Shown here: piece by piece, positions 1-64,000 of the stretch
Layout of the letters: each line of letters starts with the position of its first letter
How positions within the stretch are numbered: position 1 is the first letter of the stretch
NCBI GenBank assembly: GCA_913061145.1
Contig: CAJXUQ010000003.1
Coordinates: 123,208-187,207, forward strand
DNA length: 64,000 bases
Reading direction: 5' to 3'
From: an uncultured Haliea sp.
GTDB lineage: Bacteria > Pseudomonadota > Gammaproteobacteria > Pseudomonadales > Halieaceae
Position numbers and translations under genes: made by a program
The notes under the pieces: model-generated
The model's database searches: none
Told to the model about the DNA's origin: nothing
What the model saw: the letters and a program-made list of their open reading frames with translations, nothing else

Positions 1-1248
1 GGTCTGCATCAGCTGTGACTCACCCACCAGGTAGGTCCAGGCCTTGAGGCCATAATAGGCCCAGGCGATGGTGGTGGAGAACGCGAACAACAGTGCCGCG
101 AAGGCGAGTGGGTACGGCGCCCAGCTGATGTGGTGGGCGAAGGCGGCCGATGTCAGGGCAATGCCCTCAAAGCCCTGCTCGACGAGCCCGTTGGGATAGG
201 CCACCGTCACGATCACCAGTGAGCTGAGCGTGCAGATCACCACCGTGTCGAGGAAAGGCTCCAGCAAACCCACCAGTCCCTCGGAGGCGGGCTCGTTGGT
301 TTGCACAGCAGAGTGGGCGATGGAGGCCGAACCAATACCGGCTTCATTCGAGAACAGCGCACGCTGGAAGCCGACAACGATGGCGCCGACCATGCCGCCC
401 GTCACACTGCTCATGGAAAACGCGCTGCTGACGATGAGCTGCACGGCGGCGGGAATCTGTGCCGCGCTGAAGCCAATAATCACCAGGGCCGACACCACAT
501 AGAGCACGGCCATGAGCGGCACGATCCTCGACGCAACCAGCGCGATGCTGCGTATACCGCCGATGATGACCAGTGCCACGGCCGCGGCAATCAGGAGGCC
601 GAACAGCCAGCCGCGCCCAGCAAAAAAACTGTCCTCGCCGCCGCTGATCACCAGAAACTGGACGTAGGCCTGGTTGGACTGAAACATGTTGCCGATGCCG
701 AAACAGCCGATCACTAGCGCGATGGCATAGAACCCACCCATCACTCGACCCCAACCCGGTGCACCACGGTCCGAGAAATAGCGCTCGAGATAAAACATCG
801 GGCCGCCAGACACCGAACCGTCCGGGTTGTTGCGCCGGTACTTCACCCCCAGCGTGCACTCCACCAGCTTGGTCGACATGGATAAAAAACCTGCGACCAT
901 CAACCACAGGGCCGCACCGGGGCCACCGATGGTGATCGCGACCGCAACCCCGCCGATGTTGCCGATCCCCACTGTGCCCGAGACGGCAGTTGCCACGGCC
1001 TGGAAGTGGGATATCTCGCCACGCGCTCGCGGATTGTGAAACCGCCCACGGACGTGTCGCAGCCCCAGGGAAAACCCGCGCACATTCACAAAGCCGAGGT
1101 ACAGCGTGAAGAACACGGCGGCACCCGCCAGCCACAATACGATGAGGGGAAAGTCCTGCCCGAAGAGTTCCAGTGGAAAGAACACCAGGCGCGACAGGGT
1201 ATCCGCTACCGGGCGTACAACCGCTTCAACCTGCTGGTCCAGGCTCAC
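1..1248 (-). CDS. Alanine/glycine:cation symporter (AGCS family), 3' end runs off the window
   Basis: Manual translation from GTG at 1248 gives VSLDQQVEAVV...GEISHFQAVATAVSGTVGIGNIGGVAVAITIGGPGAALWLMV, the AGCS signature, followed by GGPMFYLERYFS. The frame is open to position 1, so it is absent from the ORF track. Confidence 0.9.
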   Translation of the reverse strand, partial: MSLDQQVEAVVRPVADTLSRLVFFPLELFGQDFPLIVLWLAGAAVFFTLYLGFVNVRGFSLGLRHVRGRFHNPRARGEISHFQAVATAVSGTVGIGNIGGVAVAITIGGPGAALWLMVAGFLSMSTKLVECTLGVKYRRNNPDGSVSGGPMFYLERYFSDRGAPGWGRVMGGFYAIALVIGCFGIGNMFQSNQAYVQFLVISGGEDSFFAGRGWLFGLLIAAAVALVIIGGIRSIALVASRIVPLMAVLYVVSALVIIGFSAAQIPAAVQLIVSSAFSMSSVTGGMVGAIVVGFQRALFSNEAGIGSASIAHSAVQTNEPASEGLVGLLEPFLDTVVICTLSSLVIVTVAYPNGLVEQGFEGIALTSAAFAHHISWAPYPLAFAALLFAFSTTIAWAYYGLKAWTYLVGESQLMQT

Positions 1249-1260
1249 CCGGAAGCCTGC

Positions 1261-2013
1261 TCAGCCGAGGAAGGCCTGGCCGCCATCCAGTGCGATACTC
1301 TGGCCATTGACGTAGTTCGCACCATCGCTGCACAACAGGGCGACAAAACGGCCGATGTCCTGCTCGCAGTCTCCGACACGTCGCTGGGGAATCTGTGACA
1401 GGAACGCATGGGCTTCCTCCGGGTTACTCTCTATCCACCATTGCATGCCCGGCGACATCGCATGCGGAAGAATGGCATTGCAGCGTATGTTGTCTGGCCC
1501 CCATTCACAAGCCGCAGCGCGCGTCAGCGCGCGAATGCCTTCCTTGGCAGCGGCATACGCGCCGTAACCCGCCATATCCCAGCGCTTGGCGGCAGAGCTA
1601 CCCAGATTGATGATAACACCATCGCCTTTGAGGTACGGGTAACACAGCTTCATCAAGCGGAAGGTGGCCATCGGGCCGGACTCCCAGCCCGCCATCAAGG
1701 CCTCGTCGGTGAGATCGTGCAGGCGACCCAGCGGCACTTCCTGCGCGTTATTCACCAGGATATTCACGCCACCCCAGGCCTCGACTACCCCCTCCACACA
1801 GGCCTTCATCGAGTCCGGGGACTTGACCTCGCAGACCAGGGGCAGTGCCTCACCGCCGCGTGATCGAACGGTCTCTGCCGTGGTCTCCAGCTTGGACAGT
1901 GTCCGACCGGTAACGGCAACGCGCGCGCCCTGCGCGGCAAGCGCCAGGGCGATACCCTGCCCCACGCCCTGCCCAGCCCCCGTGACGAGGGCGACTTTTC
2001 CTTGCAAGCTCAT
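1261..2013 (-). CDS. SDR family oxidoreductase
   Basis: MSLQGKVALVTGAGQGVG (TGxxxGxG) and YAAAK catalytic motif. Start refined to ATG 2013. Confidence 0.9.
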   Translation of the reverse strand: MSLQGKVALVTGAGQGVGQGIALALAAQGARVAVTGRTLSKLETTAETVRSRGGEALPLVCEVKSPDSMKACVEGVVEAWGGVNILVNNAQEVPLGRLHDLTDEALMAGWESGPMATFRLMKLCYPYLKGDGVIINLGSSAAKRWDMAGYGAYAAAKEGIRALTRAAACEWGPDNIRCNAILPHAMSPGMQWWIESNPEEAHAFLSQIPQRRVGDCEQDIGRFVALLCSDGANYVNGQSIALDGGQAFLG

Positions 2014-2230
2014 CGCTAATCTCCACTGTGTGTGATGAAGGCAGCATACCGGCGCGAAGCAGCGAGTGACAGAGTGCTGCGGGCCGTGCAAGCCAGTGAG
2101 GCAGCCTTAACCCCGGCCGTACTGCCATTTTGTACCTTCTATGGGATGTTTACTGCAGGTGGTCAGGGGCGAGCGCGCGTCGAGGTATCATGGTCTCTGT
2201 GTAGTGAATTCAACAAGGGAGAATCCGGCG

Positions 2231-2989
2231 ATGGGCATACTGGAAGGGAAGATTGGTATTGTGACGGGGGCGGGCCAGGGTATTGGGCGGGCCATTGCCC
2301 AGTGCTTCGCCCGCGAGGGTGCCAAGGTCATCGTTGCAGATTTCAACGCAGAATCCGGCAATCAAACCGTGCAGCTTATCAATGCTGCGGGCGGCGAAGC
2401 CCGCTTCGTGCAGGGCGATGTCAGCGACGAAGCGTCGGTAAAATCCATGGTAGAAACCGCGGTAGACAGCTGGGGCAGACTGGACATCGCCTGCAACAGC
2501 GCCGCATTGAGCAGGGGTTCCGGCCCGATTCACGAATTCACCCGTGAGGTTTTTGACCAGACACTCGAGATGTGCCTGACCAATACCTGGCTGTGCATGA
2601 AATACGAGATCCCCGCCATGCTGGCCAACGGTGGCGGTGCCATCGTCAACATTTCCTCCAATGCATCCCTGAAGGGACAGGCTTTCAATACCGCCTATGC
2701 AGCCGCCAAGAGCGGTGTGAACATACTCACCAAGAGCTCCGCTGCCGAATACGGCGGCCAGGGCATCCGCATCAATGCCGTGTCCCCTGGCGTTATTCGC
2801 ACGCCCGGTGTCGAAAAGTACTTCGAAGAGCAGCCCAAAACGGCGGAGATATTGAAGAAGAGCGCTGTGCTCAACCGTCTGGGTGAGCCGGAGGAAATCG
2901 CCGAAGCGGTAGCCTTCCTGTGCAGCGATCGCGCCTCCTTCATTACCGGGCAGCTGTTGTCTGTGGACGGTGGTGGCTCGGTAAAATAA
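2231..2989 (+). CDS. SDR family oxidoreductase (acidic residue after beta-2, probably NAD-preferring)
   Basis: VTGAGQGIG, VADFN and YAAAK motifs. GGGAGA SD-like sequence precedes ATG 2231. Confidence 0.9.
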   Translation: MGILEGKIGIVTGAGQGIGRAIAQCFAREGAKVIVADFNAESGNQTVQLINAAGGEARFVQGDVSDEASVKSMVETAVDSWGRLDIACNSAALSRGSGPIHEFTREVFDQTLEMCLTNTWLCMKYEIPAMLANGGGAIVNISSNASLKGQAFNTAYAAAKSGVNILTKSSAAEYGGQGIRINAVSPGVIRTPGVEKYFEEQPKTAEILKKSAVLNRLGEPEEIAEAVAFLCSDRASFITGQLLSVDGGGSVK

Positions 2990-3010
2990 CAACGCACCGG
3001 TACTTGTGGG

Positions 3011-3038
3011 CGCTGACGGCGCCTTTGCGCCGTCAGCG
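3011..3038. terminator. 12-bp stem hairpin between convergent genes (putative bidirectional terminator)
   Basis: cgctgacggcgc-cttt-gcgccgtcagcg is a perfect inverted repeat between the stops at 2989 and 3050. There is no strong U-tract. Confidence 0.55.
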
Positions 3039-3049
3039 GTGTGTTACAC

Positions 3050-4114
3050 CTAGTCTGCCGCAGGGTACGTGGTATATCCCTCGGGGCCAGGTGTGTACAG
3101 CGTGTCAATATCGAATTTGGCTAGCGGCAGCCCCTGCTCCCAGCGCCTCACCAGATCGGGGTTGCCGATATAGGGCCGACCGAAGGACACCGCGACGAGC
3201 TCGCCTGCAGCCACTGCCTCATCAGCTTCCTGTAACGAATAGCTCTCGTTACCGATCAGGCGACCGGCAAAGTATTTTGCCGCCAGTGCCAGGTTGTCAA
3301 CCGGCCCCTTGGGCATGCGGATCACGTGCAGGTAGGCCAGGCCCAGTGTCGATGCCTGAGCCAGCAGGTAATCGAAGGTCTCGTGCGGGTTAGCGTCAGA
3401 CAGATCATTGAAGGGGTTCCCCGGGCAGATGCGCATGCCCACCCGATCAGCACCCGACACCTGCGCCATGGCCTGCAGGGCCTCAAGGGCGAAGCGCGCT
3501 CGATTCTCAACGCTACCGCCGTAGGCATCGGTGCGCTGATTGCTTCCAGTAGACAGGAACTGTGCCGGCAGGTAGCCACTCGTGCAATGCAGCTCGACAC
3601 CGTCGAAGCCTGCGAGTAACGCCTTGCGGGTCGCCTCGCGATACTCATCGATCACCGCAGGGATTTCCGCCAGGGCCAGCGCGCGAGGTTCATCCATAGC
3701 CTGCATGCCGGCCTCATCGGTATACATCTGGGCCTTGGCCGCCACCGCCGATGGCGCGACGGTTTCGCTGCCCGCAGGCTTGTTATAGTGGCTGGCCACG
3801 CGGCCCACATGCATGATCTGGGCGACGATACAGCCACCCTCCGCATGCACCGCGTCGGTCACTTGGCGCCAGGCCGCCACCTGTGCATCGGTGAAAATAC
3901 CGGGTGTACGGCAATAGCCCAGACCGTTGGCACTGGGGGCGATGCCCTCGGACACAATGAGACCGGCGCTCGCGCGCTGACGGTAGTATTCCGCCATGAG
4001 TGCGTTGGGCATGGCCGCCGCATCCGAGCGGCTGCGTGTCATGGGGGCCATGACAATCCGATTGCGCAGGCGCAGCGCGCCCAGTTCAAGTGGGGTCAGC
4101 AGGTTCACAGTCAC
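3050..4114 (-). CDS. Old yellow enzyme / alkene reductase (NemA-like flavin oxidoreductase)
   Basis: LRNRIVMAPMTRSR, GFDGVELHxxxGYL, RTDAYGGSVENRARF and FGRPYIGNPDL motifs. Confidence 0.92.
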   Translation of the reverse strand: MTVNLLTPLELGALRLRNRIVMAPMTRSRSDAAAMPNALMAEYYRQRASAGLIVSEGIAPSANGLGYCRTPGIFTDAQVAAWRQVTDAVHAEGGCIVAQIMHVGRVASHYNKPAGSETVAPSAVAAKAQMYTDEAGMQAMDEPRALALAEIPAVIDEYREATRKALLAGFDGVELHCTSGYLPAQFLSTGSNQRTDAYGGSVENRARFALEALQAMAQVSGADRVGMRICPGNPFNDLSDANPHETFDYLLAQASTLGLAYLHVIRMPKGPVDNLALAAKYFAGRLIGNESYSLQEADEAVAAGELVAVSFGRPYIGNPDLVRRWEQGLPLAKFDIDTLYTPGPEGYTTYPAAD

Positions 4115-4118
4115 TCTC

Positions 4119-4745
4119 CTAGCGTACGCGAATGCGCGGCTCTGCAGCCCCGCGACGCATGGTGGTCAGAAACTCGTCCAGCGGCGCAGGCAGCGCCACT
4201 TCCGGCTCGTCGTTGGTGGGTGGATTGGCCCAGAATTCCGCCCAGGACGGCCACAGGTCGTGGTATGCCCCGTGATAGGGCTCGCGACCCGGCCAGCGCA
4301 TTTTCATATCCCCAATGGGTGGCTTGTTCAGGTCGGTCGCGTACCAGTAGCAGGGCAAACGGCGCCGGAACAGCCAGCGCCCGTCAATACGCTCGTAATT
4401 GTCCCAGTAGAGCATTTGCATGATCACCCATTCCGGCCCGGTCTCATGCTCGTTTTTGGAATAGACCACGCCGCGCGCGTGATCAGGGTCCTCAAACTCG
4501 ATGATGTGATTGCCGGTCTGGTGCGAGGTGCCGGTGAACTGCAGGCGCAGGGTGTCGTCCAGCCAGCGTTTCAGGTGTGCGCGCCCCACTTTGTCACGGC
4601 TTACCCGGATGTCTGGTGCGAACAGATTCACGTGGGCATCAAGGTCACGCATATCCAGTGACAGGGCGTACTGCGCCACCAGTTGCCGAATAGCGTCAAG
4701 TGACTCCAGGCGGTCTATGCGCTGCAGCAGGTTGTCATCGCTCAT
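4119..4745 (-). CDS. SnoaL/NTF2-like fold protein (LinA/BaiE/scytalone dehydratase-like)
   Basis: RLESLDAIRQLVAQYALSLDMRD N-terminus, then H-x-x-G-N-H and Y-x-D-x-Y-x-R-x-D-G-x-W pattern. Confidence 0.75.
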   Translation of the reverse strand: MSDDNLLQRIDRLESLDAIRQLVAQYALSLDMRDLDAHVNLFAPDIRVSRDKVGRAHLKRWLDDTLRLQFTGTSHQTGNHIIEFEDPDHARGVVYSKNEHETGPEWVIMQMLYWDNYERIDGRWLFRRRLPCYWYATDLNKPPIGDMKMRWPGREPYHGAYHDLWPSWAEFWANPPTNDEPEVALPAPLDEFLTTMRRGAAEPRIRVR

Positions 4746-4749
4746 CCGC

Positions 4750-5523
4750 CTACTCCCAGCTCGCCGTGCCGGCGTTCAACTCCGCAACCCGCCCCCCATC
4801 AACCACCAGTTCCGTACCGGTGATATAGGAGGCTTCGTCACTGGCGAGAAACAGAATGGCATTGGCGCACTCGCGCGGGTCGCCGATTCGCCCGATGGGG
4901 ATCGACCGCGCGGTGGCTTCACGCGAGGCATCATCAGGCAGCACGGCTTCCGTCGGTGGTGTCATGAAAGCGCCCGGCACAACGGTATTCACGCGAATGC
5001 CTTTCTTGCCCCACTCCATGGCGGCGTTGCGCGACAGGCCCAGCATGGCGGCTTTCGCGGCGCTGTAGCCTGCGGTTGCCGGTGATCCGCGCAAGCCGCA
5101 TACGGAGGAGACATTGACCACCGCACCGCGATTCGCCTTGAGTTGAGGATAGGCCTCACGCATCAGAAACATAGCGCCGTCGAGCGAAACGATGAAATTC
5201 TGCCGCCAGGCTTTGGTGTCGTGACTGGCAAGCATGCCCGGGACCATCAACACCGCGTTATTGACCACGATATCCAGACGGCCCCAGGTGTCTACCGTTT
5301 TGGCCACAAGCGCCTTGACCGCCGCCTCGTCAGCGACGTCCGTGGGGCACACCAGCGCACGCCCACCGGCGGCCTCAATGGTTGCGGCCACCGCAGCCAG
5401 CTTGGCCTCGTTGCGCGCCGCCAGTACCACGGAGGCGCCCTCCTCGGCAAAACGCAGCGCCGTAGCGGCGCCAATCCCCTGCCCCGATCCGGTGATGATG
5501 GCAACTTTGCCCTGCAGTCTCAT
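4750..5523 (-). CDS. SDR family oxidoreductase
   Basis: ITGSGQGIG, NNA and YSAAK motifs, C-terminal ASYITGTELVVDGG. Confidence 0.9.
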   Translation of the reverse strand: MRLQGKVAIITGSGQGIGAATALRFAEEGASVVLAARNEAKLAAVAATIEAAGGRALVCPTDVADEAAVKALVAKTVDTWGRLDIVVNNAVLMVPGMLASHDTKAWRQNFIVSLDGAMFLMREAYPQLKANRGAVVNVSSVCGLRGSPATAGYSAAKAAMLGLSRNAAMEWGKKGIRVNTVVPGAFMTPPTEAVLPDDASREATARSIPIGRIGDPRECANAILFLASDEASYITGTELVVDGGRVAELNAGTASWE

Positions 5524-5640
5524 AGTGCTTCCCCAAGTGTATGATGAGCGTGCGCCAGCTTAGGCAGCGCGAGGCCCGCCGGTCAACCAGAGGCGCCCGG
5601 TGAACGCGCACCGCGGACTGCCTGAATCGCGAATAGCGAG

Positions 5641-5663
5641 CCGGGTATAATTATTTACCCCGG
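5641..5663 (+). promoter_or_regulatory. Perfect -10 (TATAAT, 5646-5651) inside an inverted repeat GGGTA-N8-TACCC (putative operator)
   Basis: ccgggtataattatttaccccgg lies in the divergent intergenic region between the SDR and the Rieske gene. Confidence 0.4.
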
Positions 5664-5760
5664 TAACGTTTCGCCGGAAATTTGCAAGTCATACCAATCC
5701 GCGCGTGCCTGCCGTAGAGTGGCTGCAACCTGCCAACAGACGCTCCCGAGGAGACTATTC

Positions 5761-6765
5761 ATGAGCCACCGTATCCCTATGCCGATGCCCCTGGGCTGGT
5801 TTCAGGTCGCCTACTCACACGAGTTGGCCAACGCCACCTCAATGCCCCTGCGCTATTTCGACACTGATCTTGTGCTGTTCCGCACGGAAAGCGGCGAGGC
5901 GAAAGTGCTGGACGCCTACTGCCCGCATATGGGCGCCCACCTCGGCTACGGTATTCGCGGCCAGGCTGGCGGCGGCTCAGAGGTGCGCGGGGATTCCATC
6001 ATCTGTCCCTTCCACGGCTGGGCCTACAACGGCGAAGGACAGTGTACCGATGTGCCCTATGCCAACAACCTGCCGCCAAAAATTGCCCGCGGAGAGCAGG
6101 TTATCCGCCCCTGGCATGTGCGCGAAATGAACCAGGTGATCTATGTCTGGTATCACCCGGAGGGTGAAGCCCCCACGTTCGAACCGGAACGGGTTGAAGA
6201 AGCGTCAGCGGACAATGAGGCCTGGGGAAGCTTCAAGATACATACCTGGGATATCGCCACGCATATGCAGGAGATCGGTGAGAACGCCGTGGATTCCGCG
6301 CACTTCCTGTACGTGCACGGCACCCAGAACATTCCCACGCCTGAATTCATGACCTTCGATGGTGTGCGACGTGCCGGCAAGCTGGTGAGCAAAATGGCTA
6401 CCCCGCGCGGCGAGATCACAGGCATTATCGAGAACAGCAACAATGGCCCGGGCCAGGCCACGGTACGTTTCAGCGGAATCTGCGACACCGTCCTGATGGC
6501 CAACCTGACGCCGGTCGACCAGGAGAACAGCCGCGCCTTCTACGCCTTCATCCAGAAAAAGGTGGACGGCAAGGAACAGACCGGAGGTGTATCGGACGCC
6601 ATCGTCAAGGACATCTGCAAGCAGATGGAAGAAGACAGGATCATCTGGCGGCAAAAGCAGTACTTCGAGAAACCCCTGCTGTGTGACAACGACGGCCCCT
6701 TCGCCAAATTCCGCAAGTGGTACTCGCAGTTCTACACCACGGACAGCTGGCGACCCGGCGCCTGA
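5761..6765 (+). CDS. Rieske non-heme iron oxygenase, KshA / Neverland (DAF-36)-like
   Basis: Rieske CPHMGAH...CPFHGW, mononuclear iron ENAVDSAHFLYVH and EDRIIW, C-terminal DGPFAKFRKWYSQFY. GAGGAG SD precedes ATG 5761. Confidence 0.85.
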   Translation: MSHRIPMPMPLGWFQVAYSHELANATSMPLRYFDTDLVLFRTESGEAKVLDAYCPHMGAHLGYGIRGQAGGGSEVRGDSIICPFHGWAYNGEGQCTDVPYANNLPPKIARGEQVIRPWHVREMNQVIYVWYHPEGEAPTFEPERVEEASADNEAWGSFKIHTWDIATHMQEIGENAVDSAHFLYVHGTQNIPTPEFMTFDGVRRAGKLVSKMATPRGEITGIIENSNNGPGQATVRFSGICDTVLMANLTPVDQENSRAFYAFIQKKVDGKEQTGGVSDAIVKDICKQMEEDRIIWRQKQYFEKPLLCDNDGPFAKFRKWYSQFYTTDSWRPGA

Positions 6766-6770
6766 TAGCG

Positions 6771-8495
6771 CTAGAAAGGGAATACCCTGGGCAGCAGCCA
6801 GATCACGGTGGCCGAGTAGGCCAGCGACACCGGCAGGCCGCTGCGGCAATAGTCGCGCAGGGTGTAACCGCCGAGGTTCTGCACCATCAGGTTCGTGGTG
6901 TAACCGTACGGGGTCAGAAAGCTGGCACTGGCCCCGTACGCCACCGCCATCACAAACGGCATCGGGCTGACCCCGAGACTCTCCGCGATACCAAAAGCGA
7001 TGGGGAAACTCAGCGCAGCGGCCGCATTGTTCGTCATCACCTCGGTCAGCAGCAGGGCCCCGGCATACATGCAGGCCATCGCCAGCCAGGGGCCGAGAGC
7101 AATCAGTTCAGTCTGCAGGCTGCCGGCAAGCAGCGTCACCAGGCCCGAGTTGGTGAGCGCCTGGGACAGGGTAAGCGCCGAGGTGATAATCAGCCAGATC
7201 TCGAACGGGAACCGCCGACGCAACTCCGAGCCTCGCACCAGTCGCATACCCAGCATGCACACCAGCAGCAGCGACAGCCCCTTGATCAGCGGCAAGAGCT
7301 CCAGCGCAGACAGCAGCACCACTGCCGCCAGCAGCAGCGTCACGAACAGGTTCTGCAGCGGTGTGATTTTGGAGCCGCCGACCGCTTCGTCCACCACGAC
7401 GAAATTCTTGTCGAGGTTCTTGCGCTCGTTGAAATCCGGGCCGGTGGCGAGCATCAGAATATCGCCCGCGGCGATGCTGATGTTCCCCAGTTTTCCCGAC
7501 AGCCGTTTGCCACCGCGGCGCATCCCGACCACGGCGGCGTCGAACAAGGAGCGGAACCCCGACTCCTTGATGGTCTTCCCCTCAATAGCGGCATTGGGCA
7601 TGACGATCACTTCCACCATGTTCTCCCGCAGCAGCCCCTCCTCCACCGCAAACAGGTGCAGCCCATCGAAGCGATCGAGAACGTTGAGCTGGGTGATATC
7701 ACCCGAGAAAATCAGCTTGTCGCCCGCCTCAATAAACTCGGTCGGTGCCACCGGGGAAATCAGGTGCTCTGCCCGCACAATCTCCACCAGGAACAGCGCG
7801 TCGAGCTCACGCAGACCGTTCTCGGCAATGGTTCTGCCAATCAGGCTGGACTGGGTCGCCACTTCGGCTTCAATCACGTACTCCGCCACCTGTACCGGAT
7901 GGCTGCTGCTGCGGGGCAGCAAACGCGCTGAGAAGACCAGGGCGAGAAGACCGGCCAGAACCGCGGCGAAACCGACCGGCAGGAAGTCGAAAAACGCCAG
8001 CCCCGAGCCGGTGGCGTCCTCAAGAAAGCTGCTCACGATCAAATTGGTTGAGGTACCGATCAGCGTCATGGTACCCCCCAGAATGGCCGCATAGGACAGG
8101 GGTATCAGTAGCCGCGACGCGGGGTGATGACGATTGGCTCGCACTGTGGTGGTGAGCGTCGCGACCACCGCGGTGTTGTTGACGAAGGCGGAGAACAGCG
8201 CCGTGACGCCCCCCAGTCGCAGCAGGCTCAGCGTGTAGCTGGGTGAAATGAGGCGCCCCGAAAGGTGACTCAGCCAGGACAGCTTTTCCAGGCCGATGGA
8301 GACCAGCAACAGGAGAATCAAGGTCACCAGTCCCGTGTTGGTCGCTTTCTCCAGCATTTGCGAGGTCTCGACGAGACCGAGAAAATACGCGGCCAGCATC
8401 GCACCGACGAAAATCTTGGAGGCCGCCCAGGTGGAAAAGATCAAACCGGCCAGCAGCCCGAAAAACAGCAGTGCGATAAGAATCTGGTCAATCAT
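6771..8495 (-). CDS. SLC13 family permease with TrkA-C (RCK_C) domains
   Basis: FSAFVNNTAVV, LIPLSYAAILGGTMTLIGTSTNL, EVMTNNAAAAL and SFLTPYGYTTNLMV motifs, with a central soluble TrkA-C-like region. Confidence 0.88.
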   Translation of the reverse strand: MIDQILIALLFFGLLAGLIFSTWAASKIFVGAMLAAYFLGLVETSQMLEKATNTGLVTLILLLLVSIGLEKLSWLSHLSGRLISPSYTLSLLRLGGVTALFSAFVNNTAVVATLTTTVRANRHHPASRLLIPLSYAAILGGTMTLIGTSTNLIVSSFLEDATGSGLAFFDFLPVGFAAVLAGLLALVFSARLLPRSSSHPVQVAEYVIEAEVATQSSLIGRTIAENGLRELDALFLVEIVRAEHLISPVAPTEFIEAGDKLIFSGDITQLNVLDRFDGLHLFAVEEGLLRENMVEVIVMPNAAIEGKTIKESGFRSLFDAAVVGMRRGGKRLSGKLGNISIAAGDILMLATGPDFNERKNLDKNFVVVDEAVGGSKITPLQNLFVTLLLAAVVLLSALELLPLIKGLSLLLVCMLGMRLVRGSELRRRFPFEIWLIITSALTLSQALTNSGLVTLLAGSLQTELIALGPWLAMACMYAGALLLTEVMTNNAAAALSFPIAFGIAESLGVSPMPFVMAVAYGASASFLTPYGYTTNLMVQNLGGYTLRDYCRSGLPVSLAYSATVIWLLPRVFPF

Positions 8496-8599
8496 TCAGG
8501 CGTATCCAACCACCGCGGCCTCTCCGGCGCACAAGCATACGTGCTCGGCAGGCCGGGGAACAGGCCCGTTACTACTCATCAACCCAAGCACCTGCCTGC

Positions 8600-10510
8600 T
8601 CACAGCGTGGCGGGCTGATACCAGACAGGCGAGCTCCAGGCACGTTCCTGCACCACCGGCCGGTGTTCCGCTGCGCAGCACCCTTCGAAGCCTTCGCCAA
8701 TGGTCTCGGGACGACTGCAATCGACACCCCCGGCAACACACAGGCGCTGGCTCCAGCGACAGCTGGGATTCTCAATCACCCGGCTGTAATAAAAGGCGCG
8801 CTGAGCCGGGTCGAAATCCGGGTCGCGCCAGACCGTGCACAAGCTCGCATGCCCCGTACCCGTCGTAGCACAGCTGCGCGTGTCAACGCTGCCCCGGGGC
8901 TCGGCGTCACCCACGACATCATAAACCTGTTCGTGGCGCTCACCCGCGGCGTCAAGCCACCCCTTCACGACCTGGATCTTCTGCAGGGGCAACCCGGGTT
9001 CCGCGTCCACACCCGCATCCTGCTGGGCTGCCAGCAACAGCGTCAGGCCGGCGCCGGCCGGTGCGGGCCCAAGCTCCGAACCCATCGGCACGCCCTGCGC
9101 GTATCCCTGCGCCGCCATGTCGGGCGCGGCGCAAAGCGCCGGTTGTAGATCAAAGCCCGCAAACAGGCGGCTGATGATACGTGGACCGCTGGTGCCGTAG
9201 GCCTCACGACGTTGCATGGCGGCAAACAGTGCGTCCCGGGTGTTCTGTTCTGCCCAGATCACCGCCAGACCACCCGGGTTGTATTCCAGTTTATCGGGCA
9301 GTCCGGGAGGAACCGCCTTGAGGGCAGGCACGCCATCCCCTCCGTGCCCCAGAAAACGCGATTCCGAGACTGCGCCGGGGGCGCCGAGGTGGGTATCCGT
9401 ACTCGCAATCACGCCGAACTGGAAGGGATTGACTCCAAGCTGTTCCTCCTGGGACAGGCCCTGCTGCCAGGTATCGCGCAGGAAGCCGGTATCGGGCTGC
9501 GGCGGCGTGTTGAAGCGCGCGATATTGTCGCGCGGCAATTGCTCGAACGCACACAACTCGTCACGGGTGACGCCGGGGGCATAGAAACACTCGGACGCGC
9601 CCTTGTGCTGCATGATTTCAACCAGCGGTTCCATCCGTTGACGCTGCGCCGCGTAATCAGCGTCCAGCGGACTGCCATCAGGGCGCTGCAAGGCGAACAT
9701 CTGGCCGGCGCTGAGATTGGAGTTATGCGGAATCACCAGCGCTTCACAGCCGCTCCCGCTGTCATTACACTCGGTTTCCAGCGCATCCCAGAGCAGGGTT
9801 TCCCCGGGCGTATCGATGTAGCTCACTGGCAGCTCGGGCACCTCACCACTGCGAAAGACGACATTGCGATGCAGATTGCCGCCGGTCGGCGGTGCCACAC
9901 CGGTCCACTCGTAACCGATGAATGTAGTAAACGCGCAGGCGCTGCTGCGGTCATTGTAGCTCTCTGCCGCGTCGCGCATCTCCTGCCACGGTGCCAGGGC
10001 CGCCTCGCGACACAACTCGCCATCCTCGCCGCAGAGACCCAGGTGGGAGGCACGCATGGCGGCCATGTAATTGAACAGATAGAACGCGCCACGCGGCCAC
10101 GCCCGGTAGAAACGGCACTGCCAGCTGTTATGGCCGCTAACATCCGGGTTATTACACATCTCCACTTCGCCAATCAGTTCCGCGTGGTCAGACACCATGG
10201 CAAAATCCAGCGGCCGCGCCAGTTGCAGGGAACGTTGTGCGGTGCCGTCTGCATGCCAGGGTTGCACACCGATGCGCTCACCCCGTGCGAACTGGTAGGC
10301 TTCAGCAGGCGTGGTCTGCGTCCCCTGAGTGCTGGCATCCAGCGAGTAGCGGGTATGCACATGCAGGTCGCCAAAAAAAGGCCGCTTCTCGGGCGTAAAA
10401 TGGTCGCAGCGCTCGCCAGACTGCAGAGCGGAAAGCTGTGGACTGAGCCCAAGCAGGCCCACCACGGCCAAACCCTTTACAACACGACGCGCGATATGGA
10501 TGTGCAGCAC
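8600..10510 (-). CDS. DUF3604-like secreted PHP-type metallohydrolase of unknown function
   Basis: FFGDLHVHTRYSLDA, LDFAMVSDHAE, NLHRNVVF, IPHNSN, STDTH and ERAWSSPVWY motifs after a signal-like N-terminus. Start moved to GTG 10510 (AAGGGA SD) because the longer ORF begins at the csp terminator. Confidence 0.8.
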   Translation of the reverse strand: MLHIHIARRVVKGLAVVGLLGLSPQLSALQSGERCDHFTPEKRPFFGDLHVHTRYSLDASTQGTQTTPAEAYQFARGERIGVQPWHADGTAQRSLQLARPLDFAMVSDHAELIGEVEMCNNPDVSGHNSWQCRFYRAWPRGAFYLFNYMAAMRASHLGLCGEDGELCREAALAPWQEMRDAAESYNDRSSACAFTTFIGYEWTGVAPPTGGNLHRNVVFRSGEVPELPVSYIDTPGETLLWDALETECNDSGSGCEALVIPHNSNLSAGQMFALQRPDGSPLDADYAAQRQRMEPLVEIMQHKGASECFYAPGVTRDELCAFEQLPRDNIARFNTPPQPDTGFLRDTWQQGLSQEEQLGVNPFQFGVIASTDTHLGAPGAVSESRFLGHGGDGVPALKAVPPGLPDKLEYNPGGLAVIWAEQNTRDALFAAMQRREAYGTSGPRIISRLFAGFDLQPALCAAPDMAAQGYAQGVPMGSELGPAPAGAGLTLLLAAQQDAGVDAEPGLPLQKIQVVKGWLDAAGERHEQVYDVVGDAEPRGSVDTRSCATTGTGHASLCTVWRDPDFDPAQRAFYYSRVIENPSCRWSQRLCVAGGVDCSRPETIGEGFEGCCAAEHRPVVQERAWSSPVWYQPATL

Positions 10511-10615
10511 ACTGTAGTCCCTTTGCGTTAACCGGGCCTCACGATAGAGCCTGAACGGCAGGCGGGCAAACGCCCTGTGCGCAGAATTTGAACCGACGTT
10601 GTCGTTTTCAGCCAC

Positions 10616-10648
10616 AAAAAAACCCGCGACGTTGCCGGCGCGGGTTTT
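10616..10648 (-). terminator. Rho-independent terminator of the csp gene
   Basis: Minus strand AAAACCCGCG-loop-CGCGGGTTTTTTT directly downstream of the csp stop. Confidence 0.85.
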
Positions 10649-10667
10649 CTGCAGAACCGTGTCGGCG

Positions 10668-10868
10668 TTAGACGACGACGATGTTTTCTGCCTGCGGGCC
10701 TTTCTGGCCCTGAGTGATGTTGAATTCGACTTTCTGACCTTCGATCAGCGTCTTGAAGCCAGAGCCGGAGATTGCGCTGAAGTGCGCGAATACGTCCGGG
10801 CCAGATTCCTGCTCGATAAAGCCAAAGCCTTTCGTTTCGTTAAACCATTTTACGGTGCCGGTAGCCAT
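10668..10868 (-). CDS. cspA: Cold-shock protein (CspA family)
   Basis: [18 protein letters not shown] (RNP1) and DVFAHFSAI (RNP2), 66 aa. The exact paralog name is uncertain. Confidence 0.95.
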
Positions 10869-11019
10869 GATGCGTTCCTGTATTTCAGGTAGAGATTAAC
10901 CCTCGTGAGGGCGGTAAGGCTTGAGGTAGTGCAATTACTTATGAAAACAGGGACGAGGTACTAACTGCGGACTTCGAAATGGTATACATAAATAGGTGTA
11001 AAACGTTCAAGCAGAACCA

Positions 11020-11047
11020 AGTATACAGCAGTTGTTAACGCGGTCAA
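11020..11047 (-). promoter_or_regulatory. Sigma70-type promoter of csp with a long AT-rich 5' UTR
   Basis: Minus strand TTGACC (11047-11042), 16-nt spacer, TATACT (11025-11020). This implies a leader of about 145 nt, typical of csp mRNAs. Confidence 0.6.
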
Positions 11048-11051
11048 CGGT

Positions 11052-12125
11052 TTATTCCCGGTCGTCGGCAAGGCCATCTGTGTCGCTGCCCCTGTGCCGG
11101 GTGCGCCAGGCGCCAGGCGTTGCGCCCTCCCAGCGCAGGAAGGCACGGCGGAACGTGGCCGCATCGGCGAAACCCAGCTGCTGGGCAATATCGACGACCG
11201 GGCGGTCCGACTCCCGCAGCGCATCGCAGGCGGCGGCGCGTACCGCCTCGGCCCGCAGCTGGCGATAGCCCGTTCCCGCCGCCCGCAGTCGCTGCCGGAA
11301 CGTTGACAGACTCAACCCCAGGTCTTCCGCCAGGCGCGCCTGACCGGGCAGGGACACACCCTGACGCAGGGCGGCCGCAAGCAATGCACTGACCTGCTCA
11401 GCCAGTCCGCGCCCGCGCGGACCGAATACCTCGCAGGGAAAACAGGCAAAGAATGCGGGAAACTCGGCGGGGGTGCGGACCACAGGCATCGACAGCGCAG
11501 TGCGTGGAAAATCCAGTGCGTAGCCCTCCCCGCCCGCGAGCACCGGCGCCTTGAACAGGCGCAGAAACGGCAGTACGTCCTCCCGTCGTAACGGACCAAT
11601 TCGCACCCTTTGCAGCGGCAGGGTGCGCCCCGCCAGCCACTGCAGGAGCTGAAAATAGGCAAACAAGCCGGTGATATCCACCAGGCTACTGGCGCTGCTG
11701 ACCTGGGGGCGCAGTGAATCCAGTCGAAATGTGGCGTGTTCCGGGTGCAGTTCCAAGCCAATGCGTCCGGCACGCGGATACAGCAGGGCCGCGAATTGTG
11801 CGCAGAGCTGGATCGCCTCCTCGAGGTTGCGGGCGGACAACGCCAGGCGACACTGCAATTCGACTTCGCTGCGCGACATCGGGCCGTGGTTCTGCTCTTC
11901 GCTCAGGCGCTGCTCGAGGCGTTGCACGGCCGACAGGTACCAGGCGGTGAACTGCACGAGGTTGGTTGGGGGACGATGCTGTTCACGGGCATCACCTCCG
12001 CGCCGCAATTCGGCGGCCAGCAACGCCACCAGCGGCGCAAACGTATCACTGGTCAGGGCACCGGTACCCGCCTGAGAGGTGGGTATCGGTGCCGATCGGC
12101 TGGCGGTACGAGGTGGTCTGTTCAT
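11052..12125 (-). CDS. AraC family transcriptional regulator
   Basis: C-terminal double HTH: LAEDLGLSLSTFRQRL and IAQQLGFADAATFRRAFLRWEGATPGAWR. Confidence 0.9.
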   Translation of the reverse strand: MNRPPRTASRSAPIPTSQAGTGALTSDTFAPLVALLAAELRRGGDAREQHRPPTNLVQFTAWYLSAVQRLEQRLSEEQNHGPMSRSEVELQCRLALSARNLEEAIQLCAQFAALLYPRAGRIGLELHPEHATFRLDSLRPQVSSASSLVDITGLFAYFQLLQWLAGRTLPLQRVRIGPLRREDVLPFLRLFKAPVLAGGEGYALDFPRTALSMPVVRTPAEFPAFFACFPCEVFGPRGRGLAEQVSALLAAALRQGVSLPGQARLAEDLGLSLSTFRQRLRAAGTGYRQLRAEAVRAAACDALRESDRPVVDIAQQLGFADAATFRRAFLRWEGATPGAWRTRHRGSDTDGLADDRE

Positions 12126-12229
12126 GGCGTTTCCGGAGGGGGATCATGCCACTTAACATTAATGCATTATTTAAAGACAATAAAGCACCCTTGCGACGCG
12201 CAGTGATCGCGTAAGCTGCTGCTCACACT

Positions 12230-13723
12230 TTGATGACGGATGACAGTACCATGCCTGAAAAACAGCCTCGCATAATCGTCCTTGGTGCCGGTATGGCCGG
12301 GATACTCGCCGGGATTCGCCTGCAGCAAATGGACTACCGGAACGTCACGCTCTACGAAAAGGCAGACAGGGTGGGCGGCACCTGGCGCGAGAACACCTAC
12401 CCTGGCCTGACCTGCGATGTGCCCTCACACTTCTACACCTACAGCTTTGAGCGCAATCCGGACTGGACGAGACACCTGCCTCCAGGGCCGGAAATCCAGG
12501 CGTACTTTGAGCGCACGGCGCAGAAATACGGTATCAACGCGCTGACCCGCTTCGGTGAAGAATGTACCGAAGCCACCTACCGGGATGGTCGTTGGCACCT
12601 CCAGTTCGCCAGTGGTCATCGAGACAGCGCAGATATCCTGATTGCAGCCACCGGGGTTCTGCATCATCCCAAATACCCTGACATCTCCGGTGCCAGCACA
12701 TTCCAGGGCGCTCTCTTCCACAGCGCACGCTGGGATCACAGCGTGCCCCTTGAAGGCAGACGTATCGGCATCATCGGCAACGGCTCTACCGGCGTGCAGA
12801 TTGTCTCGGCGCTGGCCGGAAAAGCCGGCCTGCTGGAGCACTACCAGCGCACGCCGCAGTGGATCATGCCTGTTGAAAATGGACGTTTCAGCGCAGAGGA
12901 GCGCGCTGCATTTCGCGATCCCGCGGTGCTGGCCAAGGCGATGAATGTCGACGAGTACATGGCCTCCGTAGAGGCGTATACCCAGTCCATTACCGATATC
13001 GACTCAGAGGCCTCGCAAGCCATGGCACAGGCCTGTCGCGACAATCTCGAGCATTCCGTCGCCGACCCCGTGCTACGTGAACAACTGCGCCCCGACCACC
13101 TGCCGCTGTGCAAGCGCCTGGTGTTCTCCCCCGATTACTATCAGGCGATACAGCATCCACAATCCCGCCTGGTCAGCACCGGCATCCAACAGATTGAAGC
13201 CACCGGTATACGCACTGTCGATGGCGAACTGCACGAGCTGGACGTTATCGTTTTCGCTACCGGTTTCCACGCGGATGCCTTTATGCGGCCCATGGCCATC
13301 ACTGGACGCGACGGTGTGTCGCTGGCCGACTTCTGGCATGACCGCCCCAAGGCCTACCTGGCGGTCACCATGCCAGGCTTTCCCAATCTGTTTATGCTGA
13401 ACGGACCCAATGGTCCCGTGGGCAATTTTTCCCTGATCGACATCGCCGAGCACCAGTGGGGTTATATCGAGCGCCTGATGGCGCGGCTGGATGCCGGCGA
13501 CTGTACTGAAGTGGAGCCCAGCCTGGCGGCGATGGAGGCTTTCGAAACCGAACGGGTGGAGGCGGCGAAGCGCACGGTGTGGTATCGCGGCGGTTGCGTA
13601 AGCTGGTACCTGGACGCCGAGGGCATACCCTCCAGCTGGCCCTGGAATTTCCAGCGCTTCGTCGACAGTATGGCGGAGCCCGACTGGGTGGCCTTCGGCC
13701 TGCCGGCACCCCTGGAAACGTGA
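12230..13723 (+). CDS. Baeyer-Villiger-type flavin monooxygenase
   Basis: GAGMAG, GGTWRENTYPGLTCD, BVMO fingerprint FQGALFHSARW and second Rossmann motif GNGSTG. Confidence 0.9.
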   Translation: MMTDDSTMPEKQPRIIVLGAGMAGILAGIRLQQMDYRNVTLYEKADRVGGTWRENTYPGLTCDVPSHFYTYSFERNPDWTRHLPPGPEIQAYFERTAQKYGINALTRFGEECTEATYRDGRWHLQFASGHRDSADILIAATGVLHHPKYPDISGASTFQGALFHSARWDHSVPLEGRRIGIIGNGSTGVQIVSALAGKAGLLEHYQRTPQWIMPVENGRFSAEERAAFRDPAVLAKAMNVDEYMASVEAYTQSITDIDSEASQAMAQACRDNLEHSVADPVLREQLRPDHLPLCKRLVFSPDYYQAIQHPQSRLVSTGIQQIEATGIRTVDGELHELDVIVFATGFHADAFMRPMAITGRDGVSLADFWHDRPKAYLAVTMPGFPNLFMLNGPNGPVGNFSLIDIAEHQWGYIERLMARLDAGDCTEVEPSLAAMEAFETERVEAAKRTVWYRGGCVSWYLDAEGIPSSWPWNFQRFVDSMAEPDWVAFGLPAPLET

Positions 13724-13724
13724 T

Positions 13725-15185
13725 ATGAGTCGCTATCGGCAGGACTGGGAACCGCTGCTCACCGAACTTCGCGCGCGCAGCGAAGCGGCGACGGCCATGG
13801 GCGGTGAAGCACGTATCGCGCGACAGCACGCCCGCAATCGGCTCACGGCGCGGGAGCGCATTACGGCCCTGGTCGATGAAGACTCCTTCCGCGAATACGG
13901 CCTGCTCGCTGCCGGACATCACCCCCAGGGAGAACCGGCGATTGCTGCCGATGGACTCGTCGGCGGGGTGGCACGCCTGGACGGACGACCCGTGGTCCTG
14001 CTGGTGGAAGACTTTACGGTCCAGGGCGGCTCGATAGGCCACCCCAACGCCGCCAAGCGTGCGCGGCTGGTGCGCCTGGCACTCGAGAAGCGGCACCCGC
14101 TCCTGCTGCTCCTCGATGGTGCCGGCGAGCGGGCGAGCAACCAGGGAGAGCGCTATCCGCATGCGCCCGGCGATCTGCAGCTGCTGGCGGATATTCAGGG
14201 GACCATCCCGGTGGTGGCGCTGGTACTCGGCATGTCCGCCGGACACGGTGCGCTGGCCGCGATGTTTGCCGATATTGTCATCATGCAGCAGGACAGCGCC
14301 CTGTTCAGTGCAGGGCCACCGCTGGTCAAGGCCGCGATGGGTATCGACACCACCGCCGAGGAGCTCGGTTCCGCACACATGCACACACGTGACAGCGGTG
14401 TGGCTCACCTGTGCTGCGCCAACGAGGCTGAGTGTTTTGAGCGTGCCCGCCATTTCCTCCACATGGTCTGCGAGCCTGCTGCCGAAGCGGCAGCAGCTGG
14501 CGAGACCGCCGCCACAGGCGACAGCGATGCCCTGTTGGACATCATTCCCCCGGACGTCTCCCGCCCCTACGACATGCGCAAGGTGCTCGGTGAGCTGGTC
14601 GATCCGGGCAGCCTGCTGGAATTGCAGCCGGATTTCGGCCGCACGCTGATCACGGCGCTCGCCCGCATCGGTGACCAGCGCTGCCTGATTGTCGCCAACC
14701 AGCCGGCGGTTGAAGCCGGCGCGATCACCCGACACGCCGCAGAGAAAGCCTGCCACTTTATCGACATGGCGCACCGCTTCAGCCTGCCGCTGATCATGCT
14801 GGTCGACAACCCCGGCGTCATGCCCGGGCCAGCGGCTGAACGCTCTGGTGTATTGCGCGCCGCCGGGAACATGTTCAGTGCACAGCGACGCTTCCGCGGG
14901 CGCAAGATTGTGGTCACACTGCGCAAGGCCTTCGGCTTCGGCAGCTCGGTGATGGGCATGAACCCCTGGGACCGGCAAACGGTCAGCCTGGCACTGCCGG
15001 GGGTGAGTCTGGGCGGAGTGCCAGCCCTGGGGGCGGCGGCCGCCACAGGCGCCAGTGCCGTCGACGCCGCCGCACTGCGGGAGCGCCAGACAGGTGCCTG
15101 GGCCGGTGCCGACAATATGGCATTTGATCGCGTTATCGATCCCCGTCAGTTACGCGCCGAACTGATCCAGGCGCTGCTGGACTGA
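13725..15185 (+). CDS. Acyl-CoA carboxylase carboxyltransferase subunit (divergent)
   Basis: [42 protein letters not shown] and VTLRKAFG motifs of the PccB/AccD family. Confidence 0.85.
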
Positions 15186-15229
15186 TTCGACGGCAGGCAG
15201 AGGCACCCACCTGCGGTATACTGCCCGCA

Positions 15230-17035
<1,806 letters not shown>

Positions 17036-17115
17036 GCGGCGCCGGCCGGTCTGGCCCGCGCTTGCACCCTACCCCCCTTTTTCCTACTCTGGCGCCTTTT
17101 GCCGAGGACAGCGCC

Positions 17116-18300
17116 ATGAGCAGCAGAATTCCCCGTTCCAACGACAACGACTACAGTGCCGAGATCATCGCCCAGCGGCAGTCCTTCATCGAAGAAAAGA
17201 CGGGGGCGCAGCTGAATCACACGCGGCAGTATTCATTTGATCCGCAGGACATGTCTGGCAACATTGAAAACCTGTTTGGTGTGGCCCAGGTACCCATCGG
17301 CCTCGCGGGGCCCCTGTTGATCGACGGCGAGCACGCCCAGGGGGAGTTCTATGTCCCGATGGCCACTGTGGAGGGTACCATGCTGGCCAGCTACAACCGG
17401 GGTATGAAAGTCATCCGTGAAAGCGGTGGTGTCAAGACCACGGTCTGCGGCGAGGCGATGCAGCGCGCGCCCTGCTTCGTGTTCCGCGATGCCCGCGACG
17501 CGCGGGATTTCAACCTCTGGCTGGATGAGCACTTTACCGCCATCAAAGCCGTTGCGGAAAGCACCACCTCCGTCGGCAAGCTCAACGAGATTGAACACTA
17601 CATTGCACACAACATGGTCTTCACCCGGTTTGACTACAGTACGGGTGATGCAGCGGGCCAAAACATGACCAGCAAGGCCACCTTTGTCGCCTGTGAGTGG
17701 ATACGCGAGCGCTTTCCGCAAATGCGTCACTACCTGCTCTCCGGCAATTTCGACACCGAGAAGCGCACCTCGTCAGTGAACTCCCTGAAGGGGCGCGGCC
17801 GCCGCGTGACCGCTGAAATCACCGTACCCCGCGATGTGCTGCAATCGCATCTGCGTATCACACCCGAGGCGATGCACTATGGTTGGGGCATTACCACCGT
17901 CGCTTCCTTTCTCACTCACTCTTCCAATAACGCTGCACACCCGGCCAACGGACTCGCCGCACTGTATCTGGCAACCGGGCAGGATATCGCCAACATCGGC
18001 GAGTCCAACCAGTGCAGCGTGTACACCCGCGTCACCCGCGAGGGGGATTACTTCTTCTCCATCACCCTGCCGGCACTGATTCTCGCCACCTACGGGGGCG
18101 GCACCAACCTGCCCACACAGCGTGAATGCCTGGAGATCATGGGCTGTCATGGCCAGGGCAAGGCCCTGAAGCTGGCGGAAATTGCCGCGGGACTGGTGGT
18201 CGCGGGAGAGCTGTCCCTGGGCGCAGCCACGCGGGTGGACAAGGAAACCCGGCAGAATGAGTGGGTGAACGCACACGAGCGACTGGGGCGCAATCGCTGA
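17116..18300 (+). CDS. Hydroxymethylglutaryl-CoA reductase, class I (archaeal/eukaryotic type)
   Basis: GNIENLFG, VPMATVEG, TGDAAGQNM, GNFDTEKR, TGQDIA, YGGGT and C-terminal HERLGR. GAGGA SD precedes ATG 17116. Confidence 0.88.
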   Translation: MSSRIPRSNDNDYSAEIIAQRQSFIEEKTGAQLNHTRQYSFDPQDMSGNIENLFGVAQVPIGLAGPLLIDGEHAQGEFYVPMATVEGTMLASYNRGMKVIRESGGVKTTVCGEAMQRAPCFVFRDARDARDFNLWLDEHFTAIKAVAESTTSVGKLNEIEHYIAHNMVFTRFDYSTGDAAGQNMTSKATFVACEWIRERFPQMRHYLLSGNFDTEKRTSSVNSLKGRGRRVTAEITVPRDVLQSHLRITPEAMHYGWGITTVASFLTHSSNNAAHPANGLAALYLATGQDIANIGESNQCSVYTRVTREGDYFFSITLPALILATYGGGTNLPTQRECLEIMGCHGQGKALKLAEIAAGLVVAGELSLGAATRVDKETRQNEWVNAHERLGRNR

Positions 18301-18321
18301 CCGGCGCGACCATCCCCGTGA

Positions 18322-18340
18322 GCGGGCCCGATGGGCCCGC
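18322..18340. terminator. GC hairpin after HMG-CoA reductase
   Basis: gcgggccc-gat-gggcccgc is a perfect 8-bp stem with no U-tract. Confidence 0.35.
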
Positions 18341-18493
18341 AGCGCTATCGAATAGTTGAACCAGAAACTCTCTCCTGACAACGCCCGGGCCCACTGGCTT
18401 GAAATGCTGTACCAGCGCTGTGGCGCCACAGGCGGGGCGCACTATGATGAAGTCAGTGACGCCAACCGGCGCGCGCCCCGACGAGACCACCGC

Positions 18494-18916
18494 ATGACCA
18501 CAGAGACCGATAACAAAGCCCGCGTGCGCCAGTTTCTCAGCGACCTGAGTGCCGGCAATGTCGATGCCGTCGTTGCGGCCTACGCCAAGAACGGGAGCGT
18601 GGAAACCATGGGCGCCACCCTGATCTCCGGCGTCACCGAGTGCGCCGACCTGCGGCCGGCGATCGCCAGCATCATGGATGTGTTTCCAGACGGCCTGACG
18701 TTCACCATTCGCGGCATGGTGGCGGAGGGTGAAAAGGTGGCCGTGGAGGCCTCCAGCGAAGGCGAACACATCTCCGGCCAGACCTACAGCAACGATTACC
18801 ATTTCCTGTTCGAGTTCGACAAGGGACAGCTGGTCAAGCTCACCGAATATATGGATACCGAGCAGGTCACTGACGTACTCTGCGGCGGACAACGGCCGCC
18901 CTACCCCCTCGACTGA
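18494..18916 (+). CDS. NTF2-like / ketosteroid-isomerase-like protein
   Basis: NKARVRQFLSDLSAGNVDAVV, VAEGEKVAVE and YSNDYHFLFEFDKGQLVKLTEYMDT patterns. Confidence 0.8.
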   Translation: MTTETDNKARVRQFLSDLSAGNVDAVVAAYAKNGSVETMGATLISGVTECADLRPAIASIMDVFPDGLTFTIRGMVAEGEKVAVEASSEGEHISGQTYSNDYHFLFEFDKGQLVKLTEYMDTEQVTDVLCGGQRPPYPLD

Positions 18917-18992
18917 GCGCCGCGCCTGCACCCACTGTTTGTGTCCAGCGGAAGGGCGATTTACACTGGGCTTTTAGGGAGTCGCCGCCAGC

Positions 18993-20528
18993 ATGAACCC
19001 ACCTGCCCACCCCGTGACAGTGACCCAGCGGCTGCTGGCCGGTATTGAACGCGTCGGCAACCGCCTGCCGGACCCGGCCGTACTGTTCATCGCCCTGCTG
19101 TTCATCACCTGGGCGCTGTCCTTGCTTTTTTCACGGTTCGAATACGACCTGATTGATCCGCGGAGTGGCGAGGCACTGCAGGTTGTCAACCAGTTCTCGC
19201 CGACCGCCATGACGCAGTTCCTTGCAGATATGGTGACAACCTTCGCCCACTTCCACCCGATCGGAGTGGTGCTGGTGGCGATGCTGGGTATTGGTGTTGC
19301 TGAACACACCGGGTTCATCAACTCCACCCTGCGCGCCATGTTAGGGGTGACGGCACGCTGGCTGCTGACCCCCATGGTGATTGTGGTTGGGATCGTCAGC
19401 CACACCGCCGCAGATGCCGGCTACGTACTGGTGATACCGCTGGGAGGCATCATCTTCCACGCGGCGGGCCGCCACCCGCTGGCGGGCATTGCTGCGGCTT
19501 TTGCCGGTGTTTCGGGGGGCTACTCCGCAAACTTTGTGCCCTCCTCGGTCGACCCGATGCTGCAGGGTATCTCCCAGTCCGCCGCACAGATTATTGACCC
19601 CTCTGTGGTCCTCAACCCGCTGAACAACTATTTCTTCACCTCCGCCTCCTCATTACTGATCGTGCTGGTCGGCTGGCTGGTCACGGATCGCTTTGTCGAA
19701 CCCCACCTGCGTCGCACGCCGATCGACGCGGATGTTGCTGCTGAAACCGGAATGCAGGCGCTCAGTACGACTGAGCGGCGCGCGCTGCGCTTCGCTCTGT
19801 GGAGCATGCTCGTGGCCATCATACTGCTGTGCCTGAGTGCAGTGCCCGAGGGTTCCGCCTGGCGTGGCCCGGGTGGCTCCCTGACCGAGAATGGTGCTCC
19901 GCTCATGGCGTCTATCGTGCCGTTGATCTTCCTGCTCTTCCTGCTGCCCGCCGTGGTTTACGGCATCAGCGCGGGCACGGTCACCAGCAGCCGGGACGTG
20001 ATCGAGGGCATGACCAAAACCATGCAAACCATGGGCTACTACCTGGTCATCATGTTCTTTATCGCCCAGTTCATTTACGCCTTTGGCGCCTCAAACCTGG
20101 GCATACTGCTGGCGGTGAAGGGTGCGCAGGGGCTGCAGGCACTGGGCCTGCCCGGCGCGCTCACCATTTCCGGCATTGTCCTGCTCACAGGCTTTCTCAA
20201 CCTGTTCGTGGGTTCGGCATCGGCCAAATGGGCGCTGCTCGCCCCCATCCTGGTACCCATGCTGATGAAACTCGGTGCGTCACCGGATCTGACTCAGGCG
20301 GCGTACCGTATCGGCGACTCCACCACCAATATCATCACACCGCTGATGCCCTACTTTCCGCTGGTGGTGGTCTATTGCCAGCGCTACGTTCGCAGCGCCG
20401 GGATCGGTACGGTCACCGCGCTGATGCTGCCCTACTCGGTGAGTTTCATCATTTTGTGGACGCTGTTTCTGCTCGGCTACTGGGCTCTGGGCCTACCGCT
20501 GGGCCTGCAGTCCAGTTATAGCTACTGA
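18993..20528 (+). CDS. abgT: AbgT family transporter
   Basis: IERVGNRLPDP, GRHPLAGIAAAFAGVSGGYSAN, SASAKWA and YRIGDSTTNIITP motifs. Confidence 0.9.
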   Translation: MNPPAHPVTVTQRLLAGIERVGNRLPDPAVLFIALLFITWALSLLFSRFEYDLIDPRSGEALQVVNQFSPTAMTQFLADMVTTFAHFHPIGVVLVAMLGIGVAEHTGFINSTLRAMLGVTARWLLTPMVIVVGIVSHTAADAGYVLVIPLGGIIFHAAGRHPLAGIAAAFAGVSGGYSANFVPSSVDPMLQGISQSAAQIIDPSVVLNPLNNYFFTSASSLLIVLVGWLVTDRFVEPHLRRTPIDADVAAETGMQALSTTERRALRFALWSMLVAIILLCLSAVPEGSAWRGPGGSLTENGAPLMASIVPLIFLLFLLPAVVYGISAGTVTSSRDVIEGMTKTMQTMGYYLVIMFFIAQFIYAFGASNLGILLAVKGAQGLQALGLPGALTISGIVLLTGFLNLFVGSASAKWALLAPILVPMLMKLGASPDLTQAAYRIGDSTTNIITPLMPYFPLVVVYCQRYVRSAGIGTVTALMLPYSVSFIILWTLFLLGYWALGLPLGLQSSYSY

Positions 20529-22321
20529 GAAGCCCCGGGCAGGGGTTGCTCCTGCTGAGCGGCCCACAGTGCCGCGTAGCGGCCACCGGAAGCCAATAAT
20601 TCGCGGTGGCCACCCTGTTCGACGATCCGGCCCTGATCCAGCACCAGAATACGGTCTGCGTCGACAACGGTGGACAGGCGGTGAGCAATCACCAGGCTGG
20701 TGTGGTTCAGAGCAATCTCCCGCAGCGCCTTCAGAATCGCCTGCTCCGAGCGGCTGTCCAGGCTGGAGGTGGCCTCGTCAAACACCAGGATGGGCGGACG
20801 CTTGAGGATGGTGCGGGCAATGGAGACACGCTGCTTCTCCCCCCCGGAAAGCTTGAGTCCGCGCTCGCCCACCCGGGTCTGCCAACCATCGGGCAGCTGG
20901 GCAAGGAACTCGTCCAGGTGGGCCATGCTGGCGGCCTCGGCCACCTCGGCGTCCGGGGCACCAGGCTTGCCGTATCGCAGGTTCTCCAGCAGGGTGTCAT
21001 TGAACAGCACGGTGTCCTGGGGCACGATACCAATCGCCCTGCGCAGCGATTCGCGGGTGACCTCTGCGATGTCCTGCCCGTCAATGAGTATCCGCCCCGC
21101 ACTGGGGTCGTAAAAACGAAACAGCAGCTTGACCAGTGTAGACTTGCCAGCGCCACTGGCTCCCACCACCGCCACTTTCTTGCCTGGCGGCACCTCGAAA
21201 CTGACCCGGTCGAGAATGCTGCGCCCGGCCGGGTAACGAAAGCTCACCTGCTCAAAACGGATACCGCCGCCGGCGACGCCCAGGGCCGGCGCTCCGGGCC
21301 GGTCGGCGAGCTCCGGGCGTACATCCAGCAGGCCAAACAGACGCTCGATATTGGCCATTGCCCCTTTCATTTCGCGGTAGACAAAACCGAGAAAACCGAG
21401 TGGCAGAAACAGCTGGATCATGTACTGACTGATCAGCACGAAGTCACCGAGCGTAAGCTGCCCCGTCCGCACCTGCAACACCGCGAGGCCGATGATGGCC
21501 GTTTGTGCCAGCGCAATGATCAGCGCCTGGCCGCCGTTGAGCCCGAACAGAGACAGGCGGTTGCGCCGTCGCGCCTGCTCCCAACGCGCCAGATCTTCGT
21601 CGTAGCGCTGCGCCTCGTAGGCTTCATTGCCAAAATACTTGACGGTTTCAAAATTGAGCAGACTGTCCACGGCGCGGGTGTTGGAGGCCGAATCGGCCTC
21701 GTTCATTTCCCGCACAAAGCGTGTGCGCCACTCCGTCGCGCCGAAGGAAAACCAGCCATAGGCGACGACGGAAACCAGGGTCACCAGCGCATAACTCAGC
21801 CCGTAACTGAACAGGAAAACCGAAACCACCACGGCGATCTCGAACAGTGTGGGCACAATATTGAAGACCATGAAACGCAGCAGAAAACTCACCCCGCTGG
21901 TGCCCCGCTCGATGTCGCGGGCCAGGCCACCGGTGCGCCGCTCCAGATGAAAACCGAGGTCCAGCTGATGTACATGGCGAAACACCGTCAGCCCAAGGGA
22001 ACGCATGGCGCGCTCGGTGACGCGACCGAACAGGGTGTCACGTAACTCGGCAAACAGTACGCTGGACAGGCGCGCCACGCCGTAGGCGGCGATCAACCCC
22101 AGCGCCACCGACCCCGCGAGTTGCGCACCCGACTCCAGGTTCAAGCCATCCACGAGATGCTTCATGATGAAGGGAATGACGAGTATCGCGCCCTTGGCGA
22201 GCAACAGACAGGCCATCGCCAGGGCGATACGTCGACGATGATCGCGCAGGTAGGGCCAGAGACGGGGCAGAACCGACCAGTCGAGTACCTGCCCAGGCTC
22301 GGCGTCAGTGCGGGGTCGCAT
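20522..22321 (-). CDS. Atm1/ABCB6-like ABC exporter (fused TMD-NBD)
   Basis: FHLERRTGGLARDIERG, DSLLNFETVKYF, Walker A GASGAGKST, LSGGEKQR and DEATSSLD. Confidence 0.9.
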   Translation of the reverse strand: MRPRTDAEPGQVLDWSVLPRLWPYLRDHRRRIALAMACLLLAKGAILVIPFIMKHLVDGLNLESGAQLAGSVALGLIAAYGVARLSSVLFAELRDTLFGRVTERAMRSLGLTVFRHVHQLDLGFHLERRTGGLARDIERGTSGVSFLLRFMVFNIVPTLFEIAVVVSVFLFSYGLSYALVTLVSVVAYGWFSFGATEWRTRFVREMNEADSASNTRAVDSLLNFETVKYFGNEAYEAQRYDEDLARWEQARRRNRLSLFGLNGGQALIIALAQTAIIGLAVLQVRTGQLTLGDFVLISQYMIQLFLPLGFLGFVYREMKGAMANIERLFGLLDVRPELADRPGAPALGVAGGGIRFEQVSFRYPAGRSILDRVSFEVPPGKKVAVVGASGAGKSTLVKLLFRFYDPSAGRILIDGQDIAEVTRESLRRAIGIVPQDTVLFNDTLLENLRYGKPGAPDAEVAEAASMAHLDEFLAQLPDGWQTRVGERGLKLSGGEKQRVSIARTILKRPPILVFDEATSSLDSRSEQAILKALREIALNHTSLVIAHRLSTVVDADRILVLDQGRIVEQGGHRELLASGGRYAALWAAQQEQPLPGASQ

Positions 22322-22329
22322 CGCGGCAA

Positions 22330-22887
22330 TCAGTCCTCAAGCAGGTGCCGGAAATGCTCCGGCAGGAAACCGCGGTACTGCATAAAGCGCATACGCCGCG
22401 CCTTCTCCTTCAAGCGCTGCTGCTGTGCTTCGCGGCGGACGTGATAGGACGGCGACTCCCCGGGGTCCTCGGGCTGCAATTCTCGCGCCTGCCCGAACTT
22501 GCGCTGAAAGGCCACGGTGGCCGCCTCACACCAGTCTGGATCCACGGTCTCCAGGGCGGCGAGAATGCGCGCCTGCGCCACACCGCGTTCGCGCATTTCC
22601 TGACGGATACGCACCGGCCCGTAGCCTCGGTCCAGTCGCTGGCGCAGCAGGCTTTCAGCATAGCGTGCATCGCTCTGCAGGTTCTCCGCAGCAAGGTCGT
22701 CCAGCACACGGCTCACCAGCGCTGCGTCGTCGAAACGGCGCTGCAGCTTGGTTTGCAACTCGCTGCGGGCATGCTCACGCCGTGCCAACAGGTCCATGGC
22801 AGCAACGCGTATGTCACCCACTGAGGCCGTGGCCTCCACCCGAGTCGCCGGGTCCTGCGTGTCAGGATGGGTAGTTTGATCAGACAT
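22330..22887 (-). CDS. recX: Regulatory protein RecX
   Basis: AMDLLARREH, QSDARYAE, GYGPVRIRQE and RFMQYRGF motifs, downstream of recA. Confidence 0.92.
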   Translation of the reverse strand: MSDQTTHPDTQDPATRVEATASVGDIRVAAMDLLARREHARSELQTKLQRRFDDAALVSRVLDDLAAENLQSDARYAESLLRQRLDRGYGPVRIRQEMRERGVAQARILAALETVDPDWCEAATVAFQRKFGQARELQPEDPGESPSYHVRREAQQQRLKEKARRMRFMQYRGFLPEHFRHLLED

Positions 22888-22935
22888 GGACGCCATGATA
22901 CCGCGAGCCATCCGCAATGCGATGAGTCATAAAAG

Positions 22936-22980
22936 AGGTGCCGGGCACGCGAGAGTGGGGGTGAGTGGAGCCCGGCACCT
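22936..22980 (-). other. 11-bp stem hairpin with a 23-nt C-rich loop followed by CTTTT
   Basis: Minus strand AGGTGCCGGGC-TCCACTCACCCCCACTCTCGCGT-GCCCGGCACCT-CTTTT. Confidence 0.6.
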
Positions 22981-22983
22981 GGA

Positions 22984-23015
22984 AAACAACCCCGGGTGCG
23001 CGGCACCCGGGTTTT
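22984..23015 (-). terminator. Rho-independent terminator of recA
   Basis: cccgggtgc-gcg-gcacccggg stem (22991-23011), flanked by T-runs on both strands, immediately after the recA stop. Confidence 0.75.
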
Positions 23016-23018
23016 GCC

Positions 23019-24068
23019 TTACTCGTCGTCCGGCAGATCGGCTTCAGCAGCCGGCGCAACCTTTTTTGCCGGGGGCGCTGCGGCGACCATGGTCTGACGA
23101 CGGATTTCGGCTTCTATTTCCTCCGCGATGGGCAGGTTCTCCTCCAGGAAGCGCGCCGCATTGGCCTTGCCCTGCCCGATCTTGTCTCCTTTGTAGGCGT
23201 ACCAGGCACCGGATTTGTCGATCAGATTGAGCTTCACACCCCAGTCGATGACTTCACCCATGTGATAGATGCCCTTGCCGTACATAATCTGGAATTCGGC
23301 CTGTTTGAAGGGTGGGGACACCTTGTTCTTCACCACTTTGACGCGGGTTTCGTTGCCGACCACCTCGTCGCCCTCCTTCACCGCACCGATGCGGCGGATG
23401 TCCAGACGCACCGATGAATAGAACTTCAGCGCGTTACCGCCCGTCGTCGTTTCCGGGTTGCCGAACATCACGCCGATCTTCATACGAATCTGGTTGATAA
23501 AGATCACCAGACAGTTGCTGTGCTTGATGGCTCCGGTGAGCTTGCGCATGGCCTGACTCAGCAACCGCGCCTGCAGACCAACGTGGGAATCCCCCATTTC
23601 ACCTTCGATTTCCGCCTTCGGCGTCAACGCGGCAACTGAGTCGATGACCAGCACGTCCACCGCGCCGGACCGCACCAGCATCTCGGCGACCTCGAGTGCC
23701 TGTTCACCGGTATCTGGCTGTGACAGGATAAGGTCGTCTACGCAGACGCCGAGTTTTTCCGCGTAGCTGGGATCAAGCGCATGCTCGGCATCAATAAACG
23801 CCGCGGTGCCCCCGGCTTTCTGCGACTCGGCGATCACCTGCAGTGTGAGTGTCGTCTTGCCCGAAGACTCGGGGCCGTAGATCTCGCAGATACGCCCCTT
23901 GGGCAGGCCACCGATGCCGAGCGCAATATCCAGACCGAGTGAACCGGTCGAGATCGCGGGCATGGCCACGCGTTCGTTGTCGCCCATGCGCATCACCGTG
24001 CCCTTGCCGAACTGGCGTTCGATCTGGCTGAGGGCTGCGTCCAGTGCTTTCTGCTTGTTGGCGTCCAT
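23019..24068 (-). CDS. recA: Recombinase RecA
   Basis: [35 protein letters not shown] and [19 protein letters not shown]. Confidence 0.99.
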
Positions 24069-24138
24069 AATCGACGGCTCCTGTCTTTGATGGCCTGTGC
24101 GGCGGAGGTTGAGGGTGCCAGATTCCCGGACCCGAGTA

Positions 24139-24154
24139 CTGTATATATACTCAG
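24139..24154. promoter_or_regulatory. LexA SOS box upstream of recA
   Basis: CTGTATATATACTCAG matches CTG-N10-CAG with an AT-alternating core and lies 70 nt upstream of the recA ATG. Confidence 0.92.
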
Positions 24155-24243
24155 TGCATTGGCCGCGAATTGCAAGCCCCCTGAACCACCAAATCTGCCC
24201 GGCGATCAGGGATATGCCTGCCTGGGCGACAGGTCGGTGGGGT

Positions 24244-25281
24244 TCACGGTGACACGCGGGCCTGCGGGACCGCGTAGAACAGGCAATCACTGCGGGCGAT
24301 GACGACATTCGTGGTGATCATGAACAGTGTTGTTGCGGTCGCCGGGTAAAGGCGCCCTCCGACGCAGCGCAGCAGACTGGAAAGCACACAGCGCCCCCCC
24401 GCGTCCTGTGCCCAGAACAGGCTACGCAGGTCTCCGCGTATCCAGCCCAGCGGTTCATCCGGACCTACCGTGGCGAAATTGAAATGCTCCATATCCTGCC
24501 GCAGGGTGACGTCGGCCGTGCTGTCCGGCACCTCGCCGTAGGCCAGTGTCACGCCGGGATTGAGATGCAGGCGCACCGGATCCTGCAGGACCTCCAGCGC
24601 CCAGACCGGCTCATCCCCCGCCAGCACGCGATCACGGTCAAAGTAGCGACAAAGGCCCTCCCAGGCCAGCTCGTGGGCGCGCTCGTCAAGCCGCCCCCCC
24701 ACTTCAACCGTGACCGTGGGGTAACTGTGTTCGCTGATTTCCATCAAGGCACCGAGGTTCAACCGGGTCACGATCATGCGTTCGGTAAACAGTGAGACCA
24801 GCGCGTCATGCTCACGGTCGAGGTGTGTGCAGACCCCAAAGGCCGGCCCACTGCCGGAGGTATTGTGCAGATCGACGACCGCTTCCGGCTGGTGCACGCG
24901 CAGGATCTGCAGGATTTCCTCAGCGAGGATGCCCTCGGCGCCCTCAAAAGGCGGTTTGAAGCAGCGGTTCAGGTCGCGCACGCCGGGCAGCATGCGATGA
25001 CTGAACAGCGGCGGACGCAGTGCCGCCGCCACGGAACCGATGATGCATACGCAGTTGACGGCGGGCTGGCGACCCGACTTGATCCAGCGGAACAGGGCCA
25101 TCAGGCCGGACGGCTCGTTGCCATGCAGCAGTGTGACCAGCGCTCGCGTGCGACGGGTATCCCTGCCGTCCAGGAAGAGACTCGCGGGACCGCCGAGTAC
25201 CTGCAGGAAATCCTCAACGGTGTCGCCGATTTCCGTCGCCAGCGGATTACGCAGAAAGCGCACCCGCCTCACTGCGGCCAC
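24244..25281 (-). CDS. Succinylglutamate desuccinylase/aspartoacylase (AstE/AspA, M14-like) family protein
   Basis: Zn and catalytic motifs HGNE, DLNRCF, DLHNT and TVEVG. The GTG start overlaps the upstream stop by 13 nt. Confidence 0.82.
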
Positions 25282-26738
25282 TCCGCTACCGGTTCATTGG
25301 TCTCACTGCGCAACCGGTAAGCCTCGAGCATGTCGCTCAACTGCGCAGGATCCGGGCGTGTTCCGGACTGCGGCTGCCCGAGCTGCGCCAGCTGCCAGCG
25401 CGCCCCCGTTTGCCCATTGGCCAGCCGCCGCTCGATGATGCCCAGATAGCGGTCGGACTCTGTGCCGGCGATACCGATGGCATCCAGCCCACGGCGGGCC
25501 ACCGGCAGCATGTCCGCGACCAGACTGGCTGCGGATTGCTCCTCGCATACCGTCTGCTGCGGACGCGGCCAGACCAGCCGGGCTGCCAGGCCCTCCTGCG
25601 CCGCACGGTAAAAGTTATGTTCAGCAATTGAAAACGGTAACGCCGGGAGCCAACGCTGCAGGCCCGGCTGCAGGCCCTCCGCCATACCGATGAGGAATGC
25701 CGCGTTGGCTACCATGTCCGCAGCGGTGGGCCCCGCCGGCAGTGCGCGCATCTCGACGCGCAGGTGACCGCCCGCGGCCGCGTCGTAGACCGGGCGATTC
25801 CACAGCCACACCGTGCTTTGATGCAGCTGTAACTCGCGCAGTTCCAGACTGGCAGGATCACCCGCCTCCTCGGCGCAAACCGGCAACAGGGGCTGGTAGA
25901 GACGAACCGCCTCGGCAAACAGCTCCAGCGCATCGCGGCGCACCCAGCCTTGGCCAAAGTTCACCCGGGCAGGCTCTTTCCAGGCGTAGCGGTCGGGTAG
26001 ACGCGTGTCGATGGACTGCTTGAACAGCGGGATACGCGTCTCCTGCCACAGGCTGTGGCCGAACAGGGTGGGGGAATTGCCCGCCACCGCCAGCGCCAGC
26101 GGGGTGACCGCCTGGATCGCGTTGAACACATCCGCAAAGCGCTCCGGCGCCACCCGGTAGTGAACCTGGAACGAGGTATTGGCGCCCTCCAGGGTGATAT
26201 CGTCCATGGCCAGCTGCAGCGGATGCTGCCCGTTGATATTGATGGTGAAGTGGCGCCCACGGCGGGCAATCAGTTGCTCCACCAGCGCCGCAAAGCGCCG
26301 TTTTGGCGTCATGCAGGCGGGCCCGAAGTCATCGCGCTGCAGCGTGGGCAGAATGCCGATGGGCACCACCAGCGCATCCCGCTGTGCCGCCAGCTGGCGC
26401 AGCGTTCCCAGCTTGCGGCAGATTTCCTCCTCCAGTGAGAGAAAAGGGCTGTCCGCCACTGCGACCGGGCTCAGGTTGTACTCGAGGTTGTAGCGATTGA
26501 GTTCCAGCGTCAGCTGCTCGTCGCCCGCCGCGGCTTGCAGCTCCTCATTGAGGTGTGCGGGCCTGCCCGCACCATCCACCACGTACAGCTCCAGTTCAGC
26601 GCCCAGTGACGCCGGACCCTCGCCGAAGCCGGGCACCGCCAGCAGTGCCTCCAGACGCTGCAGGTTCGCCTCGAGCCGCTGGCTGAAGCGCTGGTAGTCG
26701 GCCGTGGAAAACTGCACGGTGTGGATATCGGTGCCCAT
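25269..26738 (-). CDS. Glutamate-cysteine ligase family 2 (GCS2) / gamma-glutamyl ligase
   Basis: SLGAELE, LELNRYNLEYN, GANTSFQVH, ETRIPLF, NRPVYD and RVEMRALPAGPT motifs. Start refined to ATG 26738. Confidence 0.82.
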   Translation of the reverse strand: MGTDIHTVQFSTADYQRFSQRLEANLQRLEALLAVPGFGEGPASLGAELELYVVDGAGRPAHLNEELQAAAGDEQLTLELNRYNLEYNLSPVAVADSPFLSLEEEICRKLGTLRQLAAQRDALVVPIGILPTLQRDDFGPACMTPKRRFAALVEQLIARRGRHFTININGQHPLQLAMDDITLEGANTSFQVHYRVAPERFADVFNAIQAVTPLALAVAGNSPTLFGHSLWQETRIPLFKQSIDTRLPDRYAWKEPARVNFGQGWVRRDALELFAEAVRLYQPLLPVCAEEAGDPASLELRELQLHQSTVWLWNRPVYDAAAGGHLRVEMRALPAGPTAADMVANAAFLIGMAEGLQPGLQRWLPALPFSIAEHNFYRAAQEGLAARLVWPRPQQTVCEEQSAASLVADMLPVARRGLDAIGIAGTESDRYLGIIERRLANGQTGARWQLAQLGQPQSGTRPDPAQLSDMLEAYRLRSETNEPVAEWPQ

Positions 26739-26822
26739 GTCAGCGTTATAGCACAGAAGCCGGTGGAGGATAGTCCGGGCATGACGTAAAATCGGGCTTC
26801 CCCAATTGCCACTGGTTGTCCC

Positions 26823-27293
26823 ATGTCCACCCCCGTCACACCCGACCGCGCCCTGCTGGAACGCTGGCTGAACGCCAGCGCCGTACAGAATTACCTGTGC
26901 GAGCACTGCGACAACCTGCACATCAGCGAAATCAGGTCACAGGAGGGGGTGCTGGACAGCCGCCTGATTCCCGAGAGCTTTGGCCTGCTGTTCACCACAG
27001 AGCTGGAAATCCGCCCCATGGCCCTGCTTGCCCTGTCCGCCGACCTGGGGCGGTTGAACATGGAGTACCCGGTGCTGAAGCTGTTCCTCGACGTGGTGGA
27101 CGACGCGACGCCGCAGCTGGTGGCCGCCGCCATTTTCCCCGGCAATGCCGGCATTACCGAGAGCCAGTTCAATCACTTCGTTGCCATGACCATGCAGGCC
27201 ATGCTGCAGCTGGCGGAGGAATGCCTGCGGCTCGATTACCTCTTCTCCGAGGATGGCTCCACACGTCAGCGGCCACGCTCCGTGGTGCATTGA
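26823..27293 (+). CDS. ybjN: YbjN domain protein
   Basis: The N-terminus LLERWL...YLCEHCDNLHI...EGVLDSRL resembles the CxxCxxLH start of YbjN-type proteins as I recall it. Confidence 0.7.
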   Translation: MSTPVTPDRALLERWLNASAVQNYLCEHCDNLHISEIRSQEGVLDSRLIPESFGLLFTTELEIRPMALLALSADLGRLNMEYPVLKLFLDVVDDATPQLVAAAIFPGNAGITESQFNHFVAMTMQAMLQLAEECLRLDYLFSEDGSTRQRPRSVVH

Positions 27294-27368
27294 AGGGGCG
27301 GCCACTGCGGCCTGCATGCCCGCCACTGCGTTAACCCATCGATCCAAGGAACAGGCACCCCGCACACA

Positions 27369-29927
27369 ATGACCAGCGAATCCGCAACCGTGCACACCCC
27401 CATGATGCAGCAGTACCTGAAAATCAAGGCGCAGCATCCACGTGACCTGGTGTTCTATCGCATGGGCGACTTTTATGAACTGTTCTTCGACGACGCCAGG
27501 CGTGCTGCGGAGCTCCTCGACATTACCCTGACCGCGCGGGGCAAATCCGCCGGCGAGCCCATCCCCATGGCGGGCGTGCCCTACCATGCGGCCGAAGGCT
27601 ATCTCGCGCGGCTGGTCAAAAGCGGCGTTTCGGTGGCCATCTGTGAGCAGATCGGTGACCCGGCGACCAGCAAGGGCCCGGTGGAACGCCAGGTCGTGCG
27701 GGTCGTGACCCCCGGCACCCTGAGTGACGAGGCTCTGCTGGAGGAGCGCAGCGACAACCTGTTGCTCGCCGTGGCGGAGCACCGGGGCCGCTTCGGCCTG
27801 GCCTGGCTGGACCTCGCCAGCGGCCGTTTCCGCGTCCTCGAAGTCGAGGGTGATGAGGCACTCGCCAGTGAACTGCAGCGATTGAATCCGGCGGAGGTAC
27901 TGTTCCAGGACACGCTTGGCCTGCCCCTGCTCAGCGCACGACGTGGCGCGCGGGCACAGCCGGCCTGGGAGTTCGACCAGGATAGTGCGCGTCGTGCCCT
28001 GAACCTGCAGTTCCAGACCCACGACCTGCAGGGGTTCGGCTGTGAGAGCCTGGGGCTGGCACTCGGGGCCGCAGGTTGTCTGCTGCAATACGTCAAGGAT
28101 ACCCAGCGCAGTAATCTGCCCCATATCCGCAGCATCGCGCATGAAAATCGTGCCGAAAGCGTGATTATGGATGCGGCCACGCGACGCAACCTGGAAATTG
28201 ACCGCAACCTCGCCGGCGGCGAAACGCACACGCTGTTTTCCGTGATGGACCACTGCGTCACCGCCATGGGCAGCCGCCTGCTGCGCCGTTGGCTACATCG
28301 CCCGTTGACCGACACGGCGGTGCTCAGTCAACGTCAGGAAGCGGTGTGCGCGCTCTGCGATGACTACCGCTTCGAAGCGCTGCGCACCGCGCTGAAACCC
28401 ATAGGCGATATGGAGCGTATTCTGAGCCGCGTCGCGCTGCGTTCCGCGCGACCGCGGGACCTGACCCGCCTGCGCAGTTCGCTGGCCGCACTGCCCACCC
28501 TGCGTGAGGCGCTCGCCCCCTGTCGCGCGGATCGTCTCGACGCGCTCTCCGTGCAGGCGGCGGAATACCCGCAGCTCTGCCAGCTGCTGGAACGCGCTGT
28601 GTGCGAGAATCCACCGGTGGTCATTCGTGAGGGCGGTGTGATCGCCACCGGCTACGATGCCGAACTCGACGAGCTGCGCCGCATCAGCAGCAACGCAGGC
28701 GACTATCTGCTGGAGATTGAAGCGCGGGAGCGTGCGGCGACCGGCATCAGCACCTTGAAAGTGGGCTACAACCGCGTCCACGGTTATTTTATCGAAATCA
28801 GTCGCGCGCAGTCGGCCCGCGCGCCAGACACCTACCAGCGTCGCCAGACGCTGAAGAATGCGGAACGCTTTATCACACCGGAACTCAAGGCCTTCGAGGA
28901 CAAGGCGCTCTCGGCTCGCAGTCGCGCGCTGGCGCGGGAAAAAATGCTCTACGAGGCCCTGATTGAAACACTGAACGAACAGCTGGCGGCGCTGCAGGAC
29001 ACCGCATCTGCCGTCGCCGAGCTGGACGTGCTTGGCACACTGGCAGAACGCGCCGAACGGCTGCGCCTGTGCCAGCCAGAGTTCACGCAGGAACAGGTTT
29101 TTGAAGTGGAGGCTGGCCGCCACCTGGTGGTGGAACAGGTGCTGGAAGACCCCTTTATCGCCAATGACACACTGCTCAACGATCAGCGGCGCATGCTGCT
29201 GATCACCGGCCCCAATATGGGCGGCAAATCGACCTACATGCGCCAGAACGCCCTGATCGCCCTGCTCGCACATGTTGGCAGCTTCGTGCCGGCAGACCGT
29301 GTACGACTATCGCCCATGGACCGGATCTTCACCCGTATCGGCTCCTCGGATGACCTCGCCAGCGGGCGCTCGACCTTTATGGTGGAGATGACCGAGACCG
29401 CCAACATTCTGCACAACGCGACCGAGCGCAGCCTGGTGTTGATGGATGAAGTGGGCCGCGGCACAAGCACCTTCGATGGCCTCAGTCTCGCCTGGGCGGC
29501 TGCCGTCCAGCTGGCCCGCACCGTGCGGGCCTTCACGCTTTTCGCCACACATTATTTCGAGCTCACCGCCCTGCCGGAACAGTGCCCGACCATGGCCAAC
29601 GTGCATCTGGACGCCACCGAGCACGAGGACCATGTGGTGTTTCTGCATAACATCCAGGAAGGGCCGGCAAACCGCAGCTTTGGCCTGCAGGTGGCAAAGC
29701 TGGCGGGCATACCGGATACGGTGCTGCGCGCCGCCCGCGAGAAGCTGCAGGCGCTGGAGCGCGCCCCCGGGCGCGGCGACCCGTTGCCGGCACCCACCCA
29801 GGCTGAGCTGTTCGCCAGCACTGAACCACACCCTGCGGTCTCCCTTCTGGAAAACACGGACCCGGATGCCCTGACCCCCCGGGAAGCACTGGAGCTGCTC
29901 TACCGCCTCCGTGAGACCCTGGGCTAG
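27369..29927 (+). CDS. mutS: DNA mismatch repair protein MutS
   Basis: [43 protein letters not shown] and FATHYFELT. Confidence 0.99.
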
Positions 29928-29981
29928 GGCAAGCCCGCTGGTGGCCGCCCTGCCCGCGGGAAAACAGCGCGGCGCGAACCC

Positions 29982-30010
29982 TTTAAAACTCCGGGCGCAG
30001 CGGTTAAACT
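29982..30010 (+). promoter_or_regulatory. Putative sigma70-family promoter of fdxA
   Basis: TTTAAA (29982-29987), 17-nt spacer, TAAACT (30005-30010). Confidence 0.5.
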
Positions 30011-30070
30011 TCCGACCCGAAACGGGCGCCCACGGGGCAGAGGCGCCCCTGCAAATGAGGCAAAACTGGC

Positions 30071-30394
30071 ATGACTTTTGTTGTTGGCGAACAGTGTATC
30101 AAGTGCAAACACACAGACTGCGTGGAAGTGTGTCCAGTTGACTGCTTTTACGAGGGGCCCAATTTTCTGGTTATTCACCCGGACGAGTGCATCGATTGCG
30201 CGCTCTGCGAGCCCGAGTGCCCGGTAGACGCCATTTATTCCGAAGACGAACTGCCTGAGGATCAGGCGGTATTCCTTGAGCTCAATGCCGAGCTGGCCGA
30301 AGTGTGGCCCAACATCACAGAGATGAAAGACGCCCTTCCGGACGCCGAAGAGTGGGCCAACAAGCCCAACAAACTGGCACTGCTGGAGCGCTGA
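30071..30394 (+). CDS. fdxA: 7Fe ferredoxin (FdxA / ferredoxin I)
   Basis: [17 protein letters not shown] and [12 protein letters not shown] motifs, 107 aa, downstream of mutS. Confidence 0.96.
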
Positions 30395-30398
30395 GGCC

Positions 30399-31418
30399 TC
30401 AGCGGAAAATCGCGTCGCCGGTCAGGCCCTGGGTCTCCATGATCTGGCGTAAGCGGCGCAGCGCCTCGACCTGAATCTGCCTGACCCGTTCACGTGTCAG
30501 GCCTATCTCCCGCCCTACCTCTTCCAGCGTGCTGCTTTCGTGCCCGCGCAGGCCGAAGCGCCGTGCAACCACTTCACGCTGCTTCTCGGAGAGCTGATCC
30601 AGCCACTGGCTGATGCTGTTGCGAATGTCATCCTCCTGCAACAGCTGCGAGGGGTCGCTGTCGTTGCTGTCCGCAATGGTTTCCAGCATCGCGCGATCAG
30701 AGTCTGAACTGATCGGCACATCAATGGAGGTCACCCGCTCGTTCAGACCCAGCATGCGTTTGACTTCGCCGGCAGGGCGATCAAGCATCTCCGCGATTTC
30801 CTCCGCGGTGGGCTCGTGATCAAGTTTCTGGGTGAGTTCCCGCGCGGCGCGCAGGTACACATTGAGTTCCTTGACCACATGGATAGGCAGACGAATGGTC
30901 CGGGTCTGGTTCATGATACCGCGCTCAATCGTCTGGCGAATCCACCAGGTCGCATAGGTGGAAAAACGGAAACCCCGCTCGGGGTCAAACTTTTCCACGG
31001 CCCGAATCAGTCCCAGGTTGCCCTCTTCAATCAGGTCGAGCAGCGTGAGGCCTCGATTGAGGTAACGGCGAGAAATCTTCACCACCAGCCGCAGGTTGCT
31101 CTCGATCATCCTGCGACGCGCTGCCTCGTCACCCTGCAACGCCAAACGCGCGAAGTGTTTTTCCTCGTCGGCGGTCAGCAGCGGGGAAAATCCGATCTCG
31201 TTGAGATACAACTGAGTCGCATCCAGCGACTTTTCGCCGGAACGAGCCGCCTTGGCGCGGTCGAAGGCGAGTTCCTCATCATCGTCGACCGCTGCCTCCT
31301 CCGCGTCCAGCCCTTCGAGCTCAGCCGCTTCGGCGCATTCTGCGTAGACCGGTTCTTCGGTTTCGCGCACTGCGTGGGTCGCGGCTCTCTGGCCTGTTTT
31401 TGTTATCTCGACTTCCAT
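30399..31418 (-). CDS. rpoS: RNA polymerase sigma factor RpoS
   Basis: [32 protein letters not shown] and [10 protein letters not shown] motifs, downstream of nlpD. Confidence 0.97.
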
Positions 31419-31504
31419 GCCACACCTCAATCTCACCCGCGTAAGGGAGCTTTCTGTCGCCGGTTGATCAGGTTACCCCATGCTTACAATTCATTACAAG
31501 ACAC

Positions 31505-32344
31505 CTAACGCCTGGGCAACAGTTGCAGGGGGTCGATGGGTTTACCCTCTTTGCGGATCTCGAAGTGCAACTTCACGACGTCGGTGCCGGTGCTGCCCTT
31601 CTCGGCAATCTGCTGGCCCGCAGCCACACGTGCGCCTTCAGCGACCAGCAAGCGGTCGTTGTGCCCGTAGGCGCTGAGGTAAACATCGTCGTGCTTGATA
31701 ATCAGCAACTCACCAAAACCCACGATACCGGTACCCGCGTACACCACATCACCCGCAGCCACGGCCACCACCGGGTCACCCCGGCGTCCGCCAATATCGA
31801 TGCCCTTGTGCACAGTGGCGGAATACCTGCGTGTCACCGGGCCCTGGGAGGGCCAGCGCCAGGCGCTGACCGGCGTCAGGCGCGGTGCCGGTGGCGTGCT
31901 GGCCGCGGCCAGCGGTGGCGCCGGCTTTTCGCTGCGCGGCGCGCCCGCTACGCTGCCCGGTGGCGGCGCCGCTGGCGGGCTGACAGGCCCGGGAACCACC
32001 GCCGGCGTCGCTGTGGCCTGGGTCGGGACGGGGCGGGGACTGCCCGGCGATGGCTGGGAGCTGCGCTGACTCGCGACCACATCGCGACCGGGCCGGATAA
32101 TCAGGTTCTGCCCGGGGTAGATCGTGTAGGGTGCAGCAATCCCGTTGGCGGCGGCGACGCTGCGATAATCCATACCGAAGCGGAAAGCGATCGCGTAGAG
32201 GGTATCTCCCCGCCGCACAACGTAGCGTTCAGACGCCACTCCACCCACGGCGGCTGGGGATTGTCGATCTTCAATGGGCGCACGTCCACCGCTACCGCAG
32301 CCCGCCAGCAGCAACAGCGCGATCAGTCCCAGCAGCGGGGGCAT
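31505..32344 (-). CDS. nlpD: LysM/M23 lipoprotein NlpD
   Basis: Lipobox LAGC, LysM YVVRRGDTLYAIAF, Pro-rich linker, M23-like HKGIDI and KLHFEIR. Confidence 0.93.
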   Translation of the reverse strand: MPPLLGLIALLLLAGCGSGGRAPIEDRQSPAAVGGVASERYVVRRGDTLYAIAFRFGMDYRSVAAANGIAAPYTIYPGQNLIIRPGRDVVASQRSSQPSPGSPRPVPTQATATPAVVPGPVSPPAAPPPGSVAGAPRSEKPAPPLAAASTPPAPRLTPVSAWRWPSQGPVTRRYSATVHKGIDIGGRRGDPVVAVAAGDVVYAGTGIVGFGELLIIKHDDVYLSAYGHNDRLLVAEGARVAAGQQIAEKGSTGTDVVKLHFEIRKEGKPIDPLQLLPRR

Positions 32345-32348
32345 TTGC

Positions 32349-33251
32349 CTACGACCCACCCCAGCGCCTCTCAATCACCCACACCAGCGCAAAGCCAAAC
32401 ACCATCAGAATCAGGCAGGTTAGCAGCCAGGGGTCGTCGGCAAACTGCCAGGGTAGTACCGGCACCTGCTGCGCGGGGCGCGGCACACCATCGCTGCCGA
32501 GCACCCAGTCCAGCGGATGTTTCCAGGGCCATACAACGAGCAGTGACCCGAACAGGAAACCGGTCAACAGCGCCATGGTCGCCGCGTGGTAGCGCCGCAA
32601 CAGCCAGTGCAGCACGCGGGAAAAGCACATCAGGCCCAGGCCGGCACCCAGCGCAAACACCAGCATAACGGCCAGCTCAAGGTTCTTCACGGCATGCAGG
32701 ACGGTCGAGTACATGCCCAGGAGGATGAGAATGAAACTGCCGGATATGCCCGGGAGTATCATCGCGCAGATGGCGATAAACCCGGCAATGAACACTGCGG
32801 GGAGTCCCGTGGGAAGCGCCACTACAGGACTCAGCGCGATCGCCGCCGCCACGCCGAGCCCAATGATCAGGCACAACACGCGGGCCGTGCTCCAATGCGG
32901 TACCTGCCGCAGCAGCACCAGTGCCGAGGCCAGTATCAGGCCGAAGAAAAACGCCCAGAGCGGCACCGGGTATGCCTCCAGCAACCAAGCGATGACCCGG
33001 GCCAGAGACAGGATGCTGGTTGCTATGCCCGCGACCAGCGTGAGCAGAAACGCGCCGTCAACATGCACCCAGGCGCGCCGCAGGTCACCGCGATGCAGCA
33101 GGCGCAGGAGCGGTAGATCAAAGGCGCGGATACTCCCCAGCAGGCGATCGTAGATGCCAGTGATGAATGCCATGGTGCCACCCGACACACCGGGCACAAT
33201 ATCCGCTGCGCCCATCAGGACCCCGCGAAGAAACACACCCAGTGGCGTCAT
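32349..33251 (-). CDS. DUF368 family membrane protein (undecaprenyl-phosphate translocase family)
   Basis: Repeated motifs GAADIVPGVSGGTMAFITG and CAMILPGISGS, multiple TM helices. Confidence 0.88.
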   Translation of the reverse strand: MTPLGVFLRGVLMGAADIVPGVSGGTMAFITGIYDRLLGSIRAFDLPLLRLLHRGDLRRAWVHVDGAFLLTLVAGIATSILSLARVIAWLLEAYPVPLWAFFFGLILASALVLLRQVPHWSTARVLCLIIGLGVAAAIALSPVVALPTGLPAVFIAGFIAICAMILPGISGSFILILLGMYSTVLHAVKNLELAVMLVFALGAGLGLMCFSRVLHWLLRRYHAATMALLTGFLFGSLLVVWPWKHPLDWVLGSDGVPRPAQQVPVLPWQFADDPWLLTCLILMVFGFALVWVIERRWGGS

Positions 33252-33255
33252 GGGC

Positions 33256-33918
33256 TCATTTCACCGTACCCGAACGCAGAGGGACAAAGCGTACCGCTTC
33301 TACCAGTCGCGTCTCGTAGCCCTCACTGGTCCGGGTGATAACCTGCAGGTTCTGCAGCGATGCGCCTACCGGAATGACCAGACAACCACCGGGCGCCAGT
33401 TGCAAGAGGAGATCCTCGGGGATGCTTTCCGGGGCCGCGGTACTGAGGATGCCATCAAATGGCGCCGCCTCTTCCCAACCCAGTCCACCATCAGCGTGAC
33501 TGAAGCGCACGTTGCGCAATTTCAGCTGGCGTAAGCGGGCACGTGCCTTGTCCAGCAGCGGCTTGATGCGCTCCACACTCCACACCTCATCGACCAACTG
33601 TGCCAGTACCGCGGTCTGGTATCCCGACCCCGTGCCAATTTCCAGCACGCGACTGCGGGGGCCCTGTTCCAGCAGCAGCTCAGTCATGCGCGCCACGATA
33701 TAGGGCTGGGAAAGCGTCTGCTGGAACCCGATCGGCAGGGCCGTGTCCTCATACGCGCGGTGCGCCATCGCCTCATCGAGAAACAGGTGCCGGGGCGTGC
33801 GGCGCATGACGTCGAGCACACGCTCATCCTGAATGCCCTGCTCGGCAAGACGCCGCACAAGACGCTCACGCGTGCGCTGCGAGGTCATCCCGATGCCATT
33901 GAGATCGACGTTATTCAC
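33256..33918 (-). CDS. pcm: Protein-L-isoaspartate O-methyltransferase
   Basis: [31 protein letters not shown] and APFDGI motifs. Confidence 0.96.
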
Positions 33919-34966
33919 TGCGCCCCTCACGCTCCCTGTACCCTTCCCTGTAATTCAGTATTTCCGCCAGCAAGGCGGTCGCATAGCTGCCCGGCGGTAA
34001 ATGAAACGTCAACAGCAACGACCCATCATCACAAAAGCGCCACGAAAAGTCATCCGGCAGAAGTCGCGCAGGGCGATATGCCAGGCTTAAACCCGCCTGC
34101 TCCAGAAACTCGCAGACACCCGCCTGGGGCGCCAGCAGGGCCTTCTGCGCCGCGACCAGCGCGGGGCTCTGCAGGCTCTCGCCGCCGCCCCAGAGTGGCA
34201 GCCCGGGATGGACATCGCCCGCCGCGGCGCGCTGCTGCAACGCGGCATCCAGTTCGGTACAGGGGAACAGGCTGCGACTGCCCTGCAGCTGGCAGACGTC
34301 GCCCTGCTGCAGGCGCTCCCAGGTGCCGTCTTGTACCCGCTGCGCCAACAGGCGGTTGAACAGGTCGCTGCGCAATGCCGACAGAAACAGGCCTCGCTTG
34401 CTGTGGCTCAACTTGCGCGCGCCGCGCAGCATCCACGCCTGGGCCTGTAACAGCGTCCCGCCGTCACGCCCGAAACGCTGCTCGCCAAAGTAGTTGGGGA
34501 CGCCACGGTCGCGAATACGCTCCAGCGCTGACACCACGCCCTCCATATCCCCCTGCACATCCCGCAGGCGCAGTGCAAACGCGTTGCTCCGATGCACGCC
34601 GCGCTTGAGCTTGCGCGAATGACGCTGGCACTCCAGTACAGTGACCTCGTCGGTCACCTGGAGGCGCTGCCAGTCGGGCTCAGGCTTGCCGGCCATGCGC
34701 ACGCTGAGCCACTGGCGGGTGACCGCGTTCCGGTCCTTCAGACCACTGAAGCCAATATCTCGGGGATGGATGCCCGCCAGGGATGACACACGCTGCACCA
34801 GATCCGCGGTATTCAGTCCCCGCTTCTCGATATAGAGGAACACGTGCTCGCCCTGCCCATCAGGAACGAAGCCCAACTGCTCGGACACCCGGAAGTCCTC
34901 GGGCACACTGCGTATGATCGCCGTCGCGTCAGCGATGGGCCCAACGCGACCGAGTTCGGGATTCAT
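33911..34966 (-). CDS. truD: tRNA pseudouridine(13) synthase TruD
   Basis: [31 protein letters not shown] and LPPGSYAT motifs. Confidence 0.96.
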
Positions 34967-35445
34967 GCGTGAGCAATACCCTGCAGCAGCACCACCGCGT
35001 GCGCCGCTATCCCTTCGCCACGGCCGGTAAAGCCCAGTTTTTCGGTCGTGGTGGCCTTGACGTTGACCTGCCCCACAGCCACGCGCAGGTCGGCGGCCAG
35101 GTTCACCTGCATCGCGGGTATGTGGGCCGCCATGCGCGGCGCCTCCGCGACCAGCGTGGTGTCTGCGTTGACCAATTGCCAGCCCTGGGCAAACACCTGT
35201 TCAACCACGCGGCGCAGCAAGATACGGCTGTCGATCGCGGCAAACGCCGGGTCGCTGTCCGGGAAGTGCCGGCCGATATCTCCAGCACCCACCGCACCGA
35301 GCAAGGCATCACAGAGTGCGTGGATCAGTACGTCGCCGTCCGAGTGCGCCACAAGGCCCTGGGTATGGGGGATGCTGACACCGCCCAGCACCACACCACT
35401 GCCGGGGCCGAAACGATGCACATCAAAGCCGTGTCCGATTCGCAT
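34963..35445 (-). CDS. ispF: 2-C-methyl-D-erythritol 2,4-cyclodiphosphate synthase
   Basis: [16 protein letters not shown] and [16 protein letters not shown]. Confidence 0.97.
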
Positions 35446-35450
35446 TGCGC

Positions 35451-36161
35451 TCACTCCCGCCCTCCGTCGGCGATACCCAGGTAAAAAGCCGCCAGTTCAA
35501 GATCGCCGGGGACCGTCACCTTGAAGTTGCGTGGCGACCCGGACACCACCCGTACCGGGTGCCCCCCCCACTCCATGGCGGAGGCTTCATCGGTCACAGC
35601 AACGCCGGCCGCCAGGGCCGCCAACAGCGCCTGCTGCAGCGGCAGCAGCGGGAACATCTGGGGTGTCTGGGCACGCCAGAGGCCGCGGCGATCGACGGTG
35701 GCCTGCACCAGGCCATCGGCACCCACGCGCTTCAGCGTGTCGACCAGCGGTTCCGCCAGAAGCCCACCGCCGCCGTGCGCCAGCACCTCGGACACCAGAC
35801 GCTCCCCGTCTGCCGGGCTCAGGCAGGGACGCGCCGCATCGTGCACCAGCACCCAGTCATCTTCATATGCAATTTTTTGCAAAAAGTGCAACGCGGCCAG
35901 CACGGAATCGGCGCGCTGCACCCCACCGGCTACGACGTGTACGCGCTCATCCCTGTCGCGAAAGTCCGACGCTCTGGGGTCATCAGCCGCAAGGGCAATG
36001 ACAACGCCCAGCATGCCCGGGAGCCGTAACAGGGCGTCAAGGCTGTGCTCCAGCAGGGTCTTGCCACCCAGCAGCCGATGCTGCTTGGGTTCGGACAGGC
36101 CCATGCGCGAGCCGCTTCCCGCCGCAGGGATCACCCCCCAACACCGAGCCACCTCGCTCAC
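35451..36161 (-). CDS. ispD: 2-C-methyl-D-erythritol 4-phosphate cytidylyltransferase
   Basis: [27 protein letters not shown] and NFKVT. Confidence 0.96.
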
Positions 36162-36481
36162 TCCCCTGGCTCAGAGCGCGGCGCCTGTGCTTGCCCCTGC
36201 TCTGCTGCAGCCTCAGGGACCACCTGATAAAACACCTCGCCTTCGCGCACCAGCCCCAGCTGCTCACGAGCGCGCTGTTCCAGGCCATCATTGCCCGATT
36301 GCAGATCCAGTACCTCGCGCTCGAGTACCGCGTTACGCGCGCGCAACTCGCTATTGACGGCCTCTTCGCGCTGCACCTGCTGCTGCAGACGGTGCCGTTC
36401 AGCGAGACTGCCCTCGGCGAACCACAACCTGTACTGCAGCGCGACCAGCAATAACAGCATACCGGCCAGCAGGTACTTCAT
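36158..36481 (-). CDS. ftsB: Cell division protein FtsB
   Basis: TM helix LQYRLWF, coiled coil and EQRAREQLGLVREGEVFY, located between eno and ispD. Confidence 0.92.
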   Translation of the reverse strand: MKYLLAGMLLLLVALQYRLWFAEGSLAERHRLQQQVQREEAVNSELRARNAVLEREVLDLQSGNDGLEQRAREQLGLVREGEVFYQVVPEAAAEQGQAQAPRSEPGE

Positions 36482-36482
36482 G

Positions 36483-40337
<3,855 letters not shown>

Positions 40338-40426
40338 TCACGGGGCCGGCAGGCGGAGGCAAAACACAGCGTCCGGGGCCCGCAAGACCAGCAAAAAGAT
40401 GGGAAATCAGGTTACCAGAAAGGCCC

Positions 40427-41785
40427 TCAGAGCTCAATCGCGCCAGCCGCTGTATTTCGTGTCCAGCAGACCCGCCAGGCGCCCTCTCCACCCTCGGGGG
40501 CAAACCAGGGGCCGTCGCACAGCCAGAGATCCGCCACGGCCACGAGCGCATCCCCAAGGAAGAGCAACGGGACCTGCTCGCGCCACCACGGGGGGATGCC
40601 GGCATCCTGCAGCAGGGTCTTCACGCGGCGGTTGCCGGCACGGCCAGGCAGCCGGCAGCGCTCGCCGCCCCGACGCCACTGCAGGGTCAGCGCGGCGCCT
40701 GGCGCCAGCCGAAAGCCCGACTGCCCACCCGCCTGGATCAGCCGCAACTCCCCGCCCCCCGCCAGTGTCAGTGTCCCACCGGGCATCAGCTGTGCACCCG
40801 CCGGACTGCGCTCTCCGGCAGCGGGCAGCAGAAACACGCCAGATCCGAAACGACACAGCCTGTGTTCCTGCCAGGCAAGTAGCGGGCCACCGGCTCCCGC
40901 GCGCAGCTGGCGCAGAAACTCGGCCAGGCTGGCGGCGGGGGGCAGCGGCAAGCCCAGACCGCCCAGCCAGCCGCGCAGCGCCATGCTGGCGGTCGCGTCC
41001 GGCAGTGCCAGCAGCTCCTGTACATCGATCCCGGGATCACCGAGTACGCTGACCAGCCGACGTGGCGCCGGTAACAGACCGTCCAGCACGCTTTCCGCTG
41101 CCCCCAACTGTCGCGCCGAACGCGCGATACTGCCGCGATAGGCAGGCCAGCGGCGTGCGATGGCGGGCAGGATCTCGTGCCGCAGGTAGTTGCGGTCCAG
41201 CGAGGTATCGGTATTGGATGGATCTTCAATCCAGTTCAGGGCGTGCTCTGCGGCATAAGCCTCCAGCGCACCACGCGGCTGCTCGAGCAGCGGTCTGGCC
41301 AACTGCCCTCGGCCCAATGGACGCTGCGCCGGCATGCCCTGCAGTCCACGCAAACCGGCGCCGCGCAGCCAGCGCAGCAAGACCGTTTCCACCTGGTCGT
41401 CCTGGTGGTGAGCAAAAAACATGACATCGCCCTCCCCGACCAGCGACTCCAGGGCGGCATAGCGTGCCTCGCGGGCCGCGGCCTCGAGACCGCCCCCGGT
41501 TCGCCGGACCCTGACGGTGCGGACCTCCAGTGGTACGCCCAGCGAGGCACAAAGCGCTTCTGCACAGGACTGCCAGCGCCCTGCATCCGCATGGAGCTGG
41601 TGATTGATATGCACCGCGATAATCGGCGGTGTTGACGCATGGACGCGTCGGGAACACAGCGCATGCAGCAACACCGTGGAATCCAGCCCGCCGCTGAAAG
41701 CCACCAGCCAGCGGCGGGCTCCTCGCCAGGCTGCCAGTGCTGCGCCCAGTGGGTCGTCGTCAGGCGGGGTCAGGGGCGCGGCCAC
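40427..41785 (-). CDS. tilS: tRNA(Ile)-lysidine synthetase
   Basis: AFSGGLDS, HINHQL, EAAAREARY, AHHQDDQVET and DPSN. Confidence 0.95.
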   Translation of the reverse strand: MAAPLTPPDDDPLGAALAAWRGARRWLVAFSGGLDSTVLLHALCSRRVHASTPPIIAVHINHQLHADAGRWQSCAEALCASLGVPLEVRTVRVRRTGGGLEAAAREARYAALESLVGEGDVMFFAHHQDDQVETVLLRWLRGAGLRGLQGMPAQRPLGRGQLARPLLEQPRGALEAYAAEHALNWIEDPSNTDTSLDRNYLRHEILPAIARRWPAYRGSIARSARQLGAAESVLDGLLPAPRRLVSVLGDPGIDVQELLALPDATASMALRGWLGGLGLPLPPAASLAEFLRQLRAGAGGPLLAWQEHRLCRFGSGVFLLPAAGERSPAGAQLMPGGTLTLAGGGELRLIQAGGQSGFRLAPGAALTLQWRRGGERCRLPGRAGNRRVKTLLQDAGIPPWWREQVPLLFLGDALVAVADLWLCDGPWFAPEGGEGAWRVCWTRNTAAGAIEL

Positions 41786-41805
41786 AACACCGGGCTGCAG
41801 CGCAC

Positions 41806-42753
41806 TCAGTTGCCGTAGGACATCAGGCGTTGGTAGCGGCGTTCAAGCATATCCTCCAGCGGGGACTGCTCGAGGCGATCCAGTTCCTTGATGAGGTGAG
41901 CCTGTATGCGCTCCGCCATCAGGTCGACATTGCGGTGCGCGCCCCCCATGGGCTCAGGAATGGTCGCGTCGACAATACCCAGATCCTGCAGGACCTTGGA
42001 GGTGACGCCCATCGCAGCCGCCGCCTCGGGCGCATTGGCGGTGCTTTTCCAGATGATGTTGGCACAACCCTCGGGAGAGATCACGAAATAGGTCGCATAC
42101 TGCAGCATCGCCAGGTGATCGCCGACGCCGATCCCCAGCGCACCGCCAGAACTCCCTTCGCCGATCACCACACAGATGATCGGCGTGGCAAGCCGCGACA
42201 TCACAGCGAGGTTCTGCGCTATCGCTTCACTGATGCCGCGTTCCTCGGAGTCGATTCCCGGATAGGCTCCCGGCGTGTCGATCAGCGTGATCACCGGCAA
42301 TTTGAAGCGCTCAGCCATGGTCATGAGACGCAGCGCCTTGCGGTACCCCTCGGGCTTGGGCATGCCGAAGTTGCGCAGCACCTTGTCTTTGACCGTGCGG
42401 CCCTTTTCCTGCCCGATCACCATGACCGGGCGACCGTTAAGACGCGCAGTACCGCCAACAATGGCGCGATCGTCGCCGAAATGACGATCACCGTGCAGTT
42501 CGTCGAAGTCAGTAAACAGGCGTGAGATGTAATCCAGCGTGTACGGGCGTCGGGGGTGGCGCGCCACCTTGACGATATCCCAGGGGCTCAGATTGGCGTA
42601 GATCTTCTCGGTGAGCTTGGCGCTTTTTTCGCGCAGGGTGCGAATCTCTTCGCTGATGTTGATATCGGCATCGGTGCCCACGAGCTGCAGTTCTTCAATC
42701 TTGACCTCAAGCTCGGCGATGGGCTGTTCAAAATCAAGGTAATTGGGGTTCAT
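41806..42753 (-). CDS. accA: Acetyl-CoA carboxylase carboxyltransferase alpha subunit
   Basis: [20 protein letters not shown] and IDTPGAYPG. Confidence 0.98.
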
Positions 42754-42859
42754 GCGCTCTCAGACTCACCAGTTCACAAGCGCGCAGTGTACAAAATTAA
42801 TCCTGCGCGCACCAATTCTCGGGCTGCCGCCGTGGCAACGGCAGGCCAGCCGACACAGC

Positions 42860-44164
42860 CTAGCCGCCAACCAGGCTGATCATCACGCCCGCCGCCACGG
42901 CCGAGCCGATGACACCGGCGACGTTGGGACCCATCGCATGCATCAGCAGATAGTTGCTGGGGTTGGCCTCCAGACCCAGGCGGTTGCTGACCCGGGCCGC
43001 CATCGGCACCGCAGAAACGCCGGCGGAACCGATCAGCGGATTGAGGGGATGACTGCCAAACCGGTTCATCAGCTTCGCGATCAGCACGCCGGAGGCCGTA
43101 CCAATGGCGAACGCGAGCACGCCGAGCAACATGATGCCCAGGGTCTCGATATCCAGAAACTTGTCAGCGACCAGTTTGGACCCCACCGACAGACCGAGGA
43201 AGATGGTCGTGATGTTGATCAGCGCGTTCTGCGCAGCATCGCTCAGGCGCTTCACCACACCACACTCTTTCATCAGGTTGCCGAAACAGAACATGCCGAG
43301 CAGCGGCGCCGCCGCCGGCAGCAGAAGCGCAACCAGAATGAGCAGCATGAGGGGAAACACGATTTTCTCCCGCTGTGATACCTGGCGCAGCTGTGTCATG
43401 ACGATTTCGCGCTCCGCCTGGGTGGTGAGCGCGCGCATGATCGGCGGCTGGATCAGGGGTACCAGTGCCATGTAGGAATAGGCTGCCACAGCGATCGGTC
43501 CGAGCAGATCCGGTGCCAGCAGGCTGGCGACGTAGATCGCCGTGGGACCATCAGCGCCGCCGATAATGCCGATGGCGGCGGCGTCCGCAAGCGTGAAATC
43601 CATCACTCCCAGGGTACTCAGGCCGACGGCCCCGAGCACGGTCGCGAAAATACCGAATTGCGCGGCAGCGCCCAGAAAGAGCGTGCGTGGATTGGCCAGC
43701 AGCGGACCGAAATCGGTCATCGCACCCACCCCCATGAAAATCACCAGGGGCGCTACGCCACTGGCAATCGCCACGCGGTAAAATGTGTACAACATGCCAT
43801 CACTGAAACCCGCAGCTTCTGCCGCGCTCTGGGCTGCGAGTTGCAGCGCAGGCGCGGCGAGACCAAGCGCGCGCAGCAGTGATTCTGCGTCGACGGCTGC
43901 CGATTGCCCCAACAGCCGCGCCATCTCCGCGAGCACAACCGGGTCCGTGCTGTGCAGCGCATTTTCCGCCGCGGAATACGCGAGGCCGGCGCCGGGGATA
44001 TTGGCGAGCACACCGCCAAAGCCGATCGGTACCAGCAACAGCGGCTCGAACTGCTTGCGAATGGCCAGGAACAGCAAGAGCAAGCCAATGCCTATCATCA
44101 CCACCTGACCCACCTGGAAATGAGCCAGTCCGGTGGAGTCCCACAGACGCAACAGGTTCTCCAT
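42860..44164 (-). CDS. oadB: Na+-transporting oxaloacetate decarboxylase beta subunit
   Basis: [29 protein letters not shown] and MHAMGPN. Confidence 0.95.
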
Positions 44165-44169
44165 CGGCG

Positions 44170-46008
44170 TCAGGCCAGGGTGATCAGTGTGTCGCCAACC
44201 GCAACGACATCGCCGGCCTTGACGTCAACACTCGCGACCGTGCCGTCCTGCGGTGCACGCACTTCGGTCTCCATCTTCATGGCCTCCAGCAGCACGATGA
44301 CCTGACCCGCGGTGACCCGGTCACCCACCTGCACACTCACCTTGAAGATGTTACCGGCCAACGGCGCCGGCACCGGGGCGCTGCCTGACGCGGCGGCTGG
44401 TTCGGCCGCAGGCCGGCCGGCGGATGCCGGCGTCGCTGATTCACGCACACGCTCCAGCTCGCCACCGGCACTGACTTCTACCACGTAGGATTGCCCATTG
44501 ACACGCACCGTGTACACGCCCGCGTCTGCCGCAGCGGCACCAGAGGCTGATGGCTCTTTTCCCTTCTCCCTGGGTGACGGCTCTTCCCCCTGCGCCGGGG
44601 GCGCTGTGCCCGGCGCGGGTTCGAAGGCCGCAGGATCGCCGCGGTGTTCGAGGAAGCGCAGGCCAATCTGGGGAAACAGGGCATAGGTCAGAACGTCGTC
44701 AACGGCCTGCTCGCCGCTCGCGAGGGTGATGCCCTTCTCCTCCGCCAGGGCGCGCAACTCGGCAGACAATGCATCCAGTTCCGGCTCCAGCAGATCCGCA
44801 GGACGGCAGATGATCACCTCCTTGCCCTCAAGAACCCGCTGCTGCAGTGCAGCGTTGACCGCTGACGGGGTGGCGCCGTATTCGCCCTTGAGCACACCGG
44901 CCGTTTCGCGCGATATGGACTTGTAGCGCTCGCCGGTGAGGACATTGAGCACGGCCTGGGTGCCCACAATCTGCGAGGTGGGCGTGACCAGCGGAATGAA
45001 GCCCAGGTCCTCGCGCACTTTGGGTATCTCCTCCAGCACTTCGTCCATGCGATCCAGCGCGCCCTGTTCCCGCAGCTGGTTTTCCATGTTGGTCAGCATG
45101 CCACCCGGAACCTGGGCCACGAGAATGCGCGCATCCACGCCGCGCAGCGACCCCTCAAAAGCTGCGTACTTCTTGCGCACGCCGCGAAAGTAGTTGGCGA
45201 TGTCCGCCAGCTTTTCCAGGTCGAGGCCGGTATCCCGCTCGGTACCCTGCAGTATCGCGACAACCGACTCGGTGGGCGAGTGCCCGTAGGTCATCGACAT
45301 CGACGAGATCGAGGTATCCACGTTGTCGATGCCCGCCTCCACGCATTTCAATATGGTCGCAGTCGACAGCCCGGTGGTGGCGTGACACTGCATGTGAATG
45401 GGTATCGCGCAGCTTTCCTTGAGCCGGCGCACCAGTTCGTAGCCGGTGTAGGGGCGCAACAGCCCCGCCATGTCCTTGATGGCAATGGAGTCGGCGCCCA
45501 TATCCTCGATGCGCTTGCCCTGGTCGACCCAGGCCTCCAGCGTGTGCACAGGGCTCAGCGTGTAGGAAATGGTGCCCTGGGCATGGCGTTCGACAGCCTT
45601 GACCGCCTTCAACGCCACCTCGATGTTGCGCATGTCATTCATGGCGTCGAACACGCGGAACACATCCACACCGTTGACGGCGGCCCGCTCCACGAAGCGC
45701 TCCACGACGTCATCGGCGTAGTGCCTGTAGCCGAGAATGTTCTGGCCACGCAGCAGCATTTGCTGGCGCGTGTTGGGCATGGCTTTTTTGAATTCGCGAA
45801 TGCGCTCCCAGGGATCCTCTCCCAGGTAACGGATACAGGCATCGAACGTCGCCCCACCCCAGGTTTCCACAGACCAGAAACCGACGGTGTCCATCTCCGC
45901 TGCGACCGGCAACATGTCCTCCAGGCGTACCCGCGTCGCCAGCAGTGACTGGTTGCCATCGCGCAGAACCACGTCGGTGATGCCCAAAGGGCGTTTATTC
46001 TCAGCCAT
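44170..46008 (-). CDS. oadA: Oxaloacetate decarboxylase alpha subunit (biotin-containing)
   Basis: [31 protein letters not shown]-like QCHATTG and biotin motif EAMKM. Confidence 0.95.
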
Positions 46009-46031
46009 GCGGTGTCTCTCCTGGGAAAGCC

Positions 46032-46307
46032 TCAGCCGGTGCGGCGGCGTTGGCGGTGTTGATGCACAGCGGCAGTGATGACCGCAATCCGCTCTGCATC
46101 CAGTGGCTGTGCGTCAGACGCCACCGGGCCGGACACAGTTTGGCCCTGCCGGTCGGGCACTGACGGTGCGGGTTGCGGAAAAAAACGTAGAATCACGCGC
46201 GATGCGAGCCCGATGACCACAACCAGCAAGGAGAGAAAAATCACCACGGCGCTGACACCGAACAGCATCAACTCCACACCCTGCATAAAAAGCTCGTCTT
46301 CGCGCAC
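46032..46307 (-). CDS. oadG: Oxaloacetate decarboxylase gamma subunit
   Basis: Single TM helix ([16 protein letters not shown]), Pro-rich linker and [12 protein letters not shown], upstream of oadA. Confidence 0.88.
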
Positions 46308-46453
46308 ACTCGCTTCCAGCGTTCAATGACGGTCGCATCATAAATCATCTTGCCGGTGAGGCGCCAACGTGCAATACGCCGGGTCGACACCACGAACGGG
46401 CTTAACCGTCGGTGGCGGCAGCGCTATACTACCCCGTTAACCGGAGACTTGAT

Positions 46454-47434
46454 GTGCGACTGATTCTCGCCCCCATGGAAGGCGTTATCGACGCCGGCAT
46501 GCGCGCCCTGCTGACGCAAATCGGTGGACTTGACCGCTGCGTCACTGAATTCGTGCGGGTCAGCGACCGCCTGCTGCCGCCCCGGGTCTTCCATCGCCTC
46601 TGCCCGGAACTGCGCCAGGGCGGCAGGACTCCGGCAGGAGTACCGGTTTTCCTGCAGTTGCTGGGTGGACAGGCGCAGCCGATGGCAGACAACGCGGTAC
46701 GGGCCGCGGAACTCGGCGCTCCGGGTATCGACATCAACTTCGGCTGCCCGGCAAAAACCGTCAACCGCTCTGACGGCGGCGCCGTGCTACTGCGGGAACC
46801 GCTGCGCGTGGGCTCCATTGCAGCGGCCGTGCGCCGGGCGGTACCCGCCAACACCCCGGTCACGGCCAAGATTCGGCTGGGCTTCGAAGACCGGTCGCCG
46901 TTTCTCGATAATGTTCGCGCGCTGGCCGATGCGGGGGTGGACGAACTCGCCATTCACGCGCGCACCCGCAGCGATGGTTACAAACCGCCAGCCTGGTGGG
47001 ACGAGATTGCACGGGCGGTTGAACTGGTGGATTTCCCGGTCATCGCCAACGGCGAAATCTGGAGCCCGGACGACAGCCATCGCGCGCGCGCGGCGAGCCG
47101 CTGCGAGGACCTCATGCTGGGTCGGGGCGTGCTCTGTCGACCCGATCTGCCTCGTCTGGTGCGTGCCGCCGCCAATGGCGTCGACACCCCGGCACTGGAC
47201 TGGCTGGATATCGCCGAACTGCTGCAGGGCTTCGCTCAGCAGAAGCGCCTGGAGTGCGCGGAACGGCACGCTGCGGGGCCGGTCAAGCAATGGCTGGGTT
47301 ACCTGCGTCACTATTACCCGCAGGCGGCGGCACTGTTTGCCGACATCAAACGGCTGAACGACCCGCAGACGATCTGCACCGTCATCCGCAACCACACGCC
47401 AGCCCGCGTCCAGGCGCGTGCCGTCGCCGCCTGA
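46454..47434 (+). CDS. dusC: tRNA-dihydrouridine synthase DusC
   Basis: LAPMEG, DINFGCPAKTV, KIRLG, HART and ANGEI motifs. GGAG SD lies 7 nt before GTG 46454. Confidence 0.9.
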   Translation: MRLILAPMEGVIDAGMRALLTQIGGLDRCVTEFVRVSDRLLPPRVFHRLCPELRQGGRTPAGVPVFLQLLGGQAQPMADNAVRAAELGAPGIDINFGCPAKTVNRSDGGAVLLREPLRVGSIAAAVRRAVPANTPVTAKIRLGFEDRSPFLDNVRALADAGVDELAIHARTRSDGYKPPAWWDEIARAVELVDFPVIANGEIWSPDDSHRARAASRCEDLMLGRGVLCRPDLPRLVRAAANGVDTPALDWLDIAELLQGFAQQKRLECAERHAAGPVKQWLGYLRHYYPQAAALFADIKRLNDPQTICTVIRNHTPARVQARAVAA

Positions 47435-47461
47435 GGCGGCCTCATTCAGGAGCAGGTTTAA

Positions 47462-48223
<762 letters not shown>

Positions 48224-48224
48224 T

Positions 48225-48238
48225 TTGATCTGCATCAA
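48225..48238. promoter_or_regulatory. FNR/ANR binding site upstream of cytochrome c peroxidase
   Basis: TTGAT-CTGC-ATCAA is a perfect match to the TTGAT-N4-ATCAA consensus. Confidence 0.82.
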
Positions 48239-48317
48239 GCTCGGGTGGCGATACACTTGCCCGCGCCCGCAGGTGCCCCCACTATGGTTCTCATACAGAA
48301 CACAGTGAGGAACGACC

Positions 48318-49394
48318 ATGCCGCCTGTATCCACCTACCGGGCAGTCCCTGCGACTGGACTCCTGCTCGCCGCACTCATGCTGATTCCCTGTGCCGGTGC
48401 GGAACCCCTGCGCGATCGTGCCAATGATCTGTTCAATCCGATTCCCGCAGTCGGGGATCCGGCCACCCGGTCGCTGAACGAGGATCAGGTTGAACTGGGC
48501 AAGATGCTGTTCTTCGAGCCCAGACTTTCAGCCAGTCACCTGATCAGCTGCAACACCTGCCACAATGTGGGCTTCGGCGGCCACGACTATCTACCCACAT
48601 CCATTGGGCATGGCTGGCAGCGTGGGCCGCGCAACTCACCCACCGTATTCAATGCGGTCTTCAACGCCGCTCAGTTCTGGGATGGCCGCGCTGCCGATCT
48701 CGCAGAACAGGCCAAGGGCCCGGTGCAGGCGAGCGTCGAGATGAGCAGCACACCCGAGCGCGTAACCGCCACGCTGAACAGCATGCCGGCCTACGTTGAA
48801 CGCTTCCGCAGGGCCTTTCCCGGCGAACCGAATCCGGTCAGCTTCGAGAACATGGCGCTGGCCATCGAGGCCTTTGAAACTACCCTGACCACACCCGGCT
48901 CGGCATTCGACAGGTATCTGCTGGGCGACGATACGGCCCTGAGCGAGGAGCAAAAAACCGGCCTGGCGCTGTTCATGGACAAGGGCTGTGCCGCCTGTCA
49001 CACAGGAGTGAATCTCGGCGGACAACACTATTTCCCGTTTGGCCTCATCGCGAAGCCCGGCGCCGACATCCTGCCGGTGGGCGACAAGGGGCGCTTTGCT
49101 GTCACCCGCACCGCCTCGGATGAGTACGTATTCCGCGCGGCACCGCTGCGCAACGTCGCGCTGACCGCCCCCTACTTTCACTCCGGCGCGGTCTGGAGCC
49201 TGGAGGAAGCCGTTGCCATCATGGGCCGCTCGCAGCTGGGGGCGGAACTGAACACGCAGGAAATCCGTCAGATAACGGCCTTCCTCGCGTCGCTGACTGG
49301 CGAGCCGCCCCGGGTCAGCTACCCGCTGCTACCGCCCAGTACTGCGGAAACCCCGAAGCCGGACCTGCTGTGGCAACGCGGCAGCGGACGCTGA
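48318..49394 (+). CDS. ccp: Di-heme cytochrome c peroxidase
   Basis: Signal peptide, two CxxCH motifs (CNTCH, CAACH), RNSPTV, QFWDGRA and LRNVALTAPYFHSG. Confidence 0.92.
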   Translation: MPPVSTYRAVPATGLLLAALMLIPCAGAEPLRDRANDLFNPIPAVGDPATRSLNEDQVELGKMLFFEPRLSASHLISCNTCHNVGFGGHDYLPTSIGHGWQRGPRNSPTVFNAVFNAAQFWDGRAADLAEQAKGPVQASVEMSSTPERVTATLNSMPAYVERFRRAFPGEPNPVSFENMALAIEAFETTLTTPGSAFDRYLLGDDTALSEEQKTGLALFMDKGCAACHTGVNLGGQHYFPFGLIAKPGADILPVGDKGRFAVTRTASDEYVFRAAPLRNVALTAPYFHSGAVWSLEEAVAIMGRSQLGAELNTQEIRQITAFLASLTGEPPRVSYPLLPPSTAETPKPDLLWQRGSGR

Positions 49395-49395
49395 C

Positions 49396-51054
49396 CTACT
49401 TTGCCAGGGACGCCTCGCGCGCCGCCTTGAACTCCACCCCATCGCGCCACTCGGGGAAATCGCGGTTGGAGACCAGCTCCCGGCCCATCTCCAGCAGCAA
49501 CAGGACTTCCTGGGCGGCGCCGCTCAAATCCCAGGCGGGATCATACTCGTCGGAAGGCTTGTGGTAGTGATTGGCGACATAATCGCGCAACCGGGCATCA
49601 CCCCAGGCCTTGCCGTGCTCAATGCTGTCCGTGGCATTGGTGAGATAGAGTGCCGGAATACCCACCTGCGCGAGTGAGAAATGATCGGAGCGGTAGTAGG
49701 AGCCCTTTTCCGGATAGGGCTCCTGCACCACAACCCGACCCTGCCGCTGGGCGGCGCGTAGCAGGTAATCCTCCAACTCGCTGTTGCCATAACCCACCAC
49801 CGCGACATCGCGGGTACGCCCGAGGTTACCGGCGGCAATGTTGTCCATGTTGAAGTTGGCCACGGTTTTCTCTGGCGCAAACAGGGGATTCTGCGCGTAG
49901 TACTTTGACCCCAAGAGCCCCGACTCCTCTGCCGTCACCGCGAGGAACAGCAGGGACTGCTCAGGCCGGGCCCCGTCCTGCAGGAACTGCCGCGCCAGCG
50001 CGAGCAGCCCGGCAACGCCTGATGCGTTGTCACTGGCGCCGTTGTAGATATTGTCACCGTCATCCGCTGGGCGCACACCCAGATGATCCCAGTGGGCGGT
50101 GTAGATAATCACCTCATCGGGGTGGCTGGAACCGGGAATCAATGCCGCAACATTGTGGGATATACGATCTGCGAGGGTATTGCTCAGCGTGACGGAAGCC
50201 GTCAACGCGCCCAGGGGCAGCGCCCGGAAGCCAGCCCTGGCTGCCGCGGCCTTGTCTTGCATGTAGTCGCGACCCGCCGCCGCGAACAGTGCCTGCGCCT
50301 GCTGCAGGGGAATCCAGCCCTCCACTGCCAGCTTGTCGCGGTGACGATTCTCCGCCGTCAGGCCAATCTTGGCGCCCGACCAGCTGTTGCGCACCACCTC
50401 CCAGGGGTAGGCGGCGGCGTCGGTTTCATGCACGATCAGTGCAGCAGCAGCGCCCTGCCGCGCCGCTTCCGCGTATTTGTAGTCCCAGCGTCCGTAGTAG
50501 GTCATGGCGTTGCCGTTGAACAGCGCCGGGTCCTGGGTTGCGAATCCGGGGTCATTGATCAGGATGACCACTGTTTTGCCCCGCACATCAATACCGGCGT
50601 AATCGTTCCAGCCTCGCTCTGGCGCATTGATACCGTAGCCAACAAACACCAGCTCGGAGTTTTCGATACCGGTGGTGGCCACCTGCTGCTGCGTGGCCAC
50701 CATCATCTGCTCGCCATAGGACCAGTCGGCGTTGAAATCGTCACCGCGTATCGCCAGTACCGCTGCAGGATCTGTGGTCACTGCCGTGATGGCGACCTCC
50801 TGCAGCCAGCTGTCACCGTTGCCCGGCATTGCCCCGAGCGCGGCAAAGTGCTCGACCAGCCAGTCGATGGTCATCTCCTCGCCGGGTGTACCGGGCTCTC
50901 GCCCGGCATAGGCATCCTGTGCCAGCTCAGCGATATGGAAGTGCAGGTCCTTCTGAACCTGCTCATCGACGGTGAGCGCTGCAGCGCTGTACGACCAGGC
51001 AAGACAGGCGCTCAAGCCACACACGGCGGCCACGGAAGCGAGTGGTGATGTCAT
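49396..51054 (-). CDS. M28 family metallopeptidase with PA domain (exported)
   Basis: AHWDHLG, GASDNASG, AEESGLLGS, RSDH and YHKPSD motifs after a signal peptide. Confidence 0.9.
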   Translation of the reverse strand: MTSPLASVAAVCGLSACLAWSYSAAALTVDEQVQKDLHFHIAELAQDAYAGREPGTPGEEMTIDWLVEHFAALGAMPGNGDSWLQEVAITAVTTDPAAVLAIRGDDFNADWSYGEQMMVATQQQVATTGIENSELVFVGYGINAPERGWNDYAGIDVRGKTVVILINDPGFATQDPALFNGNAMTYYGRWDYKYAEAARQGAAAALIVHETDAAAYPWEVVRNSWSGAKIGLTAENRHRDKLAVEGWIPLQQAQALFAAAGRDYMQDKAAAARAGFRALPLGALTASVTLSNTLADRISHNVAALIPGSSHPDEVIIYTAHWDHLGVRPADDGDNIYNGASDNASGVAGLLALARQFLQDGARPEQSLLFLAVTAEESGLLGSKYYAQNPLFAPEKTVANFNMDNIAAGNLGRTRDVAVVGYGNSELEDYLLRAAQRQGRVVVQEPYPEKGSYYRSDHFSLAQVGIPALYLTNATDSIEHGKAWGDARLRDYVANHYHKPSDEYDPAWDLSGAAQEVLLLLEMGRELVSNRDFPEWRDGVEFKAAREASLAK

Positions 51055-51234
51055 GAAAGCTCCGGGAATTGACACAGAAAGCGGAAAGCATAGTCGCTTT
51101 GCGCAGAGCATGCACTAAGGTAGTCGCATCGGCACCAGCGACTGCGCTCGAGGGGCTGCGCAAACCACCAACAGGAGTGGTATTCTCCTGTCACACACGC
51201 AAGCCAATGCCTCTCGCCAGCAGGAACCCGTGGA

Positions 51235-52782
51235 ATGACAATAACAGTGACGCCCACCTCCGCAGATGACACCGCCTTTTTCGGGCACCCCCGCGGGCTG
51301 TACGTCTGTTTCGCCACCGAGCTGTGGGAGCGCTTCTCGTTCTACGGCATGAAATATCTCCTGCTGCTCTACCTCACCAAGTATCATCTGTTCTCGGATG
51401 CCAACGGCCTTGAAGTACTTGGGGGCTATGCGGCGCTGGTCTATGCCATGCCAGTGATCGGCGGGCTGCTGGCCGACCGCTACCTGGGCATGCGCAAATC
51501 GGTGGTCTTCGGAGGCCTGTTACTGGTGCTCGGCCATCTAGGTATGGCCTTTGAGGGCGAACAGGCACGGCTGGTGGGTGAAACGGTCGTTCGCGACGAC
51601 CGGGCGCTGCAGGTCTTTTACTTTTCCCTGGCCCTGATTGTGGTCGGTGTGGGTTTCCTCAAGCCGAACATTTCGACCCTTGTCGGCCGCCTCTACGCCA
51701 TTGATGATCCGCGCCGGGACGCCGGTTTTACCATTTTTTACATGGGCATCAACCTCGGCGCACTCACGGCGACGCTCGTGTGTGGTTATCTGGGCGTAAC
51801 CTATGGCTGGGGCTACGGATTCGGCGTCGCCGGTATCGGTATGCTGTTCGGTCTGGTGACTTTCCTGCACGGTCAGAAACACCTGCGAGGTTATGCCGAA
51901 CCACCGGTGCCTGAACGTCTCCAGGAACGTGTTCTGCCCGGCGTGAACAAGGAGTGGGCCATCTACCTGGGCGCGGGCAGCGGCGTCGTTGCGGCCTGGC
52001 AGATGCTGCAGTTCCACGGCGCGGTGGGTGTGTTACTCAACGTGCTCGCGGTAATTGTGCTGCTGGGCCTGGCCTGGTTTATCGCGTATCGCTGCCAACC
52101 CGTAGAGCGCAGCCGCATGCTGGTACTGGTTGCGCTGACCATCTGCAGCGTCGTGTTCTGGTCACTGTTCGAGCAAAGCGCCGCCTCGATGACGCTGTAC
52201 GCCGACCGTGTCATGGATCGCACTGTCTTCGGCATCAACTTCACCGCTTCCCAGTTCGGCTTTTTCAATTCGTTCTTTATTTTCATGCTGGCGCCGGTTT
52301 TCGCCTGGCTGTGGACTGTGATGGGACGGCGCGGCATTGAACCCTCTACGCCGGTGAAGTTCGGCCTCGGCGTCGGGTTCGCCGGCCTCGGATTTGGTGC
52401 CCTGGTGGTAGGCGCTGCTTCCCCGAATGAGGCCGGCCTGGTCATCGGTTACTGGATGGTGCTGGCCTATCTGCTGCACACTGCCGGCGAGCTCTGCCTG
52501 TCGCCGGTCGGCCTGTCGGCAGTGACCAAACTGTCGGTGCCCGGCGTTGTAGGTGTCATGATGGGCGCCTGGTTCCTCGCCACCGCTTACTCACAACACG
52601 TAGCAGCACAGCTTTCGAAACTCGCCGCTCTGGACCTGCAGGCGGGTGTGGGTGACGTGGCAACGGCGCTGGCGACCTACACGGAGCTGTTTACCACGCT
52701 GTTCTACGTTGGCATCGGCGTGGCGGTGGTGCAGTTTCTGCTGGCACCGCTGCTGAGAAAAATGATGCACGGCATTCACTGA
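51235..52782 (+). CDS. Proton-dependent oligopeptide transporter (POT/PTR, MFS)
   Basis: FFGHPRGL, ELWERFSFYGMK, GFLKPNIS, FYMGINLGA and GELCLSPVGLS. Confidence 0.93.
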   Translation: MTITVTPTSADDTAFFGHPRGLYVCFATELWERFSFYGMKYLLLLYLTKYHLFSDANGLEVLGGYAALVYAMPVIGGLLADRYLGMRKSVVFGGLLLVLGHLGMAFEGEQARLVGETVVRDDRALQVFYFSLALIVVGVGFLKPNISTLVGRLYAIDDPRRDAGFTIFYMGINLGALTATLVCGYLGVTYGWGYGFGVAGIGMLFGLVTFLHGQKHLRGYAEPPVPERLQERVLPGVNKEWAIYLGAGSGVVAAWQMLQFHGAVGVLLNVLAVIVLLGLAWFIAYRCQPVERSRMLVLVALTICSVVFWSLFEQSAASMTLYADRVMDRTVFGINFTASQFGFFNSFFIFMLAPVFAWLWTVMGRRGIEPSTPVKFGLGVGFAGLGFGALVVGAASPNEAGLVIGYWMVLAYLLHTAGELCLSPVGLSAVTKLSVPGVVGVMMGAWFLATAYSQHVAAQLSKLAALDLQAGVGDVATALATYTELFTTLFYVGIGVAVVQFLLAPLLRKMMHGIH

Positions 52783-52804
52783 GGCCTACACAGGACATGA
52801 CCCC

Positions 52805-54037
52805 ATGACAAACGCGCAACGCGAGTTCGACATCATTCTCTGGGGAGCGACGGGTTTTACGGGACAGCTGGTGGCGGAATACCTTGCCACCACCTGCGGC
52901 GGCGACGGAACCCTGCGCTGGGCACTGGGTGGTCGCAGCGAGGCGAAACTGCGAGCCGTACAACAGTCCCTGCTGGACTGCACCGGCGGCGCAGAAATCC
53001 CGCTGGTTGTGGCAGACAGCGGTGATGAGCGGAGCCTGAATGCGATGGTTGCCCGCAGCCGGGTCATCTGCAGTACCGTGGGGCCCTACGCCCGCTACGG
53101 GACAGCGCTGGTGGCCAGCTGCGCCGAAAGCGGCACACACTACTGTGACCTCACGGGTGAGGTTCAGTGGATGGCGCGCGTCATACCGACCTATCAGGCC
53201 GCGGCCGCTGCCAGTGGGGCACGCATTGTTCACAGTTGCGGCTTCGACTCGATACCCTCGGACATGGGCACTTGGTTCCTGCAACGCCAGATGCTTGCGC
53301 AGCACGGTGTGCCTGCATGCCACGTGAAGTCCCGCGTCGGCCGCAACCGCGGTACGGCCAGTGGCGGCACCGTGGCCAGCATGCTCACAGTGCTTGACGA
53401 AGCGCGCCGGGACAAAAGCGTGCGGGCCCTGTTGGCTGACCCCTACTCTCTCTGCCCTGCCGGCACCACGGGCCCGGATGAGCGCGACCAGACGGTGGCG
53501 CGCTATGACCCCGACTTCCAGCGCTGGACCTGCCCTTTCATCATGGCCGCCATTAATGGGCGCGTTGTGCGCCGCAGCCACTACCTGCTGGGCAAACCCT
53601 GGGGCGACGATTTCCGTTTTGACGAGGCACAGCTCTGCAGCTCGCGCGCGCAGGCTCTGCGCAACACCCTCGCCATGGGTGGCGTGATGCTCGGCCTGTC
53701 GACCGCGCCCGGCCGTAAACTGCTGCAGCGGTTCCTGCCGAAACCGGGAGAAGGCCCAGATCGGGCACAGCGCGAAGCCGGTCACTACGAGCTGTTCTTC
53801 CACGGTGTGCACCCGCAGGACAGCAACTGTGACCTGCGGGTTCGCGTCGCCGGCACGCTCGACCCGGGCTATGGCTCTACTGCCCGCATGCTCGCCGAGT
53901 CTGCGCTAAGCCTCGCGGAGGATCCCCTGACCTGTGCGGGCGGTTTCTGGACACCCGCCTCTGCGCTGGGCGAACATCTGCTGGAGCGGCTGACCTCACG
54001 CGCCGGACTCACCTTCGAAGAGGTGGCCATCGCCTAG
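52805..54037 (+). CDS. Saccharopine dehydrogenase-like / trans-acting enoyl reductase family oxidoreductase
   Basis: GATGFTG, TVGPYARYG, HYCDLTGE, CGFDSIPSD and DPGYGSTARML. Confidence 0.85.
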   Translation: MTNAQREFDIILWGATGFTGQLVAEYLATTCGGDGTLRWALGGRSEAKLRAVQQSLLDCTGGAEIPLVVADSGDERSLNAMVARSRVICSTVGPYARYGTALVASCAESGTHYCDLTGEVQWMARVIPTYQAAAAASGARIVHSCGFDSIPSDMGTWFLQRQMLAQHGVPACHVKSRVGRNRGTASGGTVASMLTVLDEARRDKSVRALLADPYSLCPAGTTGPDERDQTVARYDPDFQRWTCPFIMAAINGRVVRRSHYLLGKPWGDDFRFDEAQLCSSRAQALRNTLAMGGVMLGLSTAPGRKLLQRFLPKPGEGPDRAQREAGHYELFFHGVHPQDSNCDLRVRVAGTLDPGYGSTARMLAESALSLAEDPLTCAGGFWTPASALGEHLLERLTSRAGLTFEEVAIA

Positions 54038-54079
54038 CCCGCGCACCCCGAATCCTGTAGCAGGGCTGGAGACCAAACA

Positions 54080-55978
54080 TTGCCTGAGAGACCTCAACCG
54101 CTGGGATCCAATACTGGTGTGAAGCGCTTTAACCTCACCTTCTCGGGGAAAATTCTACCCGGCACGGACCCCGCCACCGCGCGCAGGCACTTTGGCCAAC
54201 TTTTCCAGATACGCGATCCGGCGCGTGTCGAGCGCTTCTTCAGCGGTGACACGGTCACTCTGCGGCGCAGCCTTGAGCAGAAGGCAGCGGCCGCGTGGTT
54301 CGTGCGGATGCGCGGTCTCGGCCTGCAGGCACACCTCGAAGCGGCCCCTCTGGCGCGCGCTGCCACCGCGGCCGCGCCGGGTCACCGTCGGCCGATACGG
54401 ACCCCGGCCTCACCCGGCCATGCGCGCTGGGGCCCCAATCCCTATACACTCAAGCCCTATCGGGCACCCGCCCCCGCAGCAGAGCGTGCCCGGCAGGCGG
54501 CGCGGCGCGCACACGTCGCACTCGCCGTCGCACTGCTCACGCTCTGCCTGCTGTTTGCACTGGATGCCCTGGAACAACTGCTGCCACCGCCGCCGGCGCT
54601 GCCCACTCTGCAGGCCGCAGCCACCAGTGAATCCGGTGAGCTGATGCTGGCAACGTCCAGGCTGCTACTGCACCATGACCGGTCAGGTGCACAGCTGGGT
54701 GTTATCAGCGCCACGGAACTGGGTCTCACTGCACCCATTGAAAAACTGCTTTGGCTGAACAGCGAACGCTTGCTGGTTCGGGTTGCAACCACCGAGGGCG
54801 GCAACCTGTATCGCTGCACGATCGCGGACAAACAGTGTCGGGCCTTTGCGGGTGACCAGGGCCACTGGCGGGCGGATGCCATGGTACGCGTGCCCAACAG
54901 CCGTCACCTGGTGCTCGCCGACAGCGTCGGCGGCAGGCTTTGGCGGGTCGATGGCGTCGGCAATACCATCGCCGAAGGAAAGGCGTCGCTGCCGGCAAAC
55001 CCGACCTTGCGTATTCACGACGGACTCCTGCTCAGCAGTAGCGCCGCCGGCCCCGCGCTGAGCGTGTTCCGCTACGAGCCCAGCGCATTCGCCCAGCAAT
55101 TGGATGAACTTCTGCTGTTGCCGGAAGCCGCGCTGGCAGCAGAGCTCGACAGGGTTCAGGATTTCGCCCGCGCAGGCTCTTTCTGGTGGGTGGTACTGGA
55201 GAACGCCGGCAGCGGCCAGCGCGGCGTGTTCCGCTTCGACAGCCAGTGGAACGCACTACCCCCCGTCCTCCCACCCTCGGCGGCTGCATCGATGACGCTG
55301 GTGCCCTGGGGGGACCGCATGCTGCTTTTGCGCGCCGGCGACAACGCGCTGTTGCGCTTCGCTGCCGATGGCGCCGCAGGTAAGGCGCTGCAGTCTCAGG
55401 CGCTGACCGAGCGTGCGGCACAGCGCGGCCGGGCGTTGCAGCTGCGAGCCACGGCGCTGCACAGCGGGCGGGGCCTGTTGCTGGTGCTCAGCGCACTGGC
55501 GGCCTGTTTTGGCCTCTGGCAGTACGGCCGACAGCGGGTATTTGCTGCTGAGCGCGGCCGCCATGCGCCGCTGCTCGGGCCGCGCATCAACGAGGTAGAG
55601 TGGTTGAAACCCATGGACGCAGCGCAACGCGGCACGCTACGCCGCGCGCGGACCCGTGGGTACATCGGCCTGCTAGGGCCCCTGCTTGTACTCGTTGATC
55701 ACCGCGGCGTCTACCATGCGGGCAACGGCATTCAGATTCAGCGACACCCCCGCTTCCTGCGCATCGAAGGGGTGCAGGTCGACATCGGCAGCCGCCATCG
55801 ACCGGCATTCGATACTACGCGCTGGGGAGCGGTCGAGTCGCTACTCTCTGGCAGCAGCCGCAGTGACATGACTGCGGTGCTGATCACGATGCTGGAGTCT
55901 CGGCAGCCGCTGGCGCTGGCGGTCAGCGCCGCTCTGGTACTGTTGTTGACGGCGGGCATGCTGATGCTTCTGGCCTGA
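54080..55978 (+). CDS. Hypothetical multi-domain membrane protein
   Basis: 632-aa ORF on the operon strand with three hydrophobic segments and a central repetitive beta-rich region. The start codon is uncertain (TTG 54080 or a later GTG). Confidence 0.7.
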   Translation: MPERPQPLGSNTGVKRFNLTFSGKILPGTDPATARRHFGQLFQIRDPARVERFFSGDTVTLRRSLEQKAAAAWFVRMRGLGLQAHLEAAPLARAATAAAPGHRRPIRTPASPGHARWGPNPYTLKPYRAPAPAAERARQAARRAHVALAVALLTLCLLFALDALEQLLPPPPALPTLQAAATSESGELMLATSRLLLHHDRSGAQLGVISATELGLTAPIEKLLWLNSERLLVRVATTEGGNLYRCTIADKQCRAFAGDQGHWRADAMVRVPNSRHLVLADSVGGRLWRVDGVGNTIAEGKASLPANPTLRIHDGLLLSSSAAGPALSVFRYEPSAFAQQLDELLLLPEAALAAELDRVQDFARAGSFWWVVLENAGSGQRGVFRFDSQWNALPPVLPPSAAASMTLVPWGDRMLLLRAGDNALLRFAADGAAGKALQSQALTERAAQRGRALQLRATALHSGRGLLLVLSALAACFGLWQYGRQRVFAAERGRHAPLLGPRINEVEWLKPMDAAQRGTLRRARTRGYIGLLGPLLVLVDHRGVYHAGNGIQIQRHPRFLRIEGVQVDIGSRHRPAFDTTRWGAVESLLSGSSRSDMTAVLITMLESRQPLALAVSAALVLLLTAGMLMLLA

Positions 55979-56084
55979 TCAACCGATATCCCGCGCGGCG
56001 CCATAAGCACAAATTCGTTATACTCGGCGTTCGCCAACGCCCGGAACGACCGCCGCCCAAGGCGACAAGGAGCACGCGCCCCGA

Positions 56085-56876
56085 ATGGACAAGCCACACC
56101 CGAAACGCAAGCGCAGCCGGCAGAGACGGGACGTCGCCTTGATGGTCACCTGCCTCGCGGATCTGATGCGCCCATCGGTCGGCTTCTCGGCAATACGACT
56201 GCTGGAACGCGCGGGCTGCCGCGTCACCGTGCCGGAGCAGCAAACCTGCTGTGGCCAACCTGCCTACAACAGCGGTGAAGTCGATGCGGCGGTGCCGGTT
56301 GCACGTGCCGTCATCGAAGCCTTCGAGCCTTTTGACTACGTCGTCGTACCCTCCGGCTCCTGCGCAGGCATGCTCAGCCACCACTACCCGGCGCTGTTTG
56401 AGGGGGAGTGGCACCAGCGCGCCCTGGCGCTGTCCGCAAAAACCTGGGAGCTGACGCGTTTCCTGACTGAAGTGGCGCGGCTGCCCGCGCCGCGGCACAA
56501 GCCACTGGAGAGTGCCGTCACCTACCACGACAGCTGCGCCGCTCTGCGCGAGCTCGGTGTGCACCAGCAACCGCGGCAGCTACTACAGGAGCAATGTGGT
56601 GTGCAGGTGAGTGAGCTGAGCCAGAACCAGGTCTGCTGCGGTTTTGGCGGCACCTTCTGCGCGCGCATGCCCGAAATTTCCGCGAAGATGGCCGATGACA
56701 AGCTGGACAATGCGGTCGCTTCCGGGGCGACTATAGTGGCCGCCGGCGATCTGGGCTGTCTGCTGCACCTTTCCGGCCGCGCCCGCCGTCGAGGCCTCAA
56801 GCTGGAGTTCCGGCATGTTGCCGAGTTGCTCGCCGGTGATCCTCGCGGCCCCGGCATCGGAGAGGGTCGGGAATGA
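56085..56876 (+). CDS. lutA: Lactate utilization protein A (CCG-domain Fe-S protein)
   Basis: VTCLADL, QTCCGQP, SGSC, TYHDSC, CCGFGGTF and DLGCLLHL. Confidence 0.9.
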   Translation: MDKPHPKRKRSRQRRDVALMVTCLADLMRPSVGFSAIRLLERAGCRVTVPEQQTCCGQPAYNSGEVDAAVPVARAVIEAFEPFDYVVVPSGSCAGMLSHHYPALFEGEWHQRALALSAKTWELTRFLTEVARLPAPRHKPLESAVTYHDSCAALRELGVHQQPRQLLQEQCGVQVSELSQNQVCCGFGGTFCARMPEISAKMADDKLDNAVASGATIVAAGDLGCLLHLSGRARRRGLKLEFRHVAELLAGDPRGPGIGEGRE

Positions 56877-58303
56877 AGCTCGCCAGCAATGAGTTCCTGC
56901 AGGCCTCAAGTGCTGCCCTGTTGGAGGAAGACAAAGCACAGCGGCGCTCGCTCATCGGTCAGTTCCTGCCCCTGGCGCGGGACGCAGCCGCCAGTGCCTA
57001 TGGCGATTTCGACGCCCTGCGCGCACACATGAAACGGGTGCGGCGTCACACCATGACTCATCTCAGTCATTATCTGGAGCAGTTTGAGGAGGCAGCCGTA
57101 CAGCACGGCAACCAGGTGCACTTTGTCGCCAACGCAGAGCAACTCAACAGCAAGGTGCTCTCGATCTGCCAGGCGCACAACGCCCGACGCGTGGCCAAAG
57201 GCAAATCGATGGTCACAGAGGAAACCGGCCTCAACGAACTCCTGCTCAAGGCAGGGCTGGACGTGCTGGAAACTGACCTGGGTGAGTACATCATCCAGCA
57301 GGCGGGCGAGACGCCCAGTCACATCGTCGGACCGGCACTGCACAAATCGCTGGCGGAAATCCGCCAGCTGTTCCTCGACAAACACAAGCTGGGAGACCGC
57401 GAACTCGAGACGGTAAGCGAAGTCGTTGAAGAAGCGCGGGGGGTGTTGCGCGAGCAGTTTCTCGCTGCAGACGTCGGCATTATCGGGGCCAACGCGCTGA
57501 TCGCCGAGCACGGCACCAGCATGCTGGTCACCAACGAGGGTAACGGCGATCTCTGCGCCAACCTGCCGCCGGTGTTGATCGTCTGCACAACCTTCGAGCG
57601 CGTACTGCCTCGCGCCGAAGATGCCATGGCACTGCAGCGCCTGCTGGTGCGCTCCGCTACAGGACAGCCACAGACCTGTTATACCAGCTTTTACACGGGC
57701 CCGCGCCGAGAGGACGATGTGGATGGCCCTCTGGAAACCCATATCATCCTGCTGGACAACAGGCGCAGCGATATCCTCGCCAGCGACTACAGTGAAATGC
57801 TTGACTGCATTCGCTGTGGCGCCTGCCTCAACCACTGTCCCATTTACATTGGCGTCGGTGGACACGCTTACGGCTGGGTCTATCCAGGCCCGATGGGTTC
57901 GGTGTTGACGCCGCTGCTCACGTCACTGGAGCAGGCGCACCATCTGCCCAACGCCTGCACCAGCTGTGGCCGCTGCGCGGAGGTCTGTCCGGCGAATATT
58001 CCGCTGCCGGACCTGCTACGCGACCTGCGGCAGGACGAGAGCGTGCAGCAGTTGAAACCGGCCCGCTGGCGCAACGGGCTGCGGTTGCACGCGTGGTTGC
58101 TGCGCCATCCAGGCCTCTACCGCAGTCTCACCGGCTGGACTATAAGCGTGCTCGGCCTGCTGGGCAAACGCCGGGGCGCGTTTCGCCGCCTGCCCTTTGC
58201 GGGCGGCTGGACCGGCCAGCGCGACGTCCCGGCACCGGAAGGCGGAGGCACATTTATGCGTCAGTATGCGGCACGCCGACGCAGGGGAGGCAAACGTGGC
58301 TGA
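56873..58303 (+). CDS. lutB: Lactate utilization protein B (4Fe-4S)
   Basis: KGKSM, ETDLGEYIIQ, NEGNG, CIRCGACLNHCP and CTSCGRCAEVCP. Overlaps lutA by 4 nt (ATGA). Confidence 0.93.
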   Translation: MKLASNEFLQASSAALLEEDKAQRRSLIGQFLPLARDAAASAYGDFDALRAHMKRVRRHTMTHLSHYLEQFEEAAVQHGNQVHFVANAEQLNSKVLSICQAHNARRVAKGKSMVTEETGLNELLLKAGLDVLETDLGEYIIQQAGETPSHIVGPALHKSLAEIRQLFLDKHKLGDRELETVSEVVEEARGVLREQFLAADVGIIGANALIAEHGTSMLVTNEGNGDLCANLPPVLIVCTTFERVLPRAEDAMALQRLLVRSATGQPQTCYTSFYTGPRREDDVDGPLETHIILLDNRRSDILASDYSEMLDCIRCGACLNHCPIYIGVGGHAYGWVYPGPMGSVLTPLLTSLEQAHHLPNACTSCGRCAEVCPANIPLPDLLRDLRQDESVQQLKPARWRNGLRLHAWLLRHPGLYRSLTGWTISVLGLLGKRRGAFRRLPFAGGWTGQRDVPAPEGGGTFMRQYAARRRRGGKRG

Positions 58304-59000
58304 ATCCGTCAGGGCTGAGCTGTTCGCCCGACTACGCGAACAGGAAACCGCCGTGGAGCCCGAGCAGATAGCGCTCGCGCTCGCTGCACTTGGCCACGCG
58401 GAGCCCGCGCGAACACCGCACGCTGACGTGCACACCGCGTTCCTGGCCAATGTGCTGGCCAACAAGGGCACCGTGGAACTGGCTCGGGATCGCGGTGCCG
58501 CGGTGCAGGCCATAGGGCGCTATCTCTACCAACGCTTTCGCACCCATAAACTCGTTGCAGGTAATGACCCGCGGCTGGCGGCGATGCCCTGGCGGGATGG
58601 TGGTGTACTGCCGCGATTCGGAGCGGCTGAAAACGGTGACTCGGCGGCATTGAGCTATGCCAGGTTGGGGGTTGCCGAGACCGGCGCCATCGTGACCTAC
58701 ACGGGCCGCGCCAACCCGGGGCGCAACAACCTGTTACCTGAAGATCACCTGGTCTTGATCAACCGGGAAGACGTTGTCGCGACCCTGGAAGATGCCTGGG
58801 CGAGAATACGTCATGACACGGCGGCAAGCGGCTGGCCACGCGGCATCCAGTTTATCGCCGGCCCTTCGAGCACTGCCGACGTGGAAGCGCAGCTGGTGAT
58901 GGGCGCACACGGCCCCCGACGCTGGCATGTCATCCTTGTGGGCGACACACCAGCGGAAGTGTTGGCGCAAGCCAGTGAAGGTGTGCGGGCGCCTAGTTAG
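58296..59000 (+). CDS. lutC: Lactate utilization protein C (LUD domain)
   Basis: AETGAIV and FIAGPSSTADVE...GAHGPR motifs. GTG start overlaps the lutB stop. Confidence 0.88.
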   Translation: MAESVRAELFARLREQETAVEPEQIALALAALGHAEPARTPHADVHTAFLANVLANKGTVELARDRGAAVQAIGRYLYQRFRTHKLVAGNDPRLAAMPWRDGGVLPRFGAAENGDSAALSYARLGVAETGAIVTYTGRANPGRNNLLPEDHLVLINREDVVATLEDAWARIRHDTAASGWPRGIQFIAGPSSTADVEAQLVMGAHGPRRWHVILVGDTPAEVLAQASEGVRAPS

Positions 59001-59568
59001 GCGTGAAGTTGAACTTCTGCCCACCCAGCGTGGCCTCGTACATCAAACCGCCTTTGGCAATGGTAAACACCGCCATACCCTTGCGATAGCCGAGGCTGGC
59101 AGTGGAGGCATCATTGCGACCGCCACTGACACCGGCGCTGACACCGCCACCGGTGCTCGCTTCCGCTGACACCCCTGCGGTAATGGCTACCGCCGTGGCC
59201 TGTGCACCGAATTCGAAGTTACCGCTGGTGAACTGCTCCAGAGCCGTGGCGTTCTCAAAGAAAATGATCTGGCTGAAGGCCTGTCCACCCAGCTGGAAGC
59301 CCACCGTGAGCTGGGTCATGGTCGCTTCACCGATCATTTCACCCTGCCGGTAGACCTGCCCCTTGCCGTGTGCGCCACCGATACCAATACCCCCCTTGCC
59401 GATGGTCGGAAACAGGGCGTAGCCGTAGGCTGCATCAAAGTAGGCGGCACTTTCGCCGGCACTGCGAAATGACGCCAGTGCCTCGGCGTAATTGTCGGCC
59501 CTGGCCAGAGGCGAGAGCGCCAGCGCAAGCAGAAGGTACAGGGCGGACACTACGTTGGTCTTATTCAT
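58993..59568 (-). CDS. Ysc84/SYLF-like exported lipid-binding protein
   Basis: Signal peptide, FPTIGKGGIGIGGAHGKG, GFQLGGQ and KGGLMYEATLGGQKF. Confidence 0.8.
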   Translation of the reverse strand: MNKTNVVSALYLLLALALSPLARADNYAEALASFRSAGESAAYFDAAYGYALFPTIGKGGIGIGGAHGKGQVYRQGEMIGEATMTQLTVGFQLGGQAFSQIIFFENATALEQFTSGNFEFGAQATAVAITAGVSAEASTGGGVSAGVSGGRNDASTASLGYRKGMAVFTIAKGGLMYEATLGGQKFNFTPN

Positions 59569-59654
59569 GGACTGCCTCACATTTCTTGTTGGGAACCAGC
59601 CTGAACCATAGCACTGATTGCCAAATTTCCGTAGCGCATGCACGCAGAGGGCCA

Positions 59655-62309
59655 CTATCCGGTATTGCGCATACCCGCCGCGATACCGGCGAAGGTGACC
59701 ATGATCGCCTGTTCAAGCACCCCCTGGGGTTCACGCCGCTGACGCTGCAGCAATTCCGCCTGCAACACATTGAGGGGGTCGGTGTAGATGTTGCGCAACT
59801 GAATGGATTCGCGAATCCAGGGCGAATCCGCAAGCAGGGTTTCGCCGCCGCTGATTTCCAGAACCGTATCTGCATCACGCTGCAGGGCGGATCGCAGCGA
59901 CTGCCCCAGCCAGTGCAGTTCCTGCGGTACCAGACACGCGTCGTAGTGCGCCGACAACCCGGCATCGGCCTTGGCGTAGACCATTTCCAGCATCGAGAGG
60001 CGCGTGGCAAAAAAGGGCCAGCCAGCCGCCATCTCACGCAAGCGCCCCGCGTGACCGGCATCCAGCGCCTGTCTAAGGGCGGCGCCGGCACCCAGCCACG
60101 CCGGCAACATCAGGCGGTTCTGGGACCAGGCAAAAATCCAGGGAATCGCGCGCAGGCTTTCGATACCACCGCCGCCGCGCCGCCGTGCCGGCCGTGAGCC
60201 GAGGGGCAGGCCAGCGAGTTCCTGCTCAGGCGTTGCATAGCGGAAGTAGGCAATGAAATCCGGCTCCTCCCGAATCACCCGCCGATACTCGGTGCAGGAG
60301 CCGGCAGCCAATTGCTCCATGAGATCACGCCACTCCTGGCGCGGCGTCGGTGGGGTTTGCAGGTTGGCGCGACAGATTGCGCTGGTGTAGAGCGCCAGGG
60401 TCTTCACCGCAAGTGAGGTCCAGCCCAGCTTGGTGCGAATCATTTCGCCCTGCTCGGTCACCCGCAGGCCCTGTTCCAGTGACCCTGGGGGCTGAGACAG
60501 CAGTGCCGCCTGTGCCGGCGCGCCGCCCCGCCCTATCGTACCGCCGCGGCCGTGAAACAACGTGAGGCGCACATCACTGGCGGCGCACACCGCCAGCAGC
60601 TCTTCCTGCGCCCGGTATTGCGCCCAGGCCGCCGCCAGTACACCTGCATCCTTCGCCGAGTCCGAGTAGCCAATCATCACCATCAGCTGCCCCTGGATGT
60701 GCCCGCGATACCAGGGATCCGCAAGCAGGGCCGTGACCACCTCGCGAGCCCGGGACAGGTCATCGAGGGTCTCAAACAGCGGCACCACCGGCAGGTCGAA
60801 GGGGCAGCCGGCCTCGCGCAGCAGCAGGTGCACCGCCAGCACATCGGAGGCCTGACGGGCCATGGAGATCACGTAGGCCCCGAGCGCCTCACGGGGCTGA
60901 CGGGCCACCACCGCAAAGGTGGCCAGTACTTCGGCCACCGCCTCGCTGGGTGTCCAGCGGGGCGGCACCAGCGGGCGCCTGCTGGCGAGCTCCTGGCGCA
61001 GAAACGCGCAGCGCGCATCCTCGTCCCAGGCGGCGTAGTCACCCAACCCCAGCCAGGTGGTCAGCTCGGAGAGCGCTTCCGTATGCCGTGCACTGTCCTG
61101 GCGGATGTCGTGGCGCAGCAGATGCACCCCGAAACAGCGTACTCTACGCAGCAGATCCAGCAGGGCACCGTCCGCGATCACCTGCATCCCACAGGCCTGC
61201 AGAGAGTGGTAACAGAGGGAGAGCGGCTGCCACAGATCCTCCCGGGTCAACAGTGACGCACTGTCGGGGGACGCGCCGGCCAGAGCCGCCTCGATCGTCT
61301 GCAGGTCGCTTTTCAGCCGCTCGCGCAAGCGCCGCAGAACGGCGCGGTAGGGCTCGTGGGAACCATCGGCCGCCTCGGCGAGAGCCGGAACGCAGACAGT
61401 CATGGACAGCTCCTCCACCAGTCGCGTCACGTCCTGCAGGTAGAGCTGGATCGCCTGCCAGCGGCTCAGCCAGAGCACTTCAGAGGTCACTTCGGCGGTA
61501 ACGTTGGGATTGCCGTCCCGGTCGCTGCCCATCCAGGAACCAAACGTCACCGGAGCCGCCTCCAGGGGGAGCCTGCTGCCGCAGCATTCCTGCAGCGCCG
61601 CATCAAGCCGGCGCATGTACTCCGGCACCGCACGCCACAGGGAGTCCTCGACCACAGCGAAGCCCCACTTCGCCTCATCGACCGGGGACGGCCGCTCGGT
61701 GCGGAAATCATCTCCGTACCAGATCTGGGCAATCAGCTCACGCAGACGGGTGTGCAGCTGTTCCTGTTCGCGCCGGGTGAGGCCGCCCAGTTCCAGTTGT
61801 GACAGGCAGCGACCGATCTCGGTCTGCTTGTGGATCAGGGTGCGCCGCATGATTTCTGTGGGGTGAGCGGTGAGCACCAGGTCGATGCGCAGGGCCGCGA
61901 CGGCGTTGACGATAGACTCAGCCGGAACGCCCTCCTCCAGCAGGGCTTCGAAATTGCCGCTGAGGTTGCGGGACGCTGAGAACAGGGGGTCCATCTGCCG
62001 TGACACGGTGTGGTGCTGGTCGGCAATATTGGCGAGATTGAGGAACTGGCTGAATGCACGCGCTACCGGCACCAGCTGCTGGTTGTCCAGCGCGCGCAGC
62101 ACCGCCAGCAGCTCGGCGTGAGCGGCATCCTCGCCGCCGGCCCGCGCCGACTTCGACAGGCGGCGGATTTTCTCCACGAGGTCCAGAAACTCGGGGCCGT
62201 TCGCCGCGGCGATCGTGTCGCCCAGCAGATGGCCGAGAAAGCTCACGTTGCTGCGCAACTCACTGTAATCGGAACGCTCACCGCTGCCAGCTTCCCGGGT
62301 GGCTACCAC
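59655..62309 (-). CDS. ppc: Phosphoenolpyruvate carboxylase
   Basis: [40 protein letters not shown] and C-terminal [10 protein letters not shown]. Confidence 0.98.
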
Positions 62310-63304
62310 TGGCTGAACCTCCGCAACAGATCACACACGCGGGCCGAGTAGCCCCATTCATTGTCATACCAGTTAAGCACGCGCAGATAGCGCTCGTTGA
62401 CAACCGCCGTGAAGCCCGCGTCGTAGATGGACGAGTGGGCGTTGCCAATGATATCCGTCGAAACAATCGGTCGTTCACTGAAGGCGAGGATACCTTGCAG
62501 GGCTGGGGAGGCGGCGGCCGTGCGCACCGCCTCGTGCACCGCATCCACCGTAACCGGGCGAGCCAGTGTGACGAACAGATCGACCACTGAACCGTCGGGA
62601 ACCGGTACCCGCGAGGCGATGCCGTGCAGGCGCCCCTTGAGCTGCGGCAGCACCTCACCCACCGCTTTCGCCGCCCCGGTTGAGGTGGGGATGGTGTTCT
62701 CCGCGGCCGCCCGACTGCGCCGCCAGTCCGAGTGCGGCACATCGGCGAGTCGCTGGTCGTTGGTGTAGGCATGCACCGTGTTGATCACGCCCTCTTCGAT
62801 CCCGAAGGCGCTATCCAATACGCTTGCCATGGGCGCGAGACAGTTCGTCGTGCAACTGGCATTGGAGACAATGCGATGCTCCGGCCGCAAGCCATCATCG
62901 TTGACACCCAATACCACTGTGTAATCGATCGGGTCAGACGCCGGCACAGTGAGCACCACCCGACCCGCGCCCGCCCGCAGATGCCCCTCGAGCTGGCTTC
63001 GCTTGCGAAAGGCGCCTGTCGCCTCCACCACAGCATCGATGCCCATCTCTCCCCAGGGCAGGGCTGCTGGATCGCGCTCGCTGATCAGCTTGCAGCGTCC
63101 ACCCGGGGTGACCAACTCGTCACCTTCCAGCGCGAGCGACTTGCCAAACGGACCCATGACGGTGTCGTAGTTCAGCAGATAGCGCAGGGCCGCATGGTCA
63201 AACAGGTCGTTGATTACCACGACCTGTATATCGGGGTCGTTCTCCAGAATGCGGAATACCGAGCGGCCTATCCGGCCAAAGCCATTGATTGCTACACGCA
63301 TCAT
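62303..63304 (-). CDS. gap: Type I glyceraldehyde-3-phosphate dehydrogenase (intact active site)
   Basis: [35 protein letters not shown] and WYDNEWGYS are all present. Confidence 0.96.
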
Positions 63305-64000
63305 GCCGCCTCCTCAGTGTGGTCCAGTGCCGCATACAGACGCGCCACATCAAGTAGGCGTGCTGCGTGGCCCAGGGTCTCATACCAGCCCAGGGCCTTG
63401 ATGGTGTGCTTGCCGGCCTTGATGGTGCCGCAGGCATCGAATACCAGCGAGTGGGGATTGCCAATGACGTCCGAGGACACCACCGGGTCCTCCACGACGG
63501 TCACAATGTCCGCGTAATCCCCCGCGTGGCGACGCATGCAGTCGTTGACGGCGTCAGCCGTTACCGCCGTGTCGGCGAAGACCAGGTTGACGTCAAGCAG
63601 GCAGCCCTGATGGATCGGCACATTCAGGGCGGAGGTCAGCACTTTGCCGGCGAGCGCGGGCAGCACGTGCCCCAGCCACGCCCCTGCCTCGTGCTGGTTG
63701 GGAATGATGTTCTCTGCAGCGGAGCGGCTGCGACGGAAGTCGCTGCCCGCATAGTCCTGCAATACCTGGTCGGAGGTGTAGGCGTGGACCGTGGTCATGC
63801 TGCCGCACTCGATGTCAAACTCCCCGGACAACGCATGCAACAGGAGGCACAGCGCCGTCGTGGTGGCCGAGCCTGCGGATATCATACGATCAGCTGCCTG
63901 AATGCTGTCGCTGTTGATCCCCGGCATGACGAGGCGATCAATGTGATCGCTGGGCAGGGTGCGCAACAGCACTCGCGGCGCACCCGCCTGTAGGTGCTGG
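63301..64000 (-). CDS. GAPDH-family paralog lacking the catalytic Cys (probable pseudoenzyme), 5' end outside the window
   Basis: The frame is open to the window edge (...QHLQAGAPRVLL...). It reads SAGSATTTALC in place of [11 protein letters not shown], while HAYTSDQ and RRSRSAAENIIP are retained. Confidence 0.85.
   Translation of the reverse strand, partial: QHLQAGAPRVLLRTLPSDHIDRLVMPGINSDSIQAADRMISAGSATTTALCLLLHALSGEFDIECGSMTTVHAYTSDQVLQDYAGSDFRRSRSAAENIIPNQHEAGAWLGHVLPALAGKVLTSALNVPIHQGCLLDVNLVFADTAVTADAVNDCMRRHAGDYADIVTVVEDPVVSSDVIGNPHSLVFDACGTIKAGKHTIKALGWYETLGHAARLLDVARLYAALDHTEEAA

Follow-up and report, generated by a model that had tools for sequence, protein, structure and literature searches.

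Background

The secondary ‘class I HMG-CoA reductases’ (HMGRs) of Halobacteriales and many bacteria form a monophyletic clade named FcrA, to which 57-77% of bacterial ‘class I HMGRs’ belong (Grossi et al., 2025, ISME J, PMC11948995). The FcrA of ‘Ca. Promineifilum breve’ (Pb-FcrA) carries out the NADPH-dependent reduction of acyl-CoA of at least C14 to fatty alcohol; HMG-CoA is not among its substrates, and simvastatin has no inhibitory effect on it (PMC11948995). FcrA proteins conserve the catalytic tetrad and the flap helix, while Lys735 of the pocket (printed as Lys795) is lost and its replacements are ‘generally small’ (PMC11948995). All of them carry a bulky residue in place of Leu862, which is proposed to exclude the branched HMG group, and the modelled FcrA of Natronomonas pharaonis has Glu (Glu360) in place of Ser684 (PMC11948995). 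Models of 59 putative FcrAs include 12 that may accommodate smaller molecules, and fcrA often occurs without a gene for WS/DGAT (PMC11948995). The role of Lys735, a salt bridge to the HMG carboxylate, and the roles of the other HMGR ligand-contact residues discussed below are taken from earlier structural work (PMC9500038, PMC7503714).

The gene described here lies in a 64,000-nucleotide stretch of DNA, referred to as the window, from an uncultured Haliea sp. (GCA_913061145.1 CAJXUQ010000003.1:123208-187207). The Halieaceae, or OM60/NOR5 clade, are abundant coastal bacteria. Public records name the protein and hundreds of its relatives “hydroxymethylglutaryl-CoA reductase (NADPH)”, which wrongly hints at mevalonate metabolism in bacteria that have only the MEP pathway. 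Judged from its sequence, the 394-residue protein is probably (at a probability of roughly 0.6) an FcrA-type acyl-CoA reductase that forms alcohols, and not an HMG-CoA reductase. This kind of enzyme has been known since 2025; the finding is a re-annotation with a modest question on specificity, and its chief value is correct annotation.

The gene and its product

The reading frame is intact from the ATG at 17116 to the stop codon at 18298-18300 on the plus strand. A GAGGA sequence sits 8-12 nt 5' of the ATG, which lies 80 nt from the recQ stop codon.

17116..18300, plus strand: fcrA-like gene, 394 amino acids, class I HMGR fold (open reading frame, Pfam PF00368 and structure matches); relatives are annotated as hydroxymethylglutaryl-CoA reductase
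18322..18340, plus strand: GC-rich hairpin with an 8-bp stem and a 3-nt loop, without a T-run, 22 nt past the stop codon (read from the sequence)

The hairpin may be the end of the transcript. It was not called by the terminator scan, and a promoter and terminator scan between recQ, the fcrA-like gene and the downstream SnoaL-like gene found nothing. Metatranscriptome contigs (from runs of two studies) cover the gene at 99-100% identity; such near-identical contigs are a weak sign of transcription and cannot prove transcription or operon structure. The gene is under strong purifying selection, with orthologue identity of 71-95%, at least that of the neighboring recQ.

Pfam PF00368 spans the whole protein at 388 bits. 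The closest solved structure is the archaeal class I HMGR 6HR7 from Methanothermococcus thermolithotrophicus (E 6e-83); human HMGR matches at E 5e-60 and class II PDB chains only at about 1e-6. An AlphaFold2 model built from a 38-sequence alignment has a mean pLDDT of 91.5, and in Foldseek it gives TM scores of 0.88-0.91 to 6HR7/6HR8 and 0.86-0.90 to human HMGR (1DQA). By PF00368 and Foldseek, the protein has the class I HMGR fold with its N, L and S domains. It is not a class II enzyme, scoring 33.9 bits with TIGR00532 against a cut-off of 260, and with the NCBIfam equivalog model for class I HMGR, TIGR00533, it reaches 327 bits, under the cut-off of 441.8.

Catalytic residues and the remodeled pocket

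Residues were placed on human HMGR numbering by HMMER alignment to human and archaeal HMGRs and by the further alignments named below.

17371..17373, plus strand: Glu86, equivalent to human Glu559, catalytic, in MATVE(G) (HMMER alignment to human and archaeal HMGR)
17647..17667, plus strand: DAAGQNM, residues 178-184, a variant of the DAMGMNM cofactor loop and a marker of the non-canonical clade
17740..17742, plus strand: Ser209, equivalent to human Ser684, retained; N. pharaonis FcrA has Glu (PMC11948995)
17758..17766, plus strand: Glu215-Lys216-Arg217, equivalent to human Asp690-Lys691-Lys692, in the cis-loop (GNFDTEKR); Lys216 is catalytic
17890..17892, plus strand: Ile259 at the position of human Lys735; the HMG-carboxylate salt bridge is lost (alignments)
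17983..17985, plus strand: Asp290, equivalent to human Asp767, catalytic, in GQDIA
18241..18258, plus strand: insert KETRQN, six residues (376-381), in the loop ahead of the C-terminal flap helix (alignments)
18262..18264, plus strand: Trp383 at the position of human Leu862, in the EWVNAH motif; a bulky residue here is an FcrA hallmark (PMC11948995)
18274..18276, plus strand: His387, equivalent to human His866, catalytic, on the flap helix, in HERLGR

The four class I catalytic positions to which an earlier note on this DNA had drawn attention are all present, and E86, K216, D290 and H387 are invariant across both alignments made (A1 and A2). The motifs quoted in that note (MATVEG, GNFDTEKR, GQDIA, HERLGR and DAAGQNM) likewise all occur in the reading frame; it had read the motif variants as minor, whereas the variant motifs are the diagnostic ones. 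The CoA-contact residues Ser565, Asn567 and Arg568 are kept in the alignment to human HMGR, which points to a CoA thioester as the likely substrate. By comparison, six of the nine S-domain NADPH-contact residues are changed (S626T, R627S, F628V, M655A, M657Q and V805Y). R627S was considered as a hint of NADH use and of a catabolic role, and this was dropped since Ser likewise occupies the position in Lad-type proteins related to the NADPH-dependent Pb-FcrA.

In the acyl pocket, the equivalence of Ile259 and Lys735 was obtained in two independent pairwise HMMER alignments, a profile alignment and MAFFT. Ile259 is hydrophobic but not small, compared with the ‘generally small’ replacements in FcrA. 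Around Trp383 the protein reads EWVNAH, where canonical class I sequences read HL..AH or DLARAH. Other HMG-pocket residues are still present, namely Arg590, Ser684, Asn755, and Lys692 as Arg. In the AlphaFold2 model the insert-bearing loop, 372-381, joins helices 350-371 and 382-390, and H387 lies on the second of these. The protein thus shares with FcrA the tetrad and flap helix, the replacement of Lys735 and the bulky replacement of Leu862, and departs from it in retaining Ser209 where Ser684 would be replaced by Glu. Compared with a functional class I HMGR, it lacks Lys735, a sufficient TIGR00533 score and the rest of the mevalonate pathway.

Isoprenoid genes of the host genome

The host assembly (3.52 Mb in 53 contigs, 97.8% complete) contains one PF00368 match genome-wide. 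HMG-CoA synthase of the bacterial or archaeal type, mevalonate kinase and diphosphomevalonate decarboxylase were searched for across this 97.8%-complete genome and none was found, so there is no complete mevalonate pathway; the archaeal-type synthase was sought with TIGR00748 and NF003274, PF08540 being insensitive to it. Both ispD (35451-36161, minus strand) and ispF (34963-35454, minus strand) score over their NCBIfam cut-offs in the window, as the earlier note had reported, and the genome also encodes Dxs and IspH, along with a Dxr whose gene is divided between two contig ends. Absence of the mevalonate pathway would be expected from the probable membership of the FcrA family, whose hosts lack it unless they have a second, canonical HMGR. 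The protein is, as had been proposed, an orphan class-I-like enzyme in an organism that uses the MEP pathway, and a non-isoprenoid role is its best reading; the specific substrates put forward for it (mevalonate, or another branched, HMG-like acyl-CoA) fared less well and are weighed below.

The gene order is AraC regulator, flavin monooxygenase, carboxyltransferase, recQ, fcrA-like gene, SnoaL-like gene, AbgT transporter, ABC exporter, recX and recA. The immediate neighbors thus include no mevalonate or lipid gene, in agreement with the earlier observation that no mevalonate gene is adjacent, and neither fadD, WS/DGAT nor any other lipid gene adjoins the fcrA-like gene in the window. The genome encodes an HMG-CoA lyase (464 bits against a cut-off of 246), and its gene belongs to a liu-type cluster that also encodes MCCase alpha and methylglutaconyl-CoA hydratase; the fcrA-like gene has no linkage to this lyase gene or to any co-conserved transporter.

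Distribution and age in the Halieaceae

The closest public record is from Halieaceae bacterium UBA5044 (99% identity), and the named relatives, at 80-92% identity, are Haliea, Pseudohaliea, Congregibacter and Parahaliea. Of the 61 Halieaceae genomes sampled, 46 contain PF00368 homologues, and these genomes represent 31 of 40 genera. Orthologues at 71-95% identity to the query protein, here called type A, are present in 44 of the 61 genomes, with two copies in five of them. Two paralogues are rarer: type B (52-57% identity) in seven genomes and type C (41%) in one. Type B genes have as direct neighbors one or two TonB-dependent receptor genes, together with genes for an AraC regulator, a thiolase and a ketosynthase-like protein.

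The gene is old in the Halieaceae, and any lateral transfer predates the family. The recent lateral acquisition that had been suggested for it does not agree with its presence in 44 of 61 genomes at 71-95% identity, with a G+C content that matches the genome, or with the single 100/100 clade that the type A sequences form. The substitution D690E (Glu215) is specific to the type A lineage, and the six-residue insert is found in all type A copies of the family.

An upstream recQ and a downstream SnoaL-like gene recur in several genera, and contexts differ between genera. No functional link to these neighbors is proposed: recQ is a housekeeping gene, and in the 61 genomes the occurrence of the SnoaL-like gene does not follow that of the reductase.

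The wider family

With one genome scanned per species, more than 593 related loci were identified across many phyla. The older picture of class I HMGRs as sporadic among bacteria is accordingly out of date, and most of the bacterial ones are now assigned to FcrA (PMC11948995). Outside the Halieaceae, sequences of 53-57% identity come from Acidobacteriota, Desulfobacterota, Actinomycetota, Chloroflexota, Bacteroidota, Calditrichota and many Proteobacteria. The signature of the clade is DAAGQNM in place of DAMGMNM, Tyr in place of Val805, and loss of Lys735. Gln occupies the Met657 position in 183 of 230 sampled sequences; Lys735 is lost in 182 of these 183 DAxGQ-type rows, and Trp or Phe stands in the Leu862 column in 160 of the 161 that have no gap there. 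The Ser684 column of the sampled clade is mixed (Glu 88, Ser 68, Asp 14, so that Ser makes up about a third), and Glu at this position is therefore not universal in the clade.

In a careful IQ-TREE phylogeny, the type A sequences group together with 100/100 support, at the end of a long stem (0.36 here, 0.31-0.36 overall). Their sister group (98/96) is a pair of deltaproteobacterial MAG sequences with the C-terminal insert in a similar form, and together with this pair they are nested in a 100/100 clade of 31 rows. This clade includes type B and proteins of about 513 amino acids from Chloroflexota, Calditrichota and Acidobacteriota, while canonical class I HMGRs fall outside it. The nearest relatives of the protein are bacterial, not archaeal.

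The 513-residue relatives carry an extra N-terminal domain, PF25653 (Lad), as described for Pb-FcrA. The tree was built without the assayed Pb-FcrA and the N. pharaonis FcrA, and Pb-FcrA was not among the best 120 matches to a Lad-type query, so that its placement follows from domain architecture and taxonomy. The Halieaceae protein has no Lad or ACP domain, and this, like its Ser684 where characterized or modeled FcrAs have Glu, speaks against an FcrA reading.

Clustering of the neighbors of 80 loci from many phyla gave no conserved partner gene. There is a loose enrichment in SDRs, acyl-CoA ligases, enoyl-CoA hydratases and acyl-CoA dehydrogenases, each at nine loci at most. A search of the literature for an orphan class I HMGR in Vibrio or gammaproteobacteria found nothing specific.

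Independence from the mevalonate pathway across genomes

A comparison across genomes gives independent support for the FcrA proposal. Mevalonate kinase scores over its cut-off in none of the 61 Halieaceae genomes, and among 47 genomes of other phyla with a DAAGQNM-type gene, 39 have no mevalonate kinase match at 1e-30. Eleven genomes were inspected, of which six have a mevalonate kinase over the cut-off, four have one just under it and one (Saprospiraceae) has a weak match only. All 11 encode a further, separate HMGR, of class II or of canonical class I, which adjoins mevalonate-pathway genes in nine; in high-GC loci, these separate HMGRs were sought among all open reading frames. In four Thermoanaerobaculia the separate enzyme is a class I HMGR beside the kinase, and its 19-position signature is canonical, including Lys735, DAMGMNM and Val805. 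The others are class II. In three genomes the class II HMGR adjoins, and is apparently fused with, mevalonate kinase; one Chloroflexota genome has it beside an archaeal-type HMG-CoA synthase and a thiolase, and the Saprospiraceae genome next to an IDI2-like gene. In a second Chloroflexota genome no pathway neighbor was identified for it, and in an Anaerolineales genome it lies on another contig. The presence of a separate HMGR in 11 of 11 genomes indicates that members of the DAAGQNM clade are paralogues that serve a function of their own.

Wax-ester setting

WS/DGAT homologues occur in 57 of the 61 Halieaceae genomes, at 2-27 copies per genome, and the host genome has five. These counts agree with the very high WS/DGAT copy numbers reported in Halioglobus (PMC10351704). 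An AcrB-type reductase is encoded in the host genome (G000:C1:251563-252252) and in 40 of the 61 genomes; FcrA is thus not required for wax esters, and an FcrA-like enzyme would add a second way of making alcohols. Presence of the HMGR-like reductase does not strictly track that of WS/DGAT or AcrB. Four genomes have no WS/DGAT, and in three of them neither reductase is present; these are small numbers from related genomes. In one relative (G020), recQ, the type A gene, a PLD-like gene and WS/DGAT all lie within 3.4 kb. In about five genomes a WS/DGAT gene and the reductase gene are no more than 25 kb apart; this was considered as linkage and set aside as not clearly above chance, given the 2-27 copies per genome.

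Proposed function and alternative explanations

On the preferred reading, the protein would be a soluble single-domain member of the FcrA clade, derived from a class I HMG-CoA reductase and keeping its chemistry. Two successive hydride transfers from NAD(P)H to a CoA thioester would be carried out with the Glu/Lys/Asp/His tetrad and the closing C-terminal helix. The acyl pocket would be remodeled such that a (fatty) acyl-CoA is reduced to a primary alcohol, instead of HMG-CoA to mevalonate. The fatty alcohols would most likely go into neutral or other lipids, e.g. wax esters made via the five WS/DGAT homologues. The enzyme would work beside the conventional AcrB-type reductase and apart from isoprenoid synthesis, which uses the MEP pathway. 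The fold, the catalytic residues, the place in the 31-row clade, the pocket substitutions, the lack of a mevalonate pathway and the conservation in the family are shown by the present analysis; what the enzyme acts on, which way the reaction runs and what the cell gains from it are inferred. An FcrA-type activity would give 44 of 61 Halieaceae genomes a second fatty-alcohol route, which bears on marine lipid storage and carbon cycling.

The FcrA-type reading has to be weighed against the possibility, a minority one but a live alternative, that the protein belongs to a lineage-specific offshoot of the FcrA clade that acts, in either direction, on another CoA thioester. This might be an acyl-CoA that arises when lipids or terpenoids are degraded and that is shorter, branched or hydroxylated. 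The long stem, D690E and the six-residue insert at the hinge of the flap helix, the latter two fixed lineage-wide, suggest that the substrate of the Halieaceae lineage may have shifted, and Ser684 is kept. Substrate diversification is also suggested by the second type A copy in five genomes and by type B elsewhere beside TonB-dependent receptors, an AraC regulator and a thiolase; the neighbors in the wider clade (SDRs, acyl-CoA ligases, enoyl-CoA hydratases and acyl-CoA dehydrogenases) and the small pockets in 12 of 59 FcrA models (PMC11948995) are in line with it. However, hydrophobic Ile259 and Trp383 suit an alkyl chain, as in FcrA, and a pathway of this kind has no conserved partner gene: the SnoaL-like neighbor does not co-vary and contexts vary by genus. 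A more specific form of this idea, in which type A is a neofunctionalized offshoot working on polar or shorter acyl-CoA and forms, with type B, a group of uncharacterized HMGR-fold acyl-CoA/alcohol oxidoreductases, is likewise a minority possibility. The Halieaceae subclade that keeps Ser684 and bears the insert is a reasonable target for the study of substrate divergence within FcrA.

It is unlikely that the protein is a true HMG-CoA/mevalonate oxidoreductase working outside isoprenoid synthesis, either converting mevalonate to HMG-CoA for HMG-CoA lyase, as with mvaAB of P. mevalonii, or reducing HMG-CoA derived from leucine. The intact tetrad, the retained Arg590, Ser684 and Asn755 with Lys692 as Arg, and the HMG-CoA lyase in the liu-type cluster of the host would suit such an enzyme. 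The salt bridge of Lys735 is gone, however, and the Trp at Leu862 is proposed to exclude HMG; both changes, Lys735 to Ile and Leu862 to a bulky residue, are as in FcrA and make the earlier suggestions of mevalonate scavenging or of another HMG-like branched substrate unlikely. The assayed clade member, Pb-FcrA, does not reduce HMG-CoA; genomes with a mevalonate pathway have a separate HMGR, beside pathway genes in nine of 11; and the gene here is linked neither to the lyase nor to a conserved transporter, and its product scores under the NCBIfam cut-off. That the gene is what is left of an archaeal HMGR gained by lateral transfer, now decaying or without function, would account for the orphan status with respect to the mevalonate pathway, but this is barely credible and is effectively refuted by conservation, given an intact frame, invariant catalytic residues and 71-95% identity in 44 of 61 genomes. 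The confident structure model, the bacterial nearest relatives and, weakly, the metatranscriptome contigs argue against it as well.

Comparison with known systems

Described FcrAs and the Halieaceae protein have in common the class I HMGR fold, the Glu/Lys/Asp/His tetrad, the loss of Lys735, Trp for Leu862, the DAAGQNM-type loop, and a host that lacks the mevalonate pathway and has WS/DGAT. The differences are the lack of an N-terminal Lad/ACP domain in the 394-residue protein, its retained Ser684, D690E and its six-residue insert; in addition, the gene here is not adjacent to WS/DGAT or fadD. With the Lad-domain proteins of Chloroflexota it shares a strongly supported common clade and about 53-56% identity over the catalytic domain.

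Canonical class I HMGRs (EC 1.1.1.34; 6HR7/6HR8 and 1DQA) have the same fold (TM 0.86-0.91, with 33-41% identity in the Foldseek structural alignments), tetrad, CoA contacts, cis-loop Lys and His-bearing C-terminal helix. The Halieaceae protein differs from them in having Ile for Lys735, Trp for Leu862, changes at six of nine NADPH contacts, a score below the TIGR00533 cut-off and no pathway partners. The orphan or degradative class II HMGRs of Pseudomonas mevalonii (MvaA) and Burkholderia cenocepacia are likewise HMGR-family proteins of proteobacteria that do not make isoprenoids via mevalonate. They are, however, of the other class and have HMG-CoA and mevalonate as genuine substrates, and mvaA is linked to a lyase gene, mvaB. 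AcrB (Maqu_2507-type) and FarA (Maqu_2220-type) share with the Halieaceae protein its proposed four-electron reaction from acyl-CoA to alcohol and its proposed role of feeding WS/DGAT, whereas their fold is unrelated (Rossmann SDR / NAD_binding_4).

Genes 5' of recQ and a transporter homologue

Upstream of recQ, the gene directly 5' of the FcrA-like gene, the window carries a divergent arrangement of genes, and a transporter homologue is found further downstream:

8600-10615, minus strand, large DUF3604 protein (671 aa; 561 bits), adjoining the AraC regulator
11052-12125, minus strand, AraC regulator, divergent from the next pair
12230-15185, plus strand, Baeyer-Villiger-like flavin monooxygenase and stand-alone carboxyltransferase-domain protein
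32349-33251, minus strand, polyprenyl-phosphate transporter homologue (NF052564; 357 bits, slightly below the 400-bit cut-off)

The layout of AraC regulator, flavin monooxygenase and carboxyltransferase-domain gene is kept 5' of recQ in several Halieaceae genera (loci L014, L018, L022 and L032), and no biotin carboxylase partner is found near the carboxyltransferase-domain gene in the window. The transporter homologue, a member of a recently named family, is placed within the ispDF-truD-pcm...rpoS region.

Type B paralogue

Halieaceae also have a second FcrA-like paralogue, type B, which is 52-57% identical to the window protein (loci L026-L030). Its flanks are consistent across these loci and comprise one or two genes for TonB-dependent receptors together with those for an AraC-type regulator, a thiolase and a ketosynthase-like protein (e.g. 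L029:9344-10519, with neighbours at 10586-15753), which suggests that the role of type B is coupled to substrate uptake.

Related genes elsewhere in the source genome

The dxr gene of the source genome (G000) lies in two pieces at the ends of two contigs (G000:C4:194222-194785 and G000:C36:3-467); this split is an assembly break and the gene is not broken. A liu-type cluster encoding HMG-CoA lyase, MCCase alpha and methylglutaconyl-CoA hydratase (L038:9576-13275, on G000:C33) extends up to the contig end; this contig also carries dxs, at a distance of approximately 6 kb.

Other HMGR architectures

Class II HMGR and MVK matches (394-432 and 231-265 bits, respectively) occur within single open frames of approximately 750-800 aa in a Pseudomonadales MAG, a Calditrichota MAG and, apparently, a Woeseiaceae MAG. 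The frames look like fused HMGR-MVK proteins:

L131:1072-3345, plus strand
L132:653-2899, minus strand
G079:C99:77441-79576 (another sampled genome)

In many metagenomic proteins of approximately 900 aa from the representative search (P0157, P0161, P0165 and similar), an HMGR-like domain is followed at the C-terminus by a fused kinase domain, which is of APH, choline-kinase or EcKL type. In their HMGR-like domain, His752 (human HMGR numbering) is replaced by Asn and Ser684 by Glu, and Lys735 is lost. A separate HMGR-like group of 500-750 aa with long N-terminal extensions (P0138, P0141, P0150, P0182 and similar) has Ile or Val for Arg590 and Arg for Ser684, which looks like a swapped arginine.

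Follow-up and report, generated by a model that had tools for sequence, protein, structure and literature searches.

A conserved gene pair encoding a GCL-like ligase and an AstE/AspA-family hydrolase in Haliea and other bacteria

Introduction

Several described systems bring together an ATP-dependent enzyme that makes an amide bond and a hydrolase, including the bifunctional glutathionylspermidine synthetase/amidase (Gss), which combines an ATP-grasp-like with a CHAP domain, and PuuA and PuuD, which are of the GS type and the C26 family, respectively. Ligases of the glutamate–cysteine ligase (GCL) type join glutamate to an amino compound in an omega-amide linkage. Hydrolases of the AstE/AspA family act on bonds of a related kind: the solved relatives of the hydrolase described below all cleave either an N-acyl-alpha-amino acid or an isopeptide dipeptide, their substrates being succinyl-Glu, acetyl-Asp, acetyl-DABA and beta-Asp-Arg.

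Here we describe a gene pair that joins a distant relative of the first group to a distant relative of the second. The pair was found in a window of 64,000 nucleotides (the whole stretch of DNA that was analysed) from the genome of an uncultured Haliea sp. Literature searches found no publication on this ligase–hydrolase pair; a paper on a thiohistidine dipeptide features a YbdK-like ligase, the context of which is unrelated to the pair. From the results presented below we conclude that the pair is a real, conserved and uncharacterised ligase/amidase module. New here are the quantified co-occurrence of the two genes, the almost invariable presence of a separate GCL alongside the ligase, the existence of lineages with the ligase only and the identification of a C26 neighbour in one of these.

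Organisation of the locus

Both genes lie on the reverse strand, and the two ORFs described in an earlier note, made from the sequence alone, were confirmed. The ligase gene (25269–26738) encodes a protein of 489 amino acids from an ATG at 26738, the longest ORF (25269–26921) running to 550 amino acids. The gene for the AstE/AspA-family zinc amidohydrolase (24244–25272) encodes 342 amino acids from a GTG at 25272, or 345 amino acids if the longest ORF (24244–25281) is read from a GTG at 25281. The two genes meet at a junction (25269–25281) containing the ligase stop codon (TGA, 25269–25271) and both candidate GTG codons. The 13-nt overlap given in the earlier note holds for the longest ORFs, that is for the GTG at 25281, but an overlap of 4 nt appears likelier, because the GTG at 25272 is in frame and forms a GTGA start/stop overlap with the ligase TGA, is preceded by a GGAG (25281–25284) located 8 nt upstream and coincides in alignments with the start of the closest hydrolase homologues. 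Most homologous loci likewise have the two genes overlapping or almost abutting.

Upstream of the ligase, an extended −10-like element (TGcTATAAC, 26745–26753, same strand) ends 6 nt before the ATG, with no Shine–Dalgarno sequence between the two, and is seen with unchanged spacing in the closest Halieaceae loci. A generic promoter scan in which both hexamers were required found nothing before the ligase. It is possible that the ligase mRNA is a leaderless transcript.

The pair is flanked on one side by recA, recX and genes for an ABC exporter and an AbgT protein, and on the other by a YbjN-like gene (26823–27293, upstream of the ligase ATG and on the opposite strand to the ligase) and then mutS. 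The recA gene starts downstream of the pair at an ATG at 24067 (a long 5′ extension of its ORF is spurious), and the 177-nt spacer that precedes it contains an SOS box (CTG-N10-CAG, 24139–24154), showing that recA has its own promoter. Co-regulation of the pair with recA was rejected on the basis of this SOS box and the spacer. With recA under its own SOS box and mutS/ybjN divergent, the pair is a separate unit. Adjacency to recA is a trait of the Halieaceae. As the earlier note had remarked, no gshB, egt or ast genes are present near the pair, and PADLOC defence-system models gave no match. The source organism is a gammaproteobacterium of the Halieaceae, and the closest relatives are found in an uncultured Halieaceae MAG (96% identity) and in Haliea and Kineobactrum (75%).

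The ligase: a distant member of the GCL superfamily

The ligase matches the Pfam GCS2 family (PF04107) weakly but above the cut-off (32.6 bits, cut-off 21), and PF04107 is matched by all 27 aligned ligase homologues. Its AlphaFold model (pLDDT 91) was matched by Foldseek to yeast GCL (3ig5, TMq 0.74), YbdK (1r8g, TMt 0.82) and plant GCL (2gwc), all with a probability of 1.00; the E. coli GCL is also among the matches and Dop among the weak ones. Sequence identity to the solved GCLs (yeast, YbdK, plant and E. coli) is 13–16%, and comparison of the ligase family with plant-type GCL by hhalign gave a probability of 95.7%. Searches of PDB sequences with the ligase were empty, whether a single sequence or the family profile was used, which places the ligase on a branch of the GCL superfamily that is both deep and separate. 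An ESM Atlas search returned only members of the protein's own family. At 50% identity (E ≤ 1e-30), the ligase family falls into about 1,210 clusters. The match to the YbdK-type model NF010043 is confined to residues 389–477 of the 550 amino acid longest ORF and scores 38.9 bits against a cut-off of 409, and the NCBIfam EgtA model is not matched.

In an alignment of 27 ligases 35–75% identical to that of the window, 66 columns are invariant, including E48, E50, E86, N88, H193, E233, R235, R315, R327, E329 and R331. These invariant acidic, histidine and arginine residues are consistent with a Mg-ATP-dependent acyl-phosphate chemistry.

The hydrolase: a distant member of the AstE/AspA family

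The hydrolase matches PF24827 (AstE_AspA_cat) with 36.9 bits (cut-off 25), and its model (pLDDT 93) displays the two-domain AstE/AspA fold. AstE, DoeB/EutE, aspartoacylase, aminoacylase-3 and CphZ are about equal as Foldseek matches (E about 1e-10 to 1e-11), with 12–17% identity between the hydrolase and the solved AstE/AspA members. The broad assignments of the earlier note, a GCS2-like ligase and an AstE/AspA-like zinc hydrolase, were therefore borne out, although its term ‘M14-type’ is loose for a member of the AstE/AspA family: the hydrolase has no match to the M14 peptidase models of Pfam and NCBIfam and only a distant structural likeness to Csd4 and MpaA, the latter, a murein peptide amidase, being also a weak profile match (E 0.2). 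Nor is the protein AstE proper, as there are no ast genes nearby and no match to the AstE models of NCBIfam, in which only the aspartoacylase model was hit (21.4 bits, cut-off 180). Ectoine or cyanophycin gene context is likewise absent from around the gene. Both proteins can thus be placed in known superfamilies, yet every equivalog test failed.

The HGNE, NR, DLH and E motifs that had been read as intact are indeed present, and H53-G-N-E56, R96, D103-x-N105-R106, D137-L-H139 and E193 are invariant in 23 homologues from distant lineages, with identities down to 22%. The invariant set takes in the His-Glu-His zinc ligands (H53, E56 and H139), the catalytic glutamate (E193) and the substrate clamp (R96 together with N105-R106, the Asn-Arg pair that clamps the alpha-carboxylate). 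Additional residues invariant across the 23 sequences, N268-F269 and D332-C333-L334, are specific to this family.

Linkage of the two genes

To what extent the two genes occur together was quantified in 400 gammaproteobacterial genomes, in which the hydrolase was called by family profile (nearly all with E < 1e-100). The ligase is encoded by 140 of these (about a third) and the hydrolase by 137; both are present in 131 genomes, the ligase only in nine, the hydrolase only in six and neither in 254, a distribution for which a Fisher p-value overstates the significance, since related genomes among the 400 are not independent. The pattern covers more than 100 genera. Four unpublished genomes (G039, G141, G296 and G308) contribute to these tallies and to those of E. 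coli-type gshA and gshB given below, and one of the 30 loci discussed next comes from G039; without the four, no count changes by more than four, and none of the conclusions depends on them.

The gene order is also conserved. On the strand of the ligase gene and directly 3′ of it, the hydrolase gene is found in 22 of 30 loci, in 15 of 20 (with two more within 4 kb) and, in a set of 80 named loci covering at least six phyla, in 60. This last set includes the Nitrospirales, Myxococcota, Acidobacteria, an alphaproteobacterial MAG, Zoogloeaceae, Vibrionaceae and Coxiellaceae, with Alteromonas, Glaciecola, Grimontia and Enterovibrio among the genera. The two genes thus occur together and in synteny well beyond the source genome, as the earlier note's reading of the pair had called for. 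Clustering of neighbouring ORFs, at 20 and then at 80 loci, revealed no further conserved neighbour; recA, amgK-murU, SelB, lactate permease and Usp were considered and rejected, each being lineage-confined or weak.

The functional link is strengthened by gene fusions. Single ORFs that join ligase and hydrolase are found in two gammaproteobacterial genomes (876 and 830 amino acids), a further fusion representative has 827 amino acids and in one protein of 965 amino acids a CBS region is located between ligase and hydrolase. Taken together, the co-occurrence, synteny and fusion data show that this is more than chance adjacency. Ligase–CBS proteins of about 630–650 amino acids are common, but neither the ligase nor the hydrolase of the window has a CBS or other sensor domain. 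CBS pairs typically sense adenosyl ligands, and their fusion to, or between, the two enzymatic domains suggests a reciprocal control of synthesis and breakdown.

A separate GCL in ligase-bearing genomes

In the source genome, contig 9 carries a canonical gshA (528 bits) and contig 5 carries gshB; the window's ligase is the only GCS2-type gene of this genome. Across the 140 ligase-bearing genomes, E. coli-type gshA is present in 64 and ferrooxidans-type GshA (PF08886), often beside gshB, in 66 more. Five have a strong plant-type GCS2 match and neither of the other two types, leaving five in which none of the three GCL types was found (three of these are 55–82% complete). A separate dedicated GCL is therefore present in 135 of the 140 genomes, source genome included. 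Plant-type GCS2 was considered as the ‘missing’ GCL where the E. coli-type gshA is absent and was rejected, as PF08886 fills the gap. The E. coli-type gene is found in 46% of ligase-bearing and 39% of ligase-free genomes, that is, its presence is independent of that of the ligase. The ligase is therefore not the gshA of housekeeping metabolism: its own genome has a canonical gshA elsewhere and a separate GCL accompanies it in 135 of 140 genomes, so that the earlier note's supposition on this point stands.

Lineages with the ligase only

All ten genomes tested from the Myxococcota, Actinomycetota and Gemmatimonadota (Myxococcus, Corallococcus, three Actinomycetota MAGs and five Gemmatimonadota genomes) encode the ligase without the hydrolase. 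In the five ligase-bearing Gemmatimonadota genomes, a search with the hydrolase profile found no AstE-like partner anywhere, but in three of the five the gene immediately 5′ of the ligase, in the same orientation, belongs to the Peptidase_C26 family (gamma-glutamyl hydrolase, PuuD-type). It looks as if the AstE-like partner has been replaced here by an unrelated gamma-glutamyl amidase, which hints that the product of the ligase is a gamma-glutamyl amide; this clue comes from one Gemmatimonadota lineage only. In the other 17 ligase-bearing genomes of the same class (from a sample of 71 genomes) the ligase is CBS-fused, and in six of the 18 loci in these 17 genomes the 1.5-kb flank weakly matches a divergent AstE-like gene located downstream.

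The occurrence of the ligase without the hydrolase in Myxococcus, Corallococcus and the Actinomycetota MAGs indicates that its product is valuable in its own right. The hydrolase, by comparison, looks like a turnover enzyme, and the ligase-only genomes fit a dependence of the hydrolase on the product of the ligase.

Proposed function and alternatives

What might the pair do? Our preferred reading, to which we would give about an even chance, is that the two enzymes make and break a small N-acyl-amino acid or gamma-glutamyl amide, forming a self-contained cytoplasmic module. The ligase would use ATP, by a GCL-type mechanism, to form an acyl phosphate from a carboxylate, for which the gamma-carboxyl of glutamate is the likeliest candidate, and would pass the acyl group to an acceptor that resembles an amino acid, at its amino group. 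The zinc hydrolase, predicted to be translationally coupled, would cleave the resulting N-acyl-amino-acid bond, and between them the two enzymes would determine how much of a small amide, of the gamma-glutamyl-dipeptide type, is present at steady state. We infer the acyl donor, the class of acceptor and the action of both enzymes on the same bond. An AstE/AspA hydrolase whose alpha-carboxylate clamp is intact requires an N-acyl-alpha-amino acid, and a gamma-glutamyl-amino acid would suit both enzymes. The reversible glutamylation put forward in the earlier note is thus upheld insofar as a coupled ligase and amidase acting on a gamma-glutamyl-type amide is the best supported reading, its reversal at the same bond being the part that is inferred. 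Some points count against the make-and-break reading: a ligase and a hydrolase co-expressed on one bond would waste ATP unless regulated, the hydrolase could act on another bond, on a precursor or on a later intermediate, and the ligase-only lineages and the restricted distribution of the C26 neighbour have also to be borne in mind. An extension of the same reading, possible but on balance doubtful, is that the pair constitutes a widespread and regulated synthetase/amidase cycle, by which cells would control their level of a gamma-glutamyl metabolite that has so far escaped notice; this might be an effector in stress, redox or osmotic responses and would be present in at least six phyla. Control would be exerted by the CBS sensor in many relatives and possibly by the invariant Cys333 in the window's version.

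As the principal alternative, the two enzymes might act on different bonds and catalyse consecutive rather than opposing steps, which we regard as unlikely whilst deserving attention. In a salvage pathway, the hydrolase would act on a precursor carrying an N-acyl group and release from it an amine or an acid for use by the ligase; alternatively, gamma-glutamylation could provide a transient protecting group, as in putrescine catabolism by PuuA/PuuD or in the formation of gamma-glutamylanilide, the enzymes of the middle steps being encoded elsewhere. Such schemes avoid the problem of a futile cycle, fusion proteins usually join successive reactions, and PuuD, the type to which the C26 neighbour belongs, catalyses the last step of a pathway of this kind. 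However, no conserved oxidase, dehydrogenase or transporter gene is found beside the pair in about 130 loci, and fused make-and-break enzymes do exist, glutathionylspermidine synthetase/amidase being one. It is very unlikely that the ligase is a second gamma-glutamylcysteine ligase (a GshA isozyme) with an unrelated or accessory hydrolase. Membership of the GCL superfamily, the name glutamate–cysteine ligase given to the protein in public records and the near-universal presence of gshB (379 of the 400 gammaproteobacterial genomes) are all compatible with such a role, but the canonical gshA of the source genome, the separate GCL in nearly all other ligase-bearing genomes and the poor scores against the YbdK-type and EgtA models speak against it, and the ligase is distributed independently of gshA type, tracking the hydrolase instead.

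Two further proposals invoke larger substrates. The ligase might glutamylate a side chain or terminus of a protein or peptide and the hydrolase remove this tag (compare PafA/Dop and RimK). Tagging-type roles have reportedly been proposed for ligase–peptidase neighbourhoods in published comparative genomics, and PafA and Dop share the GS/GCL fold, with Dop appearing among the weak structural matches of the ligase. No conserved target or small-protein gene is found nearby in the 20 and 80 loci, however, small molecules are the substrates of the proteins structurally closest to either enzyme, and the hydrolase keeps its clamp for a free alpha-carboxylate, making this an improbable explanation even by comparison with a GshA isozyme. 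Of the targets named in the earlier note a protein is the least likely, given that both folds belong to small-molecule enzyme families. Still more improbable is a role in recycling peptidoglycan peptides, with a bond of the gamma-D-Glu-diaminopimelate type being cut and re-joined. Overlapping start and stop codons join the pair to a preceding amgK-murU in five to seven of 20 sampled gammaproteobacterial loci, which belong to sulfur oxidisers (for example Thiogranum, Sulfuriflexus, Thiohalophilus and Halofilum), and the profile match to MpaA points the same way. This arrangement is seen only within a single group of related lineages, however, amgK-murU is on another contig in the source genome and the MpaA match is far weaker than those to AstE and AspA.

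Comparison with known systems

How, then, does the pair compare with systems already described? The fold of the ligase resembles those of the YbdK/GCS2 ligases and of the plant-, yeast- and E. coli-type GCLs (1r8g, 2gwc, 3ig5 and 1v4g; TM 0.6–0.8), but its identity to these proteins is low, it scores far below every NCBIfam equivalog cut-off and, unlike them, it is bound to a hydrolase partner and occurs, in 135 of 140 genomes, beside a dedicated GCL. Genomic evidence contradicts the database label ‘glutamate–cysteine ligase’, and naming the product would correct a widespread misannotation; the product could prove to be a new and common bacterial metabolite. With AstE, aspartoacylase, aminoacylase-3, DoeB/EutE and CphZ the hydrolase shares its fold, zinc site, catalytic glutamate and clamp, differing from these in its divergent sequence, in having no ast, ectoine or cyanophycin gene context and in its own N268-F269 and D332-C333-L334 residues. 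In its logic, in which an amide ligase that uses ATP is coupled with, or fused to, a hydrolase for a gamma-glutamyl-type or related amide, the pair appears analogous to Gss, PuuA/PuuD and PafA/Dop, although it shares no homology with Gss and is related only distantly to the other two. It could be a second natural amide synthetase/amidase of the coupled, and sometimes fused, kind, besides glutathionylspermidine synthetase/amidase.

Sequence upstream of the ligase gene

Immediately ahead of the ligase gene in the window lies the sequence TGcTATAAC, positioned 6 nt from the ATG (26739-26753, minus strand) and kept in the closest Halieaceae (ligase-bearing loci L059-L061 and L065, near local positions 6985-7000). 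No Shine-Dalgarno sequence precedes the ATG. This arrangement suggests that the ligase mRNA is leaderless.

In Halioglobus-type loci (L066, L067, L073 and L087), a conserved element, ACGATCnAnATCAAT, is found ~35-45 nt 5' of the ligase ATG. This element, a candidate regulator site, is missing from the window's lineage.

Gene neighbourhoods of the ligase and hydrolase

On the recA side of the pair, a LexA/SOS box (CTGAGTATATATACAG, window 24139-24154, minus strand) is located ~70 nt upstream of recA, whose start ATG is at 24067 (minus strand). The 429-aa version of the recA ORF, which overlaps the end of the hydrolase gene, is an artefact of an in-frame ATG further upstream. Just downstream of recX, convergent genes encode an AbgT-family transporter (plus strand) and an MsbA-like ABC exporter (minus strand; together 18993-22321); neither is conserved with the ligase-hydrolase pair.

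Linkage of the pair to cell-wall recycling genes is limited to a group comprising Thiogranum, Sulfuriflexus, Halofilum and Thiohalophilus, where the genes run in the order amgK-murU-ligase-hydrolase, start and stop codons overlap (L045, local positions 8005-11148; L051, 7345-10458; also L037 and L044) and lptD-surA adjoins. In myxobacterial loci (L117, L120, L123 and L127, from Myxococcus, Pyxidicoccus and Corallococcus), the ligase lacks a hydrolase partner; its neighbours are a divergent radical-SAM gene and a conserved ~500-515-aa gene that gave no match in Pfam.

Loci from four different phyla carry universal stress protein (Usp) genes no more than a few kb from the ligase (L082, 6323-6808; L109, 5539-6459; L122, 5040-5921; L124, 3599-4096), a slight enrichment that may be due to chance.

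GCL types in the Gammaproteobacteria

Across the gammaproteobacterial class sample, gshB is present in 379 of the 400 genomes, whereas E. coli-type gshA is found in only 165. Ferrooxidans-type GshA (PF08886), often with gshB adjoining, was detected in 66 of 76 genomes tested from this sample, and thus this ‘rare’ enzyme appears to be a major GCL type of uncultured Gammaproteobacteria.

Follow-up and report, generated by a model that had tools for sequence, protein, structure and literature searches.

Why would a bacterium keep, directly beside a normal gap gene, a GAPDH paralog without the catalytic cysteine? The question arises at one end of a 64,000-nucleotide stretch of DNA from an uncultured Haliea sp. 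(the window), where an earlier note proposed that such a paralog is a selected pseudoenzyme tied to the adjacent gap. Bacterial GAPDH is treated as a homotetramer, and GAPDH is among the most studied of enzymes. We refer to the paralog as GapX, a shorthand used here for the Cys-less protein and unrelated to the gapX/gapB of C. glutamicum.

A GAPDH paralog without its catalytic cysteine

The window contains the 3' two-thirds of gapX on the minus strand (63301–64000). Translation from 63999 to 63301 gives 232 codons followed by a TGA stop (63303–63301) with no internal stops, in agreement with the earlier description of an open frame free of frameshifts. The approximately 106 N-terminal codons (the 5' third) lie beyond the window end, as judged from a full-length ortholog of 339 aa (P0001) that is 95% identical. 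The fragment matches Pfam Gp_dh_C (E=3.9e-37) and shares 41% identity with the product of the neighbouring gap over 225 aa (BLASTP, E=1e-50).

Alignment of GapX with Gap bears out the motif changes that had been reported. At the nucleophile site GapX reads SAGSATTTAL, with an Ala codon, GCC, at the position of Cys149 (63865–63867, minus strand; the plus strand reads GGC). The Pi loop is PNQHEAG rather than the PTSTGAA of Gap, ALNVP stands in place of ASRVP (Arg231 to Asn and Ser230 to Leu), and WYETLG in place of WYDNEWG, with Thr at Asn313 and with Glu314 deleted or changed relative to type I GAPDHs. HAYT (with His176 and Thr179), Asp181 and RRSRSAAEN are kept, also as reported. The segment running from HAYT through the S-loop to PNQHE (63670–63789, minus strand, with ends approximate to within a few codons; about residues 176–211 in B. 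stearothermophilus numbering) thus retains His176, Thr179, Asp181 and RRSRSAAENIIP, with His-Glu at Thr208-Gly209. The C-terminus (...LDHTEEAA) has neither an extension nor a cysteine.

Full-length orthologs supply what the window end cuts off, where an intact Rossmann motif or a fused extra domain had both been envisaged. The N-terminal part of P0001 carries GFGQIGR (GxGxxG) and the Asp32 equivalent with no added domain, and both Gp_dh_N and Gp_dh_C match full-length GapX orthologs, i.e. the GAPDH architecture. In these domains, in its length of ~330–340 aa, and in GxGxxG, Asp32, His176 and the S-loop, GapX resembles type I GAPDH (GapA; TIGR01534, EC 1.2.1.12). It differs in lacking Cys149, Thr208-Gly209 and Arg231, in the altered Glu314, in forming its own clade, and in its profile scores, all of which are below the TIGR01534 cutoff of 367.2 bits: 175.8 for the window fragment, 230.6 and 238.4 for full-length orthologs (P0001 and P0018), and 283–322 for distant members of the GapX clade. 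The adjacent canonical type I gap (62303–63304, minus strand; 332–333 aa) scores 404.3 and retains Cys149, His176, Thr208-Gly209, Arg231 and Asn313. Epd and the ArsJ-associated GAPDH are likewise specialised GAPDH paralogs in gammaproteobacterial gene clusters, but both retain the catalytic Cys and function as enzymes, and GapX scores far below their cutoffs (168.5 against 530.55 for TIGR01532, 177.1 against 539 for NF010058, and 155 against 450 for NF033735); GapX falls short of every NCBIfam GAPDH/Epd cutoff.

Neither anion site is intact. The Ps site keeps Thr179, Asp181 and Arg195 but has lost Arg231, and the Pi site keeps Ser148 and Thr150 but has lost Thr208-Gly209. The statement that the chemistry was systematically lost thus applies to Cys149, Thr208-Gly209 and Arg231, and not to Ser148, Thr150, His176, Thr179, Asp181 and Arg195. 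Intact full-length orthologs of 339–341 aa with an intact Rossmann motif occur throughout the Halieaceae, and in 184 distinct sequences the retained residues are invariant or nearly so (His176 in all 184), which indicates that the pocket has been remodelled and not erased. The residue at 149 is Ala in 155, Gly in 20, Pro in seven and Ser in two, and is never Cys. The replacements elsewhere are close to fixed: His208 and Glu/Asp209 are each found in 183/184, Asn231, His317 and a Cys at the 165 equivalent in every sequence, and a Cys at the 238 equivalent in 180. Position 313 is Asn in 142, Thr in 25, Ser in 16 and Ala in one. The loss of this NAD-contacting Asn, noted earlier as a feature of the paralog, is therefore correct for the window lineage, the only one with Thr, whereas the Halieaceae orthologs for the most part keep it. 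Outside the window, GFGQ[T/I]GR and Asp32 (IADIG) are invariant in the Halieaceae orthologs; however, Arg10, which contacts the NAD pyrophosphate, is Gln in this family (GFGQxGR), so NAD binding by GapX is not assured. The S-loop is the best conserved segment, with a mean entropy of 0.23 as against 0.5–1.4 elsewhere.

These data bear directly on whether gapX is simply a decaying pseudogene, or a recent inactive duplicate that has yet to acquire stops. Loss of the catalytic Cys and of phosphate-site residues would fit such decay, as would the rate of change, since dN/dS for GapX at dS of 0.1–0.7 is 0.05–0.10, roughly double the value for the neighbouring gap. Overall, though, dN/dS is 0.03–0.10 (0.02–0.06 for gap in the same genomes), with values of 0.083, 0.031 and 0.060 for the window copy against L001, L007 and L009 (the last from Haliea salexigens DSM 19537) respectively. 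The 184 distinct orthologs are intact and of constant length, the gene is expressed in metatranscriptomes, and its clade spans several phyla. Decay is refuted by these observations and we give it virtually no credence. We conclude that purifying selection maintains GapX, as the earlier note had supposed; the signs that would have spoken for decay were looked for and not found, namely Cys-bearing forms among the 184 Halieaceae orthologs, lesions in the full-length orthologs, patchy retention, and dN/dS near 1 in the comparisons made.

Coupling to gap within and beyond the Halieaceae

The junction of the two genes (63299–63320, minus strand) has a Shine-Dalgarno sequence in the last GapX codons and a stop that overlaps the gap start. 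Translation of gap could begin at the ATG at 63304–63302 or at a second ATG at 63301–63299; the second is the conserved start, and with the GapX stop it forms TGATG, a 1-nt overlap. GAGGAGG lies 7–8 nt upstream, inside the paralog. Among 68 distinct Halieaceae junctions, an SD-like motif (GGAGG) is present in the last gapX codons of 66, and the overlap is 1 nt in 54 and 4 nt in 13. A metatranscriptome contig spans the junction (62473–63593), and this stretch is present in five RNA runs. From the overlap, the SD sequence and the junction-spanning RNA contig we conclude that gapX and gap are transcribed together and are translationally coupled.

Downstream, and overlapping the gap stop, is an 884-aa open reading frame for PEP carboxylase (ppc; 59655–62309, minus strand), the final gene of the cluster in the window lineage; PF00311 was matched on a 99%-identical ppc ortholog in L001. 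The layout in the Halieaceae, hexR followed by eda-gapX-gap-ppc, is that of an Entner-Doudoroff/anaplerotic operon. The order of Cys-less gap, gap and ppc that had been anticipated in relatives is upheld in its first part, with gapX directly followed by gap in 85/85 Halieaceae loci, and only partly in its second, with ppc directly after gap in 67/78. Among non-Halieaceae pairs with gene tables examined, ppc follows gap in 0/8. Since ppc linkage is confined to the Halieaceae, the proposal that GapX holds Gap and PEP carboxylase together as a scaffold is disfavoured, and we regard such a role as unlikely.

The pairing itself extends much further. A paralog lacking Cys149 and/or Arg231 is located directly upstream of a canonical gap at 96/96 loci (85 from Halieaceae and 11 from other lineages, with names spanning Planctomycetota, Acidobacteriota and Actinomycetota), with stop and start overlapping by 1–4 nt or a few bases apart and an SD motif in the last paralog codons; overlapping or closely abutting junctions are therefore also a feature of other phyla. 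The tandem pair is present in 7/7 distant lineages picked from the profile search, at the two loci most similar to the partner type in a generic metagenome sample, and at P0137, a blindly chosen representative of the partner clade. As a background control we used a metagenome scan with generic patterns aimed at the partner-Gap clade, which returned mostly ordinary GAPDHs; these were solo in 77/80 cases and tandem in 3/80. An outgroup locus (P0141) is a plain gap-pgk operon.

In neighbor-joining (NJ) trees the GapX proteins form one clade (bootstrap 80/100, or 96/100 without the most divergent member) and the partner Gaps, including that of the window, form another (66/100), although we note that the trees are simple and that long-branch attraction could inflate the monophyly of fast-evolving paralogs. 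A sister relationship between the two clades is unsupported (3/100). The best-scoring canonical matches to the GapX profile are partner-type Gaps, and both groups carry Tyr at about position 41, a site occupied by His in other GAPDHs. The pairing of a Cys-less with a normal GAPDH is thus general, occurring in bacteria of at least four phyla, and its presence in distant phyla with each partner forming its own clade goes beyond what the earlier note had described. We found no description of a bacterial Cys-less GAPDH pair in the literature searched. The paralog goes unmentioned in a Halieaceae genomics paper. A study of GAPDH homologs in P. putida (PMC12663938) covers two auxiliary homologs besides GapA and GapB; GAP oxidation was assayed for one of the auxiliary pair, and the catalytic cysteine does not come up in the text.

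One marine lineage has a GapX of 420 aa with an N-terminal extension of ~85 aa (P0128, L090/L091). The extension resembles a helix-turn-helix by eye only, and neither Pfam nor the PDB yields a match to it with the threshold relaxed to E<=10. All other members of the GapX clade are GAPDH-sized without an added domain.

Possible roles of GapX

We favour, with somewhat better than even confidence, the interpretation that GapX is a non-catalytic pseudoenzyme of ~339 aa that co-assembles with Gap in the manner of a prozyme. The GapX subunit probably binds NAD(H). GAPDH is an obligate tetramer; its S-loop touches the next subunit, where it borders the NAD pocket, and through it the cooperativity of NAD binding is passed on. 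Neighbouring genes that are coupled often specify subunits that assemble during translation. Conservation of the S-loop above all other segments, together with invariant GxGxxG and Asp32, argues for co-assembly, and GapX resembles a prozyme in its loss of chemistry residues, purifying selection, and strict co-occurrence and co-expression with an active paralog. The two products would associate while being made to give a GAPDH oligomer of both, in its simplest form X2G2, and the half-of-sites behaviour seen in GAPDH homotetramers would thereby be built permanently into the enzyme. Substrate would be turned over by the Gap subunits only, with GapX supplying structure and a regulatory site that binds NAD(H) or another ligand. 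In a stricter version the hetero-tetramer would be obligate, with two of its subunits catalytic and the other two permanently dead, and the GapX pocket and S-loop would act as an allosteric sensor for the catalytic pair (for example of NADH/NAD+ or triose phosphate); this version we put forward tentatively, as a distinct possibility at less than even odds. The GAPDH encoded by the module is possibly the main GAPDH of the genomes that carry it.

The residues of the active site, from which a lack of activity is predicted, also offer an argument for a different role, in which GapX would be an independent NAD(P)-dependent enzyme using the GAPDH fold and His176 but not covalent thiol catalysis. Its remodelled pocket might bind a metal, its substrate would be related to the Gap reaction, and it would adjoin gap through a common pathway. 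The near-invariant pocket of the Halieaceae proteins (His208, Glu/Asp209, Asn231, His317, the Cys at the 238 equivalent, Ser148, Thr150, His176, Thr179 and Asp181) has the look of a site that still binds a ligand or catalyses, more than that of a dead one; the Cys at the 165 equivalent and Arg195 are similarly fixed, the Rossmann motif and Asp32 are kept, and the low dN/dS is like that of many enzymes. An engineered C149A GAPDH reportedly retains phosphorylating activity, very slow and non-covalent in mechanism, which also speaks for such an enzyme. However, the position of the nucleophile drifts, being A/G/P/S within one family and S/A/N/V/I/G/C across phyla, as is expected if no chemistry takes place there. 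Across the GapX clade, which is an old one, Arg231 and the Thr208-Gly209 Pi loop are lost, as is Cys149 in nearly all members, and no new conserved residue able to replace the nucleophile is present clade-wide. The His-Glu-His set is specific to the Halieaceae; other members have T/S-W, T-N or A-E at 208–209 and Y/F/L at 317. The anion sites for both phosphorylated substrate and Pi are degraded, and in the non-Halieaceae loci examined the phyla have no neighbouring gene in common other than the partner gap. We therefore consider a new enzyme improbable, while giving it some weight.

The tight linkage of gapX and gap would also fit consecutive steps, or a regulatory function, with no complex involved. 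GapX might bind NAD(H) or triose phosphate as a non-enzymatic regulator without being a stoichiometric subunit of Gap; what it controlled would then be not the catalytic cycle of Gap but, for instance, how strongly the operon is expressed or how active a different enzyme, perhaps Ppc, is. Non-catalytic moonlighting roles of GAPDH are common, nucleotide-binding features are kept while chemistry is lost, and in the Halieaceae gapX stands first in a central-carbon operon beside hexR and eda; the extension of the 420-aa form, if it were a helix-turn-helix, would suit this role. Yet that extension is confined to one lineage and unmatched in databases, and the remaining members have no domain beyond those of GAPDH. 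Linkage to ppc, hexR and eda is restricted to the Halieaceae, whereas linkage to gap is universal in the loci examined, and the best conserved element is a subunit contact. A stand-alone regulator is accordingly a reading to which we assign a rather low probability. Co-assembly of GapX with Gap accommodates the constant presence of gap and the conservation of the S-loop, and the conserved coupled pair suggests an undescribed two-subunit form of GAPDH.

An AF2 monomer of a full-length ortholog (14-sequence alignment) was poor, most likely because the alignment was shallow: its mean pLDDT was 67.5, and values fell under 50 in the S-loop and in strands of the catalytic domain. It was set aside for questions of geometry.

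Known systems and wider meaning

Dead paralogs that assemble with active ones are known from eukaryotes. The AdoMetDC prozyme of trypanosomatids (PMC6221367) hetero-oligomerises with its active paralog and activates it, and in the deoxyhypusine synthase (DHS) heterotetramer (PMC3663545) a dead paralog likewise partners and activates the active one. GapX shares with these a dead paralog under purifying selection and constant co-occurrence with an active one, and since the enzyme from which GapX derives is always oligomeric, assemblies of both kinds of subunit are plausible on structural grounds. In the prozyme systems, however, the genes are unlinked and the 'active' paralog is itself impaired, whereas gapX and gap are bacterial, adjacent and coupled, and both a complex of their products and an activation of Gap are putative. 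Gap looks fully competent; with every canonical catalytic residue present and no obvious impairment, it does not visibly need GapX, which counts against the prozyme reading.

To our knowledge, the chloroplast enzyme is the only heteromeric GAPDH composed of two paralogous subunits. One subunit of this A2B2 or (A2B2)n assembly (PDB 2pkq, 7q54) is regulatory, but GapA and GapB are both catalytic, and regulation is exerted through a C-terminal extension with a redox-active Cys pair on GapB. GapX, in contrast, has neither Cys149 nor a Cys-pair tail, and is predicted to be non-catalytic. A further comparison is with TbGAPDHL, a GAPDH-like protein of the trypanosomatid flagellum that is predicted to be inactive but conserves the nucleotide-binding region GINGFG, and whose authors proposed that the ligand site is retained (PMC4106842). 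Unlike GapX, TbGAPDHL belongs to the paraflagellar rod of a eukaryote, has been interpreted as a relic, shows poor conservation across species, and has no active GAPDH gene as its partner.

Through a conserved and coupled pair of a dead and a live GAPDH, present in several phyla, a textbook enzyme would gain a new quaternary and regulatory form. The prozymes of eukaryotes would have in this pair an uncommon counterpart that is bacterial and encoded by an operon, and the pair would also serve as a natural experiment for studying NAD cooperativity and half-of-sites reactivity. Some public records label GapX proteins 'type I glyceraldehyde-3-phosphate dehydrogenase' despite NCBIfam scores below cutoff, and counting GapX as a second active GAPDH in metabolic reconstructions is probably wrong. 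Carriers of the module include the Halieaceae, which are abundant marine bacteria, and the system can be tested because cultured strains have the pair, namely Haliea salexigens DSM 19537, Parahaliea maris, P. aestuarii and P. mediterranea.

A constrained GAPDH paralog lacking the residues of GAPDH chemistry

The C-terminal 232 codons and TGA stop of gapX, a GAPDH paralog, run from 63999 to 63301 on the minus strand without internal stops. Pfam Gp_dh_C recognises the product (E=3.9e-37), which is 41% identical over 225 residues (E=1e-50) to the product of the directly downstream gap gene (62303–63304, minus strand), a canonical type I GAPDH (TIGR01534, 404.3 bits; cutoff 367.2). Aligning the window translation with Gap bore out every substitution listed in an earlier note: at Cys149 (classical GAPDH numbering) SAGSATTTAL replaces the ten Gap residues (codon GCC, 63865–63867, minus strand), and PNQHEAG, ALNVP and WYETLG stand where Gap has PTSTGAA, ASRVP and WYDNEWG. 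HAYT and RRSRSAAEN are kept.

Protein searches returned full-length orthologs of 339–341 aa, 72–95% identical to the window fragment, with source names of Haliea, Parahaliea, Kineobactrum and other Halieaceae; at the DNA level the closest match to the window end is a locus of Halieaceae bacterium UBA5044 and TARA scaffolds, with 94.7% identity. The Rossmann motif GFGQ(T/I)GR and the Asp32 equivalent are intact in these full-length Halieaceae proteins, and none carries a fused extra domain. Among 184 distinct Halieaceae GapX sequences, Cys is absent from position 149 throughout (Ala in 155, Gly in 20, Pro in 7, Ser in 2), Arg231 is Asn and Tyr317 is His in all, 183 have His for Thr208, 183 have Glu or Asp for Gly209, and Ser148, Thr150, His176, Thr179 and Asp181 are invariant. 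The loss of Asn313 proposed earlier holds for the window copy, which has Thr, but Asn is kept in 142 of the 184 (Thr in 25, Ser in 16, Ala in one), and the window Thr is therefore a local variant. By far the most conserved region is the S-loop (178–201; mean column entropy 0.23 versus 0.5–1.4 elsewhere), where identity to Gap is also highest. In GAPDH tetramers the R-axis contact between subunits is made by this loop, which also lines the NAD site of the neighbouring subunit.

Positions near-invariant in canonical and partner GAPDHs yet changed across the GapX clade lie in the active-site helix (146–156) and the 205–213 Pi loop, at Arg231, His190 and Glu314, and at two sites adjoining the dinucleotide fold (Asn6 to Met, Asn31 to Ser or Ala). 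The replacements differ by lineage, and a search for a substitute nucleophile found no new residue that the whole clade conserves. No GapX-type protein reaches any of the curated NCBIfam cutoffs for GAPDH or Epd; no solved structure was found for natural members. GapX is a conserved paralog under strong constraint that is missing the residues on which GAPDH chemistry depends.

Nei-Gojobori estimates from codon alignments of 77 genome-matched pairs gave dN/dS of 0.05–0.10 for gapX at dS 0.1–0.7 and 0.02–0.06 for the adjacent gap; the visible window gapX gave 0.083, 0.031 and 0.060 against three relatives. A 1121-nt metatranscriptome contig covers 62473–63593, crossing the gapX/gap junction, a second extends beyond the window end, and the window gapX stretch is present in five RNA runs; since RNA-library contigs can contain DNA, this evidence supports expression but does not prove it. 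The dN/dS values (0.03–0.10), the intact orthologs lacking Cys149 and the metatranscriptome contigs rule out a decaying pseudogene, in agreement with the earlier view that gapX is under selection.

Obligate pairing and translational coupling of gapX and gap

In the window the gapX stop overlaps the gap start (GCA-TGA-TG), and GAGGAGG lies 7–8 nt further upstream, within the last gapX codons. There are two consecutive ATGs here (63299–63304). Because only the second is conserved among orthologs, the first codon elsewhere being GTA, CTG or ACA, the true start is probably 63301–63299, giving a product of 332 rather than 333 aa.

A one-genome-per-species scan gave at least 510 candidate loci, of which we retained the 80 best, every one labelled as Halieaceae or as an unclassified relative, and combined them with five others (L001–L005). 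The order of a Cys-less gap followed directly by gap recurs in all 85 of these Halieaceae loci. Across 68 distinct junctions the conserved gap start overlaps the gapX stop by 1 nt in 54 and by 4 nt in 13, and 66 have a GGAGG-type Shine-Dalgarno sequence.

ppc (59655–62309, minus strand, in the window) follows gap in 67 of 78 Halieaceae loci with enough sequence, and eda, encoding KDPG aldolase, precedes gapX in 46 of 77 with room, usually accompanied by a divergent hexR-like HTH_6/SIS regulator. The arrangement in most Halieaceae genera (L005, L010–L083) is a hexR-like gene on the minus strand beside eda-gapX-gap-ppc. The window lineage and H. salexigens lack eda here and have a divergent GTP cyclohydrolase I gene 145 bp upstream, so the promoter context of the operon has changed. 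Downstream of ppc in the window lie a LutABC-like, lactate-utilisation-type cluster of three genes (CCG, LUD plus 4Fe-4S, and LUD domains) and a Ysc84-like gene (56085–59000, plus strand, and 58993–59655, minus strand), an arrangement that the TARA and UBA5044 relatives share. The ppc of two metagenome-derived relatives aligns as two segments slightly offset from each other (L004:4736–7085, L047:10020–12657), which is a frameshift or assembly error; both have intact gapX and gap.

Distant pairs, controls and origin

When the GapX family profile was searched against 1.84 billion representative proteins, GAPDH-like proteins without Cys149 and Arg231 ranked between the GapX family and ordinary GAPDHs. 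These distant GapX-type proteins (source names Planctomycetota, Acidobacteriota, Actinomycetota and unclassified marine bacteria) have Ser, Ala, Asn, Val or Gly at 149, mostly Asn at 231 and a degenerate 206–212 loop. All seven contexts looked up place the gene directly upstream of a GAPDH gene of about 332–338 aa with all canonical residues (in L095 the contig ends within the partner), with junctions that overlap (ATGA or TGATG) or lie a few bases apart. Conversely, a partner-clade GAPDH chosen blind to context (P0137) has a Cys-less paralog (Asn149, Asn231) upstream with a 4-nt overlap, and the nearest non-partner GAPDH (P0141) lies in an ordinary gap-pgk operon.

As a background control, 80 metagenomic GAPDH loci were retrieved by generic patterns, and three held tandem GAPDH genes. 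Two of these were the most partner-clade-like loci, in each of which the upstream copy lacks the Cys (Ser149, Ile149); the third was a different pair with Cys149 and Arg231 in both copies, leaving an unrelated-tandem background of about 1 in 80. Pairing thus held in 96 of 96 GapX-type loci (85 Halieaceae, nine from seven distant lineages and two metagenomic), and across phyla gapX comes with a dedicated canonical gap to which it is obligately linked and translationally coupled. The tandem at L101:1944–3987 is of another kind: its upstream copy, which resembles P0159, keeps Cys149 and Arg231 (SAGSCTTNV, AHRVP). Not every tandem gap pair is of the dead-plus-live type. A 2089-aa protein (P0123) has the order GAPDH-GAPDH-PGK-GAPDH-GAPDH, the PGK being a phosphoglycerate-kinase-like segment and all four GAPDH-like modules keeping Cys149; this may reflect a genuine fusion of successive glycolytic steps, or else an error of assembly.

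Neighbour-joining of 152 sequences gathered all GapX-type proteins into a single clade with long branches and all partner Gaps into another with short ones (bootstrap on a 74-taxon subset 80/100, or 96/100 if the most divergent member is left free to move, and 66/100, respectively). A sister relationship of the two was not recovered (3/100 on this subset). The best canonical matches to the GapX profile are partner-type Gaps, and the two clades share a Tyr near position 41, in place of the His of other GAPDHs. The simplest reading of these sequence relationships, to which long-branch attraction is a caveat as it is to the GapX clade itself, would be one old duplication followed by co-inheritance of the pair, probably with lateral transfer. 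One GapX-clade protein from Acidobacteriota (P0138, L094:5001–6038) keeps Cys149 but has Ser for Arg231, Asn for Gly209 and Ala for Asp181, so the phosphate sites and the nucleophile were not lost together; it could represent a stage on the way to losing the chemistry, or it may retain some activity.

Possible roles of GapX

We modestly favour a mixed oligomer of GapX and Gap, in which GapX would be a subunit that does not catalyse but probably binds a nucleotide. In favour of this are the elements for oligomerisation and NAD that GapX keeps, the drift seen at position 149, the order and coupling of the two genes, and, as a precedent, prozymes, dead paralogs that partner active ones (PMC6221367, PMC3663545). 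An independent neo-enzyme seems rather unlikely: the remodelled pocket is near-invariant within Halieaceae, which speaks for it, but other GapX lineages do not share that pocket, which weakens the idea. The suggested scaffold linking Gap to Ppc is unlikely as a general function because ppc linkage is limited to Halieaceae.

The literature searched yielded no account of a bacterial GAPDH that lacks the Cys and is paired with gap. Among the closest items are the trypanosomatid flagellar GAPDH-like protein (PMC4106842), which is inactive, chloroplast A2B2 GAPDH, which is heteromeric but fully catalytic, and eukaryotic prozymes. We class GapX as a putative pseudoenzyme that partners its active paralog, in this case encoded in an operon and belonging to bacterial central metabolism.

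That GapX is a stand-alone sensor or regulator is improbable. In one marine lineage GapX is 420 aa long (P0128/P0287; L090:6001–7263, L091:6001–7263), with about 85 further residues at the N-terminus. Searches of Pfam and PDB with this extension gave no match up to E<=10; on visual inspection it looks like an XRE-type helix-turn-helix, and should it prove to be a domain that binds DNA, a regulatory role for the paralog would be indicated.
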